Origin: a virus | Taxonomy: Duplodnaviria > Heunggongvirae > Uroviricota > Caudoviricetes | Direction: 5' to 3' (one strand) | Virus record (IMG/VR): IMGVR_UViG_2778261631_000002 | DNA length: 64,000 bases | Part shown: one piece after another, positions 1 through 64,000 of the stretch | How the letters are laid out: every line of letters begins with the position of its first letter | How positions within the stretch are numbered: position 1 is the stretch's first letter | The notes under the pieces: generated by a model | The model's input: only the letters and a program-made list of their open reading frames with translations | Database searches by the model: none | What the model was told of the DNA's origin: nothing | Translations under genes and position numbers: made by a program

Positions 1-483
1 GATGATATACAAGAGATGATCGGCGTGTTCACCAGCCAACGCCTCCTCATTTCCGGGGCGACAGGACTTTATCAATATTGTCCAAACACCCTTGCCAGTC
101 ACCTCAAAAAAAGACGTTTCTGTAAGAATGAAATACTTCGACAACCACGGGAATCTGCTAACAGCAGTAGCCCAATTGCTCTTTATGTATTTGAAAATAC
201 CATCAAGGACTTGCTGTCTTTTGTTAGCGACCAGAATGACGCGAGCGCCGGGGAAAAACATGATGAAGAGTATTGCAATGATACTCGTCATATCCGATTT
301 ACCAGTACCATGGCCGGAGGTCACACTTGTCCAACTGCCGTCCTGCTGCGTGGACTCAATGATCTCATCCTGCTGCCAGGTTGGTGTCTTCCCAAACAAC
401 ACATCAGCGGCCGCAATCCAGTCATAACGATATAGCGCCACAAGCTCGCGCCAACGTGGGTCCGTTACGCAACTTCTGGCCAT
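1..483 (-). CDS. pacB: PacB terminase large subunit, N-terminal ~161 codons only (gene runs off the window start)
   Basis: Minus-strand frame is open from ATG at 483-481 (overlapping the pacA stop, TAATG) to position 1; lies directly downstream of pacA as in P1. Confidence 0.6.
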
Positions 484-1676
484 TAATCATCATCCCCGTA
501 CAGTTTGCGGGTAACTTCTTCGTCTTCCTCCTCGTCTTCGTCCAGATCCTGTTCAAGCCATGCTTCGTTTGATATGCCTTCCGCATCGACATCACCATAA
601 CCACCTGTATCGACGATATCGGCAATTTCTTCTCTACGATGCTCAATCCACAATGCCGCATCAGCGCGGCGGCTGGCGGCCCGTTCTCGCGCGATTTTAT
701 CCAGATCTTCAAGTGATGGAGCGCCAGATGCTGTTTGGTTTTCCTCATCATCGGTATTGGTCTTAGGAGCACGCAGATCGGCTTTGATTTGCTCCAGCAT
801 CAGGGGCGGCACTTTTCCTCCATGCGCCTCGATGAATTCAGCCGCTTCCAGCACTGACCAGTTATTTTCACGCTTTCGTTCGTATGCCAGCTTAACAATG
901 CCAGCTTGCCCCATAGACAAAGCGTGCTTTTCCGCCTCCCGGCTTTCTTTTCGATAGTTATTCCGGATGCTGTAAATGGTGTTGATCAGACTGCTTATCT
1001 GCGCGGAACAGCTGTTTAGCATGCTCGCGATACGGTATTCAGGCGGAGTACCTTCATCATCGTCTTTTTGCTGATCGCGCATTTCCTGCACCAGGCGAAT
1101 ACACGTATCCCTGGCGTTCTCCAGCATAAGGAGATGAGAAAGAGACTTTTCAAGAAGAGTGGTTTCCAGAACATCGGCCCCGGACCGACGCAACATAGCG
1201 CGCGCGGCCTTCCGCGCTTCAACGTTATCTATCAGGTAATCGCCAGCTTCGAATTCAAAGCGTTCACCATCATCATCCAGGGTGTCGCGTTCCAGGCGAT
1301 CACGTAAGGTCCGGTGGGCGCGGTTGATCACGTCATGATCATCCGAACGATCATTTATGCGCTTATTTTGGCGCTTCGCATTCTCGACTGCGGCACTGAC
1401 AACGGCATTAACTCTCTGTTTTTCCGCTATTTCAGCCGCAATATGATCACCTGCATGTTGATCATTAGAGTGATCAATGATCATGCTTTTTAGTGGCTTC
1501 CTGACTGGCTTATTTGGCTTGCGGCTGTCCGCAGTCCTGGTGTCTTCTTTGAAGGCACGGAGATAACGACGTGCGGTATTAGGGTTAAGATTAAACTCGG
1601 CGGCATACTGTGCGATGGTGTAACCACCATCTCGCGCCAGGCGAGCAAAATTCTTCTTGTGATCGTCCCAGGTCAC
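483..1676 (-). CDS. pacA: PacA terminase small subunit / pac-site recognition protein (397 aa)
   Basis: 397-aa ORF with acidic C-terminus; contains the GATC-clustered pac site within its coding sequence; length and context match P1 PacA. Confidence 0.8.
1326..1482. other. pac packaging site: seven GATC (TGATCA/G) Dam sites in about 157 bp, in two clusters flanking the presumed cleavage region
   Basis: GATC at about 1326, 1337, 1349, 1445, 1460, 1472, 1479; this is the known architecture of the P1 pac site inside pacA. Confidence 0.75.
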
Positions 1677-1710
1677 TTATGCTTCCTTTCGTAAAAACTC
1701 TTTTTGACGC

Positions 1711-1737
1711 GAGGGTAACGAAAGTCACATGTCAAAA
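1711..1737 (-). promoter_or_regulatory. Candidate Lpa-dependent late promoter element upstream of pacA
   Basis: Minus-strand CATGTGACTTTCG followed by a weak -10, similar to the motif found upstream of three late operons in this window. Confidence 0.3.
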
Positions 1738-1761
1738 GGCCCGGAACGGGCAAGTAATCAA

Positions 1762-2214
1762 TCAGATACGTGCGGATGTGGCATTACCGTAATGACGGTG
1801 CTGACGGGCCACCTTATTGAAAAGTTGACGCGCCATTACCCAAGGCTGGTGCTCCCGGCGTTCCTTTTCGTCCTGCGTCATATAGAGTTCATTCTGGAGT
1901 TTTTCATCAAACCGGCGCGGAGCGCGGCTACGGCGAAAGAATTCAGGATTCAGAGAGTGGATCTGAAATCTACGTGGGCGTGTACTGTCATCAATCAAAA
2001 CAGACGAATACTTAGACACAGCGATAGCCTTTAAGCGCAGATAAACATCGCGCTTATCGACATCCAGATGCGGGTATTCCTTTTCAAGAATTGCTGCGAG
2101 TTCTTTCGCTGATAGAAGAGATTTAGTGCGGATCATGTAATCCGCAATCTCGTACGATGTTATTCGTGAGTGATTTATTTCCATGAAGTGGCGTCCCTGC
2201 CAGTTAAGTAACAT
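1762..2214 (-). CDS. lpa: Late promoter activator Lpa (gene 10), 150 aa
   Basis: 150-aa ORF directly upstream of pacA with a C1 operator match in its promoter region, as for P1 lpa. Confidence 0.6.
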   Translation of the reverse strand: MLLNWQGRHFMEINHSRITSYEIADYMIRTKSLLSAKELAAILEKEYPHLDVDKRDVYLRLKAIAVSKYSSVLIDDSTRPRRFQIHSLNPEFFRRSRAPRRFDEKLQNELYMTQDEKERREHQPWVMARQLFNKVARQHRHYGNATSARI

Positions 2215-2284
2215 CCTGTCACCTACTGATTAGCCCATGTCAACTAATCAACGTGGAATATAATACCCTCGACTAAAGAAATAG

Positions 2285-2301
2285 CAATACATTAGAGCAA
2301 T
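2285..2301 (-). promoter_or_regulatory. C1 operator-like site in the lpa promoter region
   Basis: Minus strand ATTGCTCTAATGTATTG, 14/17 match to ATTGCTCTAATAAATTT. Confidence 0.5.
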
Positions 2302-2302
2302 T

Positions 2303-3346
2303 TTATCTAACACTCGACGAATGACTTGTGATAACGCCAACTCCAAGCGCGTAATCAAAGAACAATCGTTGATGCATCGCCAACCTACCGTGCGTCTTCT
2401 CCCAATTATCGCGGTCACGCTCAATATCACGCTGGCATGACTGGCACAGAGGAATTGCGTAAATGTCATGCGCGCATAATCGACTATGACGAACGATATA
2501 AGGCGTAATGTGAGCGCCAGCTCCCGCAGCTCCACACCCACAGCATGGACGGGAAGCAACAAAGTCCATGTACTCAGGTAATTTTAGCGATTGCAGTTTT
2601 GGTATTTTGAAATGCGCCATGCCAGGGTCGGAGTCAACATCCACAGGGCATACTTTTGCACGCATCGGCGCGGCGCGTTCTTCCATCATCTGAACATATG
2701 CTGTAGCGCGATCGTCATACGGGCGAATATCCGCCTCTTTCAGAGGTCCGCTATCCTGCGGAGTAGCCTTCATCTTATTTATTGATATGCGGCAGACTTC
2801 TTCCGGCATCAGGTGCATCATGTTGCGCATGAAAGCCCACCAGCACAGCTCCTGAATACTTAAATCATGGCTATTTGAAAGGCCCATTTCCTGACGGGCG
2901 ACATCCAGTATCCAGTTAACGCGATTATTGTGCAGCGTTTCTTTCAGCTCATTAAAACCACGCATCCGATAATGGTTATCGTGATGCCAGCACAACAACA
3001 CCGCGCTATTGTCTCGTTCAGCGTGGACAATATGGTTGTCACACCAACTACGATCTGCGGCCTGGCATTGACCCTCTTTCCTACGCAACCACGCCACCAG
3101 CGCGTCAATTCCACCAATACGGCGAAACAGTTCATCGCTGTTAAAAAACGGCTGCAACGCCTCATTTGTTGCCATGGTTTGCTCGGTAACAACGAGGCCG
3201 TCTTCCATGTGCTCGATTAACTCACGCGGCACCGGCTCCATAATAAATTTACGGCCAGCCTCCACCAGCTTTCTGACCTCCTGATCCACTTTGAATGTGG
3301 CGACGCCAAGCTCTTTCTGTACAAAGGGAGTAATTACGGCTTTCAC
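2303..3346 (-). CDS. Hypothetical Cys/His-rich protein (347 aa) at the P1 pdcB position
   Basis: Long ORF downstream of doc; C-terminal CCGCG...H...C..C..C cluster suggests metal binding; function unknown. Confidence 0.5.
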
Positions 3347-3373
3347 ATCACACCTTTCATCACTGATTGGGCT

Positions 3374-3574
3374 TTATCTGCTGCCCGGCATTCTCTGTTT
3401 AAGCGCAACCATTTCCTGACGGCATAACACAGCAATAGCGGTCCTGACTCCAATTTGCTTACCAACCAGGTATTGCTTTACCTTGCGGCGACTCACGCCA
3501 TCAAGAAGCATCTTTAACGCTTCACGGGACAATTTGTTGTATTTGCGTGCCATTAATCTACTCCGCAGAACCAT
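3374..3574 (-). CDS. Small basic protein (59-66 aa) at the P1 pdcA position
   Basis: Short ORF overlapping the doc 3' end; basic, possibly DNA-binding; start uncertain. Confidence 0.35.
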
Positions 3575-3938
3575 ACAATCTACGTAACGTGTCGGCGACA
3601 GAAGATACAGATATCTCGCCAGTCGCAGCGCCTACAGTAAGGTCTGCCAGTTCAGGTGAATCAAATACCTGCACCCCGTTACGGCGTAGAAATAACAGCG
3701 CACTGTTTAGCGCGGTACGCTTATTGGCATCATTGAATATATGCCCTCTCGCTGTAGCCACCAGGTAGGTGGCGGAGACTTCGAAAAGGTCGGTGATCTC
3801 TTCGTAGGCAACTCTGGCCTGAACTCTCCCGATAATGGCCTCTGCCCTACCCGGATCTGACATTCCCGGCAGGCCGCCGTAGCGGTTTATATTCGCATCA
3901 TGAAGCGCAATAAGTTCTTCCGGTGATATATGCCTCAT
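3558..3938 (-). CDS. doc: Doc toxin (death on curing), Fic-fold kinase, 126 aa
   Basis: Translation [22 protein letters not shown]...[13 protein letters not shown]... is recognised as P1 Doc; start overlaps the phd stop. Confidence 0.9.
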
Positions 3939-4159
3939 TATCGGTTAACCAGTTCCTTGTTGGTGGAGTCCAGGGTGTCAAACAGGGATGCAAATTCAGC
4001 ATCCAGCGCCGCTTTTTTGTAGGCTTCGAAAGTAGCCTTGCTGACAATTACTGCTGGCTCACGGCCTCTGCGGGTGATTTCAACCTCTTCCCCGGCTTCA
4101 ACATTGTTGAGCACTTCAGAAAGGTTGCCGCGCGCGGTACGGAAGTTAATGGATTGCAT
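3938..4159 (-). CDS. phd: Phd antitoxin (prevent host death), 73 aa from the second Met
   Basis: Translation [73 protein letters not shown] is recognised as P1 Phd. Confidence 0.9.
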
Positions 4160-4230
4160 AAACACCTCGTGTACTCGTTATGTGTACATAATTATAAACT
4201 TCACAGGCATAAAGCACCAGCACTTTGCAG
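4160..4230 (-). promoter_or_regulatory. phd-doc promoter/operator region
   Basis: TATAAT on the minus strand followed by repeated GTACAC/TGTACA palindromic half-sites just upstream of phd; Phd/Doc autoregulate via palindromic operators. Confidence 0.5.
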
Positions 4231-4231
4231 C

Positions 4232-4621
4232 TTAAATGACCGGACAATCATCAAACTCCCCACTCCGGGCATCATTGATGACATGAGTGATCACACCAAA
4301 AACAGCATTACTACCCGTGTAACCATCGTCATCTACTGGTAACGCCTCTTTCTTCCCGGTGCTTAAATCCTCCAGGTGCTGGCGCGGATACTTTCGGTAT
4401 CTCTTTATGCGATATTCACCCTCCATAGCGCACACAAGCAGAGAACCATCAACCGGAGTAAGCGAGGAATCAACCACCAGCAAAGCACCCTGCAATATTC
4501 CCTCACGGTGATGGCTATCAGCTGCCCGCATGAAGTAGGTTGCTGATGGATGCCTGATTAGTTGCTGATCAAGAGAAATTCGGCTTTCAACATAATCCGC
4601 CGCAGGAGAAGGGAAGCCCAT
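4232..4621 (-). CDS. humD: HumD, UmuD'-like SOS mutagenesis protein homolog (129 aa)
   Basis: 129-aa ORF adjacent to phd-doc with a LexA box just upstream, as in P1. Confidence 0.75.
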   Translation of the reverse strand: MGFPSPAADYVESRISLDQQLIRHPSATYFMRAADSHHREGILQGALLVVDSSLTPVDGSLLVCAMEGEYRIKRYRKYPRQHLEDLSTGKKEALPVDDDGYTGSNAVFGVITHVINDARSGEFDDCPVI

Positions 4622-4640
4622 AGCGTTTTTACCTCAATAA

Positions 4641-4660
4641 TACTGTTCATTTATACAGTA
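4641..4660. promoter_or_regulatory. LexA box (SOS box) between divergent humD and the 4796 operon
   Basis: TACTGTTCATTTATACAGTA matches CTGT-N8-ACAG. Confidence 0.75.
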
Positions 4661-4795
4661 TACATTAAAGAGACACCTTTGGTGCAAACGCGTTACGTAC
4701 ATCAACCACCGCTGATGATTTTGTGCTCTTTGCTACTATTCATCACCGCGGGATCAGCGTAACCTCGTTGCCAATCAGTTAATAAGGAATTAGCT

Positions 4796-5380
4796 ATGCC
4801 TAATCGCATTCCTCTCGATCCTGTATTGCCCAAAAATTTTGACTGCACTCCTAACGAGAAACGCTCTAAAGCTCAGCTGGACGCCTGGTGGGACCATCCA
4901 TATGGGGTTACACAACCTGACGGGAAAATTGTAGTTTATTGTCTGAATGGTGGGGCGTGGGACCGTCCATCCGTGCTTTGTTTGGCAGATAACTATGATG
5001 AAGCCTGTGAACTTGCCGAAAGACAGCAGGCAAGCTGGGTAAAAACACGGTCTGAACCGACATTCATGTTTTCAAAAGAACCGCCATTTATACTGGCGAG
5101 GATGCCGCAGCGACCGGATCATCAACAAGAAATTGTTGCTGAATTTTCCTCAAGGGATGAGATGAATCTCTTCTCATTAAAGCAGGAAGAAAGGGATCGC
5201 GTCGAAGTGTCTCCAACTCTCGACCACAACCGGATGAACCTAGCCCAGCTCGCCTGGTACAGCAAAGAATTAGAGATGTCTATTGCCCGGCTTGAAAACG
5301 AAAAAGCCGCTATCCAAGTCCAGCACGAAGTAGTTCTGAACCGGATTAGAGAAATGCAAAACGATAACAGGGGATTTTGA
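4796..5380 (+). CDS. Hypothetical protein (194 aa), probably LexA-regulated (P1 lxr-like position)
   Basis: ORF with RBS TAAGGA, divergent from humD across the LexA box. Confidence 0.6.
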   Translation: MPNRIPLDPVLPKNFDCTPNEKRSKAQLDAWWDHPYGVTQPDGKIVVYCLNGGAWDRPSVLCLADNYDEACELAERQQASWVKTRSEPTFMFSKEPPFILARMPQRPDHQQEIVAEFSSRDEMNLFSLKQEERDRVEVSPTLDHNRMNLAQLAWYSKELEMSIARLENEKAAIQVQHEVVLNRIREMQNDNRGF

Positions 5381-5737
5381 ATGGCTAAAATCGAGTACCA
5401 TCGCGATCGCGGTAATTACCTGGAAATATACGATCATGAATCTCTTAACGATATCAACGATGCGTTATATGAATACTGTGAAAAAACGAGCATCACAGAT
5501 GCACCTGATGCATTTGTCGAGATGCCGGTATATCTCCGCGACATCTATGCAATACGAACACCGCCCGTATCGGTGATTCACATTGGCTATGTCCGCCTGT
5601 CCATCGAAGAAGATGAAGATCGTTATATCGTGCGCCACTATACATTGGACAGAAAAGAACTTCCTAATGAATGGAACATGAGTAATTTCTACAACGGTGA
5701 ATATGGCTTAAAATCCGCTAATAATTTACGGTCATAA
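5381..5737 (+). CDS. Hypothetical protein (118 aa), translationally coupled to the upstream gene (TGAATG)
   Basis: Stop-start overlap with the 4796..5380 ORF; no resemblance to theta/Hot. Confidence 0.55.
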   Translation: MAKIEYHRDRGNYLEIYDHESLNDINDALYEYCEKTSITDAPDAFVEMPVYLRDIYAIRTPPVSVIHIGYVRLSIEEDEDRYIVRHYTLDRKELPNEWNMSNFYNGEYGLKSANNLRS

Positions 5738-6599
5738 TCTATACAGGCATGTATAACAACAACGAGCCTATTAGCTGTCAACAACGTTATTTCCTCAAAT
5801 AAGAAAAAGCAGAAAAAAAATTGTTTAAGGTCACAAATTGTGGCCTTGATGGAGGAGGGAGGCTTATTGGCTATGGCTAAAAATCAAATTAGACACTTCA
5901 TGTTGCTGTAGCTCATCAAGATCCGAGGCCACAAAACCTTTTCCGAAAAACTTCACAAGTAACTCACTAGCCGCATCATTGTCACCTATTACACGAAAGT
6001 CATACGGCAACGTCGCAAGTTGACGATGTAATCCTGCTGAGAAAGTCGAATCTAACAGCGCCCAGAATTCCCACCGCAGGATAATACTCGCCTCTTAATA
6101 CTGTATATATGTTGTTACGATATGTTTTTCTGTCTCTAAAAAAAGATGTTAATAGAATGCTAACCATTGAAGGGGATAAAAATATACAATTCCAACAAAC
6201 GTTATTTTTAACAATTTTTTTCTTTGCGTTGACTTTCCCGGACACCTTGTCTGACCGAAGGTGCGCGAAAGCCACTTTTTCCTTCCTGAGTTATCCACAA
6301 AGTTATGCACTTGCAAGAGGGCCATTTTCTACATATTGTGGTGGCTAACAGATGAAATGAATGTAGATTAATTGAAGATAAGGAGAAAATTTGAGATGCA
6401 ATCATGACGTTAATAGATAGGGTCTGCATTACAGACCCCACCCGCATCAAGGAATTAGCCGTTCCCTGATGTTTTTCCGAAAACATGTGCCGTAAGCTCA
6501 CGTTAACGACTTTCATTCACCGAATCCAACTATATAGGGGTTGGGTTTCTACGTCAACGTGAGCAAGTGCACCTTTACATTTGACAAGGAACCACCTGA

Positions 6600-6737
6600 A
6601 TGAACGCTTTTTTTCAGTTCCTGAGTGCATTTTTAGATGCGCCTATTATTAGCCAGATTCTGGCTATTATCCTCATCATCGTTTTGATTTTGCTTTTAAG
6701 GTCAGTAAAAAATGGAATTATGCACTGGCTTACTTAA
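6600..6737 (+). CDS. Small hydrophobic protein, 45 aa, single predicted TM helix (MNAFFQFLSAFLDAPIISQILAIILIIVLILLLRSVKNGIMHWLT)
   Basis: ATG with AAGGA RBS 9 nt upstream; sits in an AT-rich convergent intergenic region; below the 60-aa ORF-track cutoff. Confidence 0.35.
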   Translation: MNAFFQFLSAFLDAPIISQILAIILIIVLILLLRSVKNGIMHWLT

Positions 6738-6756
6738 TGTTTCAGTGAAACATTAA
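6734..6756. repeat. Perfect 23-bp palindrome TTAATGTTTCA-G-TGAAACATTAA straight after the small ORF stop
   Basis: Exact 11-bp inverted repeat with a 1-nt centre; no flanking U-run, so more likely a protein-binding site than a terminator. Confidence 0.4.
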
Positions 6757-6812
6757 AATCTCCTTGATGTGGAAACAATCATTTTCTGTATGTGCTGGTG
6801 GGCACCTGTAGT

Positions 6813-7175
6813 TCAGCTTTCGTTGGCATTTAACTTCGTCTTTGCTTTCTCCACCAGCAACTTCCAGATGCCTATTTCATTAGCAGCCGCCTTGATGGCG
6901 GCATAAAAAGCATCTTGCTGATCGTAACGCTGGATCTGTTTTTTCAGTTTTGCCTCCACCAATTTAATTTCATTACGTGCTTTCTGAAGCCGCATCACCG
7001 CCCGGTTACATCTGTTCTTGTATAGCGTGTTAATCTCTGACAATTGCTTTAATTTACCAGCCTGACTGCGGATTATCGCCTCCCTGGCTTCTGCCGTGCG
7101 TCTCATCTGATCTCTTAAGAGTTCACCGTTTTCGATAATTCTTTCAAGGTGTTTGATGTGATCTGCAACTCTCAT
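6813..7175 (-). CDS. Hypothetical coiled-coil protein (120 aa)
   Basis: Last gene of a minus-strand operon; overlaps the upstream gene. Confidence 0.6.
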   Translation of the reverse strand: MRVADHIKHLERIIENGELLRDQMRRTAEAREAIIRSQAGKLKQLSEINTLYKNRCNRAVMRLQKARNEIKLVEAKLKKQIQRYDQQDAFYAAIKAAANEIGIWKLLVEKAKTKLNANES

Positions 7176-8470
7176 ACTTCACCCTCGCTTGTATCACCAG
7201 CGTCCACCAACGACAATAAAGCCCTGGCCATCTTATGAACCAACAGTGCATCAATAATGCCAAGCGTATGCCCCGGCTTAATGTTTAATGCTGCCTCAAG
7301 ATGACACCTTTCCAGACCGCTTTTCTCGGCTTGTTTATGATGATATGGCGTAATAACGTCGCCCAAAACACGGCTAATTCTTTCTCGTAATTGCTGGGTG
7401 CCAGCACACTTGATCGCTGTATCGTGGAGACGGTTAACCAGTTCGCGATAAACATGCGGCTTAATGCGGATACGTTCACCGGTGACGCCCTTTCCTGGCG
7501 CTGGCACCGAACTATCCGGAATATCCGGATAGTTGCCAGCCTCGTAAGCTACCCGCAGCCAGTGCATGAATGTTTCAGTGGACACACAACCACAGTCCAC
7601 ATCGATTTTCCCGCGTTGCTGTTCCAGCCATTGCCCAAAATCCAACCTGTAAGTCTTACTTTGGCTTACAGGTTGGCTACCCTGAAGCATGGCAGCGTGG
7701 CAGGCATACTCAACGCCCTTAACTGCATCTGCGCAGTAGTTATAGCGATTGCATTCCACTAATTTCCGTTTGAGTTTTTCAATTGCCTGCGCGACATCAG
7801 CCTGTATTACAGGAACTGGCGGAACGGCTGTTTGCTCTCGAACGTCATTAGTCGCTATCGGTTCTGCTGCCAACTGACTGGCATATTTGTTAATGGTAAC
7901 GATAAGCTCTTGCTCAGCCTCATCCAGACAATCACCGATACCTCGCCTGTCACCGTCAAAATCATCGAAATCGGCACGAATCTTGGCAACCTTCAGGATT
8001 GCGGACAACACCTCACTAGGAATTACCGGATAGTTGGTTGACGTTTCCGCGATTTCCCGAAAATTATTGGTTGACGAATTCTTGTTTTCCCGAAAGTTTC
8101 CGGACTGAAGCATGGCGGCGCGGCAGGCGTTCCAGCCATCTGCGTAACAATCTCTGTGTGTCTTGAAATATGTCACCGCCCTTGGTACATCGTTTACGTC
8201 TATTTCATCCGGCACAACCGGCGCAGGTGAGTCAGCATAAACAGGAATAACGTCCGGTTGCTCTTTATTGCTTTCATCCGTTAAAGCCCAGAATAATTTC
8301 CCGGCCGGATGTTTGAAAATATAAGCAACTGGTTCTGCTTCCAGCGATGCCAGAGCAATTCGTGCCAGTTCTTCCGCTTCTTCTGCTGGCAGTACAACGT
8401 TGCTACCAGGTCCGTATGTTTCGCGCCACTGCTTGATTGTCAGTAGTCGCTCTTTGGTAATAGTGATCAT
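7172..8470 (-). CDS. Hypothetical protein (432 aa) with an internally duplicated Cys motif
   Basis: Two copies of CYADGWNACRAAMLQSG / CADAVKGVEYACHAAMLQGS-like segments. Confidence 0.6.
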   Translation of the reverse strand: MITITKERLLTIKQWRETYGPGSNVVLPAEEAEELARIALASLEAEPVAYIFKHPAGKLFWALTDESNKEQPDVIPVYADSPAPVVPDEIDVNDVPRAVTYFKTHRDCYADGWNACRAAMLQSGNFRENKNSSTNNFREIAETSTNYPVIPSEVLSAILKVAKIRADFDDFDGDRRGIGDCLDEAEQELIVTINKYASQLAAEPIATNDVREQTAVPPVPVIQADVAQAIEKLKRKLVECNRYNYCADAVKGVEYACHAAMLQGSQPVSQSKTYRLDFGQWLEQQRGKIDVDCGCVSTETFMHWLRVAYEAGNYPDIPDSSVPAPGKGVTGERIRIKPHVYRELVNRLHDTAIKCAGTQQLRERISRVLGDVITPYHHKQAEKSGLERCHLEAALNIKPGHTLGIIDALLVHKMARALLSLVDAGDTSEGEV

Positions 8471-8982
8471 GCCGCGTTTCCTTCTTTCTTATTAACAATT
8501 ACACCGTCATATATTTCATTAAGGTGCCCTCTCAACTCCATGCGCCTTAATGCAGATAACATGTAATCGCATTCAACCTGCTTATTTCCAGTAAATGGCT
8601 TATCGTCAGGATTACCCCAACAGCAATTACCCTTGGGCCACCCATGTACTTTCCGTACTCTTCCGTTAACAACGTGAAGTAATCCCCAGCCAGGTGGTAA
8701 ATCCTCAATTGAAATAATTCCCGGCTCACTAATAAAGAATCGCCAGTCGCCCATTCCAAGAGACGGATTTTTACGAAAACGCTTTTTTCTATCTGCCAAC
8801 AAGTCAGCACGAGAACACTTCGCCTCTATCAGGCATGATGCTGAATTTCTGAATCCCATAGCATCTGGCTGTTCTCCGGTACTGGTTACAGCTATAAAGC
8901 GGTCATGAAAACAAACCTTGAACCCGTTGCGCTTAAGGAACTTGTACGCAATCTGACAGAGTTCGCGGTGTGTTAACGCCAT
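8467..8982 (-). CDS. Putative PD-(D/E)xK-family nuclease (171 aa)
   Basis: Motif ...QPDAMGF...CLIEAKCS... resembles the D...E-x-K restriction-endonuclease-like catalytic core. Confidence 0.5.
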   Translation of the reverse strand: MALTHRELCQIAYKFLKRNGFKVCFHDRFIAVTSTGEQPDAMGFRNSASCLIEAKCSRADLLADRKKRFRKNPSLGMGDWRFFISEPGIISIEDLPPGWGLLHVVNGRVRKVHGWPKGNCCWGNPDDKPFTGNKQVECDYMLSALRRMELRGHLNEIYDGVIVNKKEGNAA

Positions 8983-8983
8983 A

Positions 8984-9670
8984 TCACTCTCCTTTGATGC
9001 GAATGCCAGCGGCGCGGATTGCAGCGATGACTTCAGAAACTTTGTATGCCATTACCGTTTGGTAATCATCGTGAAAATCTGTTCGATGAAGCATGCTGCT
9101 ACGTTCCGGGAGCGATATTTCCCGAGCATCCAGTTCCTTAACGCGTTCCTCCAGTTCGTAGACCCTGCATTGTTCTCTATCATCAATCAGATATAACCCA
9201 AGACATTCGCTTTCTACCCAACCGCCAAAATCATGATCGTAACGCTCACATGAAAACTCACCGTCACCGTCCTTTGTTGGAATGGTGTAACTATCTAATG
9301 GGCCACCATATGTCGGCACATTCCCCAATGTTGGATGCTCAATCCACATGAAAAATGCACGTCCGGTTATTGGGCAAATATCTGGCCGCCATTGGTTACG
9401 AACAGCCTTGGTTTCGGATAATTCTTCAGCGTGTTGTTTTACTTCCTCAAGCTCAACTCTCAGCTTCCCAACCGTAAGAGCAATATCCTCGTTCTCCTGG
9501 TCACGGCGTTTGATGTATTGCTGGTTTCTTTCCCGTTCATCCAGTAGTGCCAGTGCCACCGATGGCGTGAACGCCATACGAAACGCCACAAAATTTTGAT
9601 GCATAGGTTCTGTTTCTACTGCAACTGCCGCATCTCGCAGTGCCTGATAGTCAATTGTCATTCTCGCCAT
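8984..9670 (-). CDS. Hypothetical protein (228 aa)
   Basis: ORF in an operon of tightly packed genes. Confidence 0.55.
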   Translation of the reverse strand: MARMTIDYQALRDAAVAVETEPMHQNFVAFRMAFTPSVALALLDERERNQQYIKRRDQENEDIALTVGKLRVELEEVKQHAEELSETKAVRNQWRPDICPITGRAFFMWIEHPTLGNVPTYGGPLDSYTIPTKDGDGEFSCERYDHDFGGWVESECLGLYLIDDREQCRVYELEERVKELDAREISLPERSSMLHRTDFHDDYQTVMAYKVSEVIAAIRAAGIRIKGE

Positions 9671-10302
9671 CCTTCACAGTTGTAATCACTACAGCCTTCA
9701 AAATCATATGGGCTGTACTGCCAGGTTATTTTTCCGCAATGCGGACAATTCCAACGCACCTTCCCGCTTCGCGACTTCTTTCTTCTGTTCTGCTCTTTCA
9801 ACCAGTCAGGCATGACCAAACCTGCGCCCTGAACCATTGTTCTGCGGTTAAAGTTATTGATATTGAACGTCCGACGCTTTGCTGCATCAGCAATGGAAAA
9901 TGGCAACCAAACTATTCCTGGTTCGTTTTTGTTGGCGACGCTAAAGATGGTCGCTTTACTGAAGTCATCTGTTGGCAATCCACCGTGTTGAAGCCAGTAA
10001 ACATCGTTGCCGTTCCAGCTACCTTTTTTGTAGGCCACATACGCAGTGCAATCTGACTCAATCAGGCTTTCTGTGGGGATGTACTGGCAATCAACGTGCC
10101 ACACAGCCATTGCATCCACGCTATCAGCGCAAACAGGCTGATCGATATCTCGTCCACAATTCCAGGCTTTTTGGGCTTCTTCCAGCGTGTAAACATGAGC
10201 GCGATCGATATCAGAACTGTAACCATTGCCGTTATGGCAATGGAATGAGGCGTTATTACCCACAGTTTCACGCAAGCACATCATGTAAAAGCGGTTATTC
10301 AC
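9658..10302 (-). CDS. Hypothetical protein with C-terminal zinc ribbon (214 aa)
   Basis: CPHCG...C..YNCEGW cysteine pairs near the C-terminus. Confidence 0.55.
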   Translation of the reverse strand: MNNRFYMMCLRETVGNNASFHCHNGNGYSSDIDRAHVYTLEEAQKAWNCGRDIDQPVCADSVDAMAVWHVDCQYIPTESLIESDCTAYVAYKKGSWNGNDVYWLQHGGLPTDDFSKATIFSVANKNEPGIVWLPFSIADAAKRRTFNINNFNRRTMVQGAGLVMPDWLKEQNRRKKSRSGKVRWNCPHCGKITWQYSPYDFEGCSDYNCEGWRE

Positions 10303-21960: not shown

Positions 21961-22959
21961 TTATCCGTTACCTCGCGACGGTTTCTGCGTGATAAACGTC
22001 TCAAGCATCTTTTCCGCGATTGCCGACCAGGTGTGACACTGGACCTTTTCAGCATTTTTCACGCGATCAACGCGAGCAATAACCTCATCCCAATCAATCC
22101 GCGACTTGATAACCATATGGTTCACCAAAGCCAGGCGATCTGGCGGAAGGCAATCTGGCGGCGTTAATATCAACGCCCCACACATTGCCGCCTCAAGAAC
22201 AGTTAATCCAAGGCTTTCGGGATGCGTAACGATAAAAACGTCACTCTTACGCAATTCAGCTGCAAATTCGGTTGCTGGTACCGGCGTCCGTCTGTATGGA
22301 GTTACCGAAATATTCCCCGGATCAATGGTAACCAATCCGTCATCGGTCAACGTTCTGGCCTCATACGGAACGGTCAGACGCTGAAGGTTCATAAGGATAC
22401 TTAAGGAGTGATCAAACCCACTAACATCAAATGCAGCGTGGTCTACAAAAATACGCAGAACATCGTCTGTCTTGGTTTCCAGATGGAACAGTTCCTGATT
22501 CGCTGCCCATCCAACATGTTTGTTAAAGCGATTATGACGCTCTAACCTGCCGGGATTATCCAGGTACCGCCAGGTATCATCGCGGACAGTAAAAGTAATA
22601 TCGACTGGTGCCGAATCCAGCATAGAACCGTCATATACCTGGGCCACCCATCCAGAGAATCGGCGACACAGTTGCATGCCTATTTCCCTGGGTACCGTAG
22701 TAAAATACCTCAATCCTGGTGCCAAAATGGCCTTCGCAGAACATGCGGTCGCAGCAGTCAACACAGCTTCAACATAATCCTCCGGGCTTTCGACGCCAGG
22801 GGAATATGGACGATGGTATTGCAATGTTACCCCTGCCTCACTAAAGGCGCAGGCCAGGTTATAAGCCCACATTTCCGTATATGTTTTCACATCACTGATG
22901 GCTTCAAATTTTCGCCCAATGATCAGGATGTTCATCGGCTTTTCCTCATTCCATTGCAT
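21961..22959 (-). CDS. GT-B fold glycosyltransferase (GT4-like), 332 aa, at the position downstream of ban
   Basis: C-terminal ...VFIVTHPESLGLTVLEAAMCGALIL... resembles the GT4 nucleotide-sugar binding region. Confidence 0.55.
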   Translation of the reverse strand: MQWNEEKPMNILIIGRKFEAISDVKTYTEMWAYNLACAFSEAGVTLQYHRPYSPGVESPEDYVEAVLTAATACSAKAILAPGLRYFTTVPREIGMQLCRRFSGWVAQVYDGSMLDSAPVDITFTVRDDTWRYLDNPGRLERHNRFNKHVGWAANQELFHLETKTDDVLRIFVDHAAFDVSGFDHSLSILMNLQRLTVPYEARTLTDDGLVTIDPGNISVTPYRRTPVPATEFAAELRKSDVFIVTHPESLGLTVLEAAMCGALILTPPDCLPPDRLALVNHMVIKSRIDWDEVIARVDRVKNAEKVQCHTWSAIAEKMLETFITQKPSRGNG

Positions 22960-24329
22960 TAATAATCCTCTTGCCAGTCAGCACCGGCATAGTTATCAAA
23001 CCGTGAGTATTGGCCGTTAAAAGCCAATCTCACCGTGCCAATTGGGCCATTTCGTTGCTTTCCGATAATTACCTCGGCAATGCCCTTCATTTCGCTATCC
23101 GGGTGATAAACTTCGTCGCGATACAGAAACATGATCAGGTCTGCGTCCTGCTCAATTGCTCCTGATTCACGTAAATCTGAATTTACCGGCCGTTTGTCCG
23201 CACGCTGTTCAAGCGATCGATTAAGTTGTGACAATGCCACCACCGGTACTTGTAATTCCTTCGCCAACGCCTTCAGTGAGCGAGAAATCTCGGCAATTTC
23301 CAGCGTTCGGTTATCTTGCAGCTCGGGGACGCGCATAAGTTGCAGGTAGTCGATCATAATCATGCTCAAACCACCATTTTCTTTATAAATACGACGAGCG
23401 CGGGAACGTAGCTCTGTCGGCGTCAGGGCACTTGAGTCATCAATAAAAATATTCTGCTTGTCCAACAGAATCCCCATTGCGCCAGAAACCCGCGCCCAAT
23501 CCTCGTCGTTAAGTTGCCCTGTTCGAATACGAGTCTGATCAACGCGTGCAAGAGAAGCCAGTGAGCGCATCATCAGCTGGTGGCTCGGCATCTCAAGGCT
23601 AAAAACCAATACTGGCTTATCGTTACGGACTGCGGCATTTTCGACGAGATTCATCGCAAACGTAGTCTTCCCCATCGATGGGCGGGCGGCGACAATAATG
23701 AGATCGGACGCCTGAAGTCCTGCCGTCTTCTTATTGAGATCGGTAAATCCGGTATCAAGCCCCGTTACACCATCATGCGGTCGCTGAAACAACTCTTCTA
23801 TGCGAGATACCGTTGCATCGAGAATGCTGGCGATATCTTTTGGACCACTACCGCTCTTTTGTCGTTTTTCAGCTATTTCAAAAACGCGGCGCTCGGCCAT
23901 ATCCAGCAATTCATTGCTGCCCCGGCCATCCTGCGCATATCCAGCTTCAGCTATTTCATTTGCGACGGAAATCATTTCACGAACAACCGCGCGTTCACGA
24001 ACGATATCCGCATAAGCACAAATATTTGCCGCGCTGGGCGTGTTCTTTGACATCTCCGCAAGGTACGCAAAACCACCGGCGCGTTCTAATTTACCGTTCT
24101 GTTCAAGTGCTTCAGCAAGTGTTATCAAATCAATCGGTTTGCCATGACTTAATAACCTCTCCATCTCACTGAAAATTTCACGATGAGCACTGGTATAAAA
24201 ATCATCAGCAACTATACGATCTGCAACTTCATCCCAGCGGCAGTTATCAAGCATTAAGCCACCAAGCACAGCTTGTTCTGCACTAAGGGAATTTGGCATG
24301 GATTCAAGAGGGGATGCAGACATTAACAC
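22959..24329 (-). CDS. ban: Ban, DnaB-family replicative helicase (456 aa)
   Basis: DnaB N-terminal domain and RecA-like core with Walker A (GKT) and Walker B motifs; context matches P1 ban. Confidence 0.85.
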   Translation of the reverse strand: MLMSASPLESMPNSLSAEQAVLGGLMLDNCRWDEVADRIVADDFYTSAHREIFSEMERLLSHGKPIDLITLAEALEQNGKLERAGGFAYLAEMSKNTPSAANICAYADIVRERAVVREMISVANEIAEAGYAQDGRGSNELLDMAERRVFEIAEKRQKSGSGPKDIASILDATVSRIEELFQRPHDGVTGLDTGFTDLNKKTAGLQASDLIIVAARPSMGKTTFAMNLVENAAVRNDKPVLVFSLEMPSHQLMMRSLASLARVDQTRIRTGQLNDEDWARVSGAMGILLDKQNIFIDDSSALTPTELRSRARRIYKENGGLSMIMIDYLQLMRVPELQDNRTLEIAEISRSLKALAKELQVPVVALSQLNRSLEQRADKRPVNSDLRESGAIEQDADLIMFLYRDEVYHPDSEMKGIAEVIIGKQRNGPIGTVRLAFNGQYSRFDNYAGADWQEDY

Positions 24330-24609
24330 TCCATCCTGGTGTGCTGAATGTCAGATATAATCGGCATACTCAAATCACTCCTAACGATATGAGTCATCAC
24401 CAGAAAATCAGGATTAATGCGCCGGACTCTTCCCGGCTGTCACACCGAATCGCCAGGATGGTGAATCCCTTTACCCGAAAAACAACAAACGGTGGCTTGC
24501 ACATTCCGGCTACCTGGTTCGTTGCCTGAGCTAGGGGCAAGGTTCCCCCCTTTTAACGTCACCAGACCGCTAACGACGCATGTGCCAGACGCCGTGTTAC
24601 AACCAAATG

Positions 24610-24685
24610 TGGTGGCCCCTACCGGACTTGAACCGGTGACCGTGCGATTATGAGTCGCCAGCTCTAACCACTGAGCTAAGGGGCC
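24610..24685 (-). tRNA. tRNA with anticodon CAU (Met, or Ile2 lysidine-type as P1 trnI)
   Basis: Cloverleaf GGCCCCT acceptor, GTGG D-loop, CUCAUAA anticodon loop, TTCAAGT T-loop, CCA end; 76 nt. Confidence 0.8.
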
Positions 24686-24688
24686 GGA

Positions 24689-24796
24689 TTACTGTTTACT
24701 AAGTGCTTCAATGGCGCTAACAATGCCGCCTACAACTATGGCAACAATAATAATGAGAACAATTGGATACTTGTCAGCAAAATCCCAGAAGCCCAT
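24689..24796 (-). CDS. Small membrane protein, 35 aa (P1 tciC-like position)
   Basis: ATG overlaps the stop of the upstream small ORF (TGATG); hydrophobic core PIVLIIIVAIVVGGIV. Confidence 0.4.
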   Translation of the reverse strand: MGFWDFADKYPIVLIIIVAIVVGGIVSAIEALSKQ

Positions 24797-24960
24797 CACT
24801 GATCCTTCGAAGCTATTTTAAATATCGGCCATACCAATGTTACAGCTACTGCCACCAACGCCCCGTCCGATAAAACTGACAGGATTGTGCTGGTGAAATC
24901 CACCAGCACGGACAGCAAGAGAAAACCAATGGCGATTGCGATACGTGCCTTGCTTGTCAT
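24796..24960 (-). CDS. Small membrane protein, 54 aa (P1 tciB-like position)
   Basis: ATG overlaps the tciA stop (TAATG); hydrophobic segments. Confidence 0.4.
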   Translation of the reverse strand: MTSKARIAIAIGFLLLSVLVDFTSTILSVLSDGALVAVAVTLVWPIFKIASKDQ

Positions 24961-25394
24961 TACAGATAATCTTCCACACGAAGACCTAAACGACGGCCTA
25001 CTTCTTCCAGTACTTTGTGTTCTGCTGGCTCGATTTCACCGTCCGCTTCTGCAATTGTCAGCATGTTAACGAATACTTCTTCCGCTTCTTTTGGATCGTT
25101 TTTGATATCTTCAATTTCGCGAAGGATATTCATGCGACCAACACGGAAGCCAGCTTCCAGTTGCTCGGTAAAGCGGGTAATTGTTGCAGTAATTTCGTTA
25201 CCAAAATGACTAAGACGCGGATTAGAGCGGACAAGCTGATCAAGTTTCGCTGTTTCTTCTTTTTCGATTTCACCATCAGCGGCAGACACCAACAAACAGC
25301 CACCGATAATGGCCTCCATCAGATCGCGATTCTCAACTTTTTTCAGCTCTACTTTTGCAGAAGCGACTTTCTTGCCGAACAATTTACCGAACAT
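24960..25394 (-). CDS. tciA: TerB-like tellurite-resistance-family protein (144 aa)
   Basis: TerB-like repeats (...AADGEIEKEE... / ...EADGEIEPAEH...); lies upstream of ban as P1 tciA does. Confidence 0.65.
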   Translation of the reverse strand: MFGKLFGKKVASAKVELKKVENRDLMEAIIGGCLLVSAADGEIEKEETAKLDQLVRSNPRLSHFGNEITATITRFTEQLEAGFRVGRMNILREIEDIKNDPKEAEEVFVNMLTIAEADGEIEPAEHKVLEEVGRRLGLRVEDYL

Positions 25395-25418
25395 TGGTTA
25401 TCCCTCAATAAAAGTGAC

Positions 25419-25435
25419 ATATTTATTAGATTGCG
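25419..25435 (-). promoter_or_regulatory. Possible C1 operator-like site upstream of tciA
   Basis: Minus strand CGCAATCTAATAAATAT, 11/17 (the 3' part matches). Confidence 0.3.
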
Positions 25436-25559
25436 GTGCCGGGTTCCTCCCGGTGTCCTTTGGCTGGTTATCCACCGTGGACGTGGAAACAAGGAGAAAT
25501 AATGGACAGATATAACCATTTCCCCGCGTGCGCTTAGCCGCATTCACCGCAACGGAAAG

Positions 25560-26320
25560 AGCATTCTTGGTGGACCTGTAGATTGGGATATGAACCCGTT
25601 ACAGGAGAATGCTCTTACCTGTTACGTGCTCCGTTTCGTGGAGCTAACGGCGGGTGATCGGGCCGCACCAGACTGGACTTATTTCAGCGTTATGCTCATG
25701 CCAGAGAATCAAACTGTGATGGTCGGTGCTGAACTCCGACACAGGGTTGTAGCAAGCCCCGCAAAGCGCGCACTACTGTAGTTGCGGCACATCAGCCTGT
25801 GCATTCACCACAATGTTGAGAACACTGGTTGTCACGCTGCAACGCAACATTTATTCGTAGATTGGGATATGACCCCGTTACGCCAGTGTTCTCAACGTTG
25901 TAGTGCCGGTTACGGTTCCGGCCAGGCCTCTTCCTCAACGGGGTGTTCTCCATACGGACTACCGTTTATTGGTCGTTCCTGCGGTTTATGTTGTGAAGCC
26001 AGATGCTTATCTTCTGGTTGCTTCAAAGAGCTGCACTTCATCACAACGGTAAGAGCACTCGATGCATTTAAGCCAAGCCCCATAAGGGAGAATGCCCTTA
26101 CCTGTTGTGTTGTGATGACCGGTGCTGATCTCCGGCTTGCGGTTATTTCAGACTCTCACGGGCGTTTAATTGCCCCGCCGAACAGCTCTTTTCCGCAATA
26201 GCTGCAATGTCTTTCGCGCATCAGCCTGCGCATTCATCACAACGGTAAGGGTACTTCGTAGGGATTCGAACCCTCTGCCAAGCTCGGCGATCTCCGACGT
26301 CGCAAAATACCCTTACCTGT
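25560..26320. repeat. Non-coding block of repeats and long inverted repeats with tRNA-like T-arm fragments
   Basis: Recurring GTAGATTGGGATATGA(A/C)CCCGTTAC units (about 25566 and 25850); inverted repeats CACAACGGTAAGGG...CCCTTACCTGTTGTG enclosing GGGTTCGAATCCC (26240-26318) and similar at 26037-26112 and 25810-25900; no convincing ORF. Confidence 0.5.
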
Positions 26321-26325
26321 TGTGC

Positions 26326-26401
26326 TGGTGCCGATTAACGGACTCGAACCGCTGACATCCTGCTTACAAGGCAGGCGCTCTACCAACTGAGCTAAACCGG
26401 C
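26326..26401 (-). tRNA. tRNA-Thr (anticodon UGU)
   Basis: 76-nt cloverleaf GCCGGTTTAGCTCAGTTGGTAGAGC...CUUGUAA loop...GGTTCGAGTCC...CCA. Confidence 0.85.
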
Positions 26402-26403
26402 AT

Positions 26404-26479
26404 TGGCGATGGTGGATGGATTTGAACCATCGACCCGTTGATTAACAGTCAACCGCTCTAACCGCTGAGCTACACCATC
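26404..26479 (-). tRNA. tRNA-Asn (anticodon GUU)
   Basis: 76-nt cloverleaf GATGGTG acceptor, CUGUUAA anticodon loop, GGTTCAAATCC T-arm; 2 nt from tRNA-Thr. Confidence 0.85.
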
Positions 26480-26943
26480 ACTTGCCGGGTACGTCTCCGG
26501 CGAGGGCTTCCACCTCCGTATGCTTTTCGGCGCACCGCGCCCTGGCTGCAATTCGGTAACAGGGGATGCACAACCCTGGCTTCCAGCGTGATTAGCGCCT
26601 TCAGCATGACGGGATATACCCGTAAATTCGTGGAACTGTACCCAAAGTGCTGTTAAGCACCGCTGTTACGCTGAAAAGAAAACGCAACAGGAAAGGACGC
26701 TGACCAACAGATGGCCCCTTCTCGTTCATCTGGTTAATCACACCAGCGCCCTTACCTGTTGTGCCTCCCCGTTCCCTAATACACAGACGGGGACACTCTG
26801 CGGTCGATTTTTTGACGGGGGACGACTCATACCCCGTGGCATCTGGCTTCTTAGGCCGCTACCATCATCAGATCATCGTTTGCATTTACTTTAATGGTCA
26901 GTTTCTAAACCGCCGCAAAGTCGCTAACCATGACGAAAACCCT

Positions 26944-26970
26944 GAAAAAAACGCCCACCCGAAGATGGGC
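26944..26970 (-). terminator. Rho-independent terminator with UUCG tetraloop, about 180 nt downstream of dmt
   Basis: Minus strand GCCCAUC-UUCG-GGUGGGC followed by GUUUUUUU. Confidence 0.6.
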
Positions 26971-27144
26971 AAACTGGAAGCTCGTAACGCACTTCGGCGT
27001 TGCCACTTAGGCGCATGGTCAACCTGGCAACTCGGTGGTTTGTCTGGGAGGACTAGGCCCAGCCATGCTTACCGCCGCGCCTGTCGCGGCTAACAGCTAA
27101 ATCGCTCTATAAATCACGATTCATTGAGGCGATATTACACTAAT

Positions 27145-27161
27145 AAATTTATTAGAGCAAT
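27145..27161 (-). promoter_or_regulatory. C1 operator, exact consensus, overlapping the dmt stop
   Basis: Minus strand ATTGCTCTAATAAATTT, 17/17. Confidence 0.65.
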
Positions 27162-29416
27162 ATACCCAAAACGTCATGAGCTACACCTCGAGTGTCCCCC
27201 TTACAAGACACAGAACGTCTGGCAAAAAGAGGTTCCACTCTGAAGCCACTGTCATGATAAAGCTCTCTGATGTTTGGCGCGCCACTGTTAGTAATGAGAA
27301 CCTTTGCACCTCGACGATGAGCATCCGTCAACAGAGACACCAGGCGTTTTTGCTCTTCAAACTTAAAGTCATGACCGGAATAGTTCGTGAATCCCTCTGT
27401 ATTTGGAAGCGGTTCATACGGCGGATCGCAAAAGATGACATCTCCTTCTCCGGCAGCTTCAATCACCGCTGCAAAATCACCGCATACAAACTCAGACCGC
27501 CCTTCCGCACCGAGGAAGGCTTCCATCTCCTGTAATGGGAAATACGGAGTTTTATACTTCCCATAACCGACATTGAACTCACCGGCCTGGTTGTAACGCG
27601 TCAATCCGTTAAAACAATGTCGGTTCAGGAACAAAAACGCCGCTGCGCGATGTAAATCATCATAGACTTGTTTGTTAAACGCATTCCGTACTGCCAGGTA
27701 TCCTTCCTGTGTGTTGTAGTCCTGGAAGAAACGATGTGCCAGAGTGATAAGTGAATGCGCCTCGCGTTGCAGAGTCTTGTAAAAGTTAATCAGGTCAGCA
27801 TTCACATCATTTAGCAGATTTTCCTGGTATCCGGCATTCATGAAGACAGCTCCGCCACCAACGAAAGGTTCAATCAGGCGCTTCCCTTCTGGCAAATAGC
27901 GAAAGATTTGTTCCAGAACACCAAATTTTCCACCAGCCCATTTGAATATGGACCGTTCGAATTCTGCCGCTGGTTTAACTTTTCGCTCTTTTGTTTCACT
28001 TCCTTCTTTCTGCCGACATACGGCCTTAGTAATCCGATCGCCAATCCAGCGCATTACTGGTATTGCCATACTATTGCCGATCGCTTTGTAACGCGGTCCG
28101 TCAGCTGCAAGCATCGCGGCCTCTTCTTCGCTTAAATCTGGATAGTGATTGCGAAGATATGCCAGTTCATCTGAATTAACTTTTTTACGCTTTTCCGTCG
28201 GGATCAACGTATGCCCATCAGGAAAACCTTGCAGCCTTTCACATTCGACAGGGGTAAGACGGCGGACAGCTACTTCTGCGTTTCTTACTTCATAGCAAAC
28301 AGCTGTTGGATTTTTAGCCATTAGAGATGGTGAAGTATTCTTAGTTGCAGCATGTTGTGTACCGCTCATACGCTCAGGAAAAGCCAATGTAACAAGATGC
28401 TCATGGCTTTCTTGCTCACGTGCCCGCAATGTACCATGCCCTTCTGACCAAAAACCTGCTCCTGTGCTGCTAAAAACGGCAAGGTCAGTGGCATCTTTAA
28501 AATCTCTTGCCTTTACTGTCGATGCGGTTTCATCGTCAATATATTCCCCAAATGCCGCCATCCTGAAACCGTTTACGGCTTTCGTCGATTTCATACCGGG
28601 AGACATGCCAGCGTGTAGGCATGGATTTAGGCTTTCGCCACTGATTGCAGCGCCATTTGCAGTAATGGCGGAAGCGATTTCCTTCTTTTTTCGGCTCGGC
28701 GCAATATTCCGGCGCACGCCTTCGAACTCAAAAAGTACCGTTGCGGGATCGAGGTCTGTTCGAGCACTTGCGACAACAAACACGCGTCGGCGTCGTTGTG
28801 CCACTCCGAAGTATTGGGCATCAAGGATTCTCCAGGCCACCTTTCGCTGCGGTCCATAAATACAACCACACTGCGGCCACTTTGGAACATGGCAACCGGT
28901 TTTGCCATCCCACCGCCAGAACGCGTTGCTTTTTCCTGATTCAGGTCGATCACCTGGTTCAAATGGCACATCTTCTCCAGCCAATCCGGCAAGGAAACAT
29001 CCGAAGGCGTTATCTGCGGATGACAAGACTCCTGGGACATTTTCCCAGACGATAACGGCTGGTTTGAGAAATGACTCAGCCCGTTTGTCGTCAATTGCAT
29101 TTGCAAGCTCCACATACTTTAAAGTTAGCGCGCCACGCTCATCATCAAGCCCACCACGTAAGCCCGCGATACTGAATGCCTGACAAGGTGTTCCCCCGAC
29201 GAGCACATCAGGGGATTCGATTTCCCCAGCCAGGACTTTTTTGGCAAGTTTTGTCATGTCGCCAAGGTTGGCGACATGGGGCCAGCGGTGCGCAAGAACG
29301 GCAGATGGAAAAGACTCGATTTCAGCAAACCACACCGGACGCATACCCAACGGTTCCCAGGCAATACTCGCGGCTTCAATTCCACTGCAAACAGATCCAT
29401 AGCACAGCTCTTTCAC
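27152..29416 (-). CDS. dmt: Dmt, fused C5-cytosine and N6-adenine (Dam-like) DNA methyltransferase (754 aa)
   Basis: N-terminal C5-MTase motifs ([17 protein letters not shown]); C-terminal Dam-like region with DPPY. Confidence 0.8.
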
Positions 29417-30318
29417 TGCTTAGCCTCTCCACCAAGGGCATTTACCAGAGCATCAACCAGGCACGAAATTTCACTGGTCAACAGGAAGAAATCTGCGTCC
29501 AGTCGCTGCGCAACATCTTCACTATCAATATCAGAGTTCTGCTCAAGCAATTCATCCGCAAATTTGACGCTGGTAAGGCTGAAGTTATGGTCCAGTGTAA
29601 ATTTAATGCGGTTCTGCCAGTCGAGTGCCAACTTAGTGACGAGCTTGCCAGCTTCCAGGTGTGTGGAAATTTCATCGCTTCCCAAATCCTGCTTTTTCAC
29701 TCGGGCAATACCGCCATCCTCAAGCACTGCCTTAAGTTCTGCCGCATCCCCCATTTGAAATCCCTGTGGAGCACTACCATCACGTACCCAGTCGGTCAGC
29801 GTTAACTCAATGGGATTTTCAACACTTAGGGGAACAACAGGAAGAGAACCCAGAGATTTACGCATAAGCGCGAGCATATCCTCTGCCTGCCGCGCGCTGG
29901 CATTGATATAGATACGTTTAGTTGAACCGTCGTAGATCGCCTGGATAACAGAAAACTTTGAAAAAGCCCGTGGCAGAAGAGAATGCAGAACTTCGTCTTT
30001 CAGGGAGTCCTTCTCTGTTTTCTTCAGTTTACGCGCTTGTTCTTGCTCAAGTTTTTCAATTTTTTCTTGAATAGCTCGCTGGATAACCGGCGGGGGAAGA
30101 ATTTTTGTTTCGCGCTTTGCTTCAACAAGGATAAAACCATTTCCATGCATAGCGATAACTTCGGAATTATCACCAAATGGCGATACAAAACCGAACTTGG
30201 CCATATCCTGACTACCGCATGGTGTGAAAAGGATCATTTTCTTTTTATCTTCTAAGTCGGTCAGATCCGCCTCACGAGAAAGTTTATAAATAGTAATATT
30301 TTTCCAGTGCTTAAACAT
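29413..30318 (-). CDS. hrdC: RdgC homolog (recombination-associated protein), start taken at [13 protein letters not shown]
   Basis: High similarity along the length to E. coli RdgC (...[10 protein letters not shown]...[22 protein letters not shown]...LGGEA...). Confidence 0.75.
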
Positions 30319-30667
30319 GTTGTAACCCTTGAATATCAACCACAGAAAGCTCGTCTTTATAGAAAAAGGCCAAGTTGTGGCACCCCCTCGTTTGAGCGTA
30401 TGAGCTGGGACCAATTTCGTTCTTCCAGACAAATGGCTTCAAATCCGTACGGCGAAGCATAAAAACGCGATTTGTTCCGCTCTGATTCCCAATGAGGCAA
30501 AAGCCTTCTTTCACCTTGATAGCCTGCAAGTTGTCGAGTTCACCGCTGGTTACACGGCTATCGAACTCCTTGCGGCTTATTAGCTCCATCTGCATCTGAC
30601 GACTCCAAACAAATGCCCATTGAAGGGCGATGGCTGAATGGTACCGAAAACACGATATAAAAAACAA
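30311..30667 (-). CDS. Hypothetical protein upstream of hrdC (start uncertain, possibly the internal MQMELIS)
   Basis: First ORF after the C1 operator at 30667. Confidence 0.45.
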
Positions 30668-30683
30668 TATTTATTAGAGCAAT
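30667..30683 (-). promoter_or_regulatory. C1 operator upstream of the hrdC-dmt operon, in a divergent region
   Basis: Minus strand ATTGCTCTAATAAATAT, 16/17. Confidence 0.6.
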
Positions 30684-30764
30684 TTTGTAATAAGTAAACG
30701 CCATACAGACCACAAATAACCTAAGTTAAAATAACGAAAATCAGAGCAAATCCTTGGTGACGAC

Positions 30765-31049
30765 GTGGCAAGTATTGCAACAAAAGACAGCATTTGTTCG
30801 GGGCACGGAGGATTCCCATCCAGGCCTCCTGTAGAGAGTGAACCACTACTTAAAGTCAACGGAGTCGAAGTGTTAGTTGATGGTAAGCAATATGCACAGC
30901 ATACCGATGGAAACAGTACGCACGGTGGGCAAGCTATATCAACCAGGGCATGGTTTACCGTCAATGGTAAAGGGATCGTATGCGTTGGTGACCCTGTTTC
31001 ATGCGGATCTACCGTAGCGTCCGGAGACGGCCTGGTTCAGGTAAGTTAG
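30765..31049 (+). CDS. PAAR-like small Gly/Cys-rich protein (94 aa)
   Basis: ICSGHGG and VCVGDPVSCGS motifs resemble PAAR-repeat spike-tip proteins; tentative. Confidence 0.4.
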   Translation: MASIATKDSICSGHGGFPSRPPVESEPLLKVNGVEVLVDGKQYAQHTDGNSTHGGQAISTRAWFTVNGKGIVCVGDPVSCGSTVASGDGLVQVS

Positions 31050-31057
31050 GAGATATC

Positions 31058-31846
31058 ATGCTGGAAAAAGACTACCAGTTATCCGCATATAAAAAATTGG
31101 CCGCAGCCGGTGGGATGAAAACACCTGGTGCCATAACATCGGCACGAAACAGTGCTAACACGGCAAAACAGCTTGCAGAAGAATTGATCGGATTAATTTT
31201 GGATACAATTGTCTATCCCGACACTATTACCAGTTATGTTTCAACGATCAGAACAACCACAACAGGCTTAACGAACATTGTCGAACTGGCAACTAAGCAC
31301 GCGGACCTGTTGGCTGGTTATGCAGATCTGTCAATGCTGCTTCAACTCGATATTGGTTGGGATGTTTACTGCCGTGCTAATGAGCGAGAAGTTTCAGAAC
31401 TGCCGATCTCTATTGCCATTGGTGATGTGACTATTACTAAATCGCTTGAGGACGCTGTTAACGCGCTTAATACATCAAGTTTAGTCGCTGCTATGGGGGA
31501 GATTAACCAGACCCTTAACACTGGCTCAGGAAGCTCGTCAGGCTCTGGTTCAGGCGGCGGCACTGCCACTCCCCCACCAGCACTAACAGAAGAGCAAATT
31601 GAATCTCTGAAAGTAGCAACTGAACAGTTTGGGGTTGTTTTCAACCAGACAACAGCGCCCACAACTGCGTTACAACAGCAGTATGAACGAGCGAATGAAA
31701 GCGCCAACGTAGCCATAACTGCTTATAACCATGCTATCGGTACCGCGCTTGCGGAAGCATCAGCAAATAAGGCCAGCACAGCCAGCGCAGTTGCCGCTTT
31801 GGTTCCTGATTCTGTTCTTGATGAATTAAACAAAGCGGCACAGTAA
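31058..31846 (+). CDS. Hypothetical protein with Gly/Ser linker (about 262 aa)
   Basis: ORF starting at MLEKDYQ; GSGSSSGSGSGGG low-complexity linker. Confidence 0.5.
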   Translation: MLEKDYQLSAYKKLAAAGGMKTPGAITSARNSANTAKQLAEELIGLILDTIVYPDTITSYVSTIRTTTTGLTNIVELATKHADLLAGYADLSMLLQLDIGWDVYCRANEREVSELPISIAIGDVTITKSLEDAVNALNTSSLVAAMGEINQTLNTGSGSSSGSGSGGGTATPPPALTEEQIESLKVATEQFGVVFNQTTAPTTALQQQYERANESANVAITAYNHAIGTALAEASANKASTASAVAALVPDSVLDELNKAAQ

Positions 31847-31885
31847 CAAAGGACTTCATTGATAATTTTTCTTCAGGAGGAAGAC

Positions 31886-32308
31886 ATGTCATTCTTTTCT
31901 ACGTTAAAAACAGCTTTGTCTTTGAAGGAGAAACTTGCTGCTACTGGTGTTCTTGTTCTGATTTGCGCACTTGTTGGTGCTGGGTTTGCATGGGAACGTC
32001 ATCAGCTAAAGCAAGCCATGGAGAAAATTGGCAGTCTTGATCAGGCTGTTAAGGAACGTGATAAGTCAATAATGGATCTTAACCAGACCATTGAGACGAT
32101 GAACAAAGCAGAGCAACATTTTCACAGCCAGGAAGTGAAAAATGAATCAGAACAAGCCAAATATGCTGACAGGCAAATGGAACGAAAAGCTGAAGTTCAG
32201 AAACAACTGGTTGCGGCGGGTAATGTTCGCCAGCGTATTCCTGCTGACACTCAGCGGTTGCTCCGGGAGTCGATCAGCGAATTTAACGCCGACGCCGACA
32301 AAGGTTAA
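31886..32308 (+). CDS. Rz-like i-spanin candidate: N-terminal TM anchor plus periplasmic coiled coil (P1 ppfA-like)
   Basis: MSFFSTLKTALSLKEKLAATGVLVLICALVGAG TM segment followed by coiled coil; overlaps the lipoprotein gene. Confidence 0.5.
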   Translation: MSFFSTLKTALSLKEKLAATGVLVLICALVGAGFAWERHQLKQAMEKIGSLDQAVKERDKSIMDLNQTIETMNKAEQHFHSQEVKNESEQAKYADRQMERKAEVQKQLVAAGNVRQRIPADTQRLLRESISEFNADADKG

Positions 32309-32474
32309 CCACCCTGACCCAAAAAGTGCATTTATGTGCAGGATGCCAGAGTTTAGCAGTGAATATTTTGATGATCTGCCAGCGTATATCCTCGATACAG
32401 AAACGATGCTGATGGGGATTAACAGGAAGAATCGCAACGTTAATGATTACAACCGAGCTATTAGCGGTAACTAA
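32223..32474 (+). CDS. Rz1-like o-spanin candidate / membrane lipoprotein (P1 mlp-like), partly embedded in the preceding gene in another frame
   Basis: Lipobox LLTLSGCSG then a Pro/Thr-rich mature region; overlapping architecture typical of Rz/Rz1. Confidence 0.5.
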   Translation: MFASVFLLTLSGCSGSRSANLTPTPTKVNHPDPKSAFMCRMPEFSSEYFDDLPAYILDTETMLMGINRKNRNVNDYNRAISGN

Positions 32475-32485
32475 AAGGGATTTTT

Positions 32486-32878
32486 ATGTCTGATAAAGTA
32501 ACAGTAAAGCAAACTATCAACAAAGCGACTTCAATCTACAAAATTGAGCAAATCACTGTTGGCAAGCCAGGATCTGAACAATACCGTCGTGCTTTCGAGC
32601 TTGCCGATCAGCTTGGTTTAAAACACCCGGATTGCATTGAGCATGTATTTCCGACCTATGCTGATGAGCAATGTACTCATGTTCTTACCGAAGAGGATTT
32701 TTTCAGCACTGAAGAACGAGAAGGCGTTGATCGCTGTATTGGTGTGATTTGCTCTTCAGTGAGTTATGAGTTATTCCCTAATGTCCATGAAGATGGTGGT
32801 ATTGGATACCAATTCCTGTACGAAGGCGATGAGCTTAAATGTTATGAACATGGTCTTCTCATCGAAAGCATAGAATAA
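32486..32878 (+). CDS. Hypothetical protein (130 aa) upstream of the plasmid origin
   Basis: ORF with RBS; no recognisable motifs. Confidence 0.55.
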   Translation: MSDKVTVKQTINKATSIYKIEQITVGKPGSEQYRRAFELADQLGLKHPDCIEHVFPTYADEQCTHVLTEEDFFSTEEREGVDRCIGVICSSVSYELFPNVHEDGGIGYQFLYEGDELKCYEHGLLIESIE

Positions 32879-32892
32879 TACAGCTTCCTTCC

Positions 32893-32916
32893 AACCGGCT
32901 TTGTTGGCCGGTTTTT
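32893..32916 (+). terminator. Rho-independent terminator before oriR
   Basis: AACCGGC-TTTGTTG-GCCGGTT followed by TTT. Confidence 0.5.
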
Positions 32917-32919
32917 CAC

Positions 32920-33180
32920 TTATCCACATTATCCACTGGATAGATCCAATAATTAGGTCCATACAGATCCCAATTAGATCCATATAGATCCCTGATCGTT
33001 GCAGGCCGCGCCACGTCTGGCCTAGAAGTGTATCGCGATGTGTGCTGGAGGGAAAACGATGTGTGCTGGCGGGATAAAAATGTGTGCTGACGGGTTGCTA
33101 ATGTGTGCTGGCGGGATATAGGATGTGTGCTGACGGGAAAGCCTGGGTAGTTATCATCACTTATAAAAACTATCCACATA
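32920..33180. other. Plasmid origin oriR: tandem DnaA boxes, GATC-containing heptamer repeats, five 19-bp iterons (incC), distal DnaA box
   Basis: TTATCCACA / TTATCCACT at 32920-32937; five AGATCC-type GATC repeats at 32943-32997; iterons (G/A)ATGTGTGCTG(G/A)(A/C)GGG at 33038-33140. Confidence 0.8.
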
Positions 33181-33196
33181 ATTCGGAAAAAGTAAT

Positions 33197-34057
33197 ATGA
33201 ATCAATCATTTATCTCCGATATTCTTTACGCAGACATTGAAAGTAAGGCAAAAGAACTAACAGTTAATTCAAACAACACTGTGCAGCCTGTAGCGTTGAT
33301 GCGCTTGGGGGTATTCGTTCCGAAGCCATCAAAGAGCAAAGGAGAAAGTAAAGAGATTGATGCCACCAAAGCGTTTTCCCAGCTGGAGATAGCTAAAGCC
33401 GAGGGTTACGATGATATTAAAATCACCGGTCCTCGACTCGATATGGATACTGATTTCAAAACGTGGATCGGTGTCATCTACGCGTTCAGCAAATACGGCT
33501 TGTCTTCAAACACCATCCAGTTATCGTTTCAGGAGTTCGCTAAAGCCTGTGGTTTCCCCTCAAAACGTCTGGATGCGAAACTGCGTTTAACCATTCATGA
33601 ATCACTTGGACGCTTGCGTAACAAGGGTATCGCTTTTAAGCGCGGAAAAGATGCTAAAGGCGGCTATCAGACTGGTCTGCTGAAGGTCGGGCGTTTTGAT
33701 GCTGACCTTGATCTGATAGAGCTGGAGGCCGATTCGAAGCTCTGGGAGCTGTTCCAGCTTGATTATCGCGTTCTGTTGCAACACCACGCCTTGCGTGCCC
33801 TTCCGAAGAAAGAAGCTGCACAAGCCATTTACACTTTCATCGAAAGCCTTCCGCAGAACCCGTTGCCGCTATCGTTCGCGCGAATCCGTGAGCGCCTGGC
33901 TTTGCAGTCAGCTGTTGGCGAGCAAAACCGTATCATTAAGAAAGCGATAGAACAGCTTAAAACAATCGGCTATCTCGACTGTTCAATTGAGAAGAAAGGC
34001 CGGGAAAGTTTTGTAATCGTCCATTCTCGCAATCCAAAGCTGAAACTTCCCGAATAA
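33197..34057 (+). CDS. repA: RepA plasmid replication initiator (286 aa)
   Basis: Translation MNQSFISDILYADIESKAKELTVNSNN... is recognised as P1-type RepA; flanked by iteron arrays. Confidence 0.9.
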   Translation: MNQSFISDILYADIESKAKELTVNSNNTVQPVALMRLGVFVPKPSKSKGESKEIDATKAFSQLEIAKAEGYDDIKITGPRLDMDTDFKTWIGVIYAFSKYGLSSNTIQLSFQEFAKACGFPSKRLDAKLRLTIHESLGRLRNKGIAFKRGKDAKGGYQTGLLKVGRFDADLDLIELEADSKLWELFQLDYRVLLQHHALRALPKKEAAQAIYTFIESLPQNPLPLSFARIRERLALQSAVGEQNRIIKKAIEQLKTIGYLDCSIEKKGRESFVIVHSRNPKLKLPE

Positions 34058-34343
34058 GTGTGTGCTGGAGGGCAGCTGCATTTGAAAAATGTGCGCTGCC
34101 GGGAATGCCTGCCCATTTTCCTGTTTTTGGTGTGCGCTGGAGGGTTGCGCCACGCAGTTTGCCCAGACATTCCCTCCAGCACACATCTAACCATCCAAGT
34201 TTCCCTCCAGCGCACATCTAATCTTCTATCTTTCCCTTCAGCGCACATATTTGATACCAGCGATCCCTCCACAACACATAATTCAATGCGACTTCCCTCT
34301 ATCGCACATTCTGGTCCTGCATCATCCCTCCAGCACACATCTA
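34058..34343. repeat. incA copy-control locus: nine 19-bp iterons (three direct, six inverted)
   Basis: GTGTGCTGGAGGG-type repeats at about 34058, 34088, 34129, and CCCTCCAGCACACAT-type at 34170, 34201, 34232, 34263, 34292, 34325. Confidence 0.8.
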
Positions 34344-34450
34344 ATAGCCTCATCGCCATTTCTTTACGTGCAATAATTTGCGCACGAATCAAAATAAGTT
34401 GCACGTAGCAGAATCAAACGTACAATTCACTCATACGAAATGATAAGGAG

Positions 34451-35662
34451 ATGATGATGAAACGCGATTACGGCGGTGTCGGCACCATAGCTCTTCGTGC
34501 AAGCGCATTACTTAAGGCCATGAGTCAGGATATTGAAGATCAGCGCAAAGAGTTCAATCAGACCGAGTATTATCAGACGTTCACTCGTAACGCTGTGGCA
34601 AAGTTGCCGAAGCTGAGCCGCCGCATTGTGGAGCAGGCCATCAAAGAGATGGAAGATGATGGGTACCAGTTCAACAAGAAACAGGTCGGTAACGTTGAAC
34701 AGTACGCGCTGACCATCCAGAACGTCATTGATATCTATGCCCACCGTAAGATCCCAAAATATCGCGACATTCACAAATCGCCTTACGTTATTTTTGTCGT
34801 AAACCTGAAGGGTGGCGTATCCAAAACGGTTTCCACAGTCACGTTGGCGCACGCTCTGCGTGTGCATCAGGATTTACTGCGTCACGATCTGCGCATTCTG
34901 GTAATTGACCTTGACCCTCAGGCATCCAGCACAATGTTCCTCGACCATACTCACAGTATTGGTTCCATCCTGGAAACCGCCGCGCAGGCGATGCTGAACG
35001 ACCTGGACGCGGAGACGCTACGCAAAGAGGTGATTCGTCCGACCATCGTTCCTGGCGTAGACGTGATTCCAGCCTCTATCGACGATGGCTTTGTTGCCAG
35101 CCAATGGAAAGAGCTGGTTGAAGAGCATCTTCCCGGACAAAATCAGTACGAAATCCTTCGACGCAATATCATTGATCGTGTTGCGGATGATTATGACTTT
35201 ATCTTTATTGATACCGGTCCACACCTGGATCCGTTCCTGCTCAACGGTCTGGCGGCCAGCGATTTGCTGCTTACCCCTACCCCACCAGCCCAGGTTGACT
35301 TCCACTCAACACTGAAATATCTCACCCGTCTGCCAGAAATGCTGGAGCAACTGGAGGAGGAAGGCGTAGAACCGCGTTTAAGCGCCAGCATTGGTTTTAT
35401 GTCGAAGATGACCGGCAAGCGCGATCACGAGACATCACACAGCCTTGCGCGTGAGGTTTACGCCAGCAACATTCTGGACTCTTCTCTGCCTCGTCTGGAT
35501 GGATTTGAGCGATGCGGCGAGTCTTTCGACACCGTAATCAGTGCCAACCCGCAATCGTATCCAGGCAGTGCAGAGGCGCTGAAGAAGGCACGAACCGAGG
35601 CCGAGCGTTTCACTAAGGCTGTGTTTGATCGAATTGAGTTTGTTAGGGGTGAGGCGGCATGA
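34451..35662 (+). CDS. parA: ParA partition ATPase, P1/P7/pMT1 family but clearly diverged from P1 ParA
   Basis: Deviant Walker A NLKGGVSKT, ...ILVIDLDPQ...; alignable along its length to P1 ParA with many substitutions. Confidence 0.85.
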   Translation: MMMKRDYGGVGTIALRASALLKAMSQDIEDQRKEFNQTEYYQTFTRNAVAKLPKLSRRIVEQAIKEMEDDGYQFNKKQVGNVEQYALTIQNVIDIYAHRKIPKYRDIHKSPYVIFVVNLKGGVSKTVSTVTLAHALRVHQDLLRHDLRILVIDLDPQASSTMFLDHTHSIGSILETAAQAMLNDLDAETLRKEVIRPTIVPGVDVIPASIDDGFVASQWKELVEEHLPGQNQYEILRRNIIDRVADDYDFIFIDTGPHLDPFLLNGLAASDLLLTPTPPAQVDFHSTLKYLTRLPEMLEQLEEEGVEPRLSASIGFMSKMTGKRDHETSHSLAREVYASNILDSSLPRLDGFERCGESFDTVISANPQSYPGSAEALKKARTEAERFTKAVFDRIEFVRGEAA

Positions 35663-36624
35663 AAAAAATAGTTTCCCGTGGACGAGTGCTGGGCAAGAAT
35701 AGCTCCGAGTTTGCTCGCATGCTTGAAGGCAGTGAAGGCACCAAAACCTTTACCCTAAAATCTGGCCGCCAGGCTAAATTTTTGCTTACCGTTGTGCTGA
35801 GTGGTGAGATTGAGTCGCGCACGTTCGTTGACCCGGCAGTTAACGGCCGCGATCAGTCTCTGCTCACCCCTGAGTCGGTAAGCGATATTTCCCGCACCAT
35901 TAAATTGCAACAGTTCTTCCCGGCTATCGGTCGTATGGTTGGGGAGCGCATTGAGGTATTGGACGGATCACGTCGCCGCGCTGCGTGTATCTTCAATGAA
36001 ACGAAATTTGAGATTCTGGTGACGAAAGATGAGATCAGCCTGGCGGATGCACGCCAGCTGGCCATTGATATCCAGACAGCCCGCGAACACACCCTGCGCG
36101 AACTGGGTAAACGCTTCGAGGTTATGTATGGTAAGAGCATGACCAAAGAAGAGATCGCCCGCGCTGAGAACATTTCAAAGGCTAAAGTTACGCGCGCGTT
36201 CCAGGCGGCAGCGGTGCCGGATGAGATGATTGCTGTCTTCCCTGTTGCCAGCGATCTCGCCCTGCCAGATTACCAGTTACTGCTCCAGATCTCCGAGGAT
36301 GCCAACGCTAAAAGCGTGCCTATTGAAGAGCTGGTTGATACGGTGCGCGAACGAATTGCAGAGACTGAGGGCGCGAAAGAGGATAAAGCGAAGATACTGG
36401 CTATCTTCAAAGCGGAAAGCAAAAGCCTGAAGCCCGCGCCGGTTAAATCTGTGGTGGTTGAGAAGCTGCGAGACTTCTCTGACCGTCGCCAATATGCTCG
36501 AAAGAAGTCCGATCCGAAAAAACGGGTTGTCGCCTACGAGTTCTCCAGACTCCCGTCTGAAGTGCAAACTGAAATTGACGAAGCAATAAAAAAAATCATT
36601 GGGAAAATGTCTGCTGGGGAATAA
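35659..36624 (+). CDS. parB: ParB centromere-binding protein (321 aa), diverged from P1 ParB
   Basis: ParB box ...ILDGSRRRAA... and HTH region; start overlaps the parA stop. Confidence 0.8.
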   Translation: MKKIVSRGRVLGKNSSEFARMLEGSEGTKTFTLKSGRQAKFLLTVVLSGEIESRTFVDPAVNGRDQSLLTPESVSDISRTIKLQQFFPAIGRMVGERIEVLDGSRRRAACIFNETKFEILVTKDEISLADARQLAIDIQTAREHTLRELGKRFEVMYGKSMTKEEIARAENISKAKVTRAFQAAAVPDEMIAVFPVASDLALPDYQLLLQISEDANAKSVPIEELVDTVRERIAETEGAKEDKAKILAIFKAESKSLKPAPVKSVVVEKLRDFSDRRQYARKKSDPKKRVVAYEFSRLPSEVQTEIDEAIKKIIGKMSAGE

Positions 36625-36677
36625 TCCCGCTGGTGGGAGGTGGTGTTAGCCCCTCCCCTTCCTAAAATGTCCCGCAC

Positions 36678-36748
36678 CAATTTCATTGCTAACATTATGA
36701 TTTGCATGTGTTTTTTAGGAGAATTTCAGACTGAAATTCCCACGATTT
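36678..36748. other. parS centromere candidate: ParB box A heptamers around an AT-rich IHF-like core, with a variant box B
   Basis: ATTTCAT ... ATTTCAG-AC-TGAAAT-TCCCAC-GATTTAAC; same layout as P1 parS, but box B reads TCCCAC rather than the TCGCCA I recall for P1. Confidence 0.55.
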
Positions 36749-36812
36749 AACGCCTGCATTCACCGTCCACTTCCCCGCACAAAAAATTTAAAAAATTACT
36801 TTTCGCGAGAAA

Positions 36813-36837
36813 GTCAACAAGTGACTTTCAATAAAAT
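36813..36837 (+). promoter_or_regulatory. Candidate Lpa-dependent late promoter of the head/sheath operon (GTCAACAAGTGACT then TAAAAT)
   Basis: Motif shared with sites at 17109 and 49289. Confidence 0.4.
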
Positions 36838-36867
36838 CTCTTCCGAAAAGGGATTCACACAAGTGCC

Positions 36868-38595
36868 TTGTGTTTAAGGAAGAGTAACTTGAGTAACTTA
36901 CGCGAATACCAGAATCGTATTGCAGATATCGCAAAACGCTCTAAAGCCGTTCTTGGCTGGGCAAGTACAGCACAGTTCGGTACTGATAACCAATTCATCA
37001 AAGATGATGCCGCGCGTGCCGCATCTATCCTTGAAGCTGCACGTAAAGACCCAATTTTTGCGGGTATCTCTGATAATGCCACCGCTCAAATTGCTACCGC
37101 GTGGGCAAGTGCACTGGCTGACTACGCCGCAGCACATAAATCTATGCCGCGTCCGGAAATTCTGGCCTCCTGCCACCAGACGCTGGAAAACTGCCTGATT
37201 GAGTCCACCCGCAATAGCATGGATGCCACTAATAAAGCGATGCTGGAATCCGTCGCAGCAGAGATGATGAGCGTTTCTGACGGTGTTATGCGTCTGCCTT
37301 TATTCCTCGCGATGATCCTGCCTGTTCAGTTGGGGGCAGCTACCGCTGATGCGTGTACCTTCATTCCGGTTACGCGTGACCAGTCCGACATCTATGAAGT
37401 CTTTAACGTGGCAGGTTCCTCTTTTGGTTCTTATGCTGCTGGTGATGTTCTGGACATGCAATCCGTCGGTGTGTACAGCCAGTTACGCCGCCGCTATGTG
37501 CTGGTGGCAAGCTCCGATGGCACCAGCAAAACCGCAACCTTCAAGATGGAAGACTTCGAAGGCCAGAATGTACCAATCCGAAAAGGTCGCACTAACATCT
37601 ACGTTAACCGTATTAAGTCTGTTGTTGATAACGGTTCCGGCAGCCTACTTCACTCGTTTACTAATGCTGCTGGTGAGCAAATCACTGTTACCTGCTCTCT
37701 GAACTACAACATTGGTCAGATTGCCCTGTCGTTCTCCAAAGCGCCGGATAAAGGCACTGAGATCGCAATTGAGACGGAAATCAATATTGAAGCCGCTCCT
37801 GAGCTGATCCCGCTGATCAACCACGAAATGAAGAAATACACCCTGTTCCCAAGCCAGTTCGTTATCGCGGCTGAGCACACGGTACAGGCGGCGTATGAAG
37901 CACAGCGTGAATTTGGTCTGGACCTGGGTTCCCTACAGTTCCGCACCCTGAAGGAATACCTGTCTCATGAACAGGATATGCTGCGTCTTCGCATCATGAT
38001 CTGGCGTACTCTTGCGACCGACACCTTTGACATCGCTCTGCCGGTTAACCAGTCCTTTGATGTATGGGCAACCATCATTCGTGGCAAATTCCAGACTGTA
38101 TATCGCGACATTATTGAGCGCGTTAAATCTTCTGGTGCGATGGGGATGTTTGCTGGTGCTGATGCAGCATCTTTCTTCAAACAGTTGCCGAAGGATTTCT
38201 TCCAGCCAGCCGAAGACTATATCCAGACTCCGTATGTTCACTACATCGGTACCCTGTTCGGTAACGTGAAAGTGTACGAAGTACCTGCTGGTATTTGTAA
38301 GAACTTAACGACAGAGAACATTCAGTTCAGCTCGATGGATGTGCTGTGCTACGTCCGTGATGAAAATCCGGGTAAAGCAGGCTTCGTGACTGGTGATGCT
38401 GTCCCGGCTATCCCGTTCCAGCATCCGACCACTCCGGCGCTGGTCAACCGTACCACACTGTGGGGTTCGGCTATCAACGATATGCACCCACGCAACGGCG
38501 CTGATTACTTCACTCGTGTAACGCTGACAATGGCCAAAAAAGGCGGGCTTAACTTCATAAGCGGCGACACGATTGATGCCGGTGACTCTGAGTAA
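36868..38595 (+). CDS. Major head (capsid) protein, P1 gene 23 equivalent (true start possibly TTG at 36889)
   Basis: About 570-aa ORF after parS, as gene 23 is in P1; RBS AAGGAAGAG precedes the TTG at 36889. Confidence 0.65.
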   Translation: MCLRKSNLSNLREYQNRIADIAKRSKAVLGWASTAQFGTDNQFIKDDAARAASILEAARKDPIFAGISDNATAQIATAWASALADYAAAHKSMPRPEILASCHQTLENCLIESTRNSMDATNKAMLESVAAEMMSVSDGVMRLPLFLAMILPVQLGAATADACTFIPVTRDQSDIYEVFNVAGSSFGSYAAGDVLDMQSVGVYSQLRRRYVLVASSDGTSKTATFKMEDFEGQNVPIRKGRTNIYVNRIKSVVDNGSGSLLHSFTNAAGEQITVTCSLNYNIGQIALSFSKAPDKGTEIAIETEINIEAAPELIPLINHEMKKYTLFPSQFVIAAEHTVQAAYEAQREFGLDLGSLQFRTLKEYLSHEQDMLRLRIMIWRTLATDTFDIALPVNQSFDVWATIIRGKFQTVYRDIIERVKSSGAMGMFAGADAASFFKQLPKDFFQPAEDYIQTPYVHYIGTLFGNVKVYEVPAGICKNLTTENIQFSSMDVLCYVRDENPGKAGFVTGDAVPAIPFQHPTTPALVNRTTLWGSAINDMHPRNGADYFTRVTLTMAKKGGLNFISGDTIDAGDSE

Positions 38596-38621
38596 TCAGG
38601 GGAAGTTCTCCGTTTAACATA

Positions 38622-38640
38622 GCGCCCCCGTGCGGGGCGC
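38622..38640 (+). terminator. GC-rich stem-loop between the capsid and sheath genes (possible attenuator; no U-run)
   Basis: GCGCCCC-CGTGC-GGGGCGC. Confidence 0.3.
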
Positions 38641-38655
38641 ATAACAGGGAAAGTT

Positions 38656-40245
38656 ATGTCTCAATATTCAATTCAACAGTCATTAGGTAATGCATCCGGC
38701 GTCGCGGTTAGCCCGATCAATGCCGATGCTACGTTATCTACCGGTGTTGCATTAAATAGCAGCTTGTGGGCTGGTATTGGCGTATTTGCGCGTGGCAAGC
38801 CGTTTACTGTTCTTGCGGTTACTGAGTCCAATTACGAAGATGTTCTCGGCGAACCGCTGAAGCCGTCTTCCGGCTCACAGTTCGAACCAATTCGCCATGT
38901 GTACGAAGCTATTCAGCAAACGTCTGGTTATGTTGTCCGTGCTGTTCCGGATGATGCGAAGTTCCCGATTATTATGTTCGATGAATCAGGCGAACCGGCT
39001 TACAGTGCGTTGCCATATGGTTCTGAAATTGAACTTGATAGCGGCGAAGCCTTTGCTATCTACGTTGATGATGGTGATCCGTGTATTTCACCTACCCGTG
39101 AGTTAACCATCGAAACGGCAACAGCGGACAGCGCGGGTAATGAACGCTTCCTCTTAAAACTGACCCAGACGACTTCGCTCGGTGTGGTAACGACCCTGGA
39201 GACACACACTGTGTCTTTGGCGGAAGAAGCGAAAGATGACATGGGCCGCTTGTGTTATCTGCCTACGGCTCTGGAAGCCCGTTCTAAATATCTGCGCGCG
39301 GTTGTTAATGAAGATCTGATTTCTACAGCGAAAGTAACAAACAAAAAATCGTTGGCGTTCACTGGTGGTACCAACGGTGATCAGTCGAAAATCTCAACCG
39401 CTGCGTACCTGCGTGCGGTGAAAGTGCTGAACAATGCGCCGTACATGTACACCGCTGTTCTTGGCTTGGGCTGCTATGACAATGCGGCTATCACCGCATT
39501 AGGTAAAATCTGTGCAGATCGCCTGATTGATGGCTTCTTTGATGTCAAACCGACATTGACGTACACGGAAGCGATCTCTGCTGTTGAAGATACCGGTTTA
39601 CTTGGTACCGATTATGTAAGCTGTGCTGTCTATCACTTCCCGTTCTCCTGCAAAGACAAATGGACCCAATCCCGTGTGGTCTTCGGTCTGTCTGGCTCGG
39701 CGTATGCGGCGAAAGCTCGTGGCGTCAAGAAAAACTCTGATGTCGGCGGTTGGCATTACTCACCGGCTGGTGAAGAACGTGCCGTCATTGCTCGTGCGTC
39801 AATTCAACCGCTGTATCCGGAAGATACCCCGGACGAAGAAGCAATGGTCAAGGGCCGTCTCAATAAAGTATCTGTTGGCACCTCTGGCCAGATGATCATC
39901 GACGATGCTTTAACTTGCTGCACGCAGGATAACTATCTGCACTTCCAGCACGTCCCATCCCTGATGAATGCAATCAGCCGTTTCTTTGTCCAGTTAGCCC
40001 GACAGATGAAGCATAGCCCGGACGGTATTACTGCGGCTGGTCTGACTAAAGGGATGACCAAACTTTTAGATCGCTTTGTCGCCTCCGGCGCTCTGGTGGC
40101 TCCTCGTGATCCTGATGCTGACGGTACAGAACCGTATGTGCTGAAAGTTACGCAGGCGGAATTCGATAAATGGGAAGCAGTCTGGGCCTGCTGCCCGACT
40201 GGCGTAGCCCGTCGTATCCAGGGCGTACCGCTGCTTATTAAGTAA
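38656..40245 (+). CDS. Contractile tail sheath protein candidate, P1 gene 22 equivalent (529 aa)
   Basis: Size and position after the major head gene; assignment by synteny. Confidence 0.55.
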   Translation: MSQYSIQQSLGNASGVAVSPINADATLSTGVALNSSLWAGIGVFARGKPFTVLAVTESNYEDVLGEPLKPSSGSQFEPIRHVYEAIQQTSGYVVRAVPDDAKFPIIMFDESGEPAYSALPYGSEIELDSGEAFAIYVDDGDPCISPTRELTIETATADSAGNERFLLKLTQTTSLGVVTTLETHTVSLAEEAKDDMGRLCYLPTALEARSKYLRAVVNEDLISTAKVTNKKSLAFTGGTNGDQSKISTAAYLRAVKVLNNAPYMYTAVLGLGCYDNAAITALGKICADRLIDGFFDVKPTLTYTEAISAVEDTGLLGTDYVSCAVYHFPFSCKDKWTQSRVVFGLSGSAYAAKARGVKKNSDVGGWHYSPAGEERAVIARASIQPLYPEDTPDEEAMVKGRLNKVSVGTSGQMIIDDALTCCTQDNYLHFQHVPSLMNAISRFFVQLARQMKHSPDGITAAGLTKGMTKLLDRFVASGALVAPRDPDADGTEPYVLKVTQAEFDKWEAVWACCPTGVARRIQGVPLLIK

Positions 40246-40254
40246 GGGAATACA

Positions 40255-41070
40255 ATGAGCAAAAACTTTTTTCAATCCGGGGCATTTTTGGGGAATGGAC
40301 TGTCCCGTTTCGCTTTGAACTCTGATCCTGTGCAGCTGATGGAGTCTGCCCGAGCAAGCGCCGAACCGCCAACAGATCCGGTTATTAATAATAATCCGGA
40401 ACCGGCGGCACAGACTAACGATAACGTTCCATCTGATCCGGCTCCTGAGCAAATCCTGGAAGAGAAAGACGGTAAAGAATGGACCGTTGAACAGGCGCAC
40501 CAGATGATTCTGGAAGCTGCAAATCGAAGTGCGATGCAGAATGCGTTGAGTGATGCGGCCGACGCCGTTTTCGCCTGGGCTGATAGCGGTGATCTGACTT
40601 TCGACTCCCTTGATGGTTTCATTCAGGCTATCGCTGGTATCTCTGATGACGACGACTCCGAAGTTACAGAAGAACAGGACGATGCCTATAACGAAGCATG
40701 GGCAAATGTTGCTGACTTCCTCGCAGCATGCGGTGTAGATGATGACATGATCGAAGCACTGGCTGACGATGAAGACGACGACGCTGCTGCTGATGTTGGT
40801 GCCTCTATCGCTGGTTTAGATAGCGACGACCGCGACGAACTGGAAGCGGCGTTTGTTGTTGCTGGCACTTCTGATGAAATGCTGACTGAAGCATTTAAGA
40901 AGGTTGTTCGTAACGGTGAGATCAAACTCATCCGTAAACGCCTGCGGAAAAAACGTCTGACTGCGGCTCAAAAATCGGCGCTGAAAAAAGCGCGTCGAAA
41001 AGCCCAGACCGGCGCGGCAAAACTTGCCCGCAAAAAGTCAATGAAACTGCGCAGTAAGCGCCTTGGCTAA
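40255..41070 (+). CDS. Highly acidic protein with Lys/Arg-rich C-terminal tail (271 aa)
   Basis: Asp/Glu runs (DDDDSEVTEEQDD, DDEDDDAAAD) then KRLRKKRLTAAQKSALKKARRKAQ. Confidence 0.55.
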   Translation: MSKNFFQSGAFLGNGLSRFALNSDPVQLMESARASAEPPTDPVINNNPEPAAQTNDNVPSDPAPEQILEEKDGKEWTVEQAHQMILEAANRSAMQNALSDAADAVFAWADSGDLTFDSLDGFIQAIAGISDDDDSEVTEEQDDAYNEAWANVADFLAACGVDDDMIEALADDEDDDAAADVGASIAGLDSDDRDELEAAFVVAGTSDEMLTEAFKKVVRNGEIKLIRKRLRKKRLTAAQKSALKKARRKAQTGAAKLARKKSMKLRSKRLG

Positions 41071-41105
41071 AGGAGGAGGCCGGAGAACTCCGGCCTTTAA
41101 CTTGA

Positions 41106-41687
41106 ATGGCACCTATACCTTATGGGGTTTACAGCCAGGCTGATGGTGTATCGCCATTTCTGAAAGTTACTTTAACGAACTCTCAGTACCAGGTTACCGG
41201 ATATATCAGCCAGGGGGCAGCAATGAACATGGCCCAGAATTGGGAAGCGCCGTTTACCGGTATGTCCATGGGGTCTGTTGCTGGTGCTTTCAGTGGTTTT
41301 GCGCAGGTTGGTACTGAAACAACGTCGGTGGCCCGTTGGAACAGCTTAATGGTTTGGGAGGGGGGAACACCGCCGACTTTCACGCTGCCAGTAACTTTCA
41401 TCGCTTTGTTTGACCCATTCACGGAGGTTTCAGGAGCTATCGCCGCATTGTCAGCGATGATTAGCCCGGAACTTAAAGATGCCAGTATTGGTGGTCGAAT
41501 CCCGGAGCGTGTGACGCTAAACATTGGTCGCCGGATCAACATCATTGATGTCGCTATCCAGGACATAAGTTTCGATCTCGATGCACCCAGGGACAGCAAT
41601 GGGCATTTCCTGAAAAACACCGTCAACCTCCAGTTGACCGGTTCTTCGATATATAACAGCTCCGATATTGTTCGGGCGTTCCAGTAA
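41106..41687 (+). CDS. Tail structural protein candidate (193 aa)
   Basis: ORF after a short hairpin at 41075-41095. Confidence 0.5.
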   Translation: MAPIPYGVYSQADGVSPFLKVTLTNSQYQVTGYISQGAAMNMAQNWEAPFTGMSMGSVAGAFSGFAQVGTETTSVARWNSLMVWEGGTPPTFTLPVTFIALFDPFTEVSGAIAALSAMISPELKDASIGGRIPERVTLNIGRRINIIDVAIQDISFDLDAPRDSNGHFLKNTVNLQLTGSSIYNSSDIVRAFQ

Positions 41688-41698
41688 AAGGATTTTAT

Positions 41699-42208
41699 AT
41701 GGGGCACAATAACACTAAGGGAAACCGTAAATTTATTAAGGGCCGCTATACTGCCAACGCGGCCAAAGGCGAACGACTGGTATCTTCTGAATTCCAGCTC
41801 ACTTTTGCAGGCCATGAAGATATCAGCGTACTGGTTCGCACGTCGCAAATTCCTGAAATGACCCGCGAGGATGTGGAGGACTATGGTCCGAATGGTGTGA
41901 AGTTCAACCAGCACGGTCCAATTCGAAACTCTGGGGAAATCCAGGTCCAGTGCGTGGAGACTATCGAAGGCGATATTCTTCAGTTCATTAAAGATCGCAT
42001 TGCGGCGAAGGACTATGTTGATATCACGATGGCTGCTACCCCTGAATCCAAATCTTCCGGGGTTAACGCTGTGACAAAAGCTGCTACAACAATTGAAATG
42101 TTGGACTGCAAAATCTACAGTGATGCAATCGACTTTAGTACCGAAGATGTGACTGCCGCTGTGCGCCCGTCACTTCGTATCGTCTACAACTGGATTGAGT
42201 GGGATTAA
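41699..42208 (+). CDS. Tail tube-like protein candidate (169 aa)
   Basis: Size and position typical of myovirus tube proteins; tentative. Confidence 0.45.
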   Translation: MGHNNTKGNRKFIKGRYTANAAKGERLVSSEFQLTFAGHEDISVLVRTSQIPEMTREDVEDYGPNGVKFNQHGPIRNSGEIQVQCVETIEGDILQFIKDRIAAKDYVDITMAATPESKSSGVNAVTKAATTIEMLDCKIYSDAIDFSTEDVTAAVRPSLRIVYNWIEWD

Positions 42209-42238
42209 GTGTTATCCCTTGTACTTTTAATCTTCTTC

Positions 42239-42259
42239 GGGGGAGGTTTACCTCCCCTT
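42239..42259 (+). terminator. Stem-loop at the boundary of the AT-rich island (weak U-run)
   Basis: GGGGAGG-TTTA-CCTCCCC. Confidence 0.4.
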
Positions 42260-42505
42260 GATACAACCGCATTCCACCGCCTAGCGAATAGAGTAAAATA
42301 ACATCTTGTAAATACTCTGGTATGAAGTGAGTGTAAACTAACAGTTACCTATTAATAAATACTCCTATACTTTTCTACCTTAAATATTTAGTATGCACAT
42401 GGTTAAATTTATGTAGCGTCAAAGTTTGTGAAGGCAAGATGTCCGTTAATCTTTGTCGAAGCATATATGGTTCTAGGAAGTATTGGCTTATTTAAGAGGA
42501 ATGTC

Positions 42506-43498
42506 ATGTTACGTATCAATGATATGAGCAATATTATTGTAGGTATTTACAGCAAAAAAAATGAAGAAAAATCATTTGAGTATATGTACTCTTATCTGAC
42601 AAGGAAAACAGCTTATTTAACACGTGAGTTTATTCGTGATGGTAATCAGGATAAAGAATTATTAAAAAATACCTATATAGAAGCATTGTCTTGGCTTTTT
42701 GCAATCTGTGATAAACTTGAAATACAACCACAGGAAGCATTTTATAAAAAATTTCCTAGTTGCTGTCCTTATTGCTTAGGGGCGCCTTGTTCCTGTTCTC
42801 AAACACACAGAAAGCCAGAGAAAATAAGAAGCGCAAAAGGAATTAAAGATGAGCTTTTCAATAAATATAACGCTATTAAACCTATGCAATTTCCGCCTTA
42901 TGCGCCACGAATGATTAATGACATCTATCCGTCGAATAGAACCATTTGGTCTACTTTTGGTGGGTTTTATCATTCATCCAGGTTATTCGAAGAGTTGGGT
43001 GAGTTGCAAGAGGCTTATGCTAAATCAATTGAAGATAAAAATTACAACAAAGAAAATCTTCATGAAGAGTGTGCTGATATATATGCTTGGTTGTTTTCTT
43101 TATGGGGGATTATTTTTAAAGATGATGATCTTGGCGAGGCGTTTGAAAGTTATTATCTAAATGGTTGTCCTGTCTGCAATAAAAGAGAATGTGTTTGTGT
43201 CAGTTATTCAGGGAAGATTAGTAAAACTGATGAGAAAAGAGCATCATTGGAAAAACTTAAACAAGAGTTAGAACTTCTCTTGAAGGATGAGACGACAGGT
43301 GAGTTTAAGGAGAATTTAGAGTCTGCTATATCTGCAATTAAAGATGCGATAGACTCAGGAAAAGATGCAGATAGCAGAAGAACTTTATCGGAAGTCGAAA
43401 GTGTTCTTGACTCAATCGAAAAAAATTCAGCCAAGATGTCTAGTGTGGCAAGTAACGCCCTTAATGTTTTTAATGTAATCAGTAAGTTATTCCAATAA
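42506..43498 (+). CDS. MazG-like NTP-pyrophosphohydrolase-fold protein with two Cys clusters and C-terminal coiled coil (330 aa from ATG 42506; alternative ATG at 42467)
   Basis: FEELGELQEAYAKS...HEECADIYAWLFSLWG matches the EExxE / EExxD helices of MazG/HisE-type all-alpha NTP-PPases; CCPYCLGAPCSC and CPVCNKRECVC clusters; strongly AT-rich codon usage unlike its neighbours. Confidence 0.6.
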   Translation: MLRINDMSNIIVGIYSKKNEEKSFEYMYSYLTRKTAYLTREFIRDGNQDKELLKNTYIEALSWLFAICDKLEIQPQEAFYKKFPSCCPYCLGAPCSCSQTHRKPEKIRSAKGIKDELFNKYNAIKPMQFPPYAPRMINDIYPSNRTIWSTFGGFYHSSRLFEELGELQEAYAKSIEDKNYNKENLHEECADIYAWLFSLWGIIFKDDDLGEAFESYYLNGCPVCNKRECVCVSYSGKISKTDEKRASLEKLKQELELLLKDETTGEFKENLESAISAIKDAIDSGKDADSRRTLSEVESVLDSIEKNSAKMSSVASNALNVFNVISKLFQ

Positions 43499-43505
43499 TG
43501 GTGCC

Positions 43506-43550
43506 CACCGGTTTGTTAGAAAATGAACCGGTGTTGTATTATTTATTATT
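43506..43550 (+). terminator. Rho-independent terminator after the MazG-like gene
   Basis: CACCGGTT-loop-AACCGGTG followed by a T-rich run. Confidence 0.6.
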
Positions 43551-43852
43551 AAATTAATTTTAATCCTAATAGATGGATGTTTGTTGTGGATATAATTTGT
43601 TTAAGTTTTAGGTGTATTTTTCCATATATAATCTAGGTGGTATTAGCGAAGCAAGTATGGAATTTTGTTAACAGCTAGATATTTCTGAAAGTCATCATGT
43701 CGCGAAGGCTATTGGGAGATATGGTCTGAATCTTTGCATGATGTGAAATAACTCCTTCTACTTCATTGTGTTTTACACTATTGGGGAGAAAAGGGTGCAT
43801 TGAGGTTACCAGACACACGAAGAGTGGCGGGGATCACTCCCCGCCAGGTCTC

Positions 43853-44008
43853 TTACCTTTCAGATTCGTAGGCTGTGAAGACAGTGACCTCCGTCTGGCC
43901 GGTTCGGATTCGTACCTCGCAGAGGTCTTTCCTCGTTACCAGTGCCGTCACAATGACGGTTAAACAGATGACGATCAGAGCGATTAACATCGCTTTTTGC
44001 TGCTTCAT
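43853..44008 (-). CDS. hok: Hok/Gef-family type I toxin, 51 aa (MKQQKAMLIALIVICLTVIVTALVTRKDLCEVRIRTGQTEVTVFTAYESER)
   Basis: Near-identity in pattern to HokC/Gef (MKQHKAMIVALIVICITAVVAALVTRKDLCEVHIRTGQTEVAVFTAYESE); AGGAG RBS; below the ORF-track size cutoff. Confidence 0.8.
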   Translation of the reverse strand: MKQQKAMLIALIVICLTVIVTALVTRKDLCEVRIRTGQTEVTVFTAYESER

Positions 44009-44066
44009 AGCCTGCTTCTCCTTGACCTTTTGGTCGGTAAGAGGCTAATCTACGTATGCTAAGCAT
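43860..44066 (-). CDS. mok: mok-like overlapping reading frame (68 codons) coupling hok translation
   Basis: ORF in a different frame starting upstream of and overlapping hok, the canonical hok/mok/sok arrangement. Confidence 0.5.
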   Translation of the reverse strand: MLSIRRLASYRPKGQGEAGYEAAKSDVNRSDRHLFNRHCDGTGNEERPLRGTNPNRPDGGHCLHSLRI

Positions 44067-44090
44067 AGATATGGCCTCAGATTAATGTTA
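44010..44090 (+). ncRNA. sok: Predicted Sok-like antisense RNA region (boundaries not determined)
   Basis: By analogy with hok/sok loci the antisense RNA is antisense to the mok start region; TTGACC -35-like hexamer at about 44023 on the plus strand. Confidence 0.3.
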
Positions 44091-44189
44091 AGCGTCTTGC
44101 AGGACGCGTAATGTTATCTGGGGCTTTCTTCTATCTGCTTTTCGGGTCATGCCTGAAGCAGATAGCCTCAAGCACCCGCAACGATTGTA

Positions 44190-44516
44190 TCAATGTCTGG
44201 CTTTTTTTCTATAGAAATCACCTGGAAGGGTGAATATCCACATCAGAAGAAATGTTGCAGCAAACATGATCCCTAATGGCCAGACCGCGCCAAAGAAAAT
44301 CCATACTAAGATCTCCTCTGCTCGTTCTTTGCGGTCGATATCGACAAGCATTTTTCGGCTGATCATGTATACACAGAAGCCAATACAAACATATCCTGCA
44401 AAAGCGATCGCTAACTGTAAAAAATCAGATTGCATCTCCGACCTCAAACTGAAAACGCCAGGTGACTCCAGATTAGAGCAATCTATCACCCCCTGAATCC
44501 TGCCGGTATACCCCAT
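44190..44516 (-). CDS. Small membrane protein (two predicted TM segments; start uncertain, possibly the internal MQSDFLQ)
   Basis: Hydrophobic stretches; overlaps the repL 3' end. Confidence 0.4.
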   Translation of the reverse strand: MGYTGRIQGVIDCSNLESPGVFSLRSEMQSDFLQLAIAFAGYVCIGFCVYMISRKMLVDIDRKERAEEILVWIFFGAVWPLGIMFAATFLLMWIFTLPGDFYRKKARH

Positions 44517-45295
44517 TTTTCGTTATCTTTATTTTTGGCTAAAACCGCATTAAGAGCTTCGTTTACCGTCATGCAATGCGGTAGATTATCGAAGTTTGAT
44601 ATCCCGCCAATATCAGGCGAACGCTTGTTCTTCAGGTAAGCATATTTCCGCGCAGCCGCCTCTACTTTCTGCTTGAACTCATGTTTTTGAGCGCGTTTTT
44701 TGGATAACCGCAGATTGTCAGCCTTTGCTTTTGCCTCAGCGATCCATGAAGTCAATTTTTTGAGTCTTGTCGTTCCGGCACCGCCGGAAACTGATCTTTT
44801 TGTTTTTTTAACTTGTGACTTCTTATTCTTTATTGCCACGTCATCCTGACAGGGGGAGGGGGTATCATTTTGACATGGGGGTGTGGATAAAAAATCAAAT
44901 AAAGCCAATGTCTTAGCGAGAACAGCTTTAACCTTGGTTGCGGCTGAAGAGATCTTTAATTTGCTTTCAATCAGCGCGTTTTTAGCGTGTTGTGCGAAGG
45001 CCAAAAAGGATGGTGTAAACCGGTACAGGTTAGCGCGGCGTTCACGGTGATCGCCGATAACAATCTCTACCGACAGGATTCCTTTGTTTACAGCTTCACG
45101 GAATGCGCGAACGACGGTTGATTGGCTATAACCAGTTTCTGCCGCGATCATGCGGTGAGGCTTGTGAATGAAGTATTCACTGGTTGTTGCCGCGAGATTT
45201 GCACATTGCGACAGGATATGCCCGGCGCTACGGGATAGACCGGAGTGTGTTACAAAGCAGGCCAATTCATAGCCAGAAAAAGTAAAATCGCTCAT
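44486..45295 (-). CDS. repL: RepL lytic replication initiator (start taken at MSDFTFSGYEL)
   Basis: Translation recognised as P1 RepL; follows kilA as in P1. Confidence 0.8.
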   Translation of the reverse strand: MSDFTFSGYELACFVTHSGLSRSAGHILSQCANLAATTSEYFIHKPHRMIAAETGYSQSTVVRAFREAVNKGILSVEIVIGDHRERRANLYRFTPSFLAFAQHAKNALIESKLKISSAATKVKAVLAKTLALFDFLSTPPCQNDTPSPCQDDVAIKNKKSQVKKTKRSVSGGAGTTRLKKLTSWIAEAKAKADNLRLSKKRAQKHEFKQKVEAAARKYAYLKNKRSPDIGGISNFDNLPHCMTVNEALNAVLAKNKDNEKWGIPAGFRG

Positions 45296-45360
45296 CGTTA
45301 TACAGCTCAGGAAAGTGACTTTAGCCAGCATTACAATGCTGGTGGTTCTTACTACGTCTG

Positions 45361-46161
45361 TTAGCGCGTAGCCGCGACATGTACCAGCACACCAGCATCA
45401 AGCAATCGCTTCATTAGCCACTGCTGACCTTTGCCGGTTATACGAGTCGTGAAAGAAATCCTGCTTCCGTTGCTTGTATCGATCACGGTTTCTTTGAGGG
45501 TGAAGTACCCACGGGATATGTATTCTTGTTTGGGGACGTTCCTGCGTTCACCGGTTGCGATCAGAATTCCGTTATCACGCAACCAGGTGAAGAGATAGTT
45601 TTGGCCCAGGCCGAGCACTTTGGCATAGTTGCCGATTAGAACCCCGCTGGCGGTAGCAACGCGTTCGGCGAATTCGACTTTAGGCGCATCCATAAGCATT
45701 TTTTGCTCCAGCCGTTGCTTTTGCTCTGCCAGGTCGGCAGCCAAACGGAGAGCTTCAGGGAGACTCTGCGGAATAGCAGGTTGCAATCTTCCGGCTCGAT
45801 AGTCGATAAATGTCTGGTTTACCTTCAGCCGAAACGCGGGAGAAATCCAGCCTGCGTACTCCACAGCGAGCAATTCATGGGCAAACGTACCGCCGCCACG
45901 GCCTTCGAACGAAACTATGCAATTCTGCATAGTTTCTTTTTCAAGCTCTTCGATGAGCTGTTTGGCTGACAGCGTTCTTAGCCATTGAGCTGGCGCTTTA
46001 TGGGCACCGAGTCCGCTCGCTCTGTGTAGAGCATTAAGGTTGTAACGGCCAGCGCGGTCGGTCGTAATTTCAACACCACAAATAACAGGCAGAGTGGTTG
46101 AAGGATCGACATTTTGATGAAGGTTTGATATATTCATATCCGCATTGAATGTTTGTTGCAT
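45361..46161 (-). CDS. kilA: KilA (KilA-N domain protein), 266 aa
   Basis: KilA-N-type N-terminus; C-terminal half paralogous to the upstream Ant protein; preceded by a C1 operator. Confidence 0.7.
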   Translation of the reverse strand: MQQTFNADMNISNLHQNVDPSTTLPVICGVEITTDRAGRYNLNALHRASGLGAHKAPAQWLRTLSAKQLIEELEKETMQNCIVSFEGRGGGTFAHELLAVEYAGWISPAFRLKVNQTFIDYRAGRLQPAIPQSLPEALRLAADLAEQKQRLEQKMLMDAPKVEFAERVATASGVLIGNYAKVLGLGQNYLFTWLRDNGILIATGERRNVPKQEYISRGYFTLKETVIDTSNGSRISFTTRITGKGQQWLMKRLLDAGVLVHVAATR

Positions 46162-46230
46162 TTTTTCTCCAAATTTGCATCAACCTTCAATCACCAGCTC
46201 GAAATGGTGATTCTTTGCACTTAGAAAACG

Positions 46231-46247
46231 AAATTTATTAGAGCAAA
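46231..46247 (-). promoter_or_regulatory. C1 operator upstream of kilA-repL
   Basis: Minus strand TTTGCTCTAATAAATTT, 16/17. Confidence 0.6.
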
Positions 46248-46324
46248 TTTTTCTGACTCGATCCAGATCGGGTTGGTCGATCTGCTCAGAAACCTGCCAG
46301 TTTGCTGGCAGGTTTTTTCTTTTG

Positions 46325-47368
46325 TTAACCTATTGCTACTGGTTTTAACAAACCAGCATCAAGTAGCTTGCGAGTTAACCACTGCTGGCCTTTACCCGTT
46401 AATTGGGGCGTCAGCCGTATCTGGTAGCCATTTTCATCATCCAGCACCACTTCTTTCACCGTGAAATACCCGGCGTTAATGTACTGCTGGCGCGGTACGT
46501 TTTTGCGCGCACCAAAAGCCATGAGAATGCCGTTCTGGCGCAACCATGAGAAAAGGGCGTTTTGCTTAAGTCCAACGACCTTTGCAAAGTTCCCGATCAG
46601 GATTCCATTAGCCGCTGATACCCGGTCGGCAAAATCGACTTTAGGGGCTGCGGCCACCAGCTGTTGTTCCAACTGCATTTTCTGTTCTGCCAACTCGGCA
46701 GCCAGGCGTAGAGCGTCTGGTAATGTTTGGGGGATCGATGGGGCAGGGGAGTTTGCCTGCTGCAATTCTTCCAGTTTGTCGATCAGCGAACGGCGGACTG
46801 CTTTTGACTCGCGCGCGGCGACTCGCAGGGCTTGTTTGTAGGTCATGGTTATGACAACCATAGGCGTACCGCCACCTGGCGGCACGGTTGCACTTTTTGT
46901 GTAACCGTCCTCACCTTCTAATTCGTCGAGTATTTTTTTGATGAATTTGTTGTTCCGAACCTCTGGTTCCCCACATAACTTACGCGCTTCATTGACCATC
47001 TTTAACAGCGTCTGGCTGTCGATTGTGTCTCCAGTGTTGGAGATAACATTCACAGCTGGTGATGGCGTAGCTGAAGCAAAAGATGCTGGTTTTTTAACAT
47101 TCAAATTATTACTGGTCATTCTATGTGCCTCCTTTCTCATTTCTGCTGCCACCGTTGCGTAACGTAGACGTCCTTGTTCAATCAAATAATCCCTGATCTC
47201 GGCTATCAGTAGCCTGTTGATCACAGCCTTATCTGTTCGGGTATAAAAACGTCTGGTTATCATGAAATAGTTGGCAATTGCGCCGGGGATCTCCCGTGTC
47301 GGCATACAGGCAGTATGCAGGGCGATCGCTTCGGCTATGTCATTACGGGTGACGAGAGGTTTTTTCAT
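46325..47368 (-). CDS. ant1: Antirepressor Ant (347 aa)
   Basis: Position downstream of icd/c4 in an immI-like region; C-terminal domain shared with KilA. Confidence 0.7.
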   Translation of the reverse strand: MKKPLVTRNDIAEAIALHTACMPTREIPGAIANYFMITRRFYTRTDKAVINRLLIAEIRDYLIEQGRLRYATVAAEMRKEAHRMTSNNLNVKKPASFASATPSPAVNVISNTGDTIDSQTLLKMVNEARKLCGEPEVRNNKFIKKILDELEGEDGYTKSATVPPGGGTPMVVITMTYKQALRVAARESKAVRRSLIDKLEELQQANSPAPSIPQTLPDALRLAAELAEQKMQLEQQLVAAAPKVDFADRVSAANGILIGNFAKVVGLKQNALFSWLRQNGILMAFGARKNVPRQQYINAGYFTVKEVVLDDENGYQIRLTPQLTGKGQQWLTRKLLDAGLLKPVAIG

Positions 47369-47586
47369 AAAACCCCCTGAACGTCGGAAGAGAAGGGGAG
47401 GTTCCAGTAACTAAGTGAATTGCGCGAGTTAGTTGAAAAACGGGCAGTAAAAATGCAGGGGCCATCAGGCAATTGAGAGCGTGCTTCGTCTTCTGTTGCT
47501 GCGATGACGAAGTGATAGTGGTGTTTTTTGCAGGAATAGAAACGCCAGATGAATTCTTGGCGTGCGCAAGGATTGGCATTAACCAT
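47365..47586 (-). CDS. icd: Icd-like small protein (73 aa) upstream of and coupled to ant
   Basis: 73-codon ORF ending 3 nt before the ant start, the size and position of P1 icd. Confidence 0.55.
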   Translation of the reverse strand: MVNANPCARQEFIWRFYSCKKHHYHFVIAATEDEARSQLPDGPCIFTARFSTNSRNSLSYWNLPFSSDVQGVL

Positions 47587-47624
47587 AGTTACGGCCTCAC
47601 AATCAGGTTTAACAACCTGCTACC

Positions 47625-47715
47625 CGCTGCTAAACAGGTGGCAGGACGTGACGGGGTTAGCAGACTGGCGATTGTGAAACCAGCAGGCCGAAGCCTCCCC
47701 ATCACGCCCCACCAT
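47625..47715 (-). ncRNA. c4: c4-like antisense regulatory RNA region (approximate)
   Basis: Between the operator at 47900 and icd; GTTTAGCAGC occurs twice and its complement CTGCTAAC downstream, consistent with c4 pairing with targets in its own transcript; stem-forming GGTGGGG...CCTGCCACC ends. Confidence 0.4.
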
Positions 47716-47899
47716 AATTTGGGCGTAACGCGGTTTTACGGACACAAAAATACCGCAATATCGGATATCTGCGGCTGTCCGCACAATCATTCAGGCTGCT
47801 AAACCCGGTCGCAGAATTTGCTACGACGGCGAAACTATAAGCCTGAACGATTAAAAGGTCAATATGATGCAAAAAGATAGCATTCGCGACTTAAAAATA

Positions 47900-47916
47900 C
47901 AAATTTATTAGAGCAG
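47900..47916 (-). promoter_or_regulatory. C1 operator of the immI operon
   Basis: Minus strand TCTGCTCTAATAAATTT, 15/17. Confidence 0.55.
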
Positions 47917-48198
47917 ATTAGCGTCGTGCAATAGATATATTATTTGTGATGAAAAATAATGCAGAGGGATATTGTAACTTTAAGATGGATATCAATAGTC
48001 GATACATAAATTAAGTTAGCAATAAACTATTAACTTAAGAAATAATGCAGATGGTGAACTTGTCTCTGACTTTTCAGCTATACACAATAAGTTAGGGATA
48101 GCTTATAAAAAGTTGATTAATTGATATAAGTCAATGGGAGTATTCTTGTTTACTTTCCGTTCTCGTGGTAACTTCTCGCCGGTTTTTGTTTTTCTGGG

Positions 48199-48720
48199 AT
48201 GATTCTTATGTCTAAAAAGTATACTTTATGCGCTCTTGTTGTATCTGCAATTCTTCTTTCTGGGTGTCAATCTAGCGGTGCTGATTATGCTGCCGATGTT
48301 TATGATACCGCTCAATTGAATTCGAAGCAGGAAACAAAGACAGTCAATATTATCTCTGTGCTTCCAGCTAAAGTGAAAGTTGATAATAAAGCTAATAAAG
48401 AAGCGGCACAGACATTTGGTGCGGTACTGGGAGCTGTTGCTGGGGGCGTTGCCGGTTATAATGTTAAAGGCACATCGACACTGGGTGCTGTAGCTGGCGG
48501 TACTGGTGGTGCGGCTCTTGGTGCAGCGGCTGGTTCTTTGGTTAGTGATAAAACAATTGTTGAAGGTGTTTCACTGACTTATAAAGAAGGAACTAAGGTG
48601 TTCACTTCAACTCAAGTTGGTAAAGCATGCCAGTTTACAACGGGGCTTGCTGTGCTTATTTCAACTAAAGATAATGAAACTCGAATTCAGCCAAATGCTA
48701 CTTGTCCAGAAAAGAAATAA
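48199..48720 (+). CDS. Lipoprotein with glycine-zipper region (lipobox LLSGC), about 170 aa
   Basis: Signal peptide plus lipobox; GAVLGAVAGGVAGYNVKGTSTLGAVAGGTGGAALGAAAGS glycine-zipper-like segment. Confidence 0.6.
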   Translation: MILMSKKYTLCALVVSAILLSGCQSSGADYAADVYDTAQLNSKQETKTVNIISVLPAKVKVDNKANKEAAQTFGAVLGAVAGGVAGYNVKGTSTLGAVAGGTGGAALGAAAGSLVSDKTIVEGVSLTYKEGTKVFTSTQVGKACQFTTGLAVLISTKDNETRIQPNATCPEKK

Positions 48721-48723
48721 TTT

Positions 48724-49263
48724 ATGAATAAAATTATTTTATTTCTAATCTTTTCTACGTTTAGTGTAGGCACTGCCTTGGCTAACTCGTTGCAAAGTCA
48801 AATTGCTGCTATTGCTCAAGCGGAAAATGAAGGGCGAGCTAAAGAGCAGCAAGCTGAGGATGCCAGAAAAGAACTTATTCGCCAACAAGCACAAGCTGAA
48901 CGTATTAGAAGAGAAAAAGCAGCATCTGCCGCTGCTGCACGCGAAAAACAGCGTGTTGCTGCAGAAAATGAACGTAGAGCGAAACGAGAAGCCGAGCTAG
49001 CAAATGACAAGAAGCGAGATCAAGCTTATGAGGATGAGCTTCGCAAGCTGCAACTCGAAAGCATGAAACTCGAACTGCAAGCAAAAGCGGCTCGTGTCCA
49101 GCGAGAAAACGATTTTATAGAGCAGGAGTTGAAGGAGAGAGCAGCTAAGACAGATGTAATTCAGTCTGAGGCTGATGCAAATAGAAATATTTCTACAGGA
49201 AGTAAAGATTTACTGCAAAGCGAAGGAAAAGCTAGAGAGAAGAAAGCTAGCAGTTGGTGGTAG
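48724..49263 (+). CDS. Secreted/periplasmic coiled-coil protein rich in Ala/Glu/Arg/Lys (179 aa)
   Basis: N-terminal signal peptide MNKIILFLIFSTFSVGTALA then charged helical repeats (TolA-like composition). Confidence 0.55.
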   Translation: MNKIILFLIFSTFSVGTALANSLQSQIAAIAQAENEGRAKEQQAEDARKELIRQQAQAERIRREKAASAAAAREKQRVAAENERRAKREAELANDKKRDQAYEDELRKLQLESMKLELQAKAARVQRENDFIEQELKERAAKTDVIQSEADANRNISTGSKDLLQSEGKAREKKASSWW

Positions 49264-49288
49264 TAATCACTACGATTGCGAGCATACT

Positions 49289-49312
49289 GTCACAAATGAC
49301 AACTCGTAGAAT
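49289..49312 (+). promoter_or_regulatory. Candidate Lpa-dependent late promoter (GTCACAAATGACA then TAGAAT)
   Basis: Motif shared with sites at 17109 and 36813. Confidence 0.4.
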
Positions 49313-49319
49313 CTGTTAA

Positions 49320-49910
<591 letters not shown>

Positions 49911-49920
49911 GGGGGCTGAT

Positions 49921-50532
49921 ATGGGGCTTAATGTTGCTTCAGTAAAGTCTTATGTATCTTCAGCATTAACGACGACATTATTTGGCTCCGGCGTTGGTGA
50001 ACGGGAAGTTGGTAAGCTGACGTCAATCATCATGAACAAAATGCTGTTCGCGCAAGGATGGCAGTTCTCTGTCGAAGTTGATGGACTGGAGGGGGCAGAC
50101 TTCTTTGCCAAAGATATTACCTACCACGATTACAGCATCGAATATGAAACGATTAAAATCGGCGGAGGGAATATCCTTCAGCCAACGGAGCGTTCGCCTG
50201 GGCAGATAACCATGATGGTCAGGGATACCGTTGATGGCCTCGTTTTGGACTGGTTTAAGACGGCAAAAAGTCGGGTGATCAATCCGGACGGTACCGGGAA
50301 TATACCGTCTAAATATTTGCTCAATGTGCGTATTTATCGGTTGCTGTCCTCCGGTTTAACCAAACTGGAAAATGAGATGACGGTATTCCCGGTCACTACC
50401 GGCGATGTCACCTATGCGCGGGATCAGGTTACGGAATTTAAGTCATTCCCAATGACCTTCGCATTGCACAGCACGTTTAACCAATCCTCAAGTTCTTTGG
50501 CTTCCCTTCTGGGCTTTAGTTTTTCTCTTTGA
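49921..50532 (+). CDS. Tail tube candidate (203 aa)
   Basis: Size and position upstream of the tape-measure-like sit gene; tentative. Confidence 0.45.
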   Translation: MGLNVASVKSYVSSALTTTLFGSGVGEREVGKLTSIIMNKMLFAQGWQFSVEVDGLEGADFFAKDITYHDYSIEYETIKIGGGNILQPTERSPGQITMMVRDTVDGLVLDWFKTAKSRVINPDGTGNIPSKYLLNVRIYRLLSSGLTKLENEMTVFPVTTGDVTYARDQVTEFKSFPMTFALHSTFNQSSSSLASLLGFSFSL

Positions 50533-50546
50533 ATTAAGGAGCAAGG

Positions 50547-51428
50547 ATGCTTTTACCCCTTTTCCCGCTACCATCGCGGCCAACTGAATTGATCCAGTTC
50601 CGTCAGCCAAATATTGCTGATGCGATGCGTTTCAACTCGATAACACCGGAGGAACAAGAACAACAGACAACGGCATATTTAAAAGCCTTGCTGGTTGAAC
50701 CCGCGAAACATGATCCCCTGACATGGACGGCGCAGGACCGGATTACCGCGTTATGGTGGATATTTACCGGCTCCCGTGAAACACCGGTCGAGACATTCAC
50801 CTACACCTGTAAACATTGCGGTAAAGAGCATTATTACGATTGCGATATGAATGCTCTGGCTGAAGATATCCAGGTCCTGGAAGTGGAACCGTTCATTGAC
50901 GATATTGAGGTGTCTGTAGAGGGAGTGCCTTATCAATGGCGTATCGTGCCGCTTGATGGTTGGGCAATGGAAATGCTGGAGATGCGCCGTGCAGCATTGC
51001 CACCTGAAGACGACGCGGAATTCAAAGAAGCGATCGTTGATTTGCGTTTTTGGGAATTCGCTTATCAGTGTGAGCTTTATAACGATGTTAGCGGTACTCG
51101 TGAAGATCAGGCTGAGCGTCGTTATGAAACGATTAAACGGATGGCCATTGATACTGAATTTATGAAGCTGGCGGCACACATCCGACTGGCTCATGAAAAG
51201 CTCGAACATGGTTTACCGTGCTACATCGATAAAGGTGAAATGCGTCTTCGTCTCCCGCCGCATAAATGCCCAAATCAGGATAAAAAGGAGTCCACAGAGG
51301 GTGCGTATACCCGTCTGTGGGTGCCCTTTCGGGCTACCGACTTCATTCCACAGGTGGGGATTGAAAAGCTATCAGACCTTAGTGTCCAACCTGGTTTTGT
51401 ATGGGGGTATACCGATTCAGGACGCTGA
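50547..51428 (+). CDS. Hypothetical tail assembly protein (293 aa)
   Basis: ORF directly upstream of sit. Confidence 0.5.
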   Translation: MLLPLFPLPSRPTELIQFRQPNIADAMRFNSITPEEQEQQTTAYLKALLVEPAKHDPLTWTAQDRITALWWIFTGSRETPVETFTYTCKHCGKEHYYDCDMNALAEDIQVLEVEPFIDDIEVSVEGVPYQWRIVPLDGWAMEMLEMRRAALPPEDDAEFKEAIVDLRFWEFAYQCELYNDVSGTREDQAERRYETIKRMAIDTEFMKLAAHIRLAHEKLEHGLPCYIDKGEMRLRLPPHKCPNQDKKESTEGAYTRLWVPFRATDFIPQVGIEKLSDLSVQPGFVWGYTDSGR

Positions 51429-51509
51429 AAGGCTTACTGAATCCTATGCGTTTTTCCTGTTGGAGAAACTGGAAGAAAAACTTAAACCGAAACGGTAGGC
51501 GATAAGATC

Positions 51510-54500
51510 ATGGAAAGAAAAAACGCCAACATTGACGATGTTATAAGGACAGTTGAAACCGCCAGCGCAAAAGAGCTGGAAGAGCTTGCAGGTATCCGGG
51601 AAGCTGTTGAAGATTTGAAAGGGGGACGCGTTGCAACTGTTGATCCTGTCTCTCGCAGTGTGTCGGCATTAAATCGCACAATCGAAAATTCACGTCCTGA
51701 CTTTGTGACCAATGCGCCATCAGTGGACCCTATTGTTGACGCAATGAAACGGCTTAATTTAGGGGACGTTTCTCGTGTAGTTCAGGAGGGCATTGCTCAA
51801 CAGGAACAGCAGGACAAATCAACTACACCAAAGGGTAAAAAACGACGCAGGAAGGCTATACCAGAGGATATAAAGGCACAACGGACCGAAGCAGCCGAAC
51901 ACGCTCGCGAAATGTTCGATCAAAAAGGCGGTGCGCAAAAAAGCCAAAACCAACGCGATGCGCGTGGTCGTTTTATTGGAAAGTCAGGGAGTAAGGCCGC
52001 AGCGGAAGATGCCCGTGCTGAACGTGCTGAAAAGGCCAGGCGCAAAGAGGATGATGAGCGTCTAAATGTTGAATCAGGTTTATTAAAAAAACTGTCAAAA
52101 GTAGCTGAAGGCATAGGTAACTCTTCAGAGACTCGTGCCGTCGATGCGTTAGGTTATGCCGTTGCTGGTCCATTGTGGGCAGCAGGGAAGGAGCTTGGCG
52201 GGATATCAAAAGAAGTTGGTGGATCGCTTAATGGTGCCAGAAAGTCTATTGCCGATGTGATTCGTGGCAATGACGATAACAGCCGTAGAAAAGGTTTTTT
52301 TAGGCGTAAATCGCAAAATAGTGCCGATGTCGTTCAGGTTAACACCCAAAAACGGACGGTTCAGGAACTTCAGGAGCAGACCAGCGAAATTAAAGAGGGC
52401 AATGACAAGATTCTCAGCGCCCTTGATCAGATAGCCAAAAACACCGGGAAAAAGAAGGGCGGCTTGCTGTCCAAACTATTTAGCCTGTTAGGGAAGGGGG
52501 CCGGTGGCGTCGCGTCGTTGTTAATGGGGCATGGCATGCTGAAAAAAGCTGGAGCACTCGCTTTTGGCGCTCTGGGGGCAAAGAAACTTGTAGGAATGCT
52601 ACGCGGTGGTGGCAAGAAGACTCTCGCCCATGAAGGTGGAGATTTGGCTGCCCGGGCAGCAGGTAAACTTGGATTAAAGGCAGTTGGTAAAGGGGCGTTA
52701 CGCGCAATTCCCCTAGTCGGCACAGTGGCTGGAGGTATTTATGATGCGGTAACCGGTTGGAATGATACAGAAGCGCAACGTCGAGCGTTTGGGCTTAAAT
52801 CAGGACAAGATCCATCATTCCAGCAAAAAGCCGCTTATACGTTAGCCAATGTTCTTGATATGGGGGGACTGGTATCTGGTATTAGCAGCGCCATTGGTGA
52901 GGTTCTCAAATCACTTGGATTTGAGGATATCGGCAATATGTTGCAATCATTTTCGACGGAAAGTATTGCCCAGGCCATTGATAGTGGGATTACCAACTTA
53001 GAAACATATATTTCTAACCTTGGCGACACCATTTCTACCAAGTTCGAAGATTACACAGCAAAGATTGGTGATGCTGTTTCAGCATGGTTTAGCGATACAT
53101 CTAATAAGCTGCTTGAAAAGCTGGATGCCATCAAAGACTTCTTTACTGTTGATAACCTGAAACAGGTTTTCAGTGATGCAATTGATAGTGCAATTGATTT
53201 CATTAAGAACCCAGGGAAACACATTAAAGAGGCGGCTGGTAATATTTGGGATGGGGTTAAAAATTTACCTGGTAAAGCATTAGATGCAGCGGTTGATGCC
53301 GTTAAAAATACCCCTGCGGCAATGATTGTATCAAAAATACCCAATCCGATCGGCGAGGCTAATGCGAAAGAAATCACTCCAGAGTTAAAAGCTCCGGTTA
53401 ATAGCCACCAGGAGACATCTGATTCTAAAACTGAATCCGATGCCAAACAGACTAATATTGTTACCCGCGTGATAAATGCGGCACTGGACACGGCGAAAGA
53501 TAGCAATAAAACAGTTAAAGAAACTGCTAATCAGATTATCAATGCAAATGCCGTAGAAACGGGCAATAGCGCGTTGCAGAAAATTGATAATGCTATTGGA
53601 CAAAATAGCTCGTCATCATCGTCGCTTAATACCACTGGCACCAGGAATGACATTCAGAAAGCAGCGGATACCTACAACAATGGCAACTTGGATGTAAAAG
53701 TCGGAAATCTTGGTGCTGAAGGTAAGGCAAATCTAGATAAGTTGGCACCGTATTTTGCTGAACTAGAGAATAAATATGGCCTTCCAGAAGGCACTCTTTA
53801 CTCGATTGCTGCAACTGAATCAGGAGGGGATCCTAACGCAAAGTCTCCGCTTACAAGATCACCAGATGGAAAGTTAAGTGGTGGCGCACTCGGGATGTTC
53901 CAGTTCACGAGTATTGCTCGTAAAGAGACTGGGATATCGGAACCGGATGCATTTGATCCTGTGAAATCGGCAGAAGCTGCGGCTCTTCTCATGAGCAAGT
54001 ATCTGAAGCAAGCCAATGGAGATTTAAACGAGGCCATAACTGCATATAACGCTGGGTTTGGCACTATTAATAAGTGGAAAAAAGGCACCGGTGACTTATC
54101 GAAAGAAAACCGTGAGTACGCGATCAAGGTCAATACTCATCGTGCTCGCTATTTAGGTGGTGACATCTATACACCTGGAGCAGGAGCACAGGGTGGGGCG
54201 CAATATGGAGTGAGGGGACCACTGCCTGATAACGCTGTTATCGATCAGTCTACTGGCCTGGCGTTTACCCCTGGTGATAGCCCGTTTGAGAAAGGCGGTC
54301 TGGTAGACAAAATAGGTAATGCTGTTGGCGTTAACGATCTGGTCAACAAATTCATGAATGGCCGGGGTATGCGTCGGGAAGTCGTTCAGGGAACGCTCGA
54401 AGAACGTGCACGAGGGAAGGGGACCGCAACAGCAGCTGGCAATGTGTATGTTGATACTCCGATGCCAGTTGAAGAGGCGCGTCCGGTGGCCAGCAACTCA

Positions 54501-54932
54501 AGTTACTTTGACCAACTCGGCGCACAAATGGGGATTGATGGACTATTCGATAAACTCCGCAATTCGCCGGGGATGCGGAAAAATAATGCGCCTGAACCAG
54601 CCTCCACGTCCCAAGTGACGACTGCCACCAACGATTTGCAGCAACCAACCGGTCGTATGCAGATAGACGGGCAGGTTATTAGTGACCTTGGCGGTTCTGG
54701 TGCCAAGCCGACAATGCAGTTGGCTGATAATACCGTTTCACTTGATGGTGAAACGAAGCGGCTGTTTGCGCAGATGACCTCATTGCTTGCCAGGATTGAA
54801 GAGCACACCAAAGACTCGGCGAAAGGCCAGGGAACTGTCGTAAAGGTCAGCACGCCTCAGCCGGGCGTTATGCGCACGGTACCACTGTCAATTGATGATC
54901 CGTTGATGAATGACTACGCGAGAGTTGATTGA
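51510..54932 (+). CDS. sit: Sit: structural injection transglycosylase / tape-measure-like protein (1140 aa)
   Basis: Gly/Ala/Lys-rich helical repeats and a C-terminal soluble lytic transglycosylase domain (...TESGGDP...GMFQF...AYNAG...); the length equals what I recall for P1 Sit. Confidence 0.8.
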   Translation: MERKNANIDDVIRTVETASAKELEELAGIREAVEDLKGGRVATVDPVSRSVSALNRTIENSRPDFVTNAPSVDPIVDAMKRLNLGDVSRVVQEGIAQQEQQDKSTTPKGKKRRRKAIPEDIKAQRTEAAEHAREMFDQKGGAQKSQNQRDARGRFIGKSGSKAAAEDARAERAEKARRKEDDERLNVESGLLKKLSKVAEGIGNSSETRAVDALGYAVAGPLWAAGKELGGISKEVGGSLNGARKSIADVIRGNDDNSRRKGFFRRKSQNSADVVQVNTQKRTVQELQEQTSEIKEGNDKILSALDQIAKNTGKKKGGLLSKLFSLLGKGAGGVASLLMGHGMLKKAGALAFGALGAKKLVGMLRGGGKKTLAHEGGDLAARAAGKLGLKAVGKGALRAIPLVGTVAGGIYDAVTGWNDTEAQRRAFGLKSGQDPSFQQKAAYTLANVLDMGGLVSGISSAIGEVLKSLGFEDIGNMLQSFSTESIAQAIDSGITNLETYISNLGDTISTKFEDYTAKIGDAVSAWFSDTSNKLLEKLDAIKDFFTVDNLKQVFSDAIDSAIDFIKNPGKHIKEAAGNIWDGVKNLPGKALDAAVDAVKNTPAAMIVSKIPNPIGEANAKEITPELKAPVNSHQETSDSKTESDAKQTNIVTRVINAALDTAKDSNKTVKETANQIINANAVETGNSALQKIDNAIGQNSSSSSSLNTTGTRNDIQKAADTYNNGNLDVKVGNLGAEGKANLDKLAPYFAELENKYGLPEGTLYSIAATESGGDPNAKSPLTRSPDGKLSGGALGMFQFTSIARKETGISEPDAFDPVKSAEAAALLMSKYLKQANGDLNEAITAYNAGFGTINKWKKGTGDLSKENREYAIKVNTHRARYLGGDIYTPGAGAQGGAQYGVRGPLPDNAVIDQSTGLAFTPGDSPFEKGGLVDKIGNAVGVNDLVNKFMNGRGMRREVVQGTLEERARGKGTATAAGNVYVDTPMPVEEARPVASNSSYFDQLGAQMGIDGLFDKLRNSPGMRKNNAPEPASTSQVTTATNDLQQPTGRMQIDGQVISDLGGSGAKPTMQLADNTVSLDGETKRLFAQMTSLLARIEEHTKDSAKGQGTVVKVSTPQPGVMRTVPLSIDDPLMNDYARVD

Positions 54933-55288
54933 TGGCCAACAATAACGAAATTGATCCTTTGCTGACGCTGGAGTTATCCGGCGTAAAAACGTATGAGTCC
55001 CAGGAGGAGGCCTGGGGCGCTCGTTTATATGAGTGGCTAAACACTTATCAGGGTGAGGTATACGGGGATCCGTCATGGGGCAATGTTTTACCGCAGTTTA
55101 AACACGAACCGACCAACTTGTCGCATGTTCAAATTGCGGTTGAGGCAATGCTGTTGCAAAAACTGACGGTAGATTTACCTGACATACCTATTTCTGGCTT
55201 GTCAGTTGCCGAGGGAGATGCTTTTGATAAGTTGAAAATATCCATTCGTATCAGGGATATAACTATCACACAGGACGTGGTGCTATGA
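54929..55288 (+). CDS. Baseplate wedge protein, gp25/gpW-like (119 aa)
   Basis: Size and position; weak similarity in pattern to the gp25 family. Confidence 0.45.
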   Translation: MMANNNEIDPLLTLELSGVKTYESQEEAWGARLYEWLNTYQGEVYGDPSWGNVLPQFKHEPTNLSHVQIAVEAMLLQKLTVDLPDIPISGLSVAEGDAFDKLKISIRIRDITITQDVVL

Positions 55289-56718
55289 GTAAAACAACAC
55301 CGACTAAAGACAGTATTCGTGCAGAGTTTGAAGAGCTTGTCGAGAAAGATTCATTCTGGTCGAAGTTTGTCGGCTCTCAATTTGTCTCGATGCTGACATT
55401 GTTTATTACCCAGATTGTCTACAGGTGCTTTCAGTATGCCGATGCGGCGCTGGCTGAAGGCTTTATATCGACCGCGACGCGGCGTTCCTCTATCCTGGCA
55501 GCGGCAGAAACGAATAGTTACGTTGGTACCAAGCCAACACCGTCATCGGGGATGATTGAGATCACTGCCACAAGTGAAGATGCCCCAGCGGTAATCCCCA
55601 AAAACATGCCTTTAATATCTGACGACCAGTACCCTTACATGACTATGGATGTATGCAGGTTGGTTGACGGCACCGGTACGGTAGAAGTGGCACAGTTGGA
55701 AATCCAGGAGGTGACATATACCGTTACGGCAGCCAAAGAATTTCTGGAAGTCGTGTTATCAAAGGCTCTCACTGCTGTCTGCTATAAGCTGGAAGTATTC
55801 GTGACGACCGATGGTAAGACCACGCAGTGGTCTTCCAGCACTATGTTCCGGTTAGCCGGTAGTAAAAGCCAGGTCTACGTTGAGTTTTATAAACCATCCG
55901 AGCAGTTGGGGGTTCGATTCGGCGATGGGCTAATTGGGCAAATACCGCCAGAAGGCTCGACAATTACGCTTAAGGTATGGTGCACCAGCGGCGATATAAC
56001 CCTGGTTGCTGGCCAAAACCTGACGCCTGTCGATTCTGCGACTAATTTAGCTAATTTGATTTCAGTTAAGACAACTACACCTATAACCGCAGGTACTGAT
56101 GCTGAAACAACGGAGATCACACGTAACCGTGCACAATATTACCTTGCCTATGATGATCAGGTCGTATGGGGCGGGGACTATACGTATTTTCTGGTTCGTA
56201 ACATCCCGGGGCTGTCCTGGGTAAAGGCATGGGGCGAAGGCCAGCAAGAGAAATTAGATGGTGCTTATAATGTTCAGAATATCAATAAGATATTTATTTC
56301 AGGATGGCATCCCAATAAAAGCCAGTCAGAGCTTGAAGAAATGATCCTAGCTGCCTTTAAGAAGGTACCGAATGAACTGAACAAGAAATTCTCGTATAAA
56401 GAGGTCAGAAAACTACCATTTAAGATAACTATCACCGGACGGATATCGGCAAGCCTGACCATTGAGAATGTAACCGATGAGCTGAAGTCGGCACTGGAAA
56501 CAAAATTTGGGCGCGACTCAACTTTCTTTGATCCGAACCGCGTCGGCAAGTACATCCTAATCAAGAAAAAAGACGTTTGGGCTTTTATCGAAACGCTGGG
56601 TTATTTCCGCGACTTTTATCTGGAATTTGTCGAGTGGAATGAGTCCAACGGCTTTTACGATTTCGTTTATCTGGATACAGAAAACTCCACCTTTAATATT
56701 TCGTATGAGGAGGAGTGA
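55285..56718 (+). CDS. Baseplate protein, gpJ-like (477 aa)
   Basis: Overlapping gene order W-J-I typical of contractile-tail baseplate modules. Confidence 0.5.
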   Translation: MSKTTPTKDSIRAEFEELVEKDSFWSKFVGSQFVSMLTLFITQIVYRCFQYADAALAEGFISTATRRSSILAAAETNSYVGTKPTPSSGMIEITATSEDAPAVIPKNMPLISDDQYPYMTMDVCRLVDGTGTVEVAQLEIQEVTYTVTAAKEFLEVVLSKALTAVCYKLEVFVTTDGKTTQWSSSTMFRLAGSKSQVYVEFYKPSEQLGVRFGDGLIGQIPPEGSTITLKVWCTSGDITLVAGQNLTPVDSATNLANLISVKTTTPITAGTDAETTEITRNRAQYYLAYDDQVVWGGDYTYFLVRNIPGLSWVKAWGEGQQEKLDGAYNVQNINKIFISGWHPNKSQSELEEMILAAFKKVPNELNKKFSYKEVRKLPFKITITGRISASLTIENVTDELKSALETKFGRDSTFFDPNRVGKYILIKKKDVWAFIETLGYFRDFYLEFVEWNESNGFYDFVYLDTENSTFNISYEEE

Positions 56719-57554
56719 TGCAGCGTTCCTGGTTTAATAACCGGCTTACATCAGCTAAGCAAAAGTCATTGCTCTATAAATCATTGGCTGATTTGGTTCA
56801 GTCAATGATGGATACCTTTGTTGACCCATGGTTGGAGCGAATTACCAACCGGAAGTCTATTTTTTCCATGAGCAAGGAGGATCTGGAGACCAGGACAAAT
56901 GAACTTGGCCAGTTCTTTACTATCAGAACGTCGAACTCATCTTCCGTTCCGATGTTGTTACAACAGCGTCTTGATGAGATTCACTTTAAGGGGACTGAAC
57001 GCCCTATAAACCAGACAATTTACCGCGAATTTAACGGTATTTCTGTTTTATGGGATCCGATATATGCACCGGTGGACCTTGAGCGTCATCCCTATGGCAC
57101 GGTTCTAATACCTGAAAGCACACTGGAGACTACCGGCGGCACATTCGGCGAGATGTTTCTGACTTCCAGAGGGATGATCAGTATTCCCATAAACGACCTG
57201 GCCCGGACAATGGGGATTACTGGCACGATAGATCAGTCCGCAATTACAGAAGAAATTCTCAGAAAGTTTAATCAGTTCGTAAAGCCTCTACTGCCACTGC
57301 ATATAGTGTTTGATGGGCTTACGCTCTATTTGTCGGTTGTTGTAAATGAACACGCCGACATGATCACTTTGAACGAGATTTCTGATACCGAAAAAGCGTA
57401 CTGCTGGTTTGAAACTTCGGATACAACTTCGCTTACTGGAGTTACGTCGATTAGCGCTCCGATCACTGCAACGCCGGGCGGCACTATTGTGAAAGCAACG
57501 CCTACGTTTGATCGCACCCGCGCAGATGATTTGCTGCTGGATAGTGATGCCTGA
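56715..57554 (+). CDS. Baseplate / tail-fibre attachment protein (279 aa)
   Basis: Last gene of the baseplate operon, followed by a terminator. Confidence 0.5.
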   Translation: MMQRSWFNNRLTSAKQKSLLYKSLADLVQSMMDTFVDPWLERITNRKSIFSMSKEDLETRTNELGQFFTIRTSNSSSVPMLLQQRLDEIHFKGTERPINQTIYREFNGISVLWDPIYAPVDLERHPYGTVLIPESTLETTGGTFGEMFLTSRGMISIPINDLARTMGITGTIDQSAITEEILRKFNQFVKPLLPLHIVFDGLTLYLSVVVNEHADMITLNEISDTEKAYCWFETSDTTSLTGVTSISAPITATPGGTIVKATPTFDRTRADDLLLDSDA

Positions 57555-57557
57555 TAA

Positions 57558-57590
57558 TCACCCCGTCCGCAGGGCGGGGTGACAAGTTAC
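57558..57590 (+). terminator. Terminator hairpin between the baseplate operon and the tail-fibre operon
   Basis: TCACCCCG-TCCGCAGGGC-CGGGGTGA followed by a T-rich stretch. Confidence 0.45.
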
Positions 57591-57632
57591 TTATCTTACA
57601 ATGAGGCTTCACAACATTGATTAGGGAAAATC

Positions 57633-58067
57633 ATGTCTGACGTCTCAACAAACCTCTATAAGAGTCAGTTGTTGGACTATTACTATCAGCGGCGCGCTGA
57701 ATCGTCCATTAACAAAGGCTCTCGATTTTTAATCAGCAAGGCCGTTTTCGGTACCAGTTCGCTGGTTACTAAGAAAGGAGATGGCACTTATGAGATTGGA
57801 GAACTGCCAAAGGCTTTCGAACTGGCAGAACTGACCAGTCAATTTTGCACCATCAACCTCGTCCCAACCTACTCAGGCGGGATAATTACTGTCCGAATGG
57901 ACCTTGATCAAAGCCAGTTGCAGGAAGGGAAAAACTACCCATTCAACACTCTGGTTGTTCTGGATAACGAGAACAAGCCAATCGCCATTATTTGTGTCCA
58001 GGAAGACTCGCTGTATGTGGGCAAAACATATACCGCAGTTATGGCCATAAACACGACTACAGCATAA
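57633..58067 (+). CDS. R: Tail-fibre operon first gene, P1 R equivalent (144 aa)
   Basis: Small ORF immediately upstream of S. Confidence 0.6.
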   Translation: MSDVSTNLYKSQLLDYYYQRRAESSINKGSRFLISKAVFGTSSLVTKKGDGTYEIGELPKAFELAELTSQFCTINLVPTYSGGIITVRMDLDQSQLQEGKNYPFNTLVVLDNENKPIAIICVQEDSLYVGKTYTAVMAINTTTA

Positions 58068-58078
58068 GGATATGCTTG

Positions 58079-61000
58079 ATGAATGACGTTACAGTTGTTA
58101 CATCGGTTACTTACCCATCATCCGAGTCGTTGGCTCTGGTGGCCGATGTGCAATACCACGAACCATATCTGTCAGCCGCGCTAAACCGAAAATTCAGGGG
58201 GATTGTTGACCCGGGATTTTATGCCGGTTTCTTACCTAAGCCAGGCGGTGGGATGAACCTGTTAATTACCTCAGTGGATGGTGATAAAACCGCAGGCGCG
58301 GCGTCGGTGGATATTGGTGAATTTTACCAGGTAACTATTCAGCAACGTAAGGATATTTCTCTTGCACTTAGTGCAGGCAAGAAATATGCAATTGTGCTGA
58401 AGGGAAGATACCTCCTTGGAGAAGATACCTACCAGGTGAATACCGCGTCACATATTCATGCGGCTGAATTTGTTGCCAGAACCTATACCGATTCATATCA
58501 GTTAGGAGATGGGGAGCTGCTTGTTTGTACGGTGAATATCCCTGCTAGTGTATCTGCCATTACCCAGGAGATGATTGATACATCCGAGCGTATCAACCGC
58601 TCGATCGGCATTGATATTTCAGACTCTGTAACCAGTACCAGAAGTGATGTTGCTGCAAGTTCGCTGGCAGTTAAAAAAGCCTACGATCTGGCGAAAAGCA
58701 AGTATACGGCACAGGATGCAAGCACAACGCAAAAGGGATTAGTTCAGCTCAGTAGCGCAACTAACAGCGACAGCGAAACAATGGCGGCTACCCCTAAAGC
58801 TGTTAAGTCTATAAAAGATCTGGCTGATACCAAAGCGCCAATAGAAAGCCCGAGTCTGACAGGAACGCCAACCGCGCCGACGGCAGCGCAAGGTACAAAT
58901 AGCACGCAGATCGCAAATACAGCCTTTGTTAAGGCAGCTATAACGGCACTTATCAACGGTGCACCTGGCACACTGGATACGCTTAAAGAAATAGCTGCTG
59001 CGATCAATAACGACCCGAATTTCAGCACAACTATCAACAATGCTCTGGCTCTTAAAGCTCCTTTAGCAAGTCCTGCATTAACGGGAATACCTACTGCGCC
59101 TACCGCTGCACAGGGTACGAATAACACGCAGATTGCTACGACCGCTTATGTAAGAGCTGCCATATCCGCATTGGTTGGTTCATCACCAGAAGCTCTTGAT
59201 ACCCTGAATGAGCTTGCCGCAGCACTTGGCAATGACCCGAACTTTGCGACAACAATGACAAATGCGCTGGCAGGCAAACAGCCTCTGGATGCAACTTTAA
59301 CCGCTCTCGCTGCCCTTGCGACTGGTGCAAACAAACTGCCTTATTTCACTGGTAAGGATACGGTAGCTCAGACTGATTTAACGTCAGTCGGTCGCGATAT
59401 TCTGGCTAAAACAAGCACACTGGCCGTTATCCAATACCTTGGTTTAAGAGAACTCGGTACCAGCGGTGAAAAGATCCCCCTGTTGAGCACGGCTAACACA
59501 TGGAGTGCGCGCCAGACTTTCAACGGCGGGATCACCGGGGCGCTGACAGGGAACGCCGACACCGCGACGAAATTAAAAACAGCCATAAACATTAATGGCG
59601 TCAGGTTCGATGGTTCGGCTGACATTACGTTGACTCCTAAAGATCTGGACGTTTACAGCAAAAGCGAAATAGACAATAAAAAAGGGATGCGAAAATACAC
59701 TTTTTCAGCGCCTGCAAATGCAGTAAGCGGTAAGTGGTATCCTATAGTCTTTCGCCGATCTGGAGGCAGTACCGATGAATTAGCCTCACGAGTTGTGATA
59801 ACTACTTATTCCTCAGCTGGCGGATACGCCATGAATAATTGTGAATTTAATGGGTTTGTTATGCCTGGCGGTTGGTCTGATCGCGGTTCATATGCGGCTG
59901 GTTTTTTCTCAATATATTCTACTGCTGAGCGAGCTATACACTCGATTATTTCAAGTGTGAAAGATGACGATTTGTGTAGTGTATTTTACGTTGAAGCCAG
60001 AGCATTTCCTATCAAGATATTTGCTGAGGAGGGCTTGAACGTAATTGTTCCAACTACTGACTATACCGTTGGTCAAGCCACCTATAAGTGGGGGGCCACA
60101 GATCCAGTAGCAGAAAGTACAAATACTCAAACCATTCTGGATTTTAAAAATGGACGTGGTTATTACTGCTCACATCAGTTTGTTTCAAGCCTTTCAGGAA
60201 ATGCAGCAACAGCAACGAAATTAGCAAGTTCAATAAACATAGGTGGTGTATCCTTTGATGGTTCAGCCGATATAGATTTGCCTGGTGTGAATACAAAAGG
60301 TAATCAAGACACTACCGGTAATGCAGCGACAGCGACCAAGTTGCAGACAGCATGTACTATCAACGGCGTCTCGTTTGATGGTTCTAAAGATATTGAACTT
60401 AACCCACGGTCTATAGGCACGATCAACTCCACAACAATGTCTTTTAGTGGTGGTGCTGGATGGTTCAAGCTGGCAACTGTAACCATGCCACAGGCCAGTT
60501 CCGTGGTTTACATAAGCCTGATTGGTGGTGCAGGGTATAACGTTGGCTCCCCGCATCAAGCAGGCATCTCTGAGCTGGTTCTGCGTGCCGGAAATGGAAA
60601 TCCAAAGGGTATTACTGGTGCATTATGGCGACGGACCTCGATTGGATTTACTAATTTTGCATGGGAGAATACATCTGGTGATACCTATGATGTTTATGTT
60701 GAAATAGGTAATTACGCCACAGGTGTTAATATTCAGTGGGATTATACCAGTAACGCCAGCGTAACGATTCATACATCACCAATTTATACAGAGAATAAAC
60801 CAACAGGCCTGACAGATGGAACTGTATATGTAATTTACAGTTCGCACATTAAACCGACTGCTGCTGATGTTGGGGCGTTGTCATTATCTGGTGGTCAATT
60901 GAATGGTGCACTGGGTATCGGAACATCCAGTGCTCTTGGCGGTAACTCGATTGTTTTGGGTGATAATGACACGGGCTTTAAACAAAATGGCGACGGTAAT

Positions 61001-61336
61001 CTGGACGTTTATGCTAATAACGTCCATGTTATGCGCTTTGTCTCCGGCAGCATTCAAAGTAATAAAACCATAAATATTACAGGGCGTGTTAACCCCTCGG
61101 ATTACGGTAACTTTGATTCTCGTTATGTAAGAGACATGCGACTTGGTGGAGCATCTACATATAAACCAGCAAATAACACCTCGACATGGACGCATCAGGC
61201 ACCATCAGGCTGCGTTTATACTGGCATTATAGTCCAGGATACCGGCTCGAATTCTGCCGATAATATTGGAGGTGTATATTACAGGCCGGTTCAGAAACAG
61301 ATTAATGGAACATGGTATAACGTGGCACAGGTTTAA
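58079..61336 (+). CDS. S: Tail fibre S: constant part (to about 59440) fused to the currently expressed variable part Sv
   Basis: About 1085-aa ORF with repeated GNA(D/A)TATKL...NINGV(R/S)FDGS(A/K)DI units; the cix site lies inside the gene. Confidence 0.8.
59428..59453. promoter_or_regulatory. cixL crossover site for Cin/Gin/Hin-family invertase
   Basis: TTATCCAATACC-TT-GGTTTAAGAGAA, 12-bp dyad half-sites resembling the gix/cix/hix consensus. Confidence 0.6.
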
Positions 61337-61340
61337 ATTT

Positions 61341-61868
61341 ATGCAGCATTTGATCAATATAACAGCGGGTAATCCAAAAACAGTTGAGCAATACCAGCTG
61401 ACGAAACATTTTGATGTCATCTGGTTTTTTACAGAAGACGGTAAAAACTGGTATGAGGAACAAAAGAACTTCCAGGATGGCACGATAAAATTAGCGTATG
61501 ACAAAGATAACATCATCCGCTATGTGGAAAAGGATGTAACAGCTATCAGACCGGATGGATTAAGTGTTGTTGAAGTGCCGGATATTACTGCTAACCGACG
61601 TGCCGACATTTCTGGTAACTGGATGTTTAAGGATGGCGCAGTTATTAAACGTATTTATACGGCAGAGGAATTACAGCAGCAGGTAGAAAATCAGAAAGCC
61701 AGACTTCTTGCTGATGCTGAATCAGTCATTCAACTACTAGAGCGTGCAGTAAGGCTGAATATGGCAACGGATGAGGACCACAGCCGACTGGAAGCATGGG
61801 AACGCTACAGCGTTCTTGTAAGCCGCGTGGATACGGCAAAGCCAGAATGGCCACAAAAACCTGAGTAA
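61341..61868 (+). CDS. U: Tail fibre assembly chaperone U (175 aa)
   Basis: Tfa-family pattern [15 protein letters not shown]; paralog of U'. Confidence 0.75.
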
Positions 61869-61895
61869 AAATAAGGCCCGATAACGGGCCTTTTC

Positions 61896-62429
61896 TCATT
61901 CTGGTTGTTCGGGAAACGTTACTGGCAGGATGGAGGTATCTGTAGATTCTACTTTCTGCGCATATAGCATCCACGCGGTTAATTTCTGTTTATTCTCATC
62001 GGAAATGATGCCCAGCCGTAGCTGTGAGTCCCACAGTTGGGTTTTATCCCTGACAAGTTGCAATAGGCTTTGCTTTTCATTTTCAGCTTGTTGCCTCTGT
62101 TCTTCCTCGGTATAAGTTCGCTTTATCACTACGCCATCTTTGAACATCCATTTACCAGAAATGTCAGCACGGCGATTTGCAGTAATGTCAGCAACCTCAA
62201 CCACACTTAAACCTTCTGGATTTATTGTAGATACGTCTTTATTTATAGCCACAATAACTCCATCTGATGTGTAAGCAATTTTTATAGTGTCATCCTGGAA
62301 GTTCTTTTGTTCCTCATACCAGTTTTTACCGTCTTCAGAATACAACCAGACAACACCAAATTGTCGCGTCAATTCATATTGTTCAACAGTTTTTGGATTA
62401 CCTGATCTGATGTTTTTTAAATGCTGCAT
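61896..62429 (-). CDS. Alternative tail fibre assembly chaperone U' (177 aa)
   Basis: Paralog of U on the opposite strand inside the invertible segment. Confidence 0.75.
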
Positions 62430-62431
62430 AA

Positions 62432-63946
62432 TTAAATACTTCCCGCGTTATACCATGTACCATTGATACAATACTGCACCGGCCTTGCCTGAGTTGTATC
62501 AATAAGTTCGTCCTTATTTGAGTTAATTGAGGCAGTAACAACATAACCAGATTTATCGTTCCATCCAGGACCATTCCATGTTTGCACAGACGATTTTGTA
62601 CCTAATCGAATACCTGTAATAAATCGTGAATTACATTCTGCTTTGGTATATGCCCCAACATCTCCCGCAGATGGTTTACGTGTTGTAGTATAAAATTCCG
62701 ACCAGTCGGCTTCAAAACCATAACCGTCACGCGCAGAACGATAATAAATACCGCCGTTCTTATAATTCACGCGGAACTGAACAGCCGGACAACTACCAGC
62801 TCCCATATAAAAATGGAGAATCAACGTAGATGCTCCACCAATATTAGCGTTATAAACCCCGCTAATCGAGTTCCATCCAACAGCTTTGTCATTTCCAACT
62901 GTGCTTCCTGTCTGCCCTAAAGCAAATGCAGGTTGCTGGTTTTTTGTGCTGTAGTCGCGCCGCCAGCCTGGGGCGTAATCTGCACCATGGTTTATATAAG
63001 TAAATTGCGCATTAGTGGTGCCACCTCCGGTGGAAGTGCTTGGTGTTGTTACACGGATGGTCATGGCACCTTTATTACCCATAACCTCAATAACGCAACC
63101 GGCAAGATGAATAGTTCCACAGCCAGTATCGGTTATAATTTTATTATTGCCGTACGACCATGAACATTTGCACATCCAGTATGGGTGATTGAATGCCCCT
63201 TGAGAATCCAGCCATTCAATCAATTGTGCCGTTGTCCAGTTCCCTGCACCTGTACTAATAGAACTGTGAAAAGCGCGACATGCACCAATATTTTTAGTGA
63301 AGGTATCTTTTCCAGGAATATCCGCGCCATTCTGGTTTTTCTGCAATGATCCAGCGGCTAGTTCTACGGTTTGCTCAAGATTTAAATTTTCAGCCGTTAG
63401 CTCAATATTTTTAGAACCATCAAACGAAACACCGTTAATAGTGCGCGCCGTCTGCAATCTGGTCGCCGTAGCAGCATTGCCGGAGGTATCCTGATCCCCT
63501 TTGGCATTGACGCCGGGAATTGAATCTTTTGACGTATAGACCTGCGCCCATTCAGACCAGTTGGCAGAATCAGTATCTCGCCGCGAACGGATATGTACGG
63601 GCGCATGGGCACCGCTCGTGCCACTCCAGCCAATGAATAACTCACCTTCGCCAGCAGCGGTGGCACCTTTAAGGTGAAGCACATTGCCATAGGGGGAAGG
63701 GTAGCCATTGTTGTATGCCTCATACAGCTGAATCCCAGATGTTCCCTGTGCATTCGCCTCCAAGGCCGTTACGCGACCGCGCGATACCAGAGTATTGATA
63801 TTAATGTCAGCCGAACCATCGAACCTGACGCCATTAATGTTTCTGGCTGTTTTCAATTTCGTTGCGGTATCGGCGTTCCCTGTCAGCGCCCCGGTGATCC
63901 CGCCGTTGAAAGTCTGGCGCGCACTCCATGTGTTAGCCGTGCTCAA
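62432..63946 (-). CDS. Alternative tail-fibre variable part Sv' (expressed only after inversion, fused to the constant part of S)
   Basis: N-terminal [46 protein letters not shown] shared with S inside the inverted repeat; C-terminal INGTWYN motif shared with Sv. Confidence 0.7.
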
Positions 63947-64000
63947 CAGGGGGATCTTTTCACCGCTGGTACCGAGTTCTCTTAAACCAAGGTATTGGAT

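Follow-up and report, generated by a model that had tools for sequence, protein, structure and literature searches.

The AT-rich interval between two converging genes of a P1/P7-type phage-plasmid consists of two unrelated halves: the left (5738–6200) is non-functional recombination debris, and the right (6201–6803) has the composition of a small self-contained expression module. This module is best read, at about an even chance, as a gene for a small membrane protein that would be under antisense control, in a layout resembling that of the type I toxin-antitoxin systems. The features on which this reading draws are collected in Table 1.

Organization and conservation of the interval

The window, a stretch of 64,000 nucleotides from the IMG/VR record IMGVR_UViG_2778261631_000002, comes from a P7/SJ46-type relative of phage P1. 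The interval is 99.6–99.9% identical to P7 and SJ46, and the homology of true P1 to it is found only from ~6261 rightward. As the first-pass annotation had described, it is a gap between converging genes (5738–6812), flanked by upf93.6 on the plus strand (ending at 5737) and pmgV on the minus strand (ending at 6813), and it is AT-rich, with a GC content of 35–40% versus ~47% in the flanks. All the features claimed in that annotation are present, with slightly corrected coordinates. The palindrome, the DnaA boxes and the primase remnant are more than chance occurrences, because for each of them either a homolog can be identified or the number expected by chance is very low. The pmgT-humD region of the P1-like phage-plasmids, in which the interval lies, is known to be hypervariable, and searches of the literature, also for transcript maps, yielded no transcript, translation or toxicity data for it.

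Table 1. Features of the interval, with positions in the window
Feature	Coordinates	Strand	Remarks
Terminator hairpin of the dead primase gene, GGTCACAAATTGTGGCC	5829–5845	-	Conserved with the PhiR41_1 hairpin
3′ remnant of a primase/Toprim-domain gene, without start codon	5864–6065	-	~90% DNA identity to L004:3054-3266
Remnant of a umuD-type upstream region (promoter)	6083–6200	.	Alignment with phage Cyrano
Copy of the E. coli yfaL-nrdA intergenic region (upstream region of the nrdA promoter)	6201–6331	+	Ends set by pairwise alignment
Two tandem DnaA boxes, TTATCCACA (6291–6299) and TTATGCACT (6303–6311)	6291–6311	+	Sequence
Predicted rightward promoter: -35 TTGCAA (6311–6316), 17-bp spacer, -10 TATTGT (6334–6339)	6311–6339	+	
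Most conserved block: ORF45 leader (+) / candidate antisense RNA gene plus promoter (-)	6377–6565	.	
Hairpin GGGTCTG-cattA-CAGACCC	6420–6438	.	
13-nt inverted repeat GCTCACGTTAACG / CGTCAACGTGAGC around the hairpin CCAAC...GTTGG	6496–6564	+	
Leftward sigma-70 promoter TTGACG-17-TATAGT (P1 'PupfN')	6529–6557	-	10/12 consensus; P1 annotation
ORF45: SD AAGGAA (6586–6591), ATG 6600, 45 codons, stop 6735–6737	6586–6737	+	Peptide MNAFFQFLSAFLDAPIISQILAIILIIVLILLLRSVKNGIMHWLT
Perfect 23-bp palindrome TTAATGTTTCA-G-TGAAACATTAA (11+1+11 bp)	6734–6756	.	Overlaps the ORF45 stop
3′ flank of the module, alignable between clades	6757–6803	+	25% divergence plus indels

Only three allelic clades (W, P and D) could be recovered from phage, plasmid, E. 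coli, viral and metagenome collections, the genome contigs having been searched both with the ORF45 peptide and with a 20-mer of the leader. The DNA from the DnaA boxes to ~6803 is kept in all three clades while the neighboring genes differ, with either hot or the remnant to the left and either pmgV or hsdM and others to the right; the module ends at ~6803, 10 bp before the pmgV stop. It occurs in 216 of 5426 complete E. coli genomes (~4%), carried on P1-like plasmids, which are also vehicles of resistance genes; the W-type allele accounts for 37 of the 82 loci and is matched at a level of at least 99% by 84 E. coli records. Between clades W and D, which are the furthest apart, the divergence is 9% in the leader core and 24% in ORF45, rising to 25–33%, with indels, in the unconstrained flanks. 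The pS of ORF45 reaches 0.40, against 0.08–0.10 in the backbone (humD, upf94.2). Because the module is so much more diverged between W and D than the backbone, it is an old allele that has been maintained through exchange.

The left half as recombination debris

The minus-strand frame without a start codon that the earlier reading had flagged as a possible gene remnant is open from 6095 to a stop at 5864–5866 and offers no ATG ahead of a weak TTG; its homology to a gene of phage PhiR41_1 identifies it as the 3′ end of a primase/Toprim gene. In PhiR41_1 this gene is intact (174 aa), and its product matches the phrog_849 DNA primase with an E-value of 9.5e-54. What survives in the window is the C-terminal third, about 67–70 codons of the 174 plus the stop, with the start codon and the N-terminal two thirds absent and the homology breaking off at ~6065. 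The remnant is a pseudogene fragment.

The other elements of this half likewise belong to a decayed past. The GGTCACAAATTGTGGCC hairpin is present as described, with one C·A mismatch in the window and a T-rich run following on the minus strand; its PhiR41_1 counterpart lies just downstream of the intact 174-aa gene, and it is the minus-strand terminator of the dead primase gene. The Shine-Dalgarno-like GGAGGAGGGAGG run and the 12-codon ORF (5874–5912) that had been described along with it both exist but find no support; this plus-strand ORF is simply the antisense of the coding sequence of the primase remnant and does not go beyond chance. Further to the right, in the umuD-type remnant, a LexA box (6099–6114) is crippled by an 11-bp internal deletion, whereas phage Cyrano retains an intact LexA box, TACTGTATACACATACAGTA, upstream of umuD. 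In P7, an IS903 is inserted in this stretch at ~6000, inside the primase remnant, and is tolerated there. The left half is variable spacer with no conserved small ORF, the outcome that the first-pass annotation had named as counting against its own reading, but the right half is not.

A promoter block derived from the host nrdA region

The right half opens with a 131-bp copy of the region upstream of the host nrdA gene, ~95% identical to it and including two DnaA boxes and the -35 element, which is oriented with respect to the downstream transcript as in the host. Positions 6255–6329 are matched at 96–99% in all 5426 E. coli genomes, where the match lies under ypaB upstream of nrdA. An 'nrdA-like promoter / dnaA box', including its orientation, was already annotated in the P1 record M95666 of GenBank in 1993. 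The consensus DnaA box that had been noticed at about 6290 is TTATCCACA, to which a second, TTATGCACT, can now be added; the boxes are invariant in all the clades and present in 80 of the 82 loci. Judged from these alignments, the box is one of two inside a copy of the host nrdA promoter aimed at ORF45, and not a free-standing or origin-like element.

The -35 of the predicted rightward promoter is shared with E. coli nrdA, and the host homology ends at the -10 (~6331), where the window has TATTGT as against the TATCTT of the host; the sequence further downstream is unrelated to nrdA. The promoter matches the consensus at only 8 of 12 positions, on account of which it was missed by the promoter scan, and clade D has an even weaker -10. 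Transcription would start at ~6346. We infer that this copied promoter, with its two DnaA boxes, its host -35 and its new -10, fires rightward, which would produce an mRNA with a ~250-nt leader followed by the 45-codon ORF for a single-pass membrane peptide and would couple any expression of ORF45 to the replication state of the host.

The leader and the opposing promoter

The core of the leader, the most conserved block of the module, opens with an invariant AAGGAG (6380–6385) and a short start-codon cluster. Facing the nrdA-derived promoter from within the leader is a strong leftward promoter that is identical in all 82 loci. The corresponding transcription start would fall at ~6522, i.e., 78 nt upstream of the ATG of ORF45, such that the resulting RNA would be complementary to the leader over its whole length; it may continue towards hot in clades P and D. 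This antisense transcript and the face-to-face arrangement of the promoters would be expected to keep ORF45 expression down, possibly through a duplex over the conserved upstream AAGGAG/start-codon cluster, which may act as a standby or leader-ORF site, together with transcriptional interference.

The folding potential of this region is high, with a z-score of -4.5 relative to shuffles for the predicted 123-nt minus-strand RNA; of the two strands, both fold far better than shuffles (z -4.5 and -4.9), and the minus-strand promoter lies within the inverted-repeat structure at 6496–6564. The hairpin at 6420–6438 shows one compensatory change (T6423/A6435 to C/G in clade D) and is possibly a weak terminator of the minus-strand RNA, with the tail UAUCUAUU. 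The terminator scan returned no clear intrinsic terminator for either transcript. A search of Rfam over 5600–7000 recovered only chance-level hits to STAXI and BsrG (E 0.75–1.5) and no antitoxin or antisense family (Sok, RdlD, IstR, AgrB, OrzO, Sib, OhsC and others). Since the RNAalifold structure has one compensatory pair only, and single-sequence MFE structures assessed against the other clade are not significant on either strand, we claim neither a proven RNA structure nor a preferred strand. Sequestration of the Shine-Dalgarno sequence and a hok-like 5′-3′ fold-back are predicted in clade W but not conserved in clade D, and were accordingly rejected as evidence.

ORF45 and the 3′ end of the module

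The 45-aa ORF with a single transmembrane (TM) segment and a ribosome-binding site was correctly recognized at 6600–6737, where AAGGAA precedes the start by 8 nt. Over the core of the peptide (residues 16–33), the Kyte-Doolittle hydropathy averages 3.4 in clade W and 2.8 in clade D, and each core contains a single polar residue. In all 19 full-length haplotypes, that is, the full-length module sequences aligned from the viral-contig and annotated-record loci, the ORF is intact, exactly 45 codons long, free of indels and hydrophobic, with its Shine-Dalgarno sequence kept. When the 33 W–D substitutions were placed at random, the ORF stayed open in 8% of the trials, and both open and with an apolar TM core in 2.9%. 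The coding signal proper is weak, because the dN/dS of 0.41 is similar in the other frames and the differences are spread over the three codon positions as 12/8/13; for the same reason, dN/dS does not discriminate here and was set aside as proof of coding. At the nucleotide level, ORF45 has not diverged less than its 3′ flank.

ORF45 has been called a hypothetical protein in SJ46 and by PGAP. Neither a word-indexed search nor an exhaustive HMMER search over 1.84 billion representatives, nor searches of viral contigs and metagenomes, uncovered homologs beyond the three clades, apart from a few C-terminally altered copies. The three alleles tested found no relevant family in Pfam, NCBIfam or PADLOC, and nothing significant was matched in PHROGs, where phrog_1184 was hit at E 0.058. 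The peptide conforms to the generic description of a type I toxin, being shorter than ~60 aa with a hydrophobic transmembrane helix, and matches none of the known families (Hok/Gef, Ldr, Fst, TisB, ShoB, Ibs, DinQ, Zor); in the same scan, LdrA, used as a control, matched the Fst family only weakly (E 0.021, below the curated cut-off). BLASTP of ORF45 against LdrA gave no match, and a Smith-Waterman comparison with LdrA-C was marginal (shuffle p 0.01–0.12). The initial likening of the ORF to type I toxins or small membrane regulators thus holds insofar as this looks like a genuine conserved gene for a small membrane protein in a type-I-toxin-like layout, but does not extend to membership of a toxin family.

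The perfect 23-bp palindrome had been placed right after the ORF; it is there, unique within the 64 kb, but it overlaps the TAA stop rather than following it. Clade D keeps only the outer 8-bp stem. It was considered and rejected as a canonical intrinsic terminator, given that its stem is A+T-rich, that there is no U-tract or T-run on either strand and that it is absent from the scan output. Its arms, (G)TTTCA, recall box A of the P1 ParB site, and it bears a loose resemblance to CRP, LexA and TyrR sites; a role as a regulator site was likewise rejected, as the spacing is wrong, no box B lies in the vicinity and the window contains no further copy.

Affinities with known systems

A close parallel is offered by the ldr/rdl loci of E. 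coli. There, as in the module, the peptide is small, has a single TM and a hydrophobic segment at the N-terminal side, contains a D-x-AP-I-like motif and carries basic residues behind the TM; the antisense RNA gene, a candidate only in the module, likewise lies on the opposite strand within the 5′ leader, a few tens of nucleotides upstream of the start codon. Between the start of rdlA and the ATG of ldrA, downstream of it on the other strand, there are 48 nt, the equivalent distance here being ~78 nt. However, there is no significant sequence similarity, ORF45 has 45 aa rather than 35, and the candidate antisense RNA is without a clear terminator or Rfam match. With the hok/sok system of plasmid R1, which effects post-segregational killing, the module has in common its plasmid-borne state, a long structured leader, a putative upstream translation-initiation element that the candidate antisense RNA would cover, an antisense promoter facing that of the toxin (here predicted) and a possible 5′-3′ pairing of AAGGAGA with UCUCCUU. 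It differs in that ORF45 has no Hok family match, the pairing is lost in clade D and there is no conserved mok-like overlapping ORF.

The DnaA/Fis/NrdR-regulated nrdAB promoter of E. coli shares the upstream region and the tandem DnaA boxes adjoining the -35 TTGCAA, but in the module the host -10 and the downstream sequences, which in the host hold the NrdR boxes, have been replaced, and the promoter would drive a 45-codon ORF and not ribonucleotide reductase. A similar nrdA-like DnaA-box promoter block is found in phages Cyrano and CMS-2020a, to which positions 6083–6333 are ~87% identical. There it heads a dinQ/agrB-like module, in which Cyrano has a conserved long leader and an ORF for a hydrophobic peptide of 27–31 aa, together with a terminator and, in the leader, an antisense gene resembling AgrB at a sub-threshold level. 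Beyond the -35, however, the sequences are unrelated, a direct comparison of the two modules downstream of the promoter having found no similarity; in addition, the terminators are clear and the LexA box is intact in Cyrano, and the window has neither.

Alternative explanations

In a strict type I toxin-antitoxin system of the addiction or stress kind, a special case of our preferred reading, ORF45 would be a membrane-damaging toxin and the minus-strand RNA from ~6522 an unstable antitoxin, with plasmid loss or replication stress releasing the toxin. We consider this unlikely. The single-TM peptide with its cationic stretch after the TM, the ldr/rdl-like geometry of the antisense promoter in the leader, the stronger conservation of the leader than of ORF45, the LDAP(I/V) motif recalling the DLAAPI of LdrA, the location 2.5 kb from phd/doc and adjoining SOS genes, and the dinQ/agrB-like candidate borne by the Cyrano-type relative of the upstream block are all consistent with it. 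Against this, ORF45 falls outside Hok, Ldr, Fst, TisB, DinQ and the other families, its alignment with Ldr remains marginal, no Rfam antitoxin is matched, and the almost complete lack of inactivation of ORF45 in the 82 loci is uninformative on toxicity either way. The region is also dispensable for lytic growth: upfN and upfO, targeted by CRISPRi knock-downs, were scored as non-essential for it, as were the upfM-upfO deletions cited in the same study. A bolder extension, to which we attach distinctly little probability, would make the module a second RNA-controlled one beside phd/doc, with ORF45 representing a new family of type I membrane toxins wired to DnaA and replication status via the captured nrdA promoter and checked by a cis-antisense RNA from the face-to-face promoter in the leader; the cassette might then serve as a portable 'replication-stress switch', which P1-like and Cyrano-like phage-plasmids have each joined to small toxins that are unrelated.

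It is also quite improbable that the conserved block instead serves hot, the theta-homolog gene of clades P and D, with the minus-strand promoter and the first ~145 nt of its transcript constituting a distal promoter and leader for it, the DnaA boxes a roadblock or regulator, ORF45 a fortuitous frame, and the clade W block a recent orphan of the loss of hot. In P1 and clade D hot does follow further downstream on the minus strand, and no terminator is annotated in between; Chikova and Schaaper reportedly found in 2007 that it is expressed in lysogens as well as from its late promoter; the W–P divergence is too small to reveal continued constraint after the loss of hot; and the weak coding signal of ORF45 points in the same direction. 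However, a distal promoter fails to explain a divergence of 9% over 145 transcribed nucleotides that are followed by 40 nt full of indels, and leaves unexplained an ORF that is open, indel-free and hydrophobic with a retained Shine-Dalgarno sequence. Further, P1 hot has its own late promoter 20 bp upstream, and the numerous W-type genomes counted above keep the block unchanged.

That the whole kilobase is a neutral spacer or scar, coding on neither strand, with its conservation due to recent descent and recombination tracts, seems very improbable to us. The region corresponds to hypervariable region 8 of the P1-like phage-plasmids, the left half is demonstrably debris, and three alleles offer low comparative power. 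Yet in the right half the divergence is sharply uneven (9% versus 24–33%), indels occur only outside the leader core and ORF45, neither the promoter hexamers nor the DnaA boxes vary among alleles that have a pS of 0.40 in their ORF, and both strands fold far better than shuffles, as noted above.

The minus-strand ORFs annotated in P1 (NC_005856) and P7 (AF503408), namely upfM/upf91.3, upfN/upf91.4, upf91.6, upf91.7 and upfO, are hardly credible as real genes. They occupy the DNA of the interval on the strand opposite to ORF45 and their frames are not conserved: in clade D a 1-bp deletion shifts that of upfM, in which two stops occur as well, and indels of 1 bp and 19 bp together with several stops disrupt that of upfN/upf91.4. 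The start codon of upf91.4 is absent in P1, upf91.7 overlaps the captured nrdA DNA and the scar, and PGAP never calls any of these ORFs; upfM does have a PHROG of its own, phrog_31823, but one built from such annotations. Finally, a replication origin or DnaA-titrating site, as AT-rich DNA adjoining a consensus DnaA box might suggest, has next to no chance of being correct, as there are only two boxes, which arrived with the nrdA -35 in the 131-bp host-derived block, the repeat search found no iterons or other direct-repeat families, and the P1 origins oriR and oriL are located elsewhere.

General considerations

In P1 and P7, the genes of this interval seem to have been put on the wrong strand in the reference annotations, and ORF45, the only reading frame to survive the comparison, is unstudied. 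Even if the module were inert, the analysis would remain useful in marking the left half as plain debris and the DnaA box as second-hand. If our preferred reading of an antisense-controlled small membrane-protein gene is true, a classical model plasmid-prophage would carry an antisense-regulated small membrane protein that might be its second module for addiction or stress. It would also be a clear instance in which a cell-cycle promoter of the host, that of the DnaA-controlled nrdA, has been put to use by a phage to time an accessory gene.

Setting and conservation of the module

The right half of the A+T-rich gap between upf93.6 (plus strand) and pmgV (minus strand), 5738–6812 (GC 35–40%), holds a conserved module (6201–6803) in which an nrdA-like promoter, a leader and a 45-codon single-transmembrane frame (ORF45) on the plus strand face a promoter on the minus strand. 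Around it, the minus-strand genes pdcB, pdcA, doc, phd and humD are followed by the P7-type genes upf94.2 and upf93.6 on the plus strand and then by pmgV and its operon on the minus strand. By megablast, 5300–7300 matches phage P7 at 99.9% identity, and SJ46 and several "P1" isolates at 99.6–99.7%. P7 has an IS903 (AF503408 92007–93063) at ~6000/6001, inside a primase remnant, where the window has none; thus, the window is P7-like and not P7 itself. The reference P1 genome, whose plus strand is the minus strand here, is homologous (96%) only from ~6261 rightward, its left part being occupied instead by lxr and the theta-homolog gene hot. The region is part of "highly variable region 8" (pmgT...humD) of P1-like phage-plasmids (PMC9603915), and CRISPRi and deletion data show it to be dispensable for lytic growth (PMC10695390), which is compatible with an accessory role in lysogeny or stress, or with the absence of any function.

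A search for 6334–6812 through phage records, 72,556 plasmids, 5426 E. coli genomes, IMG/VR and metagenomes returned P1-like elements only (229 plasmids and 216 E. coli genomes), in just three allelic forms: W (window, P7 and SJ46), P (P1; 96%) and the divergent D (~81% DNA identity). Clade D has other neighbors—hot on the left, and a type I restriction-modification system or other genes in place of pmgV on the right—and despite these it keeps the block from the DnaA boxes to ~6803. Between W and D the backbone is close (pS 0.08 for humD and 0.10 for upf94.2) and the module old (pS 0.40 for ORF45), which marks the module as a long-maintained allele rather than recent shared descent. Its divergence is strongly uneven along its length (Table), with the leader core as the most conserved stretch. 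The genes upf94.2 and upf93.6 (4796–5737; 1057–2004 in the clade-D plasmid pRHB27-C04_2) belong to the function-unknown families phrog_6164 and phrog_5797; since that plasmid carries both together with hot, the window layout is derivable from such a plasmid, with primase and umuD scars replacing hot.

Table. Segments of the module with their W–D divergence, and minus-strand frames annotated in the gap
Feature	Coordinates	Strand	W–D divergence	Indels or gaps	Remark
DnaA boxes to -10	6291–6339		12%	none	
Segment	6340–6376		27%	18 gap nt	
Leader core	6377–6565		9%	1 gap nt	
Segment	6566–6599		33%	1 gap nt	
ORF45	6600–6737	plus	24%	none	
3' flank	6738–6803		25%	6 gap nt	
upfM/upf91.3	6517–6630	minus			frame-shifted in clade D
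upf91.4 (and P1 upfN)	6208–6516	minus			frame-shifted in clade D
upf91.6	6149–6325	minus			overlaps DNA copied from the E. coli nrdA promoter
upf91.7	6000–6275	minus			overlaps nrdA-promoter copy and scar

Recombination scars in the left half

The features noted in the first-pass annotation are all present, and its interpretation is partly supported. The gene remnant it suspected is borne out: the minus-strand frame without a proper start (open from 6095 to 5864) overlaps 5811–6065, which aligns at ~90% with the last ~70 codons and downstream hairpin of an intact 174-aa gene of phage PhiR41_1. This gene encodes a primase Toprim-domain protein (phrog_849, E 9.5e-54). The homology ends abruptly at 6065, so that the N-terminal two thirds of the primase and its start are gone. 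The hairpin GGTCACAAATTGTGGCC (5829–5845) is the minus-strand terminator of this gene, followed by a T-run on that strand and now bearing a C·A mismatch. The purine-rich run read as a Shine-Dalgarno sequence and the 12-codon ORF (5874–5912) both exist; neither is independently supported, since the run lies between the stop codon of the remnant and the hairpin, and the ORF is antisense of the remnant.

Further right, 6083–6333 is ~87% identical to phage Cyrano, where the matching block begins directly upstream of a umuD homolog and includes a perfect LexA box, TACTGTATACACATACAGTA; the window block probably derives from the Cyrano type. Compared with the intact Cyrano box, that of the window (6099–6114) has lost 11 bp internally; it is a second umuD-type SOS operator, now dead, 1.5 kb from the functional LexA box of humD. 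The primase remnant, the tolerance of IS903 within it at ~6000 in P7 and the LexA-box deletion together mark 5738–6200 as a string of recombination scars.

A promoter captured from the host

A 111-bp query around the DnaA box TTATCCACA (6291–6299) matched all 5426 complete E. coli genomes searched (96–99%), under ypaB just upstream of nrdA. In pairwise alignment the shared segment is 6201–6331 (~95%); it contains that box, a second one, TTATGCACT (6303–6311), and TTGCAA, the -35. It stops at the -10, which is the phage's own TATTGT at a spacing of 17 bp. The DnaA box thus exists and calls for another reading, as it was inherited within the copied nrdA upstream segment. The promoter is aimed rightward, with a predicted start near 6346. 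It had been recognized before: a 1993 GenBank entry (M95666) marks an "nrdA-like promoter" and a "dnaA box" at this place, and the P1 genome record remarks on a 56-bp identity. P1 and the divergent clade are E. coli-like over the core only. The window has an additional 90 bp of identity on the upstream side, pointing to a later exchange with either the host or a Cyrano-like element.

Reading frames

The P1 and P7 annotations place only minus-strand ORFs in the interval (upfM/N/O; upf91.3–91.7). Two of these, upfM/upf91.3 and upfN/upf91.4, lie within the part alignable with clade D: there a 1-bp deletion throws upfM out of frame, with stops acquired, and 1-bp and 19-bp indels together with several stops disrupt upfN/upf91.4. 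The upf91.4 start is also missing in P1. From this, upfM/N and upf91.4 are concluded not to be genes; together with upf91.6 and upf91.7 they look like annotation artefacts.

ORF45 has exactly 45 codons, without indels and with start, stop and Shine-Dalgarno sequence (AAGGAA, 8 nt upstream in the window, or GAGGAT), in 19/19 haplotypes, i.e., the full-length module versions aligned from viral-contig and annotated-record loci. It is intact in at least 44 of 45 P- and D-type loci, and W-type copies are identical over all 45 residues. Identity between the W and D peptides is 58%; I/V/L/F and K/R exchanges occur, and the N-terminal FFQFLSAFL-x-AP is conserved. When the 33 W–D substitutions were placed at random, 8% of trials left the frame open and 2.9% left it both open and with an apolar core; the dN/dS of ORF45 is 0.41, with similar scores in other frames. 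The coding evidence is therefore moderate, not strong, and the small transmembrane gene first proposed is probably one. Annotators of SJ46 and PGAP already call it a hypothetical protein; among plasmid and E. coli records, PGAP names WP_000123562.1 in P1-type copies only, leaving equally intact W- and D-type copies unannotated, so that RefSeq is inconsistent here. Sequence and family searches found no relatives beyond the three clades and no family. Naturally disrupted variants exist but are rare: a few database copies (P0001–P0004) have altered C-termini, arising from frameshifts or a junction after residue 31–36.

The perfect 11+1+11 palindrome at 6734–6756 overlaps the ORF45 stop codon, lacks a U-tract, and is real and non-random. 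Clade D keeps only the outer 8 bp of its stem, one as G·T. Most simply, it would form a stem-loop on the 3' side of the ORF45 transcript; no second copy in the 64-kb window supports protein binding. A different, near-perfect 23-bp palindrome, TATTAGCCAGA-T-TCTGGCTATTA (6647–6669; 10/11 pairs), lies inside ORF45 and is not conserved in clade D.

Leader and opposing promoter

The leader core opens with the invariant GATAAGGAGAAAATTTGAGATG, a strong Shine-Dalgarno sequence and start-codon cluster; the peptides encoded by the short frames after it are not conserved between clades. The core also contains a GC hairpin (6420–6438), where the only compensatory change observed falls (T·A to C·G), another hairpin of constant stem and variable loop, and a 13-nt inverted repeat. 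Within it lies the best promoter match of the interval (10/12), the minus-strand TTGACG-17-TATAGT (6557–6529), identical in 82/82 loci and known to P1 annotators as PupfN. Transcription from it is predicted to begin near 6522, 78 nt before the ORF45 ATG, and to cross the leader in the antisense direction. The upstream edge of this promoter is where the conserved block ends on its right side.

The plus-strand mRNA model (6350–6765) and the 123-nt minus-strand RNA both fold much better than shuffles (z -4.9 and -4.5), and covariation in the module is too thin to prove structure or pick a strand. The interval scan found no canonical terminator for either RNA; the hairpin 6420–6438 followed by UAUCUAUU may be a minus-strand terminator, at best a weak one. 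The motif CCAACTATATAGGGGTTGG (6525–6543), with the minus-strand -10 in its loop, resembles CCCCCTATATATAGTG of the E. coli nrdA leader, a putative NrdR box; were it one, the antisense promoter might be a target of NrdR.

Proposed mechanism and its parallels

The sequences show the anatomy of the module and its conservation. In the proposed mechanism, the host-derived promoter would drive a low, DnaA-sensitive rightward transcript carrying ORF45; from the leftward promoter that faces it at a distance of 176 bp would come an RNA whose whole length is complementary to the leader. This RNA would curb ORF45 through transcriptional interference or a duplex over an upstream Shine-Dalgarno or standby site, the mode of action of type I toxin-antitoxin loci. 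In its geometry the locus resembles ldr/rdl, in which the rdlA start lies on the opposite strand, 48 nt ahead of the ldrA ATG. The LDAP(I/V) motif of ORF45 recalls DLAAPI of LdrA, a similarity that is statistically marginal, and ORF45 was not assigned to a known toxin family; the toxin reading is plausible. The main rival, which is less probable, has the conserved block serving hot in clades P and D, and leaves unexplained both the sharp 145-nt conservation and the preservation of ORF45.

A parallel to the proposed arrangement is found in Cyrano (OV696614, 2940–3745) and CMS-2020a, in a region without annotation in either record. Here the window's nrdA-like DnaA-box promoter stands beside an intact LexA box and is followed by an almost invariant leader of ~360 nt, a hydrophobic ORF of 27–31 aa (3589/3601–3684) whose differences are mostly synonymous or conservative, and a strong terminator. 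Opposite the Cyrano leader is a sub-threshold Rfam AgrB match (3348–3267, minus strand; 27.6 bits, gathering score 40) with a minus-strand terminator at its end. The 16-nt segment TAAGTATCTGGCGACT, in the region around the 5' end of the match, recurs nearer the small ORF as a direct repeat in the leader. This module looks like a candidate dinQ/agrB-type type I toxin-antitoxin system. Its downstream part has no sequence relation to that of the window, so two unrelated small-peptide cassettes sit on the same captured promoter, and the parallel raises the prior for the mechanism proposed here. Most components of the window's module are ordinary or already annotated; what is new is the recognition of a probable small membrane-protein module, driven by a host promoter and bearing an antisense promoter, on the strand ignored by the P1 and P7 reference annotations.

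Follow-up and report, generated by a model that had tools for sequence, protein, structure and literature searches.

The C1-controlled ban leader of phage P1 contains a conserved, probably pseudoknotted RNA domain homologous to the 5' part of the DicF precursor

The ban leader of phage P1 appears, by sequence comparison, to correspond to the 'long DicF' RNA known from Qin-type lambdoid prophages: it shares the 5' domain with it, likewise stands just behind an early promoter under repressor control, and it too ends in a terminator. The window, i.e., the whole analyzed stretch of 64,000 nucleotides, is phage P1 (99.8% identity), and the site concerned is the known C1-repressed ban promoter-operator, consisting of the promoter P1ban and the bivalent operator Oban/Op72ab. 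The parts of the leader are ordinary; common to it and to the DicF precursor of E. coli prophages is a conserved, uncharacterised fold. The overall explanation favored here, a C1-repressed ban leader which is the P1 counterpart of long DicF and whose domain acts as a scaffold, is given a probability of about 0.6. As the operator, the promoter and a 'dicF-like' label were already known, the element as first described is not a new discovery. What is new is that the label denotes not DicF itself but an uncharacterised domain at the 5' end of its precursor.

The P1 GenBank record (AF234172/NC_005856) places P1ban here as a sigma-70 promoter, together with Obanab (former Op72ab), a bivalent operator which according to the record 'controls expression of ban', and the P7 record places the tRNAs under control of the Oban operator, too. 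The P1 record also holds a misc_feature 'dicF-like region' at the ban leader, which was mapped onto positions 26936-27037 of the window through covariance-model hits; it describes the leader only by this term and has no terminator feature in this stretch. The prior annotation of operator, promoter and 'dicF-like region' had been missed by the initial annotation. With the ban control region of AF234172, the site agrees without any difference in sequence, in its position over the dmt stop and in the bivalent operator over the promoter. The literature that could be reached held nothing specific on the P1 dicF-like region or on Pban transcripts, and no P1 transcript data.

All features lie on the minus strand unless marked otherwise. 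The DNA methyltransferase gene dmt (27152-29416; taken from the ORF list and annotated in AF234172) ends with its TAA stop codon (27154-27152) inside the operator half Oban-a (former Op72a, 27145-27161; protein_bind in the P1 and P7 records). As claimed by the initial annotation, this half matches the 17-bp asymmetric C1 consensus ATTGCTCTAATAAATTT at 17 of 17 positions, and it is the only site in the window without a mismatch. With up to three mismatches, 10 C1 operator sites occur in the window compared to 0.35 expected, a number reached by none of 100 shuffles. A second, inverted half unmentioned there, Oban-b (former Op72b, 27134-27150 on the plus strand; consensus scan and P1 record), has the sequence ATTACACTAATAAATTT with two mismatches (15/17). 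Both halves overlap by 6 bp and thus form a bivalent operator. The promoter P1ban (27132-27160, coordinates transferred from the P1 record) features a -35 element TTGCTC (27160-27155), a 17-nt spacer and a -10 element TAATAT (27137-27132), all covered by both operator halves. It agrees with the sigma-70 consensus at only 7 of 12 positions and was missed by the consensus scan. From its annotated -10 element, transcription is predicted to start at about 27125 (A), and C1 bound at the bivalent operator is predicted to block this initiation. For a further promoter, P2ban (27146-27177, coordinates transferred), the P1 record gives no more than the label 'predicted'.

About 180 nt past the operator on the same strand, the textbook terminator described by the initial annotation was recovered at 26970-26945 by sequence, scan, folding and comparison of relatives. 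It reads GCCCAUC-UUCG-GGUGGGC, i.e., a 5' arm GCCCATC (26970-26964), a loop TTCG (26963-26960) and a 3' arm GGTGGGC (26959-26953) in the DNA, followed by a single G and T7 (26951-26945; U7 in the RNA). The hairpin comprises 7 bp (5 G-C) closed by a C(UUCG)G loop, with a dG of -12.8 kcal/mol. In the stretch from the dmt stop to the tRNA genes, the scan of this strand yielded this one strong terminator-like site only (26945-26970). Over the whole scanned 6-kb region, the number of terminator-like sites (8, with 6.6 by chance) is not above chance, and the case for this terminator thus relies on its quality and conservation. The stem-loop is invariant in P1, P7, SJ46, pE2-2 and D6, where its U tract measures 6-8.

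Promoter and terminator together delimit a likely C1-controlled RNA of about 181 nt (start at about 27125, 3' end at about 26945), composed of a 5' hairpin, a structured domain and the terminator. The short RNA of about 180 nt put forward initially is plausible: the operator does overlap a promoter, and the interval is homologous to the domain that opens the 190-nt DicF RNA and has a covarying structure; the transcript itself is a prediction. Its 5'-terminal hairpin (27098-27123; arms UGAAUCGU...GCGAUUUA), obtained from the MFE and centroid folds and an alignment of six P1-like sequences, is specific for the P1 lineage and nearly invariant, with one loop position varying among the six relatives. 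Between domain and terminator, the sequence leaves a short single-stranded linker, UCCAGUUU (26971-26978). With 8 nt, the P1 RNA has almost no single-stranded seed, an unusual trait in a small RNA that acts by base-pairing. A fold and conservation analysis of the operator-terminator interval, as proposed initially, revealed a conserved, covarying structure, but the MFE of the whole transcript is not better than that of shuffles (z = -1.04); a pseudoknot is invisible to MFE folding.

The domain, termed 'pre-DicF element' (PDE, 26979-27098), was delimited by blastn to E. coli, a covariance model and pair counts. According to the model, it folds as a closed multi-helix pseudoknot, which is supported by compensatory changes. 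It comprises an outer helix that is imperfect in P1 (about 27098-27089 with 26990-26979), helix H0 (27089-27085/27079-27075), the pseudoknot H1 (27068-27063/27018-27013), a variable hairpin H2 whose loop is rich in pyrimidines (27062-27058/27048-27044) and helix H3 (27033-27025/27005-26997). The covariance model R1 from the prophage copies, whose 65 sequences include P1 itself and two close P1-like sequences, recognizes the P1 domain over its full length (26983-27096, minus strand) with 92 bits and an E value of 6e-27. As RNAalifold derived only a poor structure, free of compensatory pairs, from the raw MAFFT alignment, a manual structure and a model-based alignment were used instead. In P1, all pairs of H0, H1, H2 and H3 form except for one A.G in H3, and over 75 distinct sequences, 96% of the cells are paired. 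Nine pairs are changed on both sides, compared to 2.8 in shuffles (none of 500 reached nine) and 0-2 in slid controls. The outer helix is 99.3% paired even on the MAFFT alignment, which was not fitted to the structure. Between the alleles of P1 and P7, the pseudoknot carries a compensatory change (GCAUGG/CCAUGC and GUAUGG/CCAUAC, respectively) and the hairpin H2 is re-made, with the rest being invariant. Likewise, the differences between the P1 type and the Qin type in H1, H2 and H3 are compensatory at 22% divergence. Such changes beside invariant flanks indicate continued selection on the fold.

That the interval codes for a protein on the opposite strand is hardly credible. An open frame of 110 aa exists (26761-27093, plus strand), and ORFs over the PDE are annotated as hypothetical proteins in SJ46 and in some lambdoid records. 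Nevertheless, no PHROG or Pfam match was obtained for overlapping ORFs on either strand, frameshifting indels of 1 nt and 4 nt separate close relatives within the ORF, the substitutions track base-pairing and not codons, and the curated P1 record has no CDS here. No Rfam family matched the P1 copy of the PDE. Other Rfam families gave sub-threshold hits only (RyhB, isrB, nuoG), which were caused by the terminator hairpin.

By blastn, chromosomal sites matching window positions 27089-26995 at about 78% identity occur in 4428 of 5426 E. coli genomes; the PDE is also found in lambdoid phages. The K-12 site immediately precedes DicF in the interval from ydfC to dicB. Positions 27098-26979 are homologous to the domain of about 130 nt before DicF in Qin-type prophages, and this domain is the 5' part of the 190-nt 'long DicF' RNA in E. 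coli. Northern blots in E. coli revealed a 190-nt DicF species with an RNase III-dependent 5' end and a 53-nt species generated via RNase E (PMC10448788); this processing at the domain borders is known for E. coli K-12 only (PMC10448788). Judged by its length, the 190-nt RNA starts at most about 6 nt from the outer helix of the PDE. Long DicF of the Qin dicBF operon and the P1 leader are thus alike in the homologous 5' domain, the intrinsic terminator as ending, the repressor-controlled early operon continuing beyond it and a similar length. In contrast, the P1 leader has no DicF part and an unrelated terminator stem, and its 5' end would be a primary start with an extra hairpin, not an RNase III cut.

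DicF proper (RF00039) gave no match at E<=1 over 24000-28000 and none at E<=10 over 26900-27170; the same search recovers K-12 DicF at 76.7 bits. All family members outside P1 carry GGCGG-type terminator stems (GGCGG...CCGCC in DicF variants), as opposed to GCCCAUC/GGUGGGC in P1. In the favored reading, the seed and terminator part of DicF has been swapped for an unrelated minimal terminator in the P1 leader, and with this replacement, repression of ftsZ is not expected. Pairing of the P1 3' module with the ftsZ start region is no better than chance, at -28.9 kcal/mol compared to a shuffle mean of -33.2, in a comparison of low power that places genuine DicF only at the 15th percentile. Within the window, no convincing targets of the P1 RNA were found, only 10-13-nt matches at chance frequency.

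The association with a terminator extends to nearly the whole family. A crude scan detected a terminator-like hairpin with U run in 67 of 69 distinct members, in 66 of them at 45-130 nt downstream; for the K-12 type, it picks up a U run within DicF at +51 instead of the true terminator at +78. Of the two members missed, one shows a terminator by eye and the other (L140) is degenerate. At most loci with enough flank, the PDE closely follows a DicA- or cI-type repressor gene of the same orientation. In P1, the C1 operator is located about 60 nt upstream of the PDE, the U run begins about 45 nt past the end of H3, and 8 nt separate the outer helix from the terminator. This P1 layout of promoter, closed structured domain and terminator 8 nt further on resembles a riboswitch, and CCGAAG (6 nt, 26996-26991) could pair with CUUCGG atop the terminator. 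Still, a ligand- or factor-sensing attenuator, in which the domain chooses between a terminator and an antiterminator fold, is very improbable. Elsewhere in the family, the terminator is part of another, variable module at a distance of 45-130 nt, and this variation means that there is no conserved expression platform. Moreover, the alternative pairing is short and P1-specific, and no Rfam riboswitch matched.

A further explanation assigns no dedicated function to the leader in P1. The terminator would simply close the uhr-hrdC-dmt operon and leak, the leader would be a piece inherited from a dicBF-type operon, and the short RNA would arise only because of where the promoter lies. DicF itself is missing, the single-stranded region measures 8 nt, no targets emerged, and phage D6 retains the terminator and the downstream genes without the PDE core, which makes the domain dispensable in at least one relative. 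A second colinear homology to the dicB leader, located upstream of tciA in P1, additionally suggests a remodelled ancestral operon. Nevertheless, the compensatory changes between P1 and Qin (H1, H2, H3) and between P1 and P7 point to continued selection on the fold, and this explanation is considered quite unlikely.

The favored reading, a P1 counterpart of long DicF, builds on established sequence features, homology (including the colinear one to the dicB leader), covarying structure and synteny; the transcript ends, the passage of some transcripts beyond the terminator and the domain's role are inferred from these. On inactivation of C1, RNA polymerase would start near 27125 and first produce a compact leader of the 5' hairpin, a closed pseudoknotted domain of about 120 nt, 8 unpaired nucleotides and the strong intrinsic terminator. 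Most transcripts from P1ban, together with read-through transcripts from dmt, would stop at this terminator and yield a stable RNA of about 181 nt. A minority may pass it and form a precursor of tRNA-Asn/Thr, tciABC, tRNA-Ile and ban. Such transcripts cross a non-coding spacer (26480-26944; delimited by the scan and the ORF and tRNA positions) before reaching tRNA-Asn (26404-26479) and tRNA-Thr (26326-26401). From the terminator to the tRNA genes, the consensus scan of this strand predicts no sigma-70-like promoter, and according to the P1 record, ban is controlled from the Oban operator 2.6 kb upstream. As no promoter is predicted after the terminator and the P1 and P7 records describe operator control of ban and the tRNAs, part of the transcription from P1ban would have to read through to the tRNA-tci-ban genes. 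The antitermination of this unit considered initially is thus retained as some read-through, while its 'regulated' aspect has no direct support. The conserved domain would then serve as the scaffold for the structure and processing of a whole family of early small RNAs in phages.

The function of the domain would be that of a scaffold of an early small RNA or of a cis antiterminator. In the latter case, the PDE would act processively like the put RNA of phage HK022, rendering the polymerase resistant to the following and later terminators and enabling N-independent expression of tRNA-tci-ban in P1 and of dicB or orf39 and later genes in lambdoid phages. Several features are consistent with this. 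The PDE is located nearly always just upstream of an intrinsic terminator, the distal genes of the operon have no predicted promoter of their own, and P1 is without N and controls ban over the distance given above. In phage cdtI, the PDE resides in the PL leader (in the order PL, a 280-nt leader, PDE, strong terminator, early-left genes), which is the position of putL in HK022 (PMC9378689), and no N-like arginine-rich ORF was found upstream of the PDE in cdtI or Qin. In general, both elements are structured RNAs of roughly 70-130 nt in early-operon leaders upstream of terminators, with no N gene there. Nevertheless, the immunity region of HK022 gives no R1 hit at E<=10, and local alignments to putL and putR, which were located in HK022, stay within the shuffle range (p 0.09-0.4). 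The folds differ as well, the PDE being a pseudoknotted junction and put consisting of two stem-loops. Second PDE copies, as expected for a putL/putR-like pair, were found neither in the window nor at any locus, leaving a single copy per element. Furthermore, the main species in wild-type E. coli is the transcript ending at dicF (PMC10448788), and D6 manages without the PDE core. An action on RNA polymerase, which put exerts in cis through the zinc-binding domain of the beta' subunit, is hypothetical for the PDE, and the antiterminator reading is regarded as unlikely. The 9-mer GCGCGGCGG common to PDE and put is within chance. Likewise rejected was the RfaH ops element, GGCGGTAGNNTG on the non-template strand; the domain has GGCGGTAAGCATGG, which agrees in the first 7 nt only, and in the P7 allele (GGCGGCAAG) the T at motif position 6 is changed.

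It is doubtful that the pseudoknotted domain of about 120-130 nt (27098-26979) constitutes a new class of functional phage RNA. If so, its most interesting version would be an RNA-only antiterminator, processive or terminator-specific and unrelated in sequence to HK022 put, by which early operons lacking N, including tRNA-tci-ban of P1, pass the terminator of the embedded small RNA. In a second version, it would be a tRNA-like four-way-junction scaffold that steers RNase III and RNase E to free early small RNAs. For P1, the predicted leader RNA would be a second immunity-linked RNA besides c4, its synthesis being switched directly by C1. Present in about 80% of E. coli genomes as well as in lambdoid phages and plasmid prophages of the P1 type, the PDE is a widespread and structurally constrained element without Rfam family match that heads early operons in many temperate phages of Enterobacterales. 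It raises the question of how ban and the phage tRNAs are expressed across a near-ideal terminator 180 nt past the sole predicted promoter. P1 offers the simplest system to study this, with the PDE right behind a primary repressor-controlled start and the terminator directly after it.

The arrangement further resembles that of the lambda PR' 6S RNA and of StxS, in which termination close to the promoter yields a short RNA and the distal genes depend on read-through. There, the promoter is constitutive and Q switches the read-through, whereas P1ban is repressor-controlled with no known antiterminator protein and no sequence relation to them. StxS of Stx phages demonstrates that such a terminated by-product can act as a regulatory RNA (PMC7547250).

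Over a 1-kb stretch, the region is 99.8% identical to phage P1, whose curated record annotates this site with the sigma-70 promoter P1ban, a second promoter marked as predicted (P2ban), a 'dicF-like region' entered as misc_feature, and a bivalent C1 operator, Obanab (formerly Op72ab), which 'controls expression of ban'. As neither operator nor promoter is new and the 'dicF-like' label is on record, the finding of the initial annotation, as it was described, is largely explained; a literature search found no paper discussing the P1 dicF-like region. The observation itself, a 17/17 C1 operator at the dmt stop followed by a textbook terminator about 180 nt on, proved correct in every detail. The minus strand reads ...GGTATATTGCTCTAATAAATTTATTAGTGTAATATCGCC... 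over the operator-terminator region, and the 17-mer ATTGCTCTAATAAATTT at 27161-27145 (minus strand), the sole exact copy within the window, includes the TAA stop of a 754-codon ORF (27152-29416, minus strand). A second, inverted operator half matching at 15/17 positions (27134-27150, plus strand) overlaps the first by 6 bp. C1-operator-like sites with up to three mismatches number 10 in the window vs. 0.35 expected. Besides the two operator halves, these comprise eight sites with one to three mismatches, at 2285, 11308, 13400, 13449, 17073, 30667, 46231, and 47901, the site at 30667-30683 (minus strand) corresponding to Odmt/Op68 upstream of uhr-hrdC-dmt.

The coordinates of P1ban were transferred from the P1 record (-35 TTGCTC at 27160-27155, 17-nt spacer, -10 TAATAT at 27137-27132, minus strand). 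With a 7/12 match to the sigma-70 consensus it was missed by a generic promoter scan, so that the promoter call rests on the P1 record. The transferred position predicts a start near A27125 and an RNA of about 181 nt ending in the U tract. The terminator, GCCCATC-TTCG-GGTGGGC followed by G and T7 (26970-26945, minus strand), was found by a terminator scan; its hairpin energy is -12.8 kcal/mol. Because the hairpin combines a C(UUCG)G loop with five G-C pairs and precedes an uninterrupted U7, most polymerases are expected to stop there; the scan revealed no earlier terminator for transcripts from the upstream Pdmt operon. According to the P1 record, the leader is followed by tRNA-Asn, tRNA-Thr, tciABC, tRNA-Ile, and ban, and the P7 record places the tRNAs under this operator's control as well. 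Since a consensus scan of the minus strand predicted no sigma-70-like promoter between terminator and tRNAs, and the operator is recorded for both ban and the tRNAs, some transcription must pass the terminator.

Examination of fold and conservation between operator and terminator, as suggested by the initial annotation, revealed a covarying, pseudoknotted domain (27098-26979, minus strand). No Rfam family matched its P1 copy. This widespread RNA is what the present analysis adds, and the interest of the region derives mostly from it and less from the operator-terminator pair. Domain copies were gathered from viral contigs and from one genome per species, with true members being confined to Enterobacterales (Escherichia, Shigella, Citrobacter, Trabulsiella, Erwinia, Izhakiella); the other matches to the domain pattern were rejected as chance or coding. 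A covariance model detects exactly one copy in each element and gives the P1 copy 92 bits; among the 65 aligned sequences used for its training were the P1 copy from the window and two others closely similar to P1.

The proposed fold would feature an 8-bp outer helix, a small G+C hairpin (H0), a 9-bp helix (H3), a 6-bp pseudoknot helix (H1) pairing the strand after H0 with the H3 loop, and a variable hairpin (H2) with a loop that is pyrimidine-rich in all members. In an alignment of 75 distinct sequences, whose fitting used H0, H2, and H3 and left H1 free, paired cells make up 96%, and changes on both sides occur in 9 pairs vs. 2.8 ± 1.1 in shuffles (0/500 reach 9) and 0-2 in slid controls. 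A plain MAFFT alignment shows the outer helix to be 99.3% paired, with six pairs varying on one side and one covarying from C-G to U-A. Compensatory pairs in H3 occur in Izhakiella (three) and Citrobacter (one), and comparison of P1 with K-12 reveals compensatory changes in H1, H2, and H3. Between the alleles of P1 and P7, GCAUGG/CCAUGC is exchanged for GUAUGG/CCAUAC and H2 is re-made, all else from operator to terminator being invariant. Because these compensatory changes lie amid invariant flanks, sequence comparison provides good evidence of selection acting on the fold in P1-type phages as well, and the reading of the domain as a pure relic in P1 is weakened accordingly.

In hairpin H2 (27044-27062, minus strand), the stem is free to change, while the loop in all members keeps a UCCUU, CUCC or CUUU run, which resembles an anti-Shine-Dalgarno sequence and may be a contact site for mRNA or protein. 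Frameshifting indels in relatives, together with the lack of a family match, exclude coding on the opposite strand. In PV340562, LR597641, NC_009514, MF807953, and other lambdoid phage records, the domain lies under 'hypothetical protein' ORFs, which are probably spurious gene calls.

In a sensitive blastn search, window 26930-27135 matched 4,428 of 5,426 complete E. coli genomes; the matches are chromosomal, about 78% identical and confined to 27089-26995. In a K-12 strain the match lies between ydfC and dicB, directly upstream of DicF, which Rfam recognizes in the K-12 locus (L002:3122-3173, 76.7 bits), whereas in P1 it found no DicF, even at E<=10 over the 271-nt interval. E. coli produces two DicF species, one of 190 nt with an RNase III-dependent 5' end and a 53-nt RNase E product (Ragunathan et al., 2023, PMC10448788). 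Counting 190 nt upstream of the DicF terminator leads to a position no more than about 6 nt from where the conserved element starts. Together with the blastn position, this indicates that P1 and E. coli share the 5' domain of long DicF and not the 53-nt regulator; the 'dicF-like' label thus denotes the precursor domain, not DicF. In lambdoid members, the terminator after the domain is that of DicF or of DicF variants with GGCGG/CCGCC stems, whereas the P1 stem is unrelated and follows just 8 nt past the outer helix, so that in P1 the DicF module has been replaced. The earlier report that phage databases gave no significant match to DicF or DicB (Balasubramanian et al., 2016) is consistent with a P1 devoid of DicF proper.

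About 40 nt before tciA, a second short stretch is homologous to the dicB leader (92.9% identity over 28 nt, E 4e-7). It runs colinear with the pre-DicF domain, giving the start of the ban operon the look of a remodelled operon of the dicBF type. The 28-nt stretch (25524-25551, minus strand) matches K-12 sequence immediately past DicF (L002:3195-3222) and is part of a sub-threshold Rfam STnc100 match (25432-25551, minus strand; 38 bits vs. a gathering score of 47). STnc100 is likewise found upstream of dicB.

Of 69 distinct downstream sequences, a crude scan located a terminator after the domain in 67, and in 66 at 45-130 nt past the H3 end; in the K-12 type it is misled by a U run within DicF (+51), the true terminator being at +78. 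Of the two sequences that the scan missed, one has a terminator recognizable by eye, while the other (L140) is degenerate. A riboswitch-type attenuator is unlikely, since the terminator module is not conserved together with the domain. In most loci with enough flank, a tblastn survey placed the domain directly behind a same-strand repressor gene of the DicA or cI type, with ydfABC present or absent in between and dicB/ydfD or orf39/orf38-type genes following. Phage cdtI, an intact lambdoid phage, carries the domain in its PL leader (L166 3650-4320), in the order cI stop, terminator, near-consensus PL (TTGACA-16-CATAAT), 280 nt, domain, strong terminator (11-bp stem) and early-left genes starting with orf39. 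No N-like ORF was found in this phage, so the early-left operon must read through the terminator after the domain. The same logic of repressor, early promoter, domain, and terminator is repeated in P1 with C1 and Pban, where the domain directly adjoins a predicted primary start under repressor control and, on its other side, a minimal terminator.

The position of the domain, as well as the lack of N in both cdtI and P1, makes a cis antiterminator with a put-like mechanism attractive. However, the domain bears no similarity to put and occurs in a single copy per element, and the predominant transcript in wild-type E. coli is the one ending at dicF (PMC10448788). Moreover, phage D6 (L162 2229-2290, 2503-2527) keeps the same terminator, downstream leader and downstream genes behind a differing upstream sequence with an apparent domain remnant lacking H3 and the pseudoknot helix H1 (5.2 bits, E 0.38); the adjacent gene is pmgS, not dmt.

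The P1 leader is filed as a long-DicF type of early-operon RNA, and a C1-controlled short RNA is likely. C1 on both operator halves would block P1ban, a block that is annotated and established for Op72. Upon derepression, transcription would begin near 27125, and the nascent RNA would fold successively into a 5' hairpin (27123-27098), the domain, and the terminator, where most polymerases would stop and leave an RNA of about 181 nt that is structure-protected at both ends. Transcripts of the upstream Pdmt operon should end at the same terminator; as in E. coli, the outer helix might be a site of their trimming. A fraction of transcription would pass toward the tRNAs and ban, either by passive leak or promoted by the domain. 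The initial interpretation is thus partly supported, the short RNA being likely and read-through required, though 'regulated' antitermination is unproven.

The 465-nt spacer between terminator and tRNA-Asn (26480-26944, minus strand) holds no annotated gene and shows 92.7% conservation in phage D6, which is divergent elsewhere; its sole Rfam matches are weak and tmRNA-like (24 bits, E 0.04). Between tRNA-Thr and tciA, the window measures 932 nt vs. 732 nt in the P1 c1.100 reference (window 25400-26330), and the extra 200 bp or so identify it as a P1-like variant, not the reference genome. Further downstream (24610-24685, minus strand), ARAGORN calls a tRNA-Met (CAT), whose homolog in the P1 record is tRNA-Ile2 of the lysidine type, similar to ileX.

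Follow-up and report, generated by a model that had tools for sequence, protein, structure and literature searches.

We propose, with a probability of roughly 0.78, that the dmt gene in the window (the whole stretch of 64,000 nucleotides of viral DNA analysed here) encodes, as in other P1-like phage-plasmids, one polypeptide with two independent SAM-dependent methyltransferase (MTase) modules that would be expressed during lytic growth, one providing GATC N6-methyladenine (m6A) for the packaging site pac and the other C5-methylcytosine (5mC) for anti-restriction. Judging from the conserved P1 elements, dmt would be transcribed from Pdmt, with C1 shutting this promoter off at Odmt, and Dmt would be made in lytic growth and be absent from the plasmid prophage. 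The adenine module, whose methylation of GATC is experimental for P1 itself and not for the window allele, would keep rapidly replicating phage DNA fully GATC-methylated, allowing the pacase to cut pac. The cytosine module most likely places 5mC on the progeny DNA in a sequence context set by the variable block of aa 243-384, and this mark would then shield the packaged DNA from the matching restriction enzymes of the host infected next.

The preliminary description of this DNA had outlined a 754-aa protein with C5-cytosine and Dam-like halves and had taken it for P1 Dmt, and both statements are borne out. One ORF on the minus strand (27152-29416, 754 aa) appears in the ORF listing with the coordinates and length given earlier, both halves score far above the Pfam and NCBIfam cut-offs, and their motifs could be located (Table 1). 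The gene is 98.5% identical to P1 dmt at the nucleotide level and 98% at the amino acid level, with the same synteny and the same operators, and it is 100% identical to the copy in the E. coli plasmid NZ_CP074369.1, an identity that runs over 24 kb. Near-identity, the uhr-hrdC-dmt operon, the C1 operators, the neighbours shared with P1 and the downstream tRNA-Asn/Thr all point to orthology with P1 Dmt, and we assign the ORF as dmt, carried by a P1-like phage-plasmid. In PLSDB, 498 plasmids carry dmt. By its domain content, Dmt is a single polypeptide in which a C5-cytosine MTase is joined to a Dam-type adenine MTase. The fusion itself is already known and is no novelty, as it is reportedly present in the P1 genome paper of 2004. 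The GenBank P1 record (AF234172 / NC_005856) describes Dmt as "bifunctional", acting on the N6 of adenine in GATC and "perhaps" on the C5 of cytosine.

Table 1. Features in and around the dmt operon, with the pac and oriR sites of the same window.
Feature	Position	Strand	Remarks
dmt CDS	27152..29416	-	754 aa; GTG start overlapping the hrdC TGA stop (GTGA); GGAG upstream
C5-cytosine DNA methyltransferase module	28007..29416	-	aa 1-470; motifs follow the canonical order I, IV, VI, VIII, variable region, IX, X
Codon 74, GGG (Gly)	29195..29197	-	TGG (Trp) in the reference P1 c1-100 records
Catalytic Cys78 codon (PCQ)	29183..29185	-	uninterrupted here; intein site in related alleles
Variable block at the target-recognition domain position	28265..28690	-	aa 243-384; wholly replaced in P7-type and other alleles
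Lys/Glu-rich linker between modules	27959..28006	-	aa 471-486
Dam-family (D12, alpha-class) N6-adenine MTase module	27155..27958	-	aa 487-754
DPPY catalytic motif	27416..27427	-	aa 664-667
Oban a/b, divalent C1 operator of the downstream ban operon	27134..27161	.	perfect-consensus half 27145-27161 overlaps the dmt stop codon
hrdC (RdgC-family)	29413..30318	-	upstream of dmt; translationally coupled
uhr	30311..30595	-	first gene of the operon
Odmt (Op68) C1 repressor operator	30667..30683	-	overlaps the Pdmt promoter region; identical to P1
pac packaging site	1298..1479	.	inside pacA; 8 GATC, two groups of TGATCA/G-type hexamers; matches the P1 region with the annotated pac cleavage site
oriR GATC heptamer repeats	32943..32994	.	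5 GATC in AGATCC heptamers beside the TTATCCAC DnaA box; 99.6% identical to the annotated P7 oriR

The C-terminal module has the sequence hallmarks of an adenine MTase of the Dam family. It scores 192.8 bits with PF02086 (D12 N6-adenine MTase; Pfam cut-off 22) and 249.7 bits with TIGR00571 (dam; NCBIfam cut-off 114.85), and the alpha-class order is kept, with FVGGG at aa 518-522, D537 at the place of EcoDam D54, and DPPY. The EcoDam structures match the module at E=3e-57, with 39.7% identity over 262 aa. In EcoDam, K9, Y119, N120, L122, R124, P134 and Y138 were reportedly assigned GATC-contact roles by Horton et al. in 2006; five of the seven are identical in Dmt (K9, N120, L122, R124 and Y138), and the other two positions differ (Y119 to F602 and P134 to G617). 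Against the host Dam equivalog model NF008152 the score is 244.4 bits, under the cut-off of 441, and the module is classed as a member of the Dam family and not as an orthologue of host Dam. For P1 Dmt, specificity for GATC is established experimentally, reportedly by Coulby and Sternberg in 1988. A divergent Dam module (dN 0.22, dS saturated) is found in the lineage of the 762- and 854-aa alleles.

Dmt had also been proposed to control both GATC-dependent pac cleavage and oriR function, with the two sites lying in the same window as dmt. Both sites were indeed located there. The link to pac is upheld, as the review PMC12707154, citing Sternberg & Coulby 1990, states that P1 depends on GATC methylation at pac and cannot do without dmt in Dam- hosts. 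Control of oriR by Dmt is doubtful, since dmt lies behind the C1 operator Odmt/Op68, which is conserved here and should keep Dmt repressed in the plasmid prophage state, when oriR fires. oriR is a GATC-methylation-dependent site, and its methylase in the prophage is likely host Dam.

The order of the operon is uhr-hrdC-dmt, with dmt last. Every allele inspected keeps the synteny with hrdC/rdgC and the translational coupling, the divergent 762- and 854-aa lineages among them, and dmt and hrdC are induced together during P1vir infection. A generic sigma-70 scan missed Pdmt; this promoter and Odmt were placed via alignment to the annotated P1 promoter and operator. Expression could also start within dmt. 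The C5 module would then be active, a separate, Dam-only product would arise from an internal start or promoter, and the fusion would be only partly functional as one polypeptide. The P7 record predicts such an internal late promoter, LPdam2, within the gene, and a purine-rich GAAGAAGAGG stretch precedes an in-frame ATG at aa 435. However, the -22 box of LPdam2 has two mismatches in the window and the promoter is not annotated in the P1 record, while M435 falls within the C5 module, ahead of motif X, and a product begun there would drag along a useless C5 fragment. In addition, many prophage lineages have a single ORF for C5 and N6-adenine methylation, with the adenine part belonging to either of two unrelated MTase families, and this recurrence speaks for selection of the covalent fusion itself. 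Taken together, a separate Dam-only product appears quite unlikely, and we favor Dmt acting as one polypeptide.

The N-terminal module scores 127.3 bits with PF00145 (C5 DNA methylase; Pfam cut-off 22) and 121 bits with TIGR00675 (dcm; NCBIfam cut-off 100.65). A motif script placed motif I (CSGIE) at aa 10-14, motif IV at aa 75-82, ENV at aa 125-127, QRRRR at aa 207-211, motif IX at aa 385-399 and GNSM at aa 447-450. The preliminary description had allowed for an N-terminal module lacking catalytic residues; on inspection, none of the six strongly conserved C5 motifs is missing. In an AF2 model of aa 1-486, built on a 58-sequence alignment, the C5 core has a pLDDT of 80-93 and the strand-loop-helix of motif I a pLDDT of about 80. 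The best 50 Foldseek matches in the PDB are all C5 DNA MTases or close homologues with a probability of 1.0, among them M.HhaI (2e-8), M.HaeIII, DNMT1, DNMT3A, MET1, M.MpeI and the Dnmt2 homologue EhMeth. A candidate Zn site formed by C175, H176, C183 and C185 of the insert that separates motif VI from motif VIII was rejected, as these residues fall outside the invariant alignment columns.

The module could also be a catalytically dead relic that helps the Dam half, then the sole enzyme of the protein, to bind DNA or to fold. Our full-text literature search found no report of C5 activity, either as 5mC made by Dmt or as a cytosine target sequence for it. Motif I is non-canonical, as in C-S-G-I-E only the central Gly fits the textbook FxGxG. 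Laboratory P1 is fully viable despite a G74W change beside the catalytic loop, and one natural variant (P0093, 992 aa) is without motifs IX-X; these two cases indicate that the C5 half is dispensable under some conditions at least. Against a relic, the catalytic motifs are all intact and near-invariant across 150 diverse family representatives that are pairwise less than 50% identical. Both ENV and QxRxR are present in 149 of them and a contiguous PCQ in 142, and with CSGIE in 132 the departure in motif I is family-wide. The reading frame is open in all eight alleles examined as DNA, and dN/dS, estimated from few substitutions (7-32 synonymous per comparison), is 0.14-0.24 for the C5 core versus 0.05-0.15 for the Dam module. 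On these estimates, the C5 core is under purifying selection. Moreover, cassette exchange is restricted to the target-recognition position, which would be purposeless if the enzyme were dead, and the W74 of laboratory P1 looks exceptional, being found in none of the 355 family proteins retrieved and nowhere in IMG/VR. A dead C5 module is thus unlikely, and a working cytosine MTase is the reading we retain.

The window Dmt and P1 Dmt differ at 14 amino acids, the main difference being G74 versus W74. Both P1 c1-100 records have W74, which stands four residues ahead of the catalytic Cys; position 74 is G in 350 of the 355 family members and A in the other five. In the window the G74-G75 pair ahead of the catalytic Cys is intact, and this allele would be unimpaired and fit for testing C5 activity. 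Since W74 is confined to the c1-100 lineage, a methylome run on standard P1 c1-100 could give a false negative. The G74W difference was not mentioned in the papers covered by the full-text search. We tentatively suggest that the Dmt cytosine half may be active in natural P1-family alleles, with its specificity reset by swapping the cassette between motifs VIII and IX and with the longer versions perhaps multispecific, and that this activity may have been missed owing to the G74W change unique to laboratory P1, itself perhaps selected through decades of passage in McrBC+ E. coli K-12.

The swap of the variable block falls precisely between motifs VIII and IX. After the conserved flank, the block has 87 aa in P7-type alleles and 169 aa in the window allele, and it reaches about 277 aa in the 862-aa type. 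Phages that are otherwise 97-99% identical fall into no fewer than five length classes over this range. Its length differs between alleles through the presence or absence of segments. The AF2 model has a pLDDT of 20-30 in this region, which makes it uninformative for the architecture of the target-recognition domain (TRD), the target and DNA recognition, and among the structure matches searched there was no characterised close homologue or solved structure spanning it. A recurring short pattern, [ST][LVI]...[LVA]V, had suggested tandem repeats and hence a multi-TRD block; no repeat is supported at the sequence level, as the self-alignment scores do not stand out from those of shuffles. For the P1-type, 862-aa and 822-aa alleles the best off-diagonal self-alignment does not exceed the mean of 60 shuffles, and for the P7-type allele the score is 22 against a shuffle mean of 19.4 and maximum of 27.

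The diversity of the block also bears on what an active cytosine module would be for. Rather than classical anti-restriction, its purpose could be phage-internal epigenetic regulation or another form of counter-defence, such as marks for packaging, replication or recombination acting with the RdgC-like HrdC. The conserved synteny and coupling with hrdC/rdgC would fit such a purpose, as would the regulatory role that the adenine half already has at pac. However, a recognition block that is diversified among nearly identical phages is the signature expected of an arms race, and a fixed phage-internal site would not predict such diversity. We therefore hold an internal role to be very unlikely and continue to favor anti-restriction as the function of the cytosine module.

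In about a quarter of the related alleles, a 341-aa intein sits exactly at C78; the window allele is without it. The intein retains all splicing blocks in these relatives, and the intein-bearing alleles are 960, 1013 and 1095 aa long. Inteins usually home into conserved active sites. A Dmt intein was not reported in the literature covered by our full-text search.

Natural dmt alleles such as that of the window are intact and kept by purifying selection, and their diversity lies at the very place where C5 enzymes read DNA, which makes the two-decade-old "perhaps C5" annotation directly testable. P1-like phage-plasmids are widespread in Enterobacteriaceae as carriers of resistance genes, and the pattern suggests that they may cross restriction barriers with exchangeable cytosine-methylation specificities.

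Within the P1 family, P1 Dmt (AAQ14041.1) is like the window protein in its 754 aa, its GTG start, its uhr-hrdC-dmt operon and the presence of both Odmt and Oban. P7 Dam (AAQ07538.1), the alleles of 672, 710, 762, 822, 854 and 862 aa and the intein forms have an identical catalytic C5 core. In most of the P7-type and other P1-family alleles the Dam module, linker and operon are also identical to those of the window, whereas P7 Dam and other P1-family alleles have a different block between motifs VIII and IX, and some of them carry the intein at C78. Outside the family, EcoDam (2G1P/4GBE) and M.DpnIIA (2DPM) align end to end with the C-terminal module; unlike EcoDam, the Dmt adenine module is fused to a second enzyme.

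On the cytosine side, Dmt has the fold and motif order of the M.HhaI / M.HaeIII type, including the PCQ Cys, ENV, QxRxR and GNS, but with CSGIE in place of FxGxG and a much longer variable region. ENV and QRRRR lie 82 aa apart in Dmt, against about 42 aa between ENV and motif VIII in M.HhaI, and the longer spacing of Dmt holds an additional beta-insert of about 40 aa that is modelled with confidence. M.BatI, an orphan MTase of a Bacillus anthracis prophage with 5mC activity proven by bisulfite sequencing (PMC8936443), is likewise a prophage C5 enzyme with Cys first in motif I. The likeness is one of description, and M.BatI is much smaller than Dmt, has a short TRD and is unfused. In the Bacillus phage enzymes M.SPRI, M.Phi3TI, M.H2I and M.Rho11sI, one enzyme protects against several restriction-modification systems. 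None of these multispecific enzymes is known to be fused to an adenine methylase. Their tandem, independent TRDs have been shown experimentally, whereas self-alignment of Dmt gives no significant internal repeat. Like Dmt, they are phage-encoded, are made on induction and have a long region of variable length between motifs VIII and IX.

A single long open reading frame with a GTG start in the ORF listing (27152..29416, minus strand) encodes the 754-aa Dmt, an extent and length on which the preliminary description was exactly right. The C5-methyltransferase motifs (PCQ, ENV) that it had placed in the N-terminal half, and the Dam-like DPPY in the C-terminal half of the same polypeptide, are located there (table), and each half clears curated thresholds by a wide margin: PF00145 at 127 bits and PF02086 at 193 bits in Pfam (cut-off 22 for each), TIGR00675 at 121 bits (cut-off 100.65) and TIGR00571 at 250 bits (cut-off 114.85) in NCBIfam. 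The gene is 98.5% identical to P1 dmt, 96-99% identical to dmt/dam in 18 P1-like phage records and 100% identical to a gene on NZ_CP074369.1, a 93.5-kb E. coli plasmid (bovine) that matches the window at 100% over 24 kb as well; the source is therefore a P1-like phage-plasmid. The proposed agreement with P1 Dmt holds, as the P1 GenBank record calls the enzyme 'bifunctional', acting on N6 adenine in GATC and 'perhaps at C5 cytosine', and the P7 record describes P7 Dam in the same way. Accordingly, the fusion is real and the gene, a known one, was read correctly; the finding as such is already known. Both modules look functional; in P1 the adenine activity is well established, while we infer the cytosine activity, for which support is now better in the window allele than in the reference phage. 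Three modest additions, namely a substitution in laboratory P1, an exchangeable recognition block and, in relatives, an intein placed at the catalytic Cys, make the old C5 question directly testable.

Features of dmt and its surroundings (window positions unless given as aa of Dmt; protein motifs from a script motif search; L numbers are compared loci, with L003 RCS47 and L009 OP279344.1; P numbers are retrieved family proteins)
Feature	Position	Strand	Remarks
motif I CSGIE	aa 10-14		C5 half
motif IV GTPCQAFS, catalytic C78	aa 75-82		C5 half
ENV	aa 125-127		C5 half
QRRRR	aa 207-211		C5 half
15-residue motif (IX)	aa 385-399		C5 half
GNSM	aa 447-450		C5 half
FVGGG	aa 518-522		C-terminal part
DPPY	aa 664-667		C-terminal part
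RCS47 dmt, putative intein at its aa 78-418	L003:1501-4788 (dmt)		intein also in L006, L009, P0001, P0108; insertion point at window 29183-29185
C1 operator Odmt/Op68	30667-30683		identical to P1
uhr	30311-30595		after Odmt/Op68
hrdC	29413-30318		after uhr, before dmt
divalent C1 operator of ban operon	27134-27161
tRNA, CAT anticodon	24610-24685	minus	downstream of dmt, as in P1
tRNA-Thr (TGT)	26326-26401	minus	downstream of dmt, as in P1
tRNA-Asn (GTT)	26404-26479	minus	downstream of dmt, as in P1
pac	1298-1479
oriR	32943-32994

When the C5 half was checked for loss of catalytic residues, none was found to be lost. An exhaustive search with aa 1-486 returned 4,410 representatives (50% identity clusters, E<=1e-30); among the best 150 of these, ENV and QxRxR are each found in 149, GNS in 147 and an uninterrupted PCQ in 142. 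The uncommon motif I form CSGIE occurs in 132 of the same 150 and is therefore a family trait, not decay. M.BatI, an experimentally active prophage 5mC enzyme, also has Cys first in motif I (PMC8936443). An AF2 model of the C5 part, built on 58 homologues, is confident over the catalytic core (pLDDT 80-93, aa 1-230), the beta insert between motifs VI and VIII included, and the best PDB matches of the core are all C5 DNA methyltransferases (probability 1.0), with M.HhaI first (2e-8) followed by DNMT1, M.HaeIII, DNMT3A and M.MpeI. The insert, about 40 aa and family-specific (aa 147-200, window 28817-28978), is modelled as four beta strands (pLDDT 84-90); W180, G184, G188, R191 and W195 are invariant in it across homologues. 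All eight dmt alleles compared keep the reading frame open, and their codon-aligned Nei-Gojobori dN/dS of 0.14-0.24 in the C5 core vs 0.05-0.15 in the Dam module show purifying selection, the values being imprecise given only 7-32 synonymous substitutions per comparison. A natural variant of 992 aa (P0093) has lost C5 motifs IX and X through an in-frame deletion (NTSP/CRQKEG) and keeps the intein and Dam module; it is an example of C5-half decay.

In the P1 c1-100 records AF234172 (L001:3220-3222) and AF234173 (L008), codon 74, four residues before the catalytic Cys, is TGG (Trp); the window (29195-29197), P7 and RCS47 have Gly74 (GGG). Across 355 retrieved family proteins this position is Gly in 350, Ala in five and Trp in none, and an exact-pattern scan of IMG/VR matched the W74 form in 0 contigs and the G74 form in 72. 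From this conservation we infer that W74 impairs catalysis. Possibly it is an inactivating change specific to the laboratory lineage, and one may speculate that passage on McrBC+ K-12 selected it. In practice, C5 activity might go undetected in methylome work done with standard P1. OP279344.1 ('P1 del res del mod'), deposited as P1, encodes a 1013-aa Dmt with G74, an intein and a P7-type variable block between motifs VIII and IX, vs 754 aa in reference P1; laboratory 'P1' stocks are therefore not uniform at dmt.

The window dmt lacks the intein. In RCS47, Ro157c2YLVW and many plasmids, Dmt is 1095 or 1013 aa long, with an additional 341 aa placed exactly between P77 and C78 (GGTP/C...VVHN/CQAFS), so that the +1 Cys is the catalytic cysteine of the C5 methylase. 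Given its Cys1, TxxH block B, two LAGLIDADG motifs and terminal His-Asn, the insert is predicted to be a class-1 intein with a LAGLIDADG endonuclease. Hint_2 and LAGLIDADG_3 of Pfam exceed their cut-offs in it, and its GC content is 43% vs 49% in the exteins. A 960-aa form of Dmt has a mini-intein without the endonuclease domain, and six distant family representatives (among the best 150 of 4,410) are interrupted at the same site. About a quarter of P1-like plasmids sampled carry the intein (intein-length dmt in 15 of 60 evenly spaced among 498 plasmid hits), on P1-type and P7-type backgrounds alike. A literature search found no published mention of a Dmt intein.

Around dmt, the window retains both the gene order and the control elements of P1. 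The dmt GTG overlaps the hrdC TGA (GTGA), with GGAG upstream, which points to translational coupling of the two genes; a P1vir transcription preprint reports dmt and hrdC induced together in infection. At the 3' end of dmt, the last codons and the stop codon overlap that half of the ban operator which fits the consensus perfectly, ATTGCTCTAATAAATTT (27145-27161); a repressor-binding site therefore constrains the Dmt C terminus (ILL before the stop). Seven further 17-mers match the C1 operator consensus with <=3 mismatches (2285, 11308, 13400, 13449, 17073, 46231 and 47901) and are presumably other P1 immunity-controlled operators; the window total is 10 vs 0.35 expected. A 104-aa 'ORF' at 26237-26551 was rejected as a protein gene, being tRNA genes read as protein.

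The alignments of Dmt aa 487-751 with E. coli Dam structures (E=3e-57) and M.DpnIIA run from end to end. The adenine module is 39.7% identical to EcoDam over 262 positions and shares DPPY, FxGxG, the D54 equivalent, K9, W10, N120, L122, R124 and Y138; unlike EcoDam, it has Phe for Y119 and Gly for P134. The roles of the EcoDam residues are reportedly those described by Horton et al. in 2006. As it scores 244 bits against a host-Dam equivalog cut-off of 441, the module is a paralogue within the Dam family and distinct from the host enzyme. The second sequenced laboratory P1 (AF234173, dmt(del)MB) has a 319-bp deletion at gene nt 1817-2135 (aa 606-712) that takes out DPPY and shifts the frame, so the phage can do without the Dam half when its host is dam+.

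Both pac and oriR lie in the same window as dmt, as had been noted, and Dmt was proposed to control each. For pac the link is established in P1, which needs GATC methylation there, dmt being essential in Dam- hosts (a 2025 review, PMC12707154, citing Sternberg & Coulby 1990; repeated in other papers). The case for oriR is weaker, since oriR is used in the prophage state, when dmt should be switched off through its C1 operator. Abeles and Austin reportedly found in 1987 that establishment of mini-P1 fails when the host is dam-; with this requirement and the C1 control of dmt, host Dam is the probable methylase at oriR. Protection against restriction by each of the two Dmt halves is plausible.

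The two halves have also been exchanged. In the 762-aa lineage, the Dam module attached to a P1-type C5 module gives a dN of 0.22, with dS saturated, and in the 762/854-aa lineage of pE2863-2 (L004:1477-3765) and pPSS-10_3 (L005:1477-4041) a near-identical C5 module precedes a linker and a Dam module that diverge strongly, which shows recombination between the two halves. In pE2863-2, glnS (glutamine-tRNA ligase) lies directly downstream of dmt. Distant C5-family members are fused to PF02086 or to the unrelated adenine methylase PF05869, and these fusions sit in chromosomal prophages of Enterobacter, Citrobacter, Salmonella, Kosakonia and Phytobacter. Those of 637 aa with PF05869, 'phage N-6-adenine-methyltransferase' (P0275, P0279, P0284, P0309 and others; Enterobacter and Citrobacter prophages), look like a convergent C5+N6A fusion; as the single chain recurs, it can be argued that covalent fusion is selected.

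Outside aa 243-384, P7 Dam (672 aa) and the window protein have identical sequences; within this block the two are unrelated, and P7 Dam is shorter by 82 aa. The block lies between motifs VIII and IX, the position of the target-recognition domain (TRD) in C5 methyltransferases, and further length classes in the protein database (710, 822, 854 and 856/862 aa) differ by segments present or absent in this interval. The AF2 model is blank across it, and off-diagonal self-alignment scores for an internal repeat in the block were not above shuffled controls. The variable segments were considered as possible tandem TRDs, such as those carried by the multispecific C5 enzymes of Bacillus phages (PMC12707154, PMC8936443).

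Follow-up and report, generated by a model that had tools for sequence, protein, structure and literature searches.

The par locus of bacteriophage P1 (NC_005856) consists of an autoregulated parA-parB pair followed by parS, in which the elements are arranged in the order B1-A1-IHF-A2-A3-B2-A4 with a spacer of 36 nt between A1 and A2. In the P1 record the equivalent positions read TCGCCA, ATTTCAC, IHF, ATTTCAA, GTGAAAT, TCGCCA and ATTTCAC. P7 (AF503408 / X17529), another member of the P1par family, has seven annotated sites in AF503408: boxB(1) GTCCCG, boxA(1) ATTTCAT, IHF, boxA(2) ATTTCAG, boxA(3) CTGAAAT, boxB(2) TTCCCA and boxA(4) GTTTCAC. The par locus of the Yersinia pestis plasmid pMT1, an IncFIB plasmid and not a P1-like phage, is alike in family and architecture, and its parS, as read from NZ_CP009934, carries TCACCA in both arms. 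The box B discriminator of P7 is a classical one that has been studied since about 1990. Box B and an aspartate of P1 ParB both have a role in specificity, this residue (D288) being key for reading box B2 (PMC10999674), and in the P7 par promoter the ParA footprint falls on a perfect ACGTGC inverted repeat with a separation of 29 bp (PMC8465637). The box definitions used here are taken from the GenBank records of P7 and P1 and from the secondary summary in PMC10999674; a literature search for TCGCCA together with parS returned nothing relevant.

We analyzed a 64,000-nt stretch of phage DNA, referred to here as the window, in which a partition module with an altered box B, diverged from that of P1, had been proposed from the letters of the sequence. 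Judged by its sequence, this module is almost certainly the partition cassette of P7, which belongs to the P1par family of type Ia ParABS systems and has P7 specificity, carried by a P7-like phage-plasmid beside its IncY (P1/P7) replicon. The system is already known and ordinary, and its exact par allele is one already described, in the plasmid pTZ20_1P (Venturini 2019).

Replicon context and layout of the cassette

The features of the locus, including the adjoining replicon, are as follows.

33039-33137, + strand: incC iterons, 5 copies, oriR, upstream of repA (context, outside par)
33197-34057, + strand: repA, plasmid replication initiator of the IncY replicon
34058-34345, both orientations: incA array of 9 RepA iterons (3 forward, 6 reverse), with 9 pattern matches at 34059-34339
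34365-34407: par promoter/operator region, inverted repeat TACGTGCAA / TTGCACGTA, with two ACGTGC motifs at a separation of 29 bp, the motif bound by ParA in P7
34451-35662, + strand: parA, 403 aa, Walker-type partition ATPase of type Ia, whose N-terminal HTH serves autoregulation
35659-36624, + strand: parB, 321 aa, centromere-binding protein with an HTH for box A and a C-terminal dimer domain for box B
36669-36751: parS, whole site, just downstream of parB

The parA and parB genes overlap and lie downstream of repA and its two iteron arrays, and heptamers resembling box A occur in the non-coding stretch downstream of parB. RepA, which has a Pfam match to Rep3_N, is identical at 286 of 286 residues to the RepA of P1 and to that of P7. 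The iteron pattern TGTGYGCTGSMGGG matched 18 times in the window, compared with 2.5 matches expected by chance, and 5 of these are forward matches within incC. The segment that holds the incC iterons (32486-33196) matches P7 at 99.9% identity, both the P7 and P1 records annotate equivalent iterons, and the layout of incA is that of the annotated incA of P7 and P1. RepA and the iteron arrays had been described as P1-type in the original prediction, and this description holds, with the arrays in the layout common to P1 and P7. The incA array is 89.9% identical to that of P7 and 85.1% identical to that of P1, and most of the changes are found in iterons one to five, with their spacers.

Colinearity with P7 extends over the whole window, at 97-99.8% identity (AF503408 from 99063 down to ~36644, in reverse orientation), and the flanking genes are 97-99% identical to P1. 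In P7, as here, the cassette lies between incA and gene 23. A comparison of positions 34058-36867, in which the stretch beyond parS was followed up to ~20 nt short of gene 23, gave 99 differences from P7 in total: 29 in incA, 4 in the operator spacer, 4 in parAB, 6 in the gap between parB and parS, 24 in parS and 32 after parS.

The arms of the operator repeat occupy 34365-34373 and 34399-34407. The spacer between incA and parA is 105 nt long, and the only 4 positions at which it differs from P7 leave both arms untouched. By analogy with P7, ParA would repress its own operon through this ACGTGC inverted repeat upstream of parA. The position of the par promoter is set by homology to P7 only; a sigma-70 consensus scan of 34300-36900 found no promoter, and terminator-like matches were at chance level.

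ParA, ParB and the parS boxes

When positions 34400-36800 were compared with phage genomes by megablast, P7 was matched over the full length at 98.3% identity (X17529, AF503408), and the reference P1 genome (NC_005856 / AF234172) was not matched. ParA is identical to P7 ParA at 403 of 403 residues and ParB to P7 ParB at 321 of 321. The two genes together differ from those of P7 at 4 of 2,174 nt, 3 in parA and 1 in parB (965/966 nt identical), and every one of these changes is synonymous. A P1/P7 hybrid module was considered and rejected on the basis of these 4 differences in 2,174 nt and the lack of a megablast match to reference P1 in the par region.

The domain content of both proteins is that of the P1par family. 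In ParA, Pfam identified HTH_54, the 'ParA helix turn helix', at residues 18-107 (E 3.8e-37), as well as an AAA_31/CbiA Walker ATPase domain; in ParB, it identified the P1-type PF08775 ParB domain at 194-314 (E 6.4e-33) together with a weak match to SopB_HTH, so that ParB has, besides an HTH, a C-terminal dimer/DNA-binding domain of the P1 ParB type. The solved structure of P7 ParA (3EZ9/3EZF) aligns over residues 1-403, with 4 differences that are all conservative, and ParA also matches the crystal structures of P1 ParA. For ParB, the nearest structures are the solved complexes of P1 ParB(142-333) with DNA (1ZX4/2NTZ), which match over residues 137-316. The ParB position aligned with D288 of P1 ParB is R277, both here and in P7.

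The boxes of parS, read in the same order as in P1 and P7, are listed below.

36669-36674, + strand: box B1, GTCCCG, identical to the annotated P7 boxB(1)
36680-36686, + strand: box A1, ATTTCAT, identical to the annotated P7 boxA(1)
36690-36702, - strand: IHF site in the parS core, AATCATAATGTTA, 1 mismatch to the consensus WATCAANNNNTTR
36723-36729, + strand: box A2, ATTTCAG, identical to the annotated P7 boxA(2)
36731-36737, + strand: box A3, CTGAAAT, an inverted box A, identical to the annotated P7 boxA(3)
36737-36742, + strand: box B2, TTCCCA, the specificity-determining hexamer, identical to the annotated P7 boxB(2)
36745-36751, + strand: box A4, ATTTAAC (GTTTCAC in P7, ATTTCAC in P1)

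Box A4 is the sole box that differs from P7. The strand, position and mismatch count of the IHF site are those of the annotated P7 site, and the spacer between A1 and A2 is 36 nt here, in P7 and in P1, as the other parS spacings also agree with both phages. The 36-nt core has an A+T content of 69%, compared with 83% in P7, and matches the IHF consensus. Loss of the IHF site in the diverged core was entertained and rejected, the consensus match and the spacing both being kept.

The original prediction was correct that parS retains box A heptamers (ATTTCAT, ATTTCAG, CTGAAAT and ATTTAAC) and an AT-rich core, and its box B, TCCCAC, does differ from the TCGCCA of P1. The register of that hexamer, however, was off by one base: TCCCAC (36738-36743) is the P7 box B2, TTCCCA, shifted by one position. 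The content of the module it delimited (34451-36750) was also right, but its end drops the last base of box A4 at 36751. The left box B, GTCCCG at 36669-36674, had not been mentioned. The supposedly altered hexamer is the classical discriminator of P7, and a false lead is thereby removed.

In the model that the P1 and P7 literature suggests for this site, ParB dimers would contact parS in two ways, the HTH binding the box A heptamers and the C-terminal dimer domain the box B hexamers. Bending of the A+T-rich core by IHF would allow the left (B1-A1) and right (A2-A3-B2) arms to be wrapped in one complex. The ParB-parS complex would then stimulate nucleoid-bound ParA-ATP, and sister plasmids would be moved apart. 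Because ParB, both box B hexamers and boxes A1 to A3 are those of P7, P7 specificity is expected. The expected partition incompatibility is likewise that of P7, which predicts incompatibility with P7 parS and compatibility with the parS sites of P1 and pMT1.

Natural variation of the parS allele

The parS site differs from that of P7 at 24 of 83 bases. Twenty-one of these changes affect bases that separate the boxes or degenerate positions within the IHF site; of the remainder, one alters the first IHF-site base, which still falls within the consensus, and two are in box A4. Despite specificity of the P7 type, an allele with a diverged IHF core (69% versus 83% A+T) and an A4 of ATTTAAC could differ from P7 in degree, through altered ParB affinity, altered IHF dependence, or a changed strength of incompatibility with P7-type plasmids. 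Two observations would fit such an effect. First, the 24 changes in parS accompany a parB gene that matches P7 at 965 of 966 nt. Second, the rankings of parS and parB similarity are discordant among plasmids; CP033095, for example, has ~26 nt differences from the window in parB and only 5 in parS. Against this, the elements that do not vary among natural variants (B1, A1, the IHF consensus bases, A2, A3, B2 and the 36-nt spacing) are all kept.

The distribution of the module among sequenced plasmids also bears on this question. PLSDB contains 237 plasmids with the module, 91 of them at 99% identity or more, and it is present in 212 of 5,426 complete E. coli genomes. With a 136-nt query extending from the parB stop to parS, 36 plasmids matched at 99% or more, 71 at 95-99%, 25 at 90-95%, 47 at 80-90% and 56 at 60-80%. 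These identity bands indicate that the parS allele of the window is one among several common alleles, and its commonness, with 36 PLSDB plasmids at 99% or more over the 136-nt query and a further 71 at 95-99%, argues for full function.

We compared the site with 12 other P7-type loci, namely P7, OP279344 and ten plasmids. The A2-A3-B2 segment (TTTCAGNCTGAAATTCCCAC) is invariant in all 12, and B1 and A1 are conserved in 9, the exceptions being CP056621 (B1 GCCCCG), the Salmonella plasmid CP077703 (A1 ATTTCAC) and the IncHI plasmid OR724977, which has a degenerate left arm. Inter-box bases of parS, in contrast, differ at up to 24 of 83 positions among the 12 loci, and box A4 occurs in natural P7-type plasmids as GTTTCAC, ATTTCAC, ATTTAAC, GTTTAAC or TTTTCAC. 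Box A4 is reportedly dispensable for ParB binding in P1, and its natural variability fits this. Such dispensability also weakens the case for an effect of the A4 change seen here. Since the positions at which parS departs from P7 vary freely among natural P7-type plasmids, the changes are most likely neutral, and we regard a quantitative difference from P7 as improbable. A by-product of the comparison is a map of natural variation in P7 parS, with A2-A3-B2 fixed, B1-A1 nearly fixed, and the inter-box bases and A4 variable. This map is in line with the functional dissection published for P1 parS.

The discordance between parB and parS points to recombination between the two, to relaxed constraint on the spacers, or to both. 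A more specific proposal, that the parS allele (diverged IHF core and A4 ATTTAAC) and the diverged incA together form a selected variant in which cross-incompatibility with reference P7-type plasmids, at the level of partition or of replication, is weakened, strikes us as very improbable. If it were true, selection-driven turnover of cis-acting incompatibility sites would underlie the discordance, in place of neutral drift and recombination. Any residual novelty is confined to a low-probability quantitative effect of the parS and incA alleles on incompatibility.

Over 2,401 nt, the par module is 100.0% identical (rounded) in ten listed PLSDB plasmids, among them pTZ20_1P (NZ_MN510447). This plasmid and ~90 other P1/P7-like IncY phage-plasmids, from E. 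coli, Salmonella, E. fergusonii and Cronobacter, share the par sequence at 99% identity or more over the same length and have no notable difference in the module. In pTZ20_1P, parAB was reported as '99.8% P7 (minimal similarity to P1)', and lower identity was reported for the flanking incompatibility regions, 91.6% for the region 5' of parA and 81% for that 3' of parB (Venturini 2019).

Comparison with P1 and pMT1 specificity

ParA and ParB were said in the original prediction to be substantially unlike their P1 counterparts, and this is the case: global amino acid identity is 57.8% for ParA and 42.1% for ParB. Compared with P1, the locus also has an unrelated operator and a shorter spacer between incA and parA, an arginine (R277) at the position of D288, and GTCCCG and TTCCCA in place of TCGCCA. 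These features are not those of P1 specificity, and partition specificity should therefore differ from that of P1. The module of pMT1 is nearer to that of the window than P1 is, with identities of 89.8% for ParA and 67.3% for ParB. The pMT1 specificity does not apply here either, as box B is not TCACCA and the residue aligned with R277 is N278 in pMT1.

The departure from P1 in box B (TTCCCA versus TCGCCA) and in ParB (42.1%) could be read as matching changes in box B and ParB that gave the P1/P7/pMT1 family a new specificity type. This is scarcely credible. ParB matches its P7 counterpart at 100% identity, the two box B hexamers are the annotated P7 boxes, the residue aligned with the discriminator is as in P7, and pMT1 is distinct as well (box B TCACCA, ParB 67.3%). 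In the proposal of a distinct specificity type, the difference from P1 stands and the novelty does not, since ParB and both hexamers are those of P7. It had been allowed at the outset that ParB and box B might instead match a known type exactly, and P7 is that type. Alignment with P1, P7 and pMT1, suggested as a check, gave a full match to P7 for ParA, ParB, B1, A1 to A3 and B2.

The features that the locus shares with P7 are thus ParA, ParB and RepA, boxes B1, A1, A2, A3 and B2, the position of the IHF site, the spacings and the operator repeat. Those that bear on specificity are a P7 ParB sequence with R277, box B hexamers GTCCCG and TTCCCA, and an ACGTGC operator with 29-bp spacing. The departures from P7 amount to the 4 synonymous changes in parAB, the 24 of 83 bases in parS and an incA at 89.9% identity.

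That the module is simply P1 par, the P1 sequence having been misremembered when the original prediction was made, can be dismissed in spite of a RepA 100% identical to that of P1 and flanks at 97-99%, given the lack of a megablast match of the par region to NC_005856 / AF234172, the values of 57.8% and 42.1% for ParA and ParB, and the TCGCCA box B of P1. The combination of a P1-like replicon with a different par module, noted in the original prediction, is not unusual. P7 itself has this layout: its RepA is identical to that of P1 and stands next to a par module that is not of the P1 type. For annotation, the window would be assigned to a P7-like IncY phage-plasmid, which is expected to show the partition incompatibility of P7 and not that of P1.

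Divergence of parS spacers and incA iterons beside conserved genes

We set parS of the window (36669-36751) against twelve loci of the P7 type (L001, L002 and L004-L013, comprising P7, OP279344 and ten plasmids). Among these P7-type plasmids, variation in the bases between the parS boxes reaches 24 of 83 positions, whereas parAB is nearly identical. Rankings by parB similarity and by parS similarity disagree. P7 and the window are identical at 965 of 966 nt of parB, yet differ 24 times in parS; CP033095 shows approximately 26 differences from the window in parB and 5 in parS. This discordance suggests recombination between parB and parS, or else rapid turnover of the spacer.

The incA iteron array (34058-34345) is only 89.9% identical to that of P7 and 85.1% identical to that of P1, although repA (99%) and oriR/incC (99.9% to P7) are conserved. 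Part of the changes in incA fall inside iterons, as in the replacement of TGTGTGCTG by TGTGCGCTG.

P7-type partition sequences in other records

ParA and ParB of OP279344.1 (L002) are 100% and 99.4% identical, respectively, to those of P7. This record is titled 'Escherichia phage P1 isolate del res del mod', and its parA, parB and parS are of the P7 type rather than the P1 type; par type therefore cannot be read from record names. The crystallised 'P7 ParA' (PDB 3EZ9/3EZF) differs from the product of window 34451-35659 by four conservative substitutions, E61D, D69E, D183N and K220R, and the same four positions separate it from the GenBank P7 ParA.

In CP056621.1 (L007), the second base of box B1 in the left arm of parS is changed (GCCCCG versus GTCCCG), box B2 (TTCCCA) is unchanged, and the C-terminus of ParB differs too (…IEKMSAGK). 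This plasmid could serve as a natural test of whether box B1 matters for specificity. A P7-type parB/parS relic is present in NZ_OR724977.1 (L013), a conjugative 291-kb IncHI plasmid, in a stretch without annotated genes. Its parB is approximately 92% identical at the nucleotide level, and its parS has a degenerate left arm with an indel and an intact right arm.

A variable segment adjoining repL, and other differences from P7

Segment 42242-44471 has no P7 counterpart and stands in place of the rapA/rapB/upf52.1 site, adjoining repL. Two ORFs are assigned to it:

42428-43498, + strand, 356-aa ORF within the segment
44190-44516, - strand, small membrane-like ORF

Searches of Pfam and PADLOC with the 356-aa ORF gave no match. 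Since its position is a known variable hot-spot in P1-like plasmids, the segment could carry an accessory or defence gene.

IS903, present in P7, is absent from the window, which has a clean junction near 6000 (about 5992-6000). The tail-fibre variable region (59630-64000) has diverged from P7 (78% identity or no match), and the tRNA region is rearranged, with tRNA-Met, tRNA-Thr and tRNA-Asn (24610-24685 and 26326-26479).

Follow-up and report, generated by a model that had tools for sequence, protein, structure and literature searches.

Gene 21 of a P1-type phage-plasmid encodes a charge-bipolar protein of three parts and a candidate tail-assembly factor

Phages lambda and P2 encode tail assembly chaperones in their tail operons; building a tail needs these proteins, and virions do not contain them. 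Head scaffolds of the P22 gp8 type have an elongated acidic helical body and a small basic C-terminal helix-turn-helix that docks electrostatically on the subunit of the structure being built, and they leave after assembly.

P1 is the classical phage of transduction, and among Enterobacterales its phage-plasmid relatives are carriers of resistance genes. In the curated P1 record (AF234172) the genes run in the order parB, parS/LP23, 23 (capsid), 22 (sheath), 21, pmgG and bplB, and the product of gene 21 (gp21) is given as 'baseplate or tail tube'. A genome-wide CRISPRi study classifies gene 21 as essential, with polar effects on pmgG and bplB confounding the score, and in its table the gene is marked 'amber mutant reported' with reference to Walker and Walker 1983. 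Cryo-EM of the P1 tail identified BplB as the tube, gp22 as the sheath and gp24 as the terminator. In the whole virion, again by cryo-EM, Tub was assigned as tube initiator and PmgG as tube linker, along with gp6, gp5, UpfC, UpfB, PmgA, gp16, BplA and gp26, and the parts also include hub, spike, wedge and plug proteins. Neither of these two studies names gp21 among its modelled proteins. Gene 21 is among the very few amber-defined tail genes with a product outside this near-complete atomic parts list and outside known families.

Here we describe gene 21 in a stretch of viral DNA of 64,000 nucleotides (the window). We report that gp21 is made up of three parts, an N-terminal motif, an acidic all-helical domain and a basic module of approximately 55 residues, which are newly described here. 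The coordinates of these parts and of the surrounding features are given in Table 1.

Table 1. Gene 21, the parts of its product and the associated features, given as window positions.
Feature	Position	Strand	Basis
Late promoter LP23 (-22 box, -10 box), head of operon 23-22-21-pmgG-bplB	36819..36837	+	Sequence identical to LP23 annotated in P1 AF234172
Gene 23, major capsid protein	36868..38595	+	Annotated P1 start = TTG 36889
Gene 22, tail sheath	38656..40245	+	phrog_1036 tail sheath, E 2.7e-230; gp22 is the sheath in cryo-EM
Gene 21 (gp21), 271 aa, phrog_1053	40255..41070	+	96-98% identity to P1 gp21 (AAQ14028.1) and P7 upf54.2
N-terminal short linear motif LMESA, residues 28-32, in predicted-disordered region	40336..40350	+	Motif enrichment; pLDDT <50 at residues 6-47
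Variable Pro-rich disordered linker, residues 33-77	40351..40485	+	Low pLDDT; mean pairwise identity 0.24
Acidic all-helical domain, residues 78-205	40486..40869	+	AlphaFold2 block, pLDDT ~75-93; mean pairwise identity 0.36
Basic C-terminal module, residues 216-271	40900..41067	+	Predicted beta-hairpin and helix-turn-helix; mean pairwise identity 0.62
GC-rich hairpin, gene 21-pmgG gap	41075..41098	+	Folding of 41060-41110: -23.3 kcal/mol, z -3.6
pmgG, tube-linking (T4 gp48-like) baseplate protein, tube-to-hub linker	41106..41687	+	phrog_1114; cryo-EM assignment
bplB, major tail tube protein	41699..42208	+	phrog_1120; tube built of BplB in cryo-EM
Displaced second half of ancestral tail module: pmgC, tub, pmgB, sit (tape measure)	49344..54932	+	PHROG assignments; contiguous with bplB in 36 divergent loci

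The ORF at 40255-41070 (+) encodes 271 aa, has an ATG start and a TAA stop, and its identity of 96-98% to P1 gp21 holds at both the DNA and the protein level; the surrounding region 38600-42300 is 97-99% identical to P1, P7, RCS47, SJ46 and others. The window is a P1-type phage-plasmid and the ORF is gene 21 of bacteriophage P1; the feature is real, and the gene was already known. Compared with its P1 counterpart (AAQ14028.1; Upf54.2 in P7), the window gp21 is equal in length, shows only a few substitutions and belongs to the same operon, 23-22-21-pmgG-bplB, behind LP23, whereas elsewhere the plasmid departs from P1, namely in its ParB and in the cargo that separates bplB from repL. Within this cargo, an ORF at 42428-43498 (+; 356 aa) in a low-GC segment (GC 0.376 for 42001-44000) stands in place of the P1 genes pmgF-rlfB-rlfA; it gave weak MazG/NTP pyrophosphohydrolase matches, and no phage record matched it in a megablast search. 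A hok/mok/sok type I toxin-antitoxin locus, which some P1-like phages have, is located at 43853-44177 (-), with a hok-like ORF at 43853-44008 and the sok RNA (Rfam RF01794) at 44003-44177 (113.9 bits). Moreover, the C4 antisense RNA (RF01695) of the P1 immI region and its a1/b1 targets (RF03163) are present at 47634-47840 (-).

The identical LP23 ahead of the operon marks gene 21 as a late morphogenetic gene. At the head of the operon, the mechanical ORF of gene 23 opens at TTG 36868 and the annotated P1 start equals TTG 36889 (region 36868-36912); the gap between genes 22 and 21 is 9 nt. T4 genes 38 and 25 have hairpin-bridged ribosome-binding sites, and the pmgG leader resembles them: the hairpin at 41075-41098, with a 10-bp stem and -23.3 kcal/mol in its 51-nt context, separates an SD-like AAGGAGGAGG from the pmgG ATG at 41106, and the distance between the two is ~29 nt in linear form and ~5-7 nt with the hairpin formed (region 41070-41108). 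Alternatively, the hairpin could stabilise the mRNA or partially terminate transcription behind gene 21.

An earlier reading made from the sequence alone (the sequence-only reading) had described a strongly acidic protein of 271 aa with a basic tail, and the composition agrees with this. The pI is 4.46, the net charge -20, and D+E amounts to 19.2% of the residues, rank 3 among the 59 window ORFs of at least 150 aa. Specifically, residues 78-205 contain 36 D/E vs 2 K/R, and residues 216-271 contain 24 K/R in 56 positions, giving a pI of ~12 taken alone; the last 51 residues carry a net charge of +21, with +7 for the runner-up among the same 59 ORFs. The Asp/Glu runs, noted earlier as long, are short (DDDD at 131-134, DDD at 162-164 and DDEDDD at 171-176). 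Likewise, the placement between sheath and tube genes is correct in that gene 21 follows the sheath gene 22, but the next gene is pmgG and the tube gene bplB comes only thereafter. Since the charge layout is kept in 252 full-length gp21 relatives (median charge of the core -31 and of the tail +21), this bipolar layout is a selected feature, beyond what chance would give.

The AlphaFold2 model of gp21 (mean pLDDT 69.8) has residues 1-75 disordered, a confident block at 78-205 with predicted helices at 78-111, 116-126, 139-158, 163-171, 175-186 and 190-205, and a C-terminal part in which a short hairpin is followed by a basic helix-turn-helix (237-269). The predicted beta-hairpin before the basic helices, residues 218-223, is conserved. 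Mean pairwise identity climbs along the protein, from 0.24 in the N-terminus over 0.36 in the acidic domain to 0.62 in the basic module, which is the most conserved region and holds five of the six invariant columns in alignment A1; in the same alignment, the Pro-rich insertion is confined to the P1/JK004 clade. In the N-terminal region the motif [LMIVF]{2}[ED][SN]x was counted 0.65 times per N-region vs 0.02 in shuffles (~30-fold), and it is repeated three to four times in the relatives P0139, P0241 and P0242.

The consensus of the basic module is KVVRxGKV...KKRxRKxRxSAAQKAALKKARxKAHT...RxKSMKxRxxRG. It is doubled in P0238, P0263 and P0265, and in P0299, P0300 and P0303 it stands alone in proteins of 76-95 aa with a short acidic N-terminus. 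Judged by these occurrences the module appears as a portable unit. P0303 is placed between a T4-type capsid gene and a sheath gene on an unrelated myovirus-like contig, and P0299 and P0300 are located on contigs of ~200-246 kb, P0299 being flanked by clamp-loader and SbcC-like genes; the stand-alone module among DNA-metabolism genes hints at nucleic-acid binding. Searched alone, the module matched phrog_1053 only and retrieved mainly truncated gp21 fragments together with a few stand-alone forms, whose genomic contexts disagree. Stand-alone proteins of this kind (76-85 aa, a short acidic N-terminus and the gp21 basic module) are encoded at L167 (10001-10258) and L168 (10001-10231), one of the pair in a structural block beside a T4 Gp23-type capsid gene on a myovirus-like contig and the other among clamp-loader/SbcC-like genes on a contig of ~200 kb.

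An exhaustive profile search gave a gp21 family of 603 clusters at 50% identity, from P1-like elements of Enterobacterales, Vibrio, Alteromonas, Xenorhabdus and Mailhella and from metagenomes, the records being unnamed or labelled 'tail tube' or 'baseplate or tail tube'. The 'tail tube' labels of the relatives appear to be propagated. The label 'tail tube protein Gp21' is a misannotation derived from the genetic phrase 'baseplate or tail tube'; widespread as it is, this label is wrong and needs replacing.

The phrog_1053 profile matches gp21 over residues 10-270 at about E 3e-98 (3.3e-98) and was matched by 39/39 aligned family members. No Pfam domain was found in gp21 at E values up to 0.1, and phrog_1053, a family with no function assigned, was the only match in the Pfam and PHROG scans. 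Weak matches to phrog_1346 ('tail protein') and Pfam Tape_meas_lam_C were dropped as they were not reproduced across the 39 family members. Profile searches of PDB sequences with the whole gp21 family and with the basic module gave nothing significant, and structure searches with the AlphaFold2 model found no fold relatives outside its own family. Hence, gp21 is without a detectable sequence or fold relative outside the phrog_1053 family. Clear homology to a tail chaperone or a scaffold, which the sequence-only reading had named as an outcome that would speak against it, was not found for gp21.

Weak 'head scaffolding protein' PHROG matches were seen in 3 of the 39 family members, and together with the scaffold-like composition and the capsid gene two genes upstream they would fit gp21 as a head scaffolding protein. 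These matches are, however, not reproducible (E 0.019-0.022), P1 is held to have no separate head scaffold and to use the N-terminal domain of gp23 instead, and gene 21 is annotated as a tail gene; we regard this reading as extremely improbable. What survives, in modified form, of the scaffold-like protein suggested earlier is an apparent tail-assembly factor that leaves the particle, not a head scaffold.

Injected into the host or made early, a DNA-mimic anti-restriction protein of the Ocr/ArdA type would act against type I restriction, as the sequence-only reading had suggested for gp21, and the one property that fits is the strong acidity. To our knowledge, DNA mimics lack a strongly basic tail, and that of gp21 amounts to +21. 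No Ocr/ArdA family match in Pfam or PHROG and no structural match was obtained for gp21, and no Ocr/ArdA-like fold or charge array was seen. Moreover, gene 21 is behind the late promoter LP23, it is annotated as a morphogenesis (tail) gene with amber mutants reported, and its product was undetected in virions. Anti-restriction in P1 is assigned to the Dar proteins, DarB for EcoK and EcoB and DdrA for EcoA. An anti-restriction role for gp21 is therefore barely credible.

In the LC-MS/MS analysis of purified P1 virions (Table 1 of that study), ORFs 54 (BplB), 55 (PmgG), 57 (gp22) and 58 (gp23) were found while ORF 56 (gp21) is absent, and P1 gp21 is nowhere discussed in the proteome paper and its supplement. 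The same proteome also missed PmgA, UpfC, gp5 and gp26. The absence of gp21 from virions is soft evidence, since the proteome missed at least four true virion proteins, gp21 has few usable peptides (four to five tryptic ones, with NFFQSGAFLGNGLSR, FALNSDPVQLMESAR, EWTVEQAHQMILEAANR and DELEAAFVVAGTSDEMLTEAFK suited to targeted MS) and tail-cavity contents were unseen. With this softness in mind, the idea of a packaged or internal virion protein is not borne out, as gp21 is absent from both the proteome and the two sets of cryo-EM models.

Nevertheless, gp21 might be a low-copy virion protein that shares the tail cavity with Sit, or is located at the DNA end, and enters the host by ejection, the basic module binding the negative lumen or DNA. 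The lumen of the P1 tube has been reported as negative and cryo-EM left what fills the tail cavity, Sit included, unresolved, which together with the real low-copy virion proteins missed by the proteome, the few usable gp21 peptides and the stand-alone basic module among DNA-metabolism genes is consistent with such a location. Sit (51510-54932 +) has 1140 aa, including a globular transglycosylase domain, and would span ~1710 Å at 1.5 Å per residue, vs a P1 tube of 52-53 rings of ~40 Å (~2100 Å), so that the Sit ruler looks short for the tail; this, too, would fit such a location. Against it, gp21 was undetected in virions while Sit gave 23 peptides, and the lengths of gp21 and the tape measure are not correlated (rho 0.25, p 0.18). 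We therefore consider a tail-cavity protein quite unlikely. Highly improbable is the specific version in which gp21 rides the tail cavity with Sit at few copies, is held by its module to the negative lumen or the DNA end and is ejected, the acidic domain then acting as a polyanion or DNA mimic in the host. If the ejected tail-cavity reading were true, the basic module would be a new portable targeting domain for the tail lumen or DNA end, common to stand-alone proteins of other large phages.

To place gp21 among the tail genes we used 36 divergent loci from a scan repeated with distant gp21 members, the first scan having given near-identical P1 copies only. The order capsid, sheath, gp21, PmgG, BplB, PmgC, Tub, PmgB, tape measure and wedge is invariant in 36/36 of them, and both in the window and in all 36 gp21 is directly between the sheath gene and pmgG/bplB. 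These data show gp21 to be a universal, position-fixed member of the tail module. In P1-type genomes the module is broken after bplB, its second half being located at 49344-54932 in the window. The divergent loci (L002, L004, L085-L117 and L128) have an unbroken tail module from the sheath through the wedge genes, and the P1-type break (bplB at 41699-42208 vs 49344) is filled by the repL/kilA/ant/c4 block of immunity and lytic-replicon genes.

The classical chaperone slot, immediately upstream of the tape measure, is occupied by pmgB (50547-51428 +). PmgB, the other essential P1 tail protein missing from virions, has been proposed in the literature as a tape-measure chaperone. Among PmgB relatives, 17 of 28 match the Pfam family T4_baseplate (PF12322; best E 2.3e-6), the L004 homologue gave a weak PHROG 'baseplate hub' match, and the family has four invariant residues, C88, C91, H95 and C241. 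The T4_baseplate match and the invariant Cys/His residues argue for PmgB as a hub-type protein of the T4 baseplate family, and not a tape-measure chaperone, and the data suggest that it is a zinc-binding hub-assembly protein. No recognisable G/GT-type chaperone gene was found among the tail-module members examined, and gp21 is the sole conserved member of the module with reported amber mutants that has neither an assigned function nor been detected in virions.

Given these properties, the reading that we somewhat favour, at a little better than even probability, is that gp21 is a non-structural or transiently bound scaffold or chaperone of tail assembly, acting in hub/tube initiation or tube growth and not belonging to the G/GT family. 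Its probable action is that of an electrostatic scaffold or chaperone at the transition from hub/tube initiation to tube polymerisation. The basic module would dock on an acidic surface of a tail subunit: every protein of the tail module is acidic, and a negative charge has been reported for the tube lumen. A second partner, perhaps Sit or a subunit not yet polymerised, may be bound by the acidic domain together with the N-terminal motif, and the stacking of BplB rings would then displace gp21. In this way gp21 would take over the job that a frameshifted G/GT-type chaperone has in other long-tailed phages. What counts against a chaperone is that gp21 lies outside the chaperone slot by the tape measure and is without a possible frameshift product.

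Covariation in charge and length between gp21 and the tape measure, tube, linker, initiator, adaptor, PmgB and sheath was analysed in 29 loci and gave no consistent signal (27 tests; lowest p 0.014 and 0.050, uncorrected). Across these 29 loci the tape-measure charge ranges from -19 to +78 and that of gp21 is nearly constant. Because several of the tape measures are net acidic, bulk-charge pairing of the acidic gp21 core with the tape measure is not general, and a picture in which the core coats the tape measure is weakened.

The label 'baseplate or tail tube' does not split hub assembly from tube growth, and gp21 might therefore be a hub/baseplate assembly cofactor that works before tube growth, e.g., with PmgB in assembling gp6, gp5 and Sit, as proposed for T4 gp26/gp51, rather than a chaperone of tape measure or tube. 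PmgB, a T4_baseplate family member undetected in virions, is conserved alongside gp21, and for P1 proteins without an assignment Gonzales et al. raised the possibility that they act as chaperones or cofactors in the manner of T4 gp26 and gp51. The gp21 gene is, however, always beside the sheath, tube-linker and tube genes and not the hub/spike genes, and gp21 is without similarity to any T4 hub factor; we consider a hub cofactor unlikely. Alternatively, gp21 might be a sheath chaperone that caps gp22 monomers and blocks premature polysheath until a tube is available. Gene 21 comes right after the sheath gene in 36/36 loci, gp21 has the conserved predicted beta-hairpin before its basic helices and, as seen by cryo-EM, P1 sheath contacts are made via beta-sheet augmentation. 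Gene 21 is, on the other hand, classed with the baseplate/tube genes and not with the sheath gene 22, and a pure defect in such a function should leave naked tubes. A sheath chaperone thus appears very unlikely. Knowledge of what gp21 does would close the gap left in the assembly of the P1 tail and explain how a contractile tail is made without a canonical frameshifted chaperone.

Finally, we compare gp21 with known systems. Ocr (T7 gp0.3) and ArdA are very acidic, as is gp21, but gp21 is late, annotated as morphogenetic and basic-tailed, and has no family or fold match to them. As a candidate tube protein of the T4 gp19 family gp21 was rejected: its model consists of helices and disordered stretches, with no beta-sandwich of the tube type, BplB forms the P1 tube, and only the neighbourhood is in common. 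The lambda gpG/gpGT and P2 gpE/gpE+E' chaperones are acidic proteins that go together with a basic tape measure, and the acidic core of gp21 (pI of the protein 4.46) parallels this: the pI values of lambda G and T and of P2 E are 4.35-5.05, those of their tape measures 8.6-9.4, and that of Sit 8.76. The literature is also consistent with gp21 being required for the tail yet missing from the mature virion, with the soft evidence for the latter noted above. Differences are that lambda gpG and P2 gpE have approximately half the size of gp21, that these classical chaperones are without the basic module carried by gp21, and that their genes are located just upstream of the tape measure, while gene 21 is separated from it by five genes in the ancestral order and by ~10 kb in the window. 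Gene 21 has slippery heptamers at 40948 and 40984; a shift into the -1 frame would, however, run into a stop at 41054, upstream of the regular one, and no Pfam/PHROG, PDB sequence or fold match links gp21 to the chaperone families. Membership of the G/GT chaperone family was rejected on the lack of a frameshift extension, the wrong slot, the extra basic module and the lack of similarity; what we infer, by analogy only, is a function similar to that of the classical chaperones. The P22 gp8 type of scaffold acts on heads and not on tails and has no homology to gp21, and yet gp21 is like it in combining an acidic helical body with a basic C-terminal helical hairpin, to which gp21 adds the N-terminal linear motif.

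Follow-up and report, generated by a model that had tools for sequence, protein, structure and literature searches.

In the window (the whole 64,000-nucleotide stretch of viral DNA that was analyzed, IMGVR_UViG_2778261631_000002), an AT-rich cassette carries a single ORF that is, judged from its sequence, a real and constrained gene. The 330-aa product is strongly supported as a single-chain pseudo-dimer with an all-alpha (MazG/dimeric-dUTPase-type) NTP pyrophosphohydrolase fold, in which two helix-pair halves form one bundle. The cargo slots of many temperate phages contain relatives of it, and some of these are joined to known immune domains, which makes it a good candidate for a new anti-phage gene. 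We give even chances to the reading that it encodes a prophage-borne, nucleotide-targeting anti-phage enzyme.

Extent and Surroundings of the Cassette

The original prediction described a low-GC island of about 2 kb that reaches position 44190, lies between a tail tube-like gene and repL, and is bounded by hairpins. The location and the composition hold. The GC profile of the window is 0.30–0.37 across ~42200–43850 and 0.47–0.54 in the flanks on either side. The extent is shorter than predicted: in an alignment against the P1 genome MH422554 the true insert is 1.56 kb (~42230–43790), it replaces ~35 bp of P1 that include the bplB terminator hairpin, and 43790–44190 has normal GC. A perfect hairpin does mark the left edge of the island, but the one proposed for the right-hand edge (44120–44176) lies inside sok. 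The insert and its neighbors are as follows.

ends at 42208: bplB (labeled tail tube or baseplate), left neighbor
42230..43790, no strand assigned: AT-rich inserted cassette (the island proper), from GC and the indel alignment against MH422554
42240..42257, + strand: left-edge hairpin of the island, perfect (GGGGAGGT/ACCTCCCC), just after the bplB stop, where P1 has its bplB terminator hairpin
42404..42448, + strand: block upstream of the ORF that is shared in part by the P2-like carrier L008; we infer a candidate promoter region here
42506..43498, + strand: ORF of 330 aa (WP_000944483.1); AAGAGGA precedes the ATG by 5 nt
43506..43533, + strand: hairpin with a T-rich run behind it, resembling an intrinsic terminator, 8 nt past the ORF stop
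43853–44008, − strand: hok toxin gene, a 51-aa ORF annotated hokD in identical plasmids; neighbor outside the island
44003–44177, − strand: sok antisense RNA (Rfam RF01794), overlapping hok; neighbor outside the island
44486–45331, − strand: repL, right neighbor

The only ORF of the island thus comes with its own ribosome-binding site and terminator. A scan of block 42404–42448 for consensus promoters gave nothing convincing. No direct repeats were found at the island junctions, and there is therefore no transposon or att signature. The flanks of the P1-like and P2-like carriers can be aligned only in the one short upstream block, so that the mobile unit is essentially the gene itself. IS421, which lies beside the gene in six plasmids, was considered as a mobilizer of the island and rejected; this copy entered the 3′ hairpin of hok at a later time and produced an 11-bp target duplication (~43830–43841).

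The Hok ORF and the overlapping sok antisense RNA (113.9 bits against RF01794, for an Rfam cut-off of 59 bits) form a type I toxin-antitoxin locus at 43853–44177. The predicted adjacency of the insert to such a locus is correct, but the locus does not belong to the island. It is present in most P1-like plasmids, island-free ones included, and is part of their common backbone. Its nearness to the island gene therefore says little about function.

A search of public records found the cassette in about 17 (16–17) of 707 matching plasmid records, in 0/91 matching phage records and in 19 of 5,426 complete E. coli genomes, and all copies in the plasmid records and E. coli genomes are ≥99.5% identical. 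Because ~97% of the matching plasmid records are without it, the cassette is dispensable for P1-likes. The content of the slot varies among P1-likes: reference P1 has rlfA/rlfB/pmgF in the same place, SJ46 and 673R5 have an unrelated ORF of 171–210 aa, and RCS47 has a gap of similar size. The gene is far more AT-rich than the host DNA at 12/12 loci checked (GC 0.32–0.41 vs. 0.42–0.63). This supports the view that the variable slot received the island as cargo by horizontal transfer, the ORF being rare, AT-rich and replaced by other genes in other P1-likes. The best explanation is that the cassette is a self-contained accessory gene (moron), acquired once by one P1-like phage-plasmid lineage.

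A Tandem MazG-Like Protein with Twin Cys4 Knuckles

The ORF proposed at 42506–43498 stands. Its start codon agrees with all homologs and with the PGAP protein WP_000944483.1. The core has a dN/dS of 0.04–0.09, calculated from pairs with unsaturated synonymous sites; most pairs are saturated, so just two or three comparisons are usable. The parts of the protein are listed below.

42512..42814, + strand: N-terminal MazG-like half, residues 3–103, catalytically degenerate (T/R/K in place of the EExxE of the second half)
42764..42796, + strand: Cys4 knuckle 1, C87-P-Y-C90-x4-C95-x-C97
42890..43216, + strand: C-terminal MazG-like half, residues 129–237, with the complete acidic set (predicted metal-binding)
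42989..43078, + strand: predicted Mg2+ site, E162, E163 and E166 (EExxE), E169, and E188 and D191 (ExxD)
43166..43198, + strand: Cys4 knuckle 2, C221-P-V-C224-x4-C229-x-C231
43226..43495, + strand: C-terminal four-helix domain, residues 241–330 (AF2 helices 241–329, pLDDT 58–85)

The helix-pair/four-helix-bundle fold of the all-alpha NTP pyrophosphohydrolase superfamily is present. A profile-profile comparison of the two halves with hhalign (probability 99.5%, E 2.9e−23, 101 columns) bears out the suggestion that the N-terminal half is a degenerate second copy. Over this half the family profile matches PDB 1vmg (SSO3215; E 6.2e−11), deposited as a MazG nucleotide pyrophosphohydrolase. The profile also matches PDB 2q73 (E 1e−4). 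The window protein itself matches the NTP pyrophosphohydrolase family phrog_2245 (E 3.5e−6). Foldseek retrieves phage NTP-PPase-like proteins from BFVD (probability 0.9–1.0); its whole-chain matches in the PDB fall short of significance.

Of the two halves, the second alone contains the EExxE…ExxD signature; the first has basic residues at these positions. The MazG-type helix pair that had been recognized is present as the invariant motifs FEELGE (E162, E163, E166) and E188..D191..AW, and its acidic residues align with EEVGE…EELAD of 1vmg. Residue conservation was taken from an alignment of ~170 relatives. Each residue of the acidic tetrad is kept in ~93–95% of them, fused forms included, and E169 is less conserved (119/167). 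The Cys clusters are close to invariant: C87 and C90 are found in 157/157 relatives, C95 in 156/158 and C97 in 155/157, and each Cys of knuckle 2 is kept in 168–169 of 168–169. Both clusters have the spacing CPxC-x4-CxC with ~100% conservation, and both loops have lower pLDDT in the AF2 model. The two Cys clusters of the original prediction are thus conserved zinc-knuckle-like motifs, and both presumably bind zinc. The coiled coil proposed for the C-terminus is modeled as four helices, at lower confidence. This C-terminal helical domain has a rate of change roughly double that of the core (dN 0.22 vs. 0.12) and is missing from the short forms of the family (~220–240 aa); its PDB matches are designed helical bundles only.

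The profile search that had been suggested gives a divided answer. Superfamily membership follows from the family profile and 1vmg, but the score against Pfam MazG (PF03819) is 14.7 bits (E 0.037), below the gathering cut-off of 22 bits. A few distant relatives do pass (P0142, 27.1 bits; P0159, 29.1 bits; P0137, 28.8 bits). We thus consider these proteins a separate family within the superfamily. PGAP calls the protein "MazG-like family protein" and nothing more, and the lack of a meaningful match in NCBIfam means that no specific family model lies behind this name. The architecture had been described as without a specific name, and it still is: no Pfam, NCBIfam or PADLOC model matches at threshold, and our literature search found no paper that mentions WP_000944483 or the family. 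The P1 gene uhr, which RefSeq labels as an NTP pyrophosphohydrolase, was considered as a relative and rejected, as it is unrelated to the 330-aa ORF.

Relatives: Carriers, Neighbors, and Fusions

The family has ~1,000 cluster representatives in public data. A scan of IMG/VR found only close relatives, and a genome scan with a narrower alignment yielded 15 loci. P2-like phages carry the gene in three positions, namely the gap between gpS and gpV, the prophage end, and beside the integrase. The relative that is 79% identical to the window protein is in the gpS–gpV gap of such a phage. Copies in lambdoid prophages lie between the replication genes and Q, co-oriented with the early lytic genes. 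An 8-kb filamentous Vibrio phage carries a relative in the slot used for lysogenic-conversion cargo. Other copies are found outside phages, in small chromosomal islets. Two loci have an integrase of the integron type upstream, encoded on the other strand; some relatives are apparently integron cassettes. The P1 bplB–repL gap and the P2 gpS–gpV gap are places worth mining for more cargo. In Rousset et al. (2022), which treats P2/P4 hotspots, neither slot is among the hotspots named, and orf30, gpV and MazG go unmentioned. A metagenomic-selection paper does not mention MazG either.

Several relatives have defense genes nearby, which amounts to a list of individual cases. A complete DRT1 system lies ~700 bp away from one relative, Lamassu LmuB is two genes from another, and others adjoin an HNH effector-like gene or a TIR protein. 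Thymidylate kinase or nrdAB are the neighbors in some loci. The module is also found fused to other domains. The best 150 representatives and the genome loci include at least eight fusions to TIR, five to cytidine/dCMP deaminase, three to Ser/Thr kinase and two to GGDEF. TIR_2 matches in fused relatives reach E 1e−24, and the one fused kinase that was scanned matches PD-T4-6 (E 6e−57) and mad6 (E 4e−63). The PADLOC matches of the TIR-fused and kinase-fused relatives fall on the fused domain only. PADLOC-DB v2.0.0 has no model for the window protein, whose sole match (LmuB, E 0.015) is at chance level and lies in the helical tail, and there was no match for relatives L035, L036, L047, P0142, P0154, and P0171.

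The original prediction left the choice between defense by nucleotide depletion and counter-defense open. The neighbors of the relatives, their apparent integron cassettes, their cargo slots in four types of temperate phage and their domain fusions favor a role in defense. A counter-defense or pro-phage nucleotide enzyme would serve the carrier phage by removing a host alarmone, a signaling precursor or unwanted nucleotides, as in the precedents of the phage MazG-like protein Atd1, cyanophage MazG, T4 gp56 dCTPase, and the dimeric dUTPases. The Atd1 precedent, a fold class shared with phage dUTPase and NTP-PPase proteins, the early-right position of the lambdoid copies in the same orientation as the replication genes and Q, and the thymidylate kinase and nrdAB neighbors would all fit such an enzyme. 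It is difficult to reconcile with the copies outside phages (apparent integron cassettes, chromosomal islets, and those near DRT1 and Lamassu), with TIR and PD-T4-6-type kinase fusions that are typical of host or prophage immunity, with the lysogenic-conversion slot of the filamentous phage, and with the dispensability of the gene for P1-likes. We consider this role unlikely. If it were true, the family would be a new anti-defense tool common to very different temperate phages.

Carriage in integrons and converting-phage slots is compatible with any trait that benefits the host, and the gene could also be a host-physiology moron unrelated to phages, which modulates (p)ppGpp or cleans up damaged NTPs and gives the lysogen better stress or antibiotic tolerance. 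Such roles have been suggested for E. coli MazG as well as for ImzA, which is encoded by an integron cassette. Membership of the MazG superfamily agrees with this, as does a report that a small integron cassette of MazG-like type raises aminoglycoside MICs. We find it improbable, since it leaves the TIR, PD-T4-6-type kinase and deaminase fusions and the DRT1 and Lamassu neighbors unexplained, and since the sequence is far from housekeeping MazG, as the Pfam score indicates.

Membrane proteins are a recurrent type of neighbor. In an enterobacterial clade with 53–55% identity, homologous genes for a 2-TM protein of ~248 aa lie immediately downstream on the same strand, and in Pseudomonas, Melioribacter, and Clostridia this position is taken by non-homologous genes for TM proteins. 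In the closest relative carried by a P2-like phage, a small hydrophobic ORF follows the gene; the corresponding reading frame of the window breaks off after 4 codons. Such loci would suit a tandem module that is mainly a nucleotide-binding sensor or switch, with an effector that comes from a domain on the same chain (TIR, kinase, deaminase, GGDEF) or from the neighboring membrane protein. A constant module joined to many alternative effector-like partners, and the recurrence of same-strand TM-protein genes in unrelated lineages, point in this direction. The P1-like copy, being without a partner, would then be a minimal or partly decayed version. Yet the acidic residues are kept in solitary members as well as in fused ones, no architecture is commoner among the best matches than the solitary 330-aa form, which is under purifying selection, and no universal partner gene was found among 14 distant loci. 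We consider a module that is mainly a sensor or switch unlikely.

Proposed Function

As an anti-phage enzyme, the protein would be made from the resident prophage or plasmid and would act in conflict with other phages. It may hydrolyze nucleoside triphosphates during infection; the substrate could be the bulk (d)NTPs or a nucleotide that the invader alone synthesizes. Replication of the invader would thereby be starved or corrupted. The C-terminal domain and the zinc knuckles could restrain the enzyme or set its specificity. Some observations count against a defensive role. The lambdoid position near the replication genes and Q would also suit the phage's own lytic growth, MazG-like anti-defense proteins such as Atd1 exist in phages, and the thymidylate kinase and nrdAB neighbors could mean plain nucleotide metabolism. 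An unregulated NTPase should be toxic, and PADLOC has no model for the window protein or for the relatives tested.

A more specific proposal, which we regard as possible but doubtful, is that the gene is the founding example of a scattered, undescribed immune family. The family would have an invariant single-chain, pseudo-dimeric MazG-type core with twin zinc knuckles, which either works alone or is connected to a TIR, PD-T4-6-type kinase, cytidine deaminase, GGDEF or membrane partner. Rather than depleting bulk dNTPs, it might recognize and destroy a nucleotide produced exclusively by the infecting phage (e.g., a modified dNTP) and so combine sensor and effector.

If the anti-phage role is true, the all-alpha NTP pyrophosphohydrolase fold joins the anti-phage enzymes that act on nucleotide pools, which so far comprise HD-dGTPases, deaminases, and the PUA-Calcineurin-CE-HAD system of a recent preprint. 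The fusion partners of the relatives suggest a reusable unit of bacterial immunity. The case is a tractable one, with a gene of ~1 kb, a clear predicted catalytic site, and a natural E. coli phage-plasmid that occurs with and without the gene.

Comparison with Known Systems

MazG-type proteins (1vmg SSO3215, 2p06 AF_0060, 2q73, and E. coli MazG 3cra) share the helix-pair/four-helix-bundle fold and the EExxE…ExxD acidic site with the window protein, which on its own gives weak matches to 2p06 and 1vmg. Small MazG proteins are homodimers or tetramers of ~100-aa chains with a full site each, whereas the window protein consists of two fused copies, the first of which lacks the acidic residues. It has in addition an invariant Cys4 knuckle per copy and an appended 90-aa helical domain. 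Dimeric dUTPases (staphylococcal phage Dut 5myd, C. jejuni 1w2y), with which T4 gp56 dCTPase is grouped, are similar in fold with 7% sequence identity, but possess neither the Cys knuckles nor the C-terminal helical domain.

The proposed logic, in which a resident enzyme blocks phage replication by removal of (d)NTPs, is that of the nucleotide-depleting enzymes (dGTPase, dCTP deaminase, AvcD, PUA-Calcineurin-CE-HAD). Work by Tal et al. in 2022 reportedly described dGTPase and dCTP deaminase as anti-phage enzymes of this kind. The relatives fused to cytidine/dCMP deaminase recall deaminase-type depletion enzymes, but the window protein has no sequence or fold kinship with HD-dGTPases or deaminases, and its gene has no PUA or HAD partner. 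A preprint reports a MazG-like phosphoesterase in place of the dNTP-depleting Calcineurin-CE effector in rare PUA-HAD systems, and DefensePredictor lists the MazG domain as a predicted, unvalidated defense domain.

PD-T4-6, a single-gene Ser/Thr-kinase defense, and TIR defense proteins (ThsB-like, PDC-S66) have their domains on the same chain as the module in distant relatives. The window protein has neither a kinase nor a TIR domain, and its link to these systems is one of guilt by fusion only. Atd1, a phage-encoded MazG-like anti-defense protein, and cyanophage MazG, both likened here by description, are phage-encoded MazG-fold pyrophosphatases in the conflict between phage and host. They act in the opposite direction, since they help the phage, and the non-phage contexts of the window family argue against such a role. 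The accessory genes of temperate coliphages provide a parallel in organization. P2 old, tin, and fun are prophage accessory genes, and the window cassette resembles such genes in being AT-rich and self-contained, with a single gene inserted into a variable slot.

Insert limits and neighbouring genes

The window is a P1-like (IncY) phage-plasmid. GC drops from about 0.50 to 0.30-0.37 at about 42200-43850 and then returns to 0.45-0.49. Alignment with the insert-free P1 genome MH422554 gives a clean indel, with about 1.56 kb in the window (42230-43790) against about 35 bp in P1, and these 35 bp include the bplB terminator hairpin. The features of this region are:

as far as 42208, + strand: sheath, gp21, pmgG and bplB genes
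42506-43498, + strand: 330-aa MazG-like ORF, with AAGAGGA 5 nt before the ATG
43506-43533, + strand: terminator-like hairpin and T-run
43853-44008, - strand: hok
44003-44177, - strand: sok (Rfam RF01794, 113.9 bits, cut-off 59)
on the - strand: hok/sok, small membrane ORF, repL and kilA/ant genes

The original prediction placed an AT-rich island at 42230-44190, beside a toxin-antitoxin locus. The island is real but shorter, because 43790-44190 is a hok/sok locus of normal GC that is also found in hundreds of P1-like plasmids without the insert. The toxin-antitoxin locus does adjoin the island, but as common P1-like backbone.

A small ORF with hydrophobic stretches, labelled hypothetical, lies between sok and repL (44190-44516, - strand). 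Its longest reading is 108 aa, and 81 aa are annotated in a homologous plasmid. It occupies the rlfA position of reference P1, from which the content of the slot differs. Two ORFs lie downstream of another AT-rich patch (47750-48350, GC 0.31-0.37): one of 173 aa (48199-48720) is lipoprotein-like, and one of 179 aa (48724-49263) would encode a secreted coiled-coil protein.

The bplB-repL gap varies among P1-like elements. It holds rlfA (DUF3800), rlfB and pmgF in reference P1 and an unrelated ORF of 171-210 aa in SJ46 and 673R5; RCS47 has a gap of similar size. The insert was found in only 16-17 of 707 flank-matching plasmid records (PLSDB), in none of 91 matching GenBank phage records, and in 19 of 5,426 complete E. 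coli genomes, where every copy is plasmid-borne and at least 99.6% identical. Ten IMG/VR contigs carry an identical protein copy. Such rare carriage of near-identical copies across these collections indicates a single recent acquisition. No direct repeats flank the insert at the junctions examined.

IS421 (IS4 family) adjoins the gene in six island-bearing P1-like plasmids (CP063732, NZ_MG196293, NZ_CP091040, NZ_CP020936, NZ_LR883966 and CP042641; window equivalent 43825-43846). It lies within the 3′ hairpin of the hok transcript and has an 11-bp target duplication, GGATCACTCCC, at about 43830-43841. This is a later insertion that leaves the MazG-like ORF untouched, and it may alter hok mRNA stability.

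A duplicated MazG-like module

The PGAP product name of the ORF, "MazG-like family protein" (WP_000944483.1), already reflects the MazG resemblance. Pfam MazG falls under threshold with the window protein alone (E 0.037), and phrog_2245 reaches E 3.5e-6. A 60-member family profile matches 1vmg, the MazG-like protein of S. solfataricus, through the N-terminal half (E 6.2e-11) and 2q73 and 2q5z through the C-terminal half (about 1e-4). The AF2 model, built from the family alignment, is all-helical (pLDDT 82.8, pTM 0.71). A whole-chain Foldseek search of the PDB returned no significant match, with 1vmg aligned at TM 0.85 (target-normalised), and in BFVD the hits were phage "NTP-PPase-like" proteins at probability 0.9-1.0.

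Residues 3-103 and 129-237 align with each other in profile-profile comparison (99.5% probability, E 2.9e-23, 101 columns). Both halves have the pattern IY-x-x-N, a helix, a second helix with terminal (S/A)W, and a CPxC-x4-CxC knuckle. In the second half, E162, E163, E166, E188 and D191 align with EEVGE...EELAD of 1vmg; in the first half, T, R and K stand in place of these acidic residues. The suggestion that the N-terminal half is a degenerate copy was thus borne out. Among about 170 aligned relatives the acidic residues are conserved in about 93-95% and the eight knuckle cysteines in about 99-100%. We infer from these patterns that one chain forms a pseudo-dimer, in which a single predicted metal site is complete and two putative zinc sites are structural.

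A word-indexed search of 5.8 billion proteins returned only 28 clusters, every one of 329-378 aa. When 1.84 billion cluster representatives were searched exhaustively with a profile, 993 matched at E ≤1e-3 and 101 at E ≤1e-30. Core dN/dS is 0.04-0.09 for pairs with unsaturated synonymous sites, so the gene is, judged by its substitutions, under purifying selection. Non-synonymous changes are about twice as frequent in the C-terminal 90 residues as in the core.

Relatives as cargo of temperate elements

Close relatives (47-79% identity) were found in the following positions:

P2-like phage: gap between tail-completion gene S and spike gene V
P2-like Providencia prophage: tail-fibre end
P2-like integrase: adjoining
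four lambdoid prophages: between the replication genes and Q
Pectobacterium: small chromosomal islet
DRT1 contig: complete DRT1 system (Drt1a, 2598 bits, and Drt1b) about 700 bp away

Of 50,697 GenBank phage records only one matched, a filamentous Vibrio phage of 8,034 bp (PQ189347.1). Its family gene (6649-7641) takes up about 12% of the inovirus genome and lies between the zot-like gene I and the regulator, the slot where CTXphi carries its toxin genes. At each of the 12 loci checked, the AT content of the gene is far above that of the DNA around it.

The P2-borne relative with 79% identity has a small hydrophobic ORF downstream (L008 9220-9321), MKFVIAGGFIIIFVMFKVFASKNIMRSFTNEKE. The aligned window sequence at 43658-43672 reads ATGGAATTTTGTTAA, with a stop after four codons. 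This may be the remnant of a small membrane peptide, or chance.

Scanning a single genome for each GTDB species turned up 15 loci, in Pseudomonas, Alcanivorax, Photobacterium, Aliivibrio, Paracoccus, Desulfobacterales, Thermodesulfovibrionia, Melioribacter, Chloroflexota, Cohnella and Clostridia. In two of these loci an integron-type integrase is encoded upstream of the relative, on the other strand. One relative is two genes away from Lamassu LmuB, one adjoins an HNH effector-like gene and one has a TIR protein nearby. Thymidylate-kinase genes matching the PADLOC candidate PDC-M51B adjoin the relative in two loci. A Chloroflexota MAG (L041 5962-11344) has two tandem MazG-module-TIR paralogues interleaved with three thymidylate-kinase-like genes, and the pairing of module and Tmk recurs in a second phylum (Thermodesulfovibrionia MAG, L036 9956-11706). 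No universal partner gene emerged from the 14 distant loci compared.

Fusions were counted in the best 150 representatives together with the genome loci. TIR is joined to the module, at either end, in at least eight cases, cytidine/dCMP deaminase in five, Ser/Thr kinase in three and GGDEF in two. Fused forms keep the catalytic and cysteine residues, and the C-terminal helical domain is present in some and absent in others. The only fused kinase scanned (P0145) matches PD-T4-6, a single-gene defence system, at E 6e-57 and mad6 at 4e-63.

Possible functions

Unrelated temperate phages, and apparently integrons, carry the gene as cargo, and its AT bias is strong wherever it occurs. Validated defence systems adjoin some relatives at individual loci, and hallmark immune domains are fused to others. 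These observations suggest that the gene takes part in conflict among genetic elements, which in the simplest case would mean prophage- or plasmid-encoded protection against other phages. The lack of a PADLOC match counts against defence, as do known phage MazG-like anti-defence proteins, e.g., Atd1, and the position of the lambdoid copies would equally suit a gene serving the carrier phage's own lytic cycle.

Conservation of the metal site argues for a putative enzyme acting on nucleoside triphosphates, which would either deplete them or remove one specific species. P1 uhr (30314-30595, - strand) was considered as a related NTP enzyme and rejected. It is 100% identical to reference P1 and is labelled "nucleoside triphosphate pyrophosphohydrolase" in RefSeq NC_005856; it has no similarity to the island ORF and does not look MazG-like by inspection.

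The module could instead be a nucleotide sensor with fused or neighbouring proteins as effectors, the P1 copy being a minimal form. This is kept alive by membrane partners that recur across lineages. In an enterobacterial clade at 53-55% identity, a homologous two-TM protein of about 248 aa, whose central part is a coiled coil, is always directly downstream and forms a conserved two-gene unit with the MazG-like gene (L005 9038-9805, L006 9080-9826, L010 9077-9823; also L029, L048-L050). It has no match in Pfam or PADLOC. At Pseudomonas, Melioribacter and Clostridia loci, non-homologous membrane proteins are encoded in its place. No membrane partner of this kind lies beside the window copy.

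Comparison with known systems

No PADLOC model matches the window protein or the module of the relatives tested, and a search of 8 million full texts found nothing on the window protein. We did not find described the predicted tandem pseudo-dimer with its twin invariant putative zinc knuckles and variable helical tail, nor its spread over cargo slots of phages and its range of fusions to immune domains. Published precedents for nucleotide-targeting defence by such a domain do exist: a preprint reports MazG-like domains in place of the dNTP-depleting effector of PUA-Cal-HAD systems, and in DefensePredictor the MazG domain figures as a predicted, unvalidated defence domain. The appeal of the MazG-like protein is mainly that it is easy to test, and it would be a variant among nucleotide-targeting immune enzymes, built on the all-alpha NTP-PPase fold.
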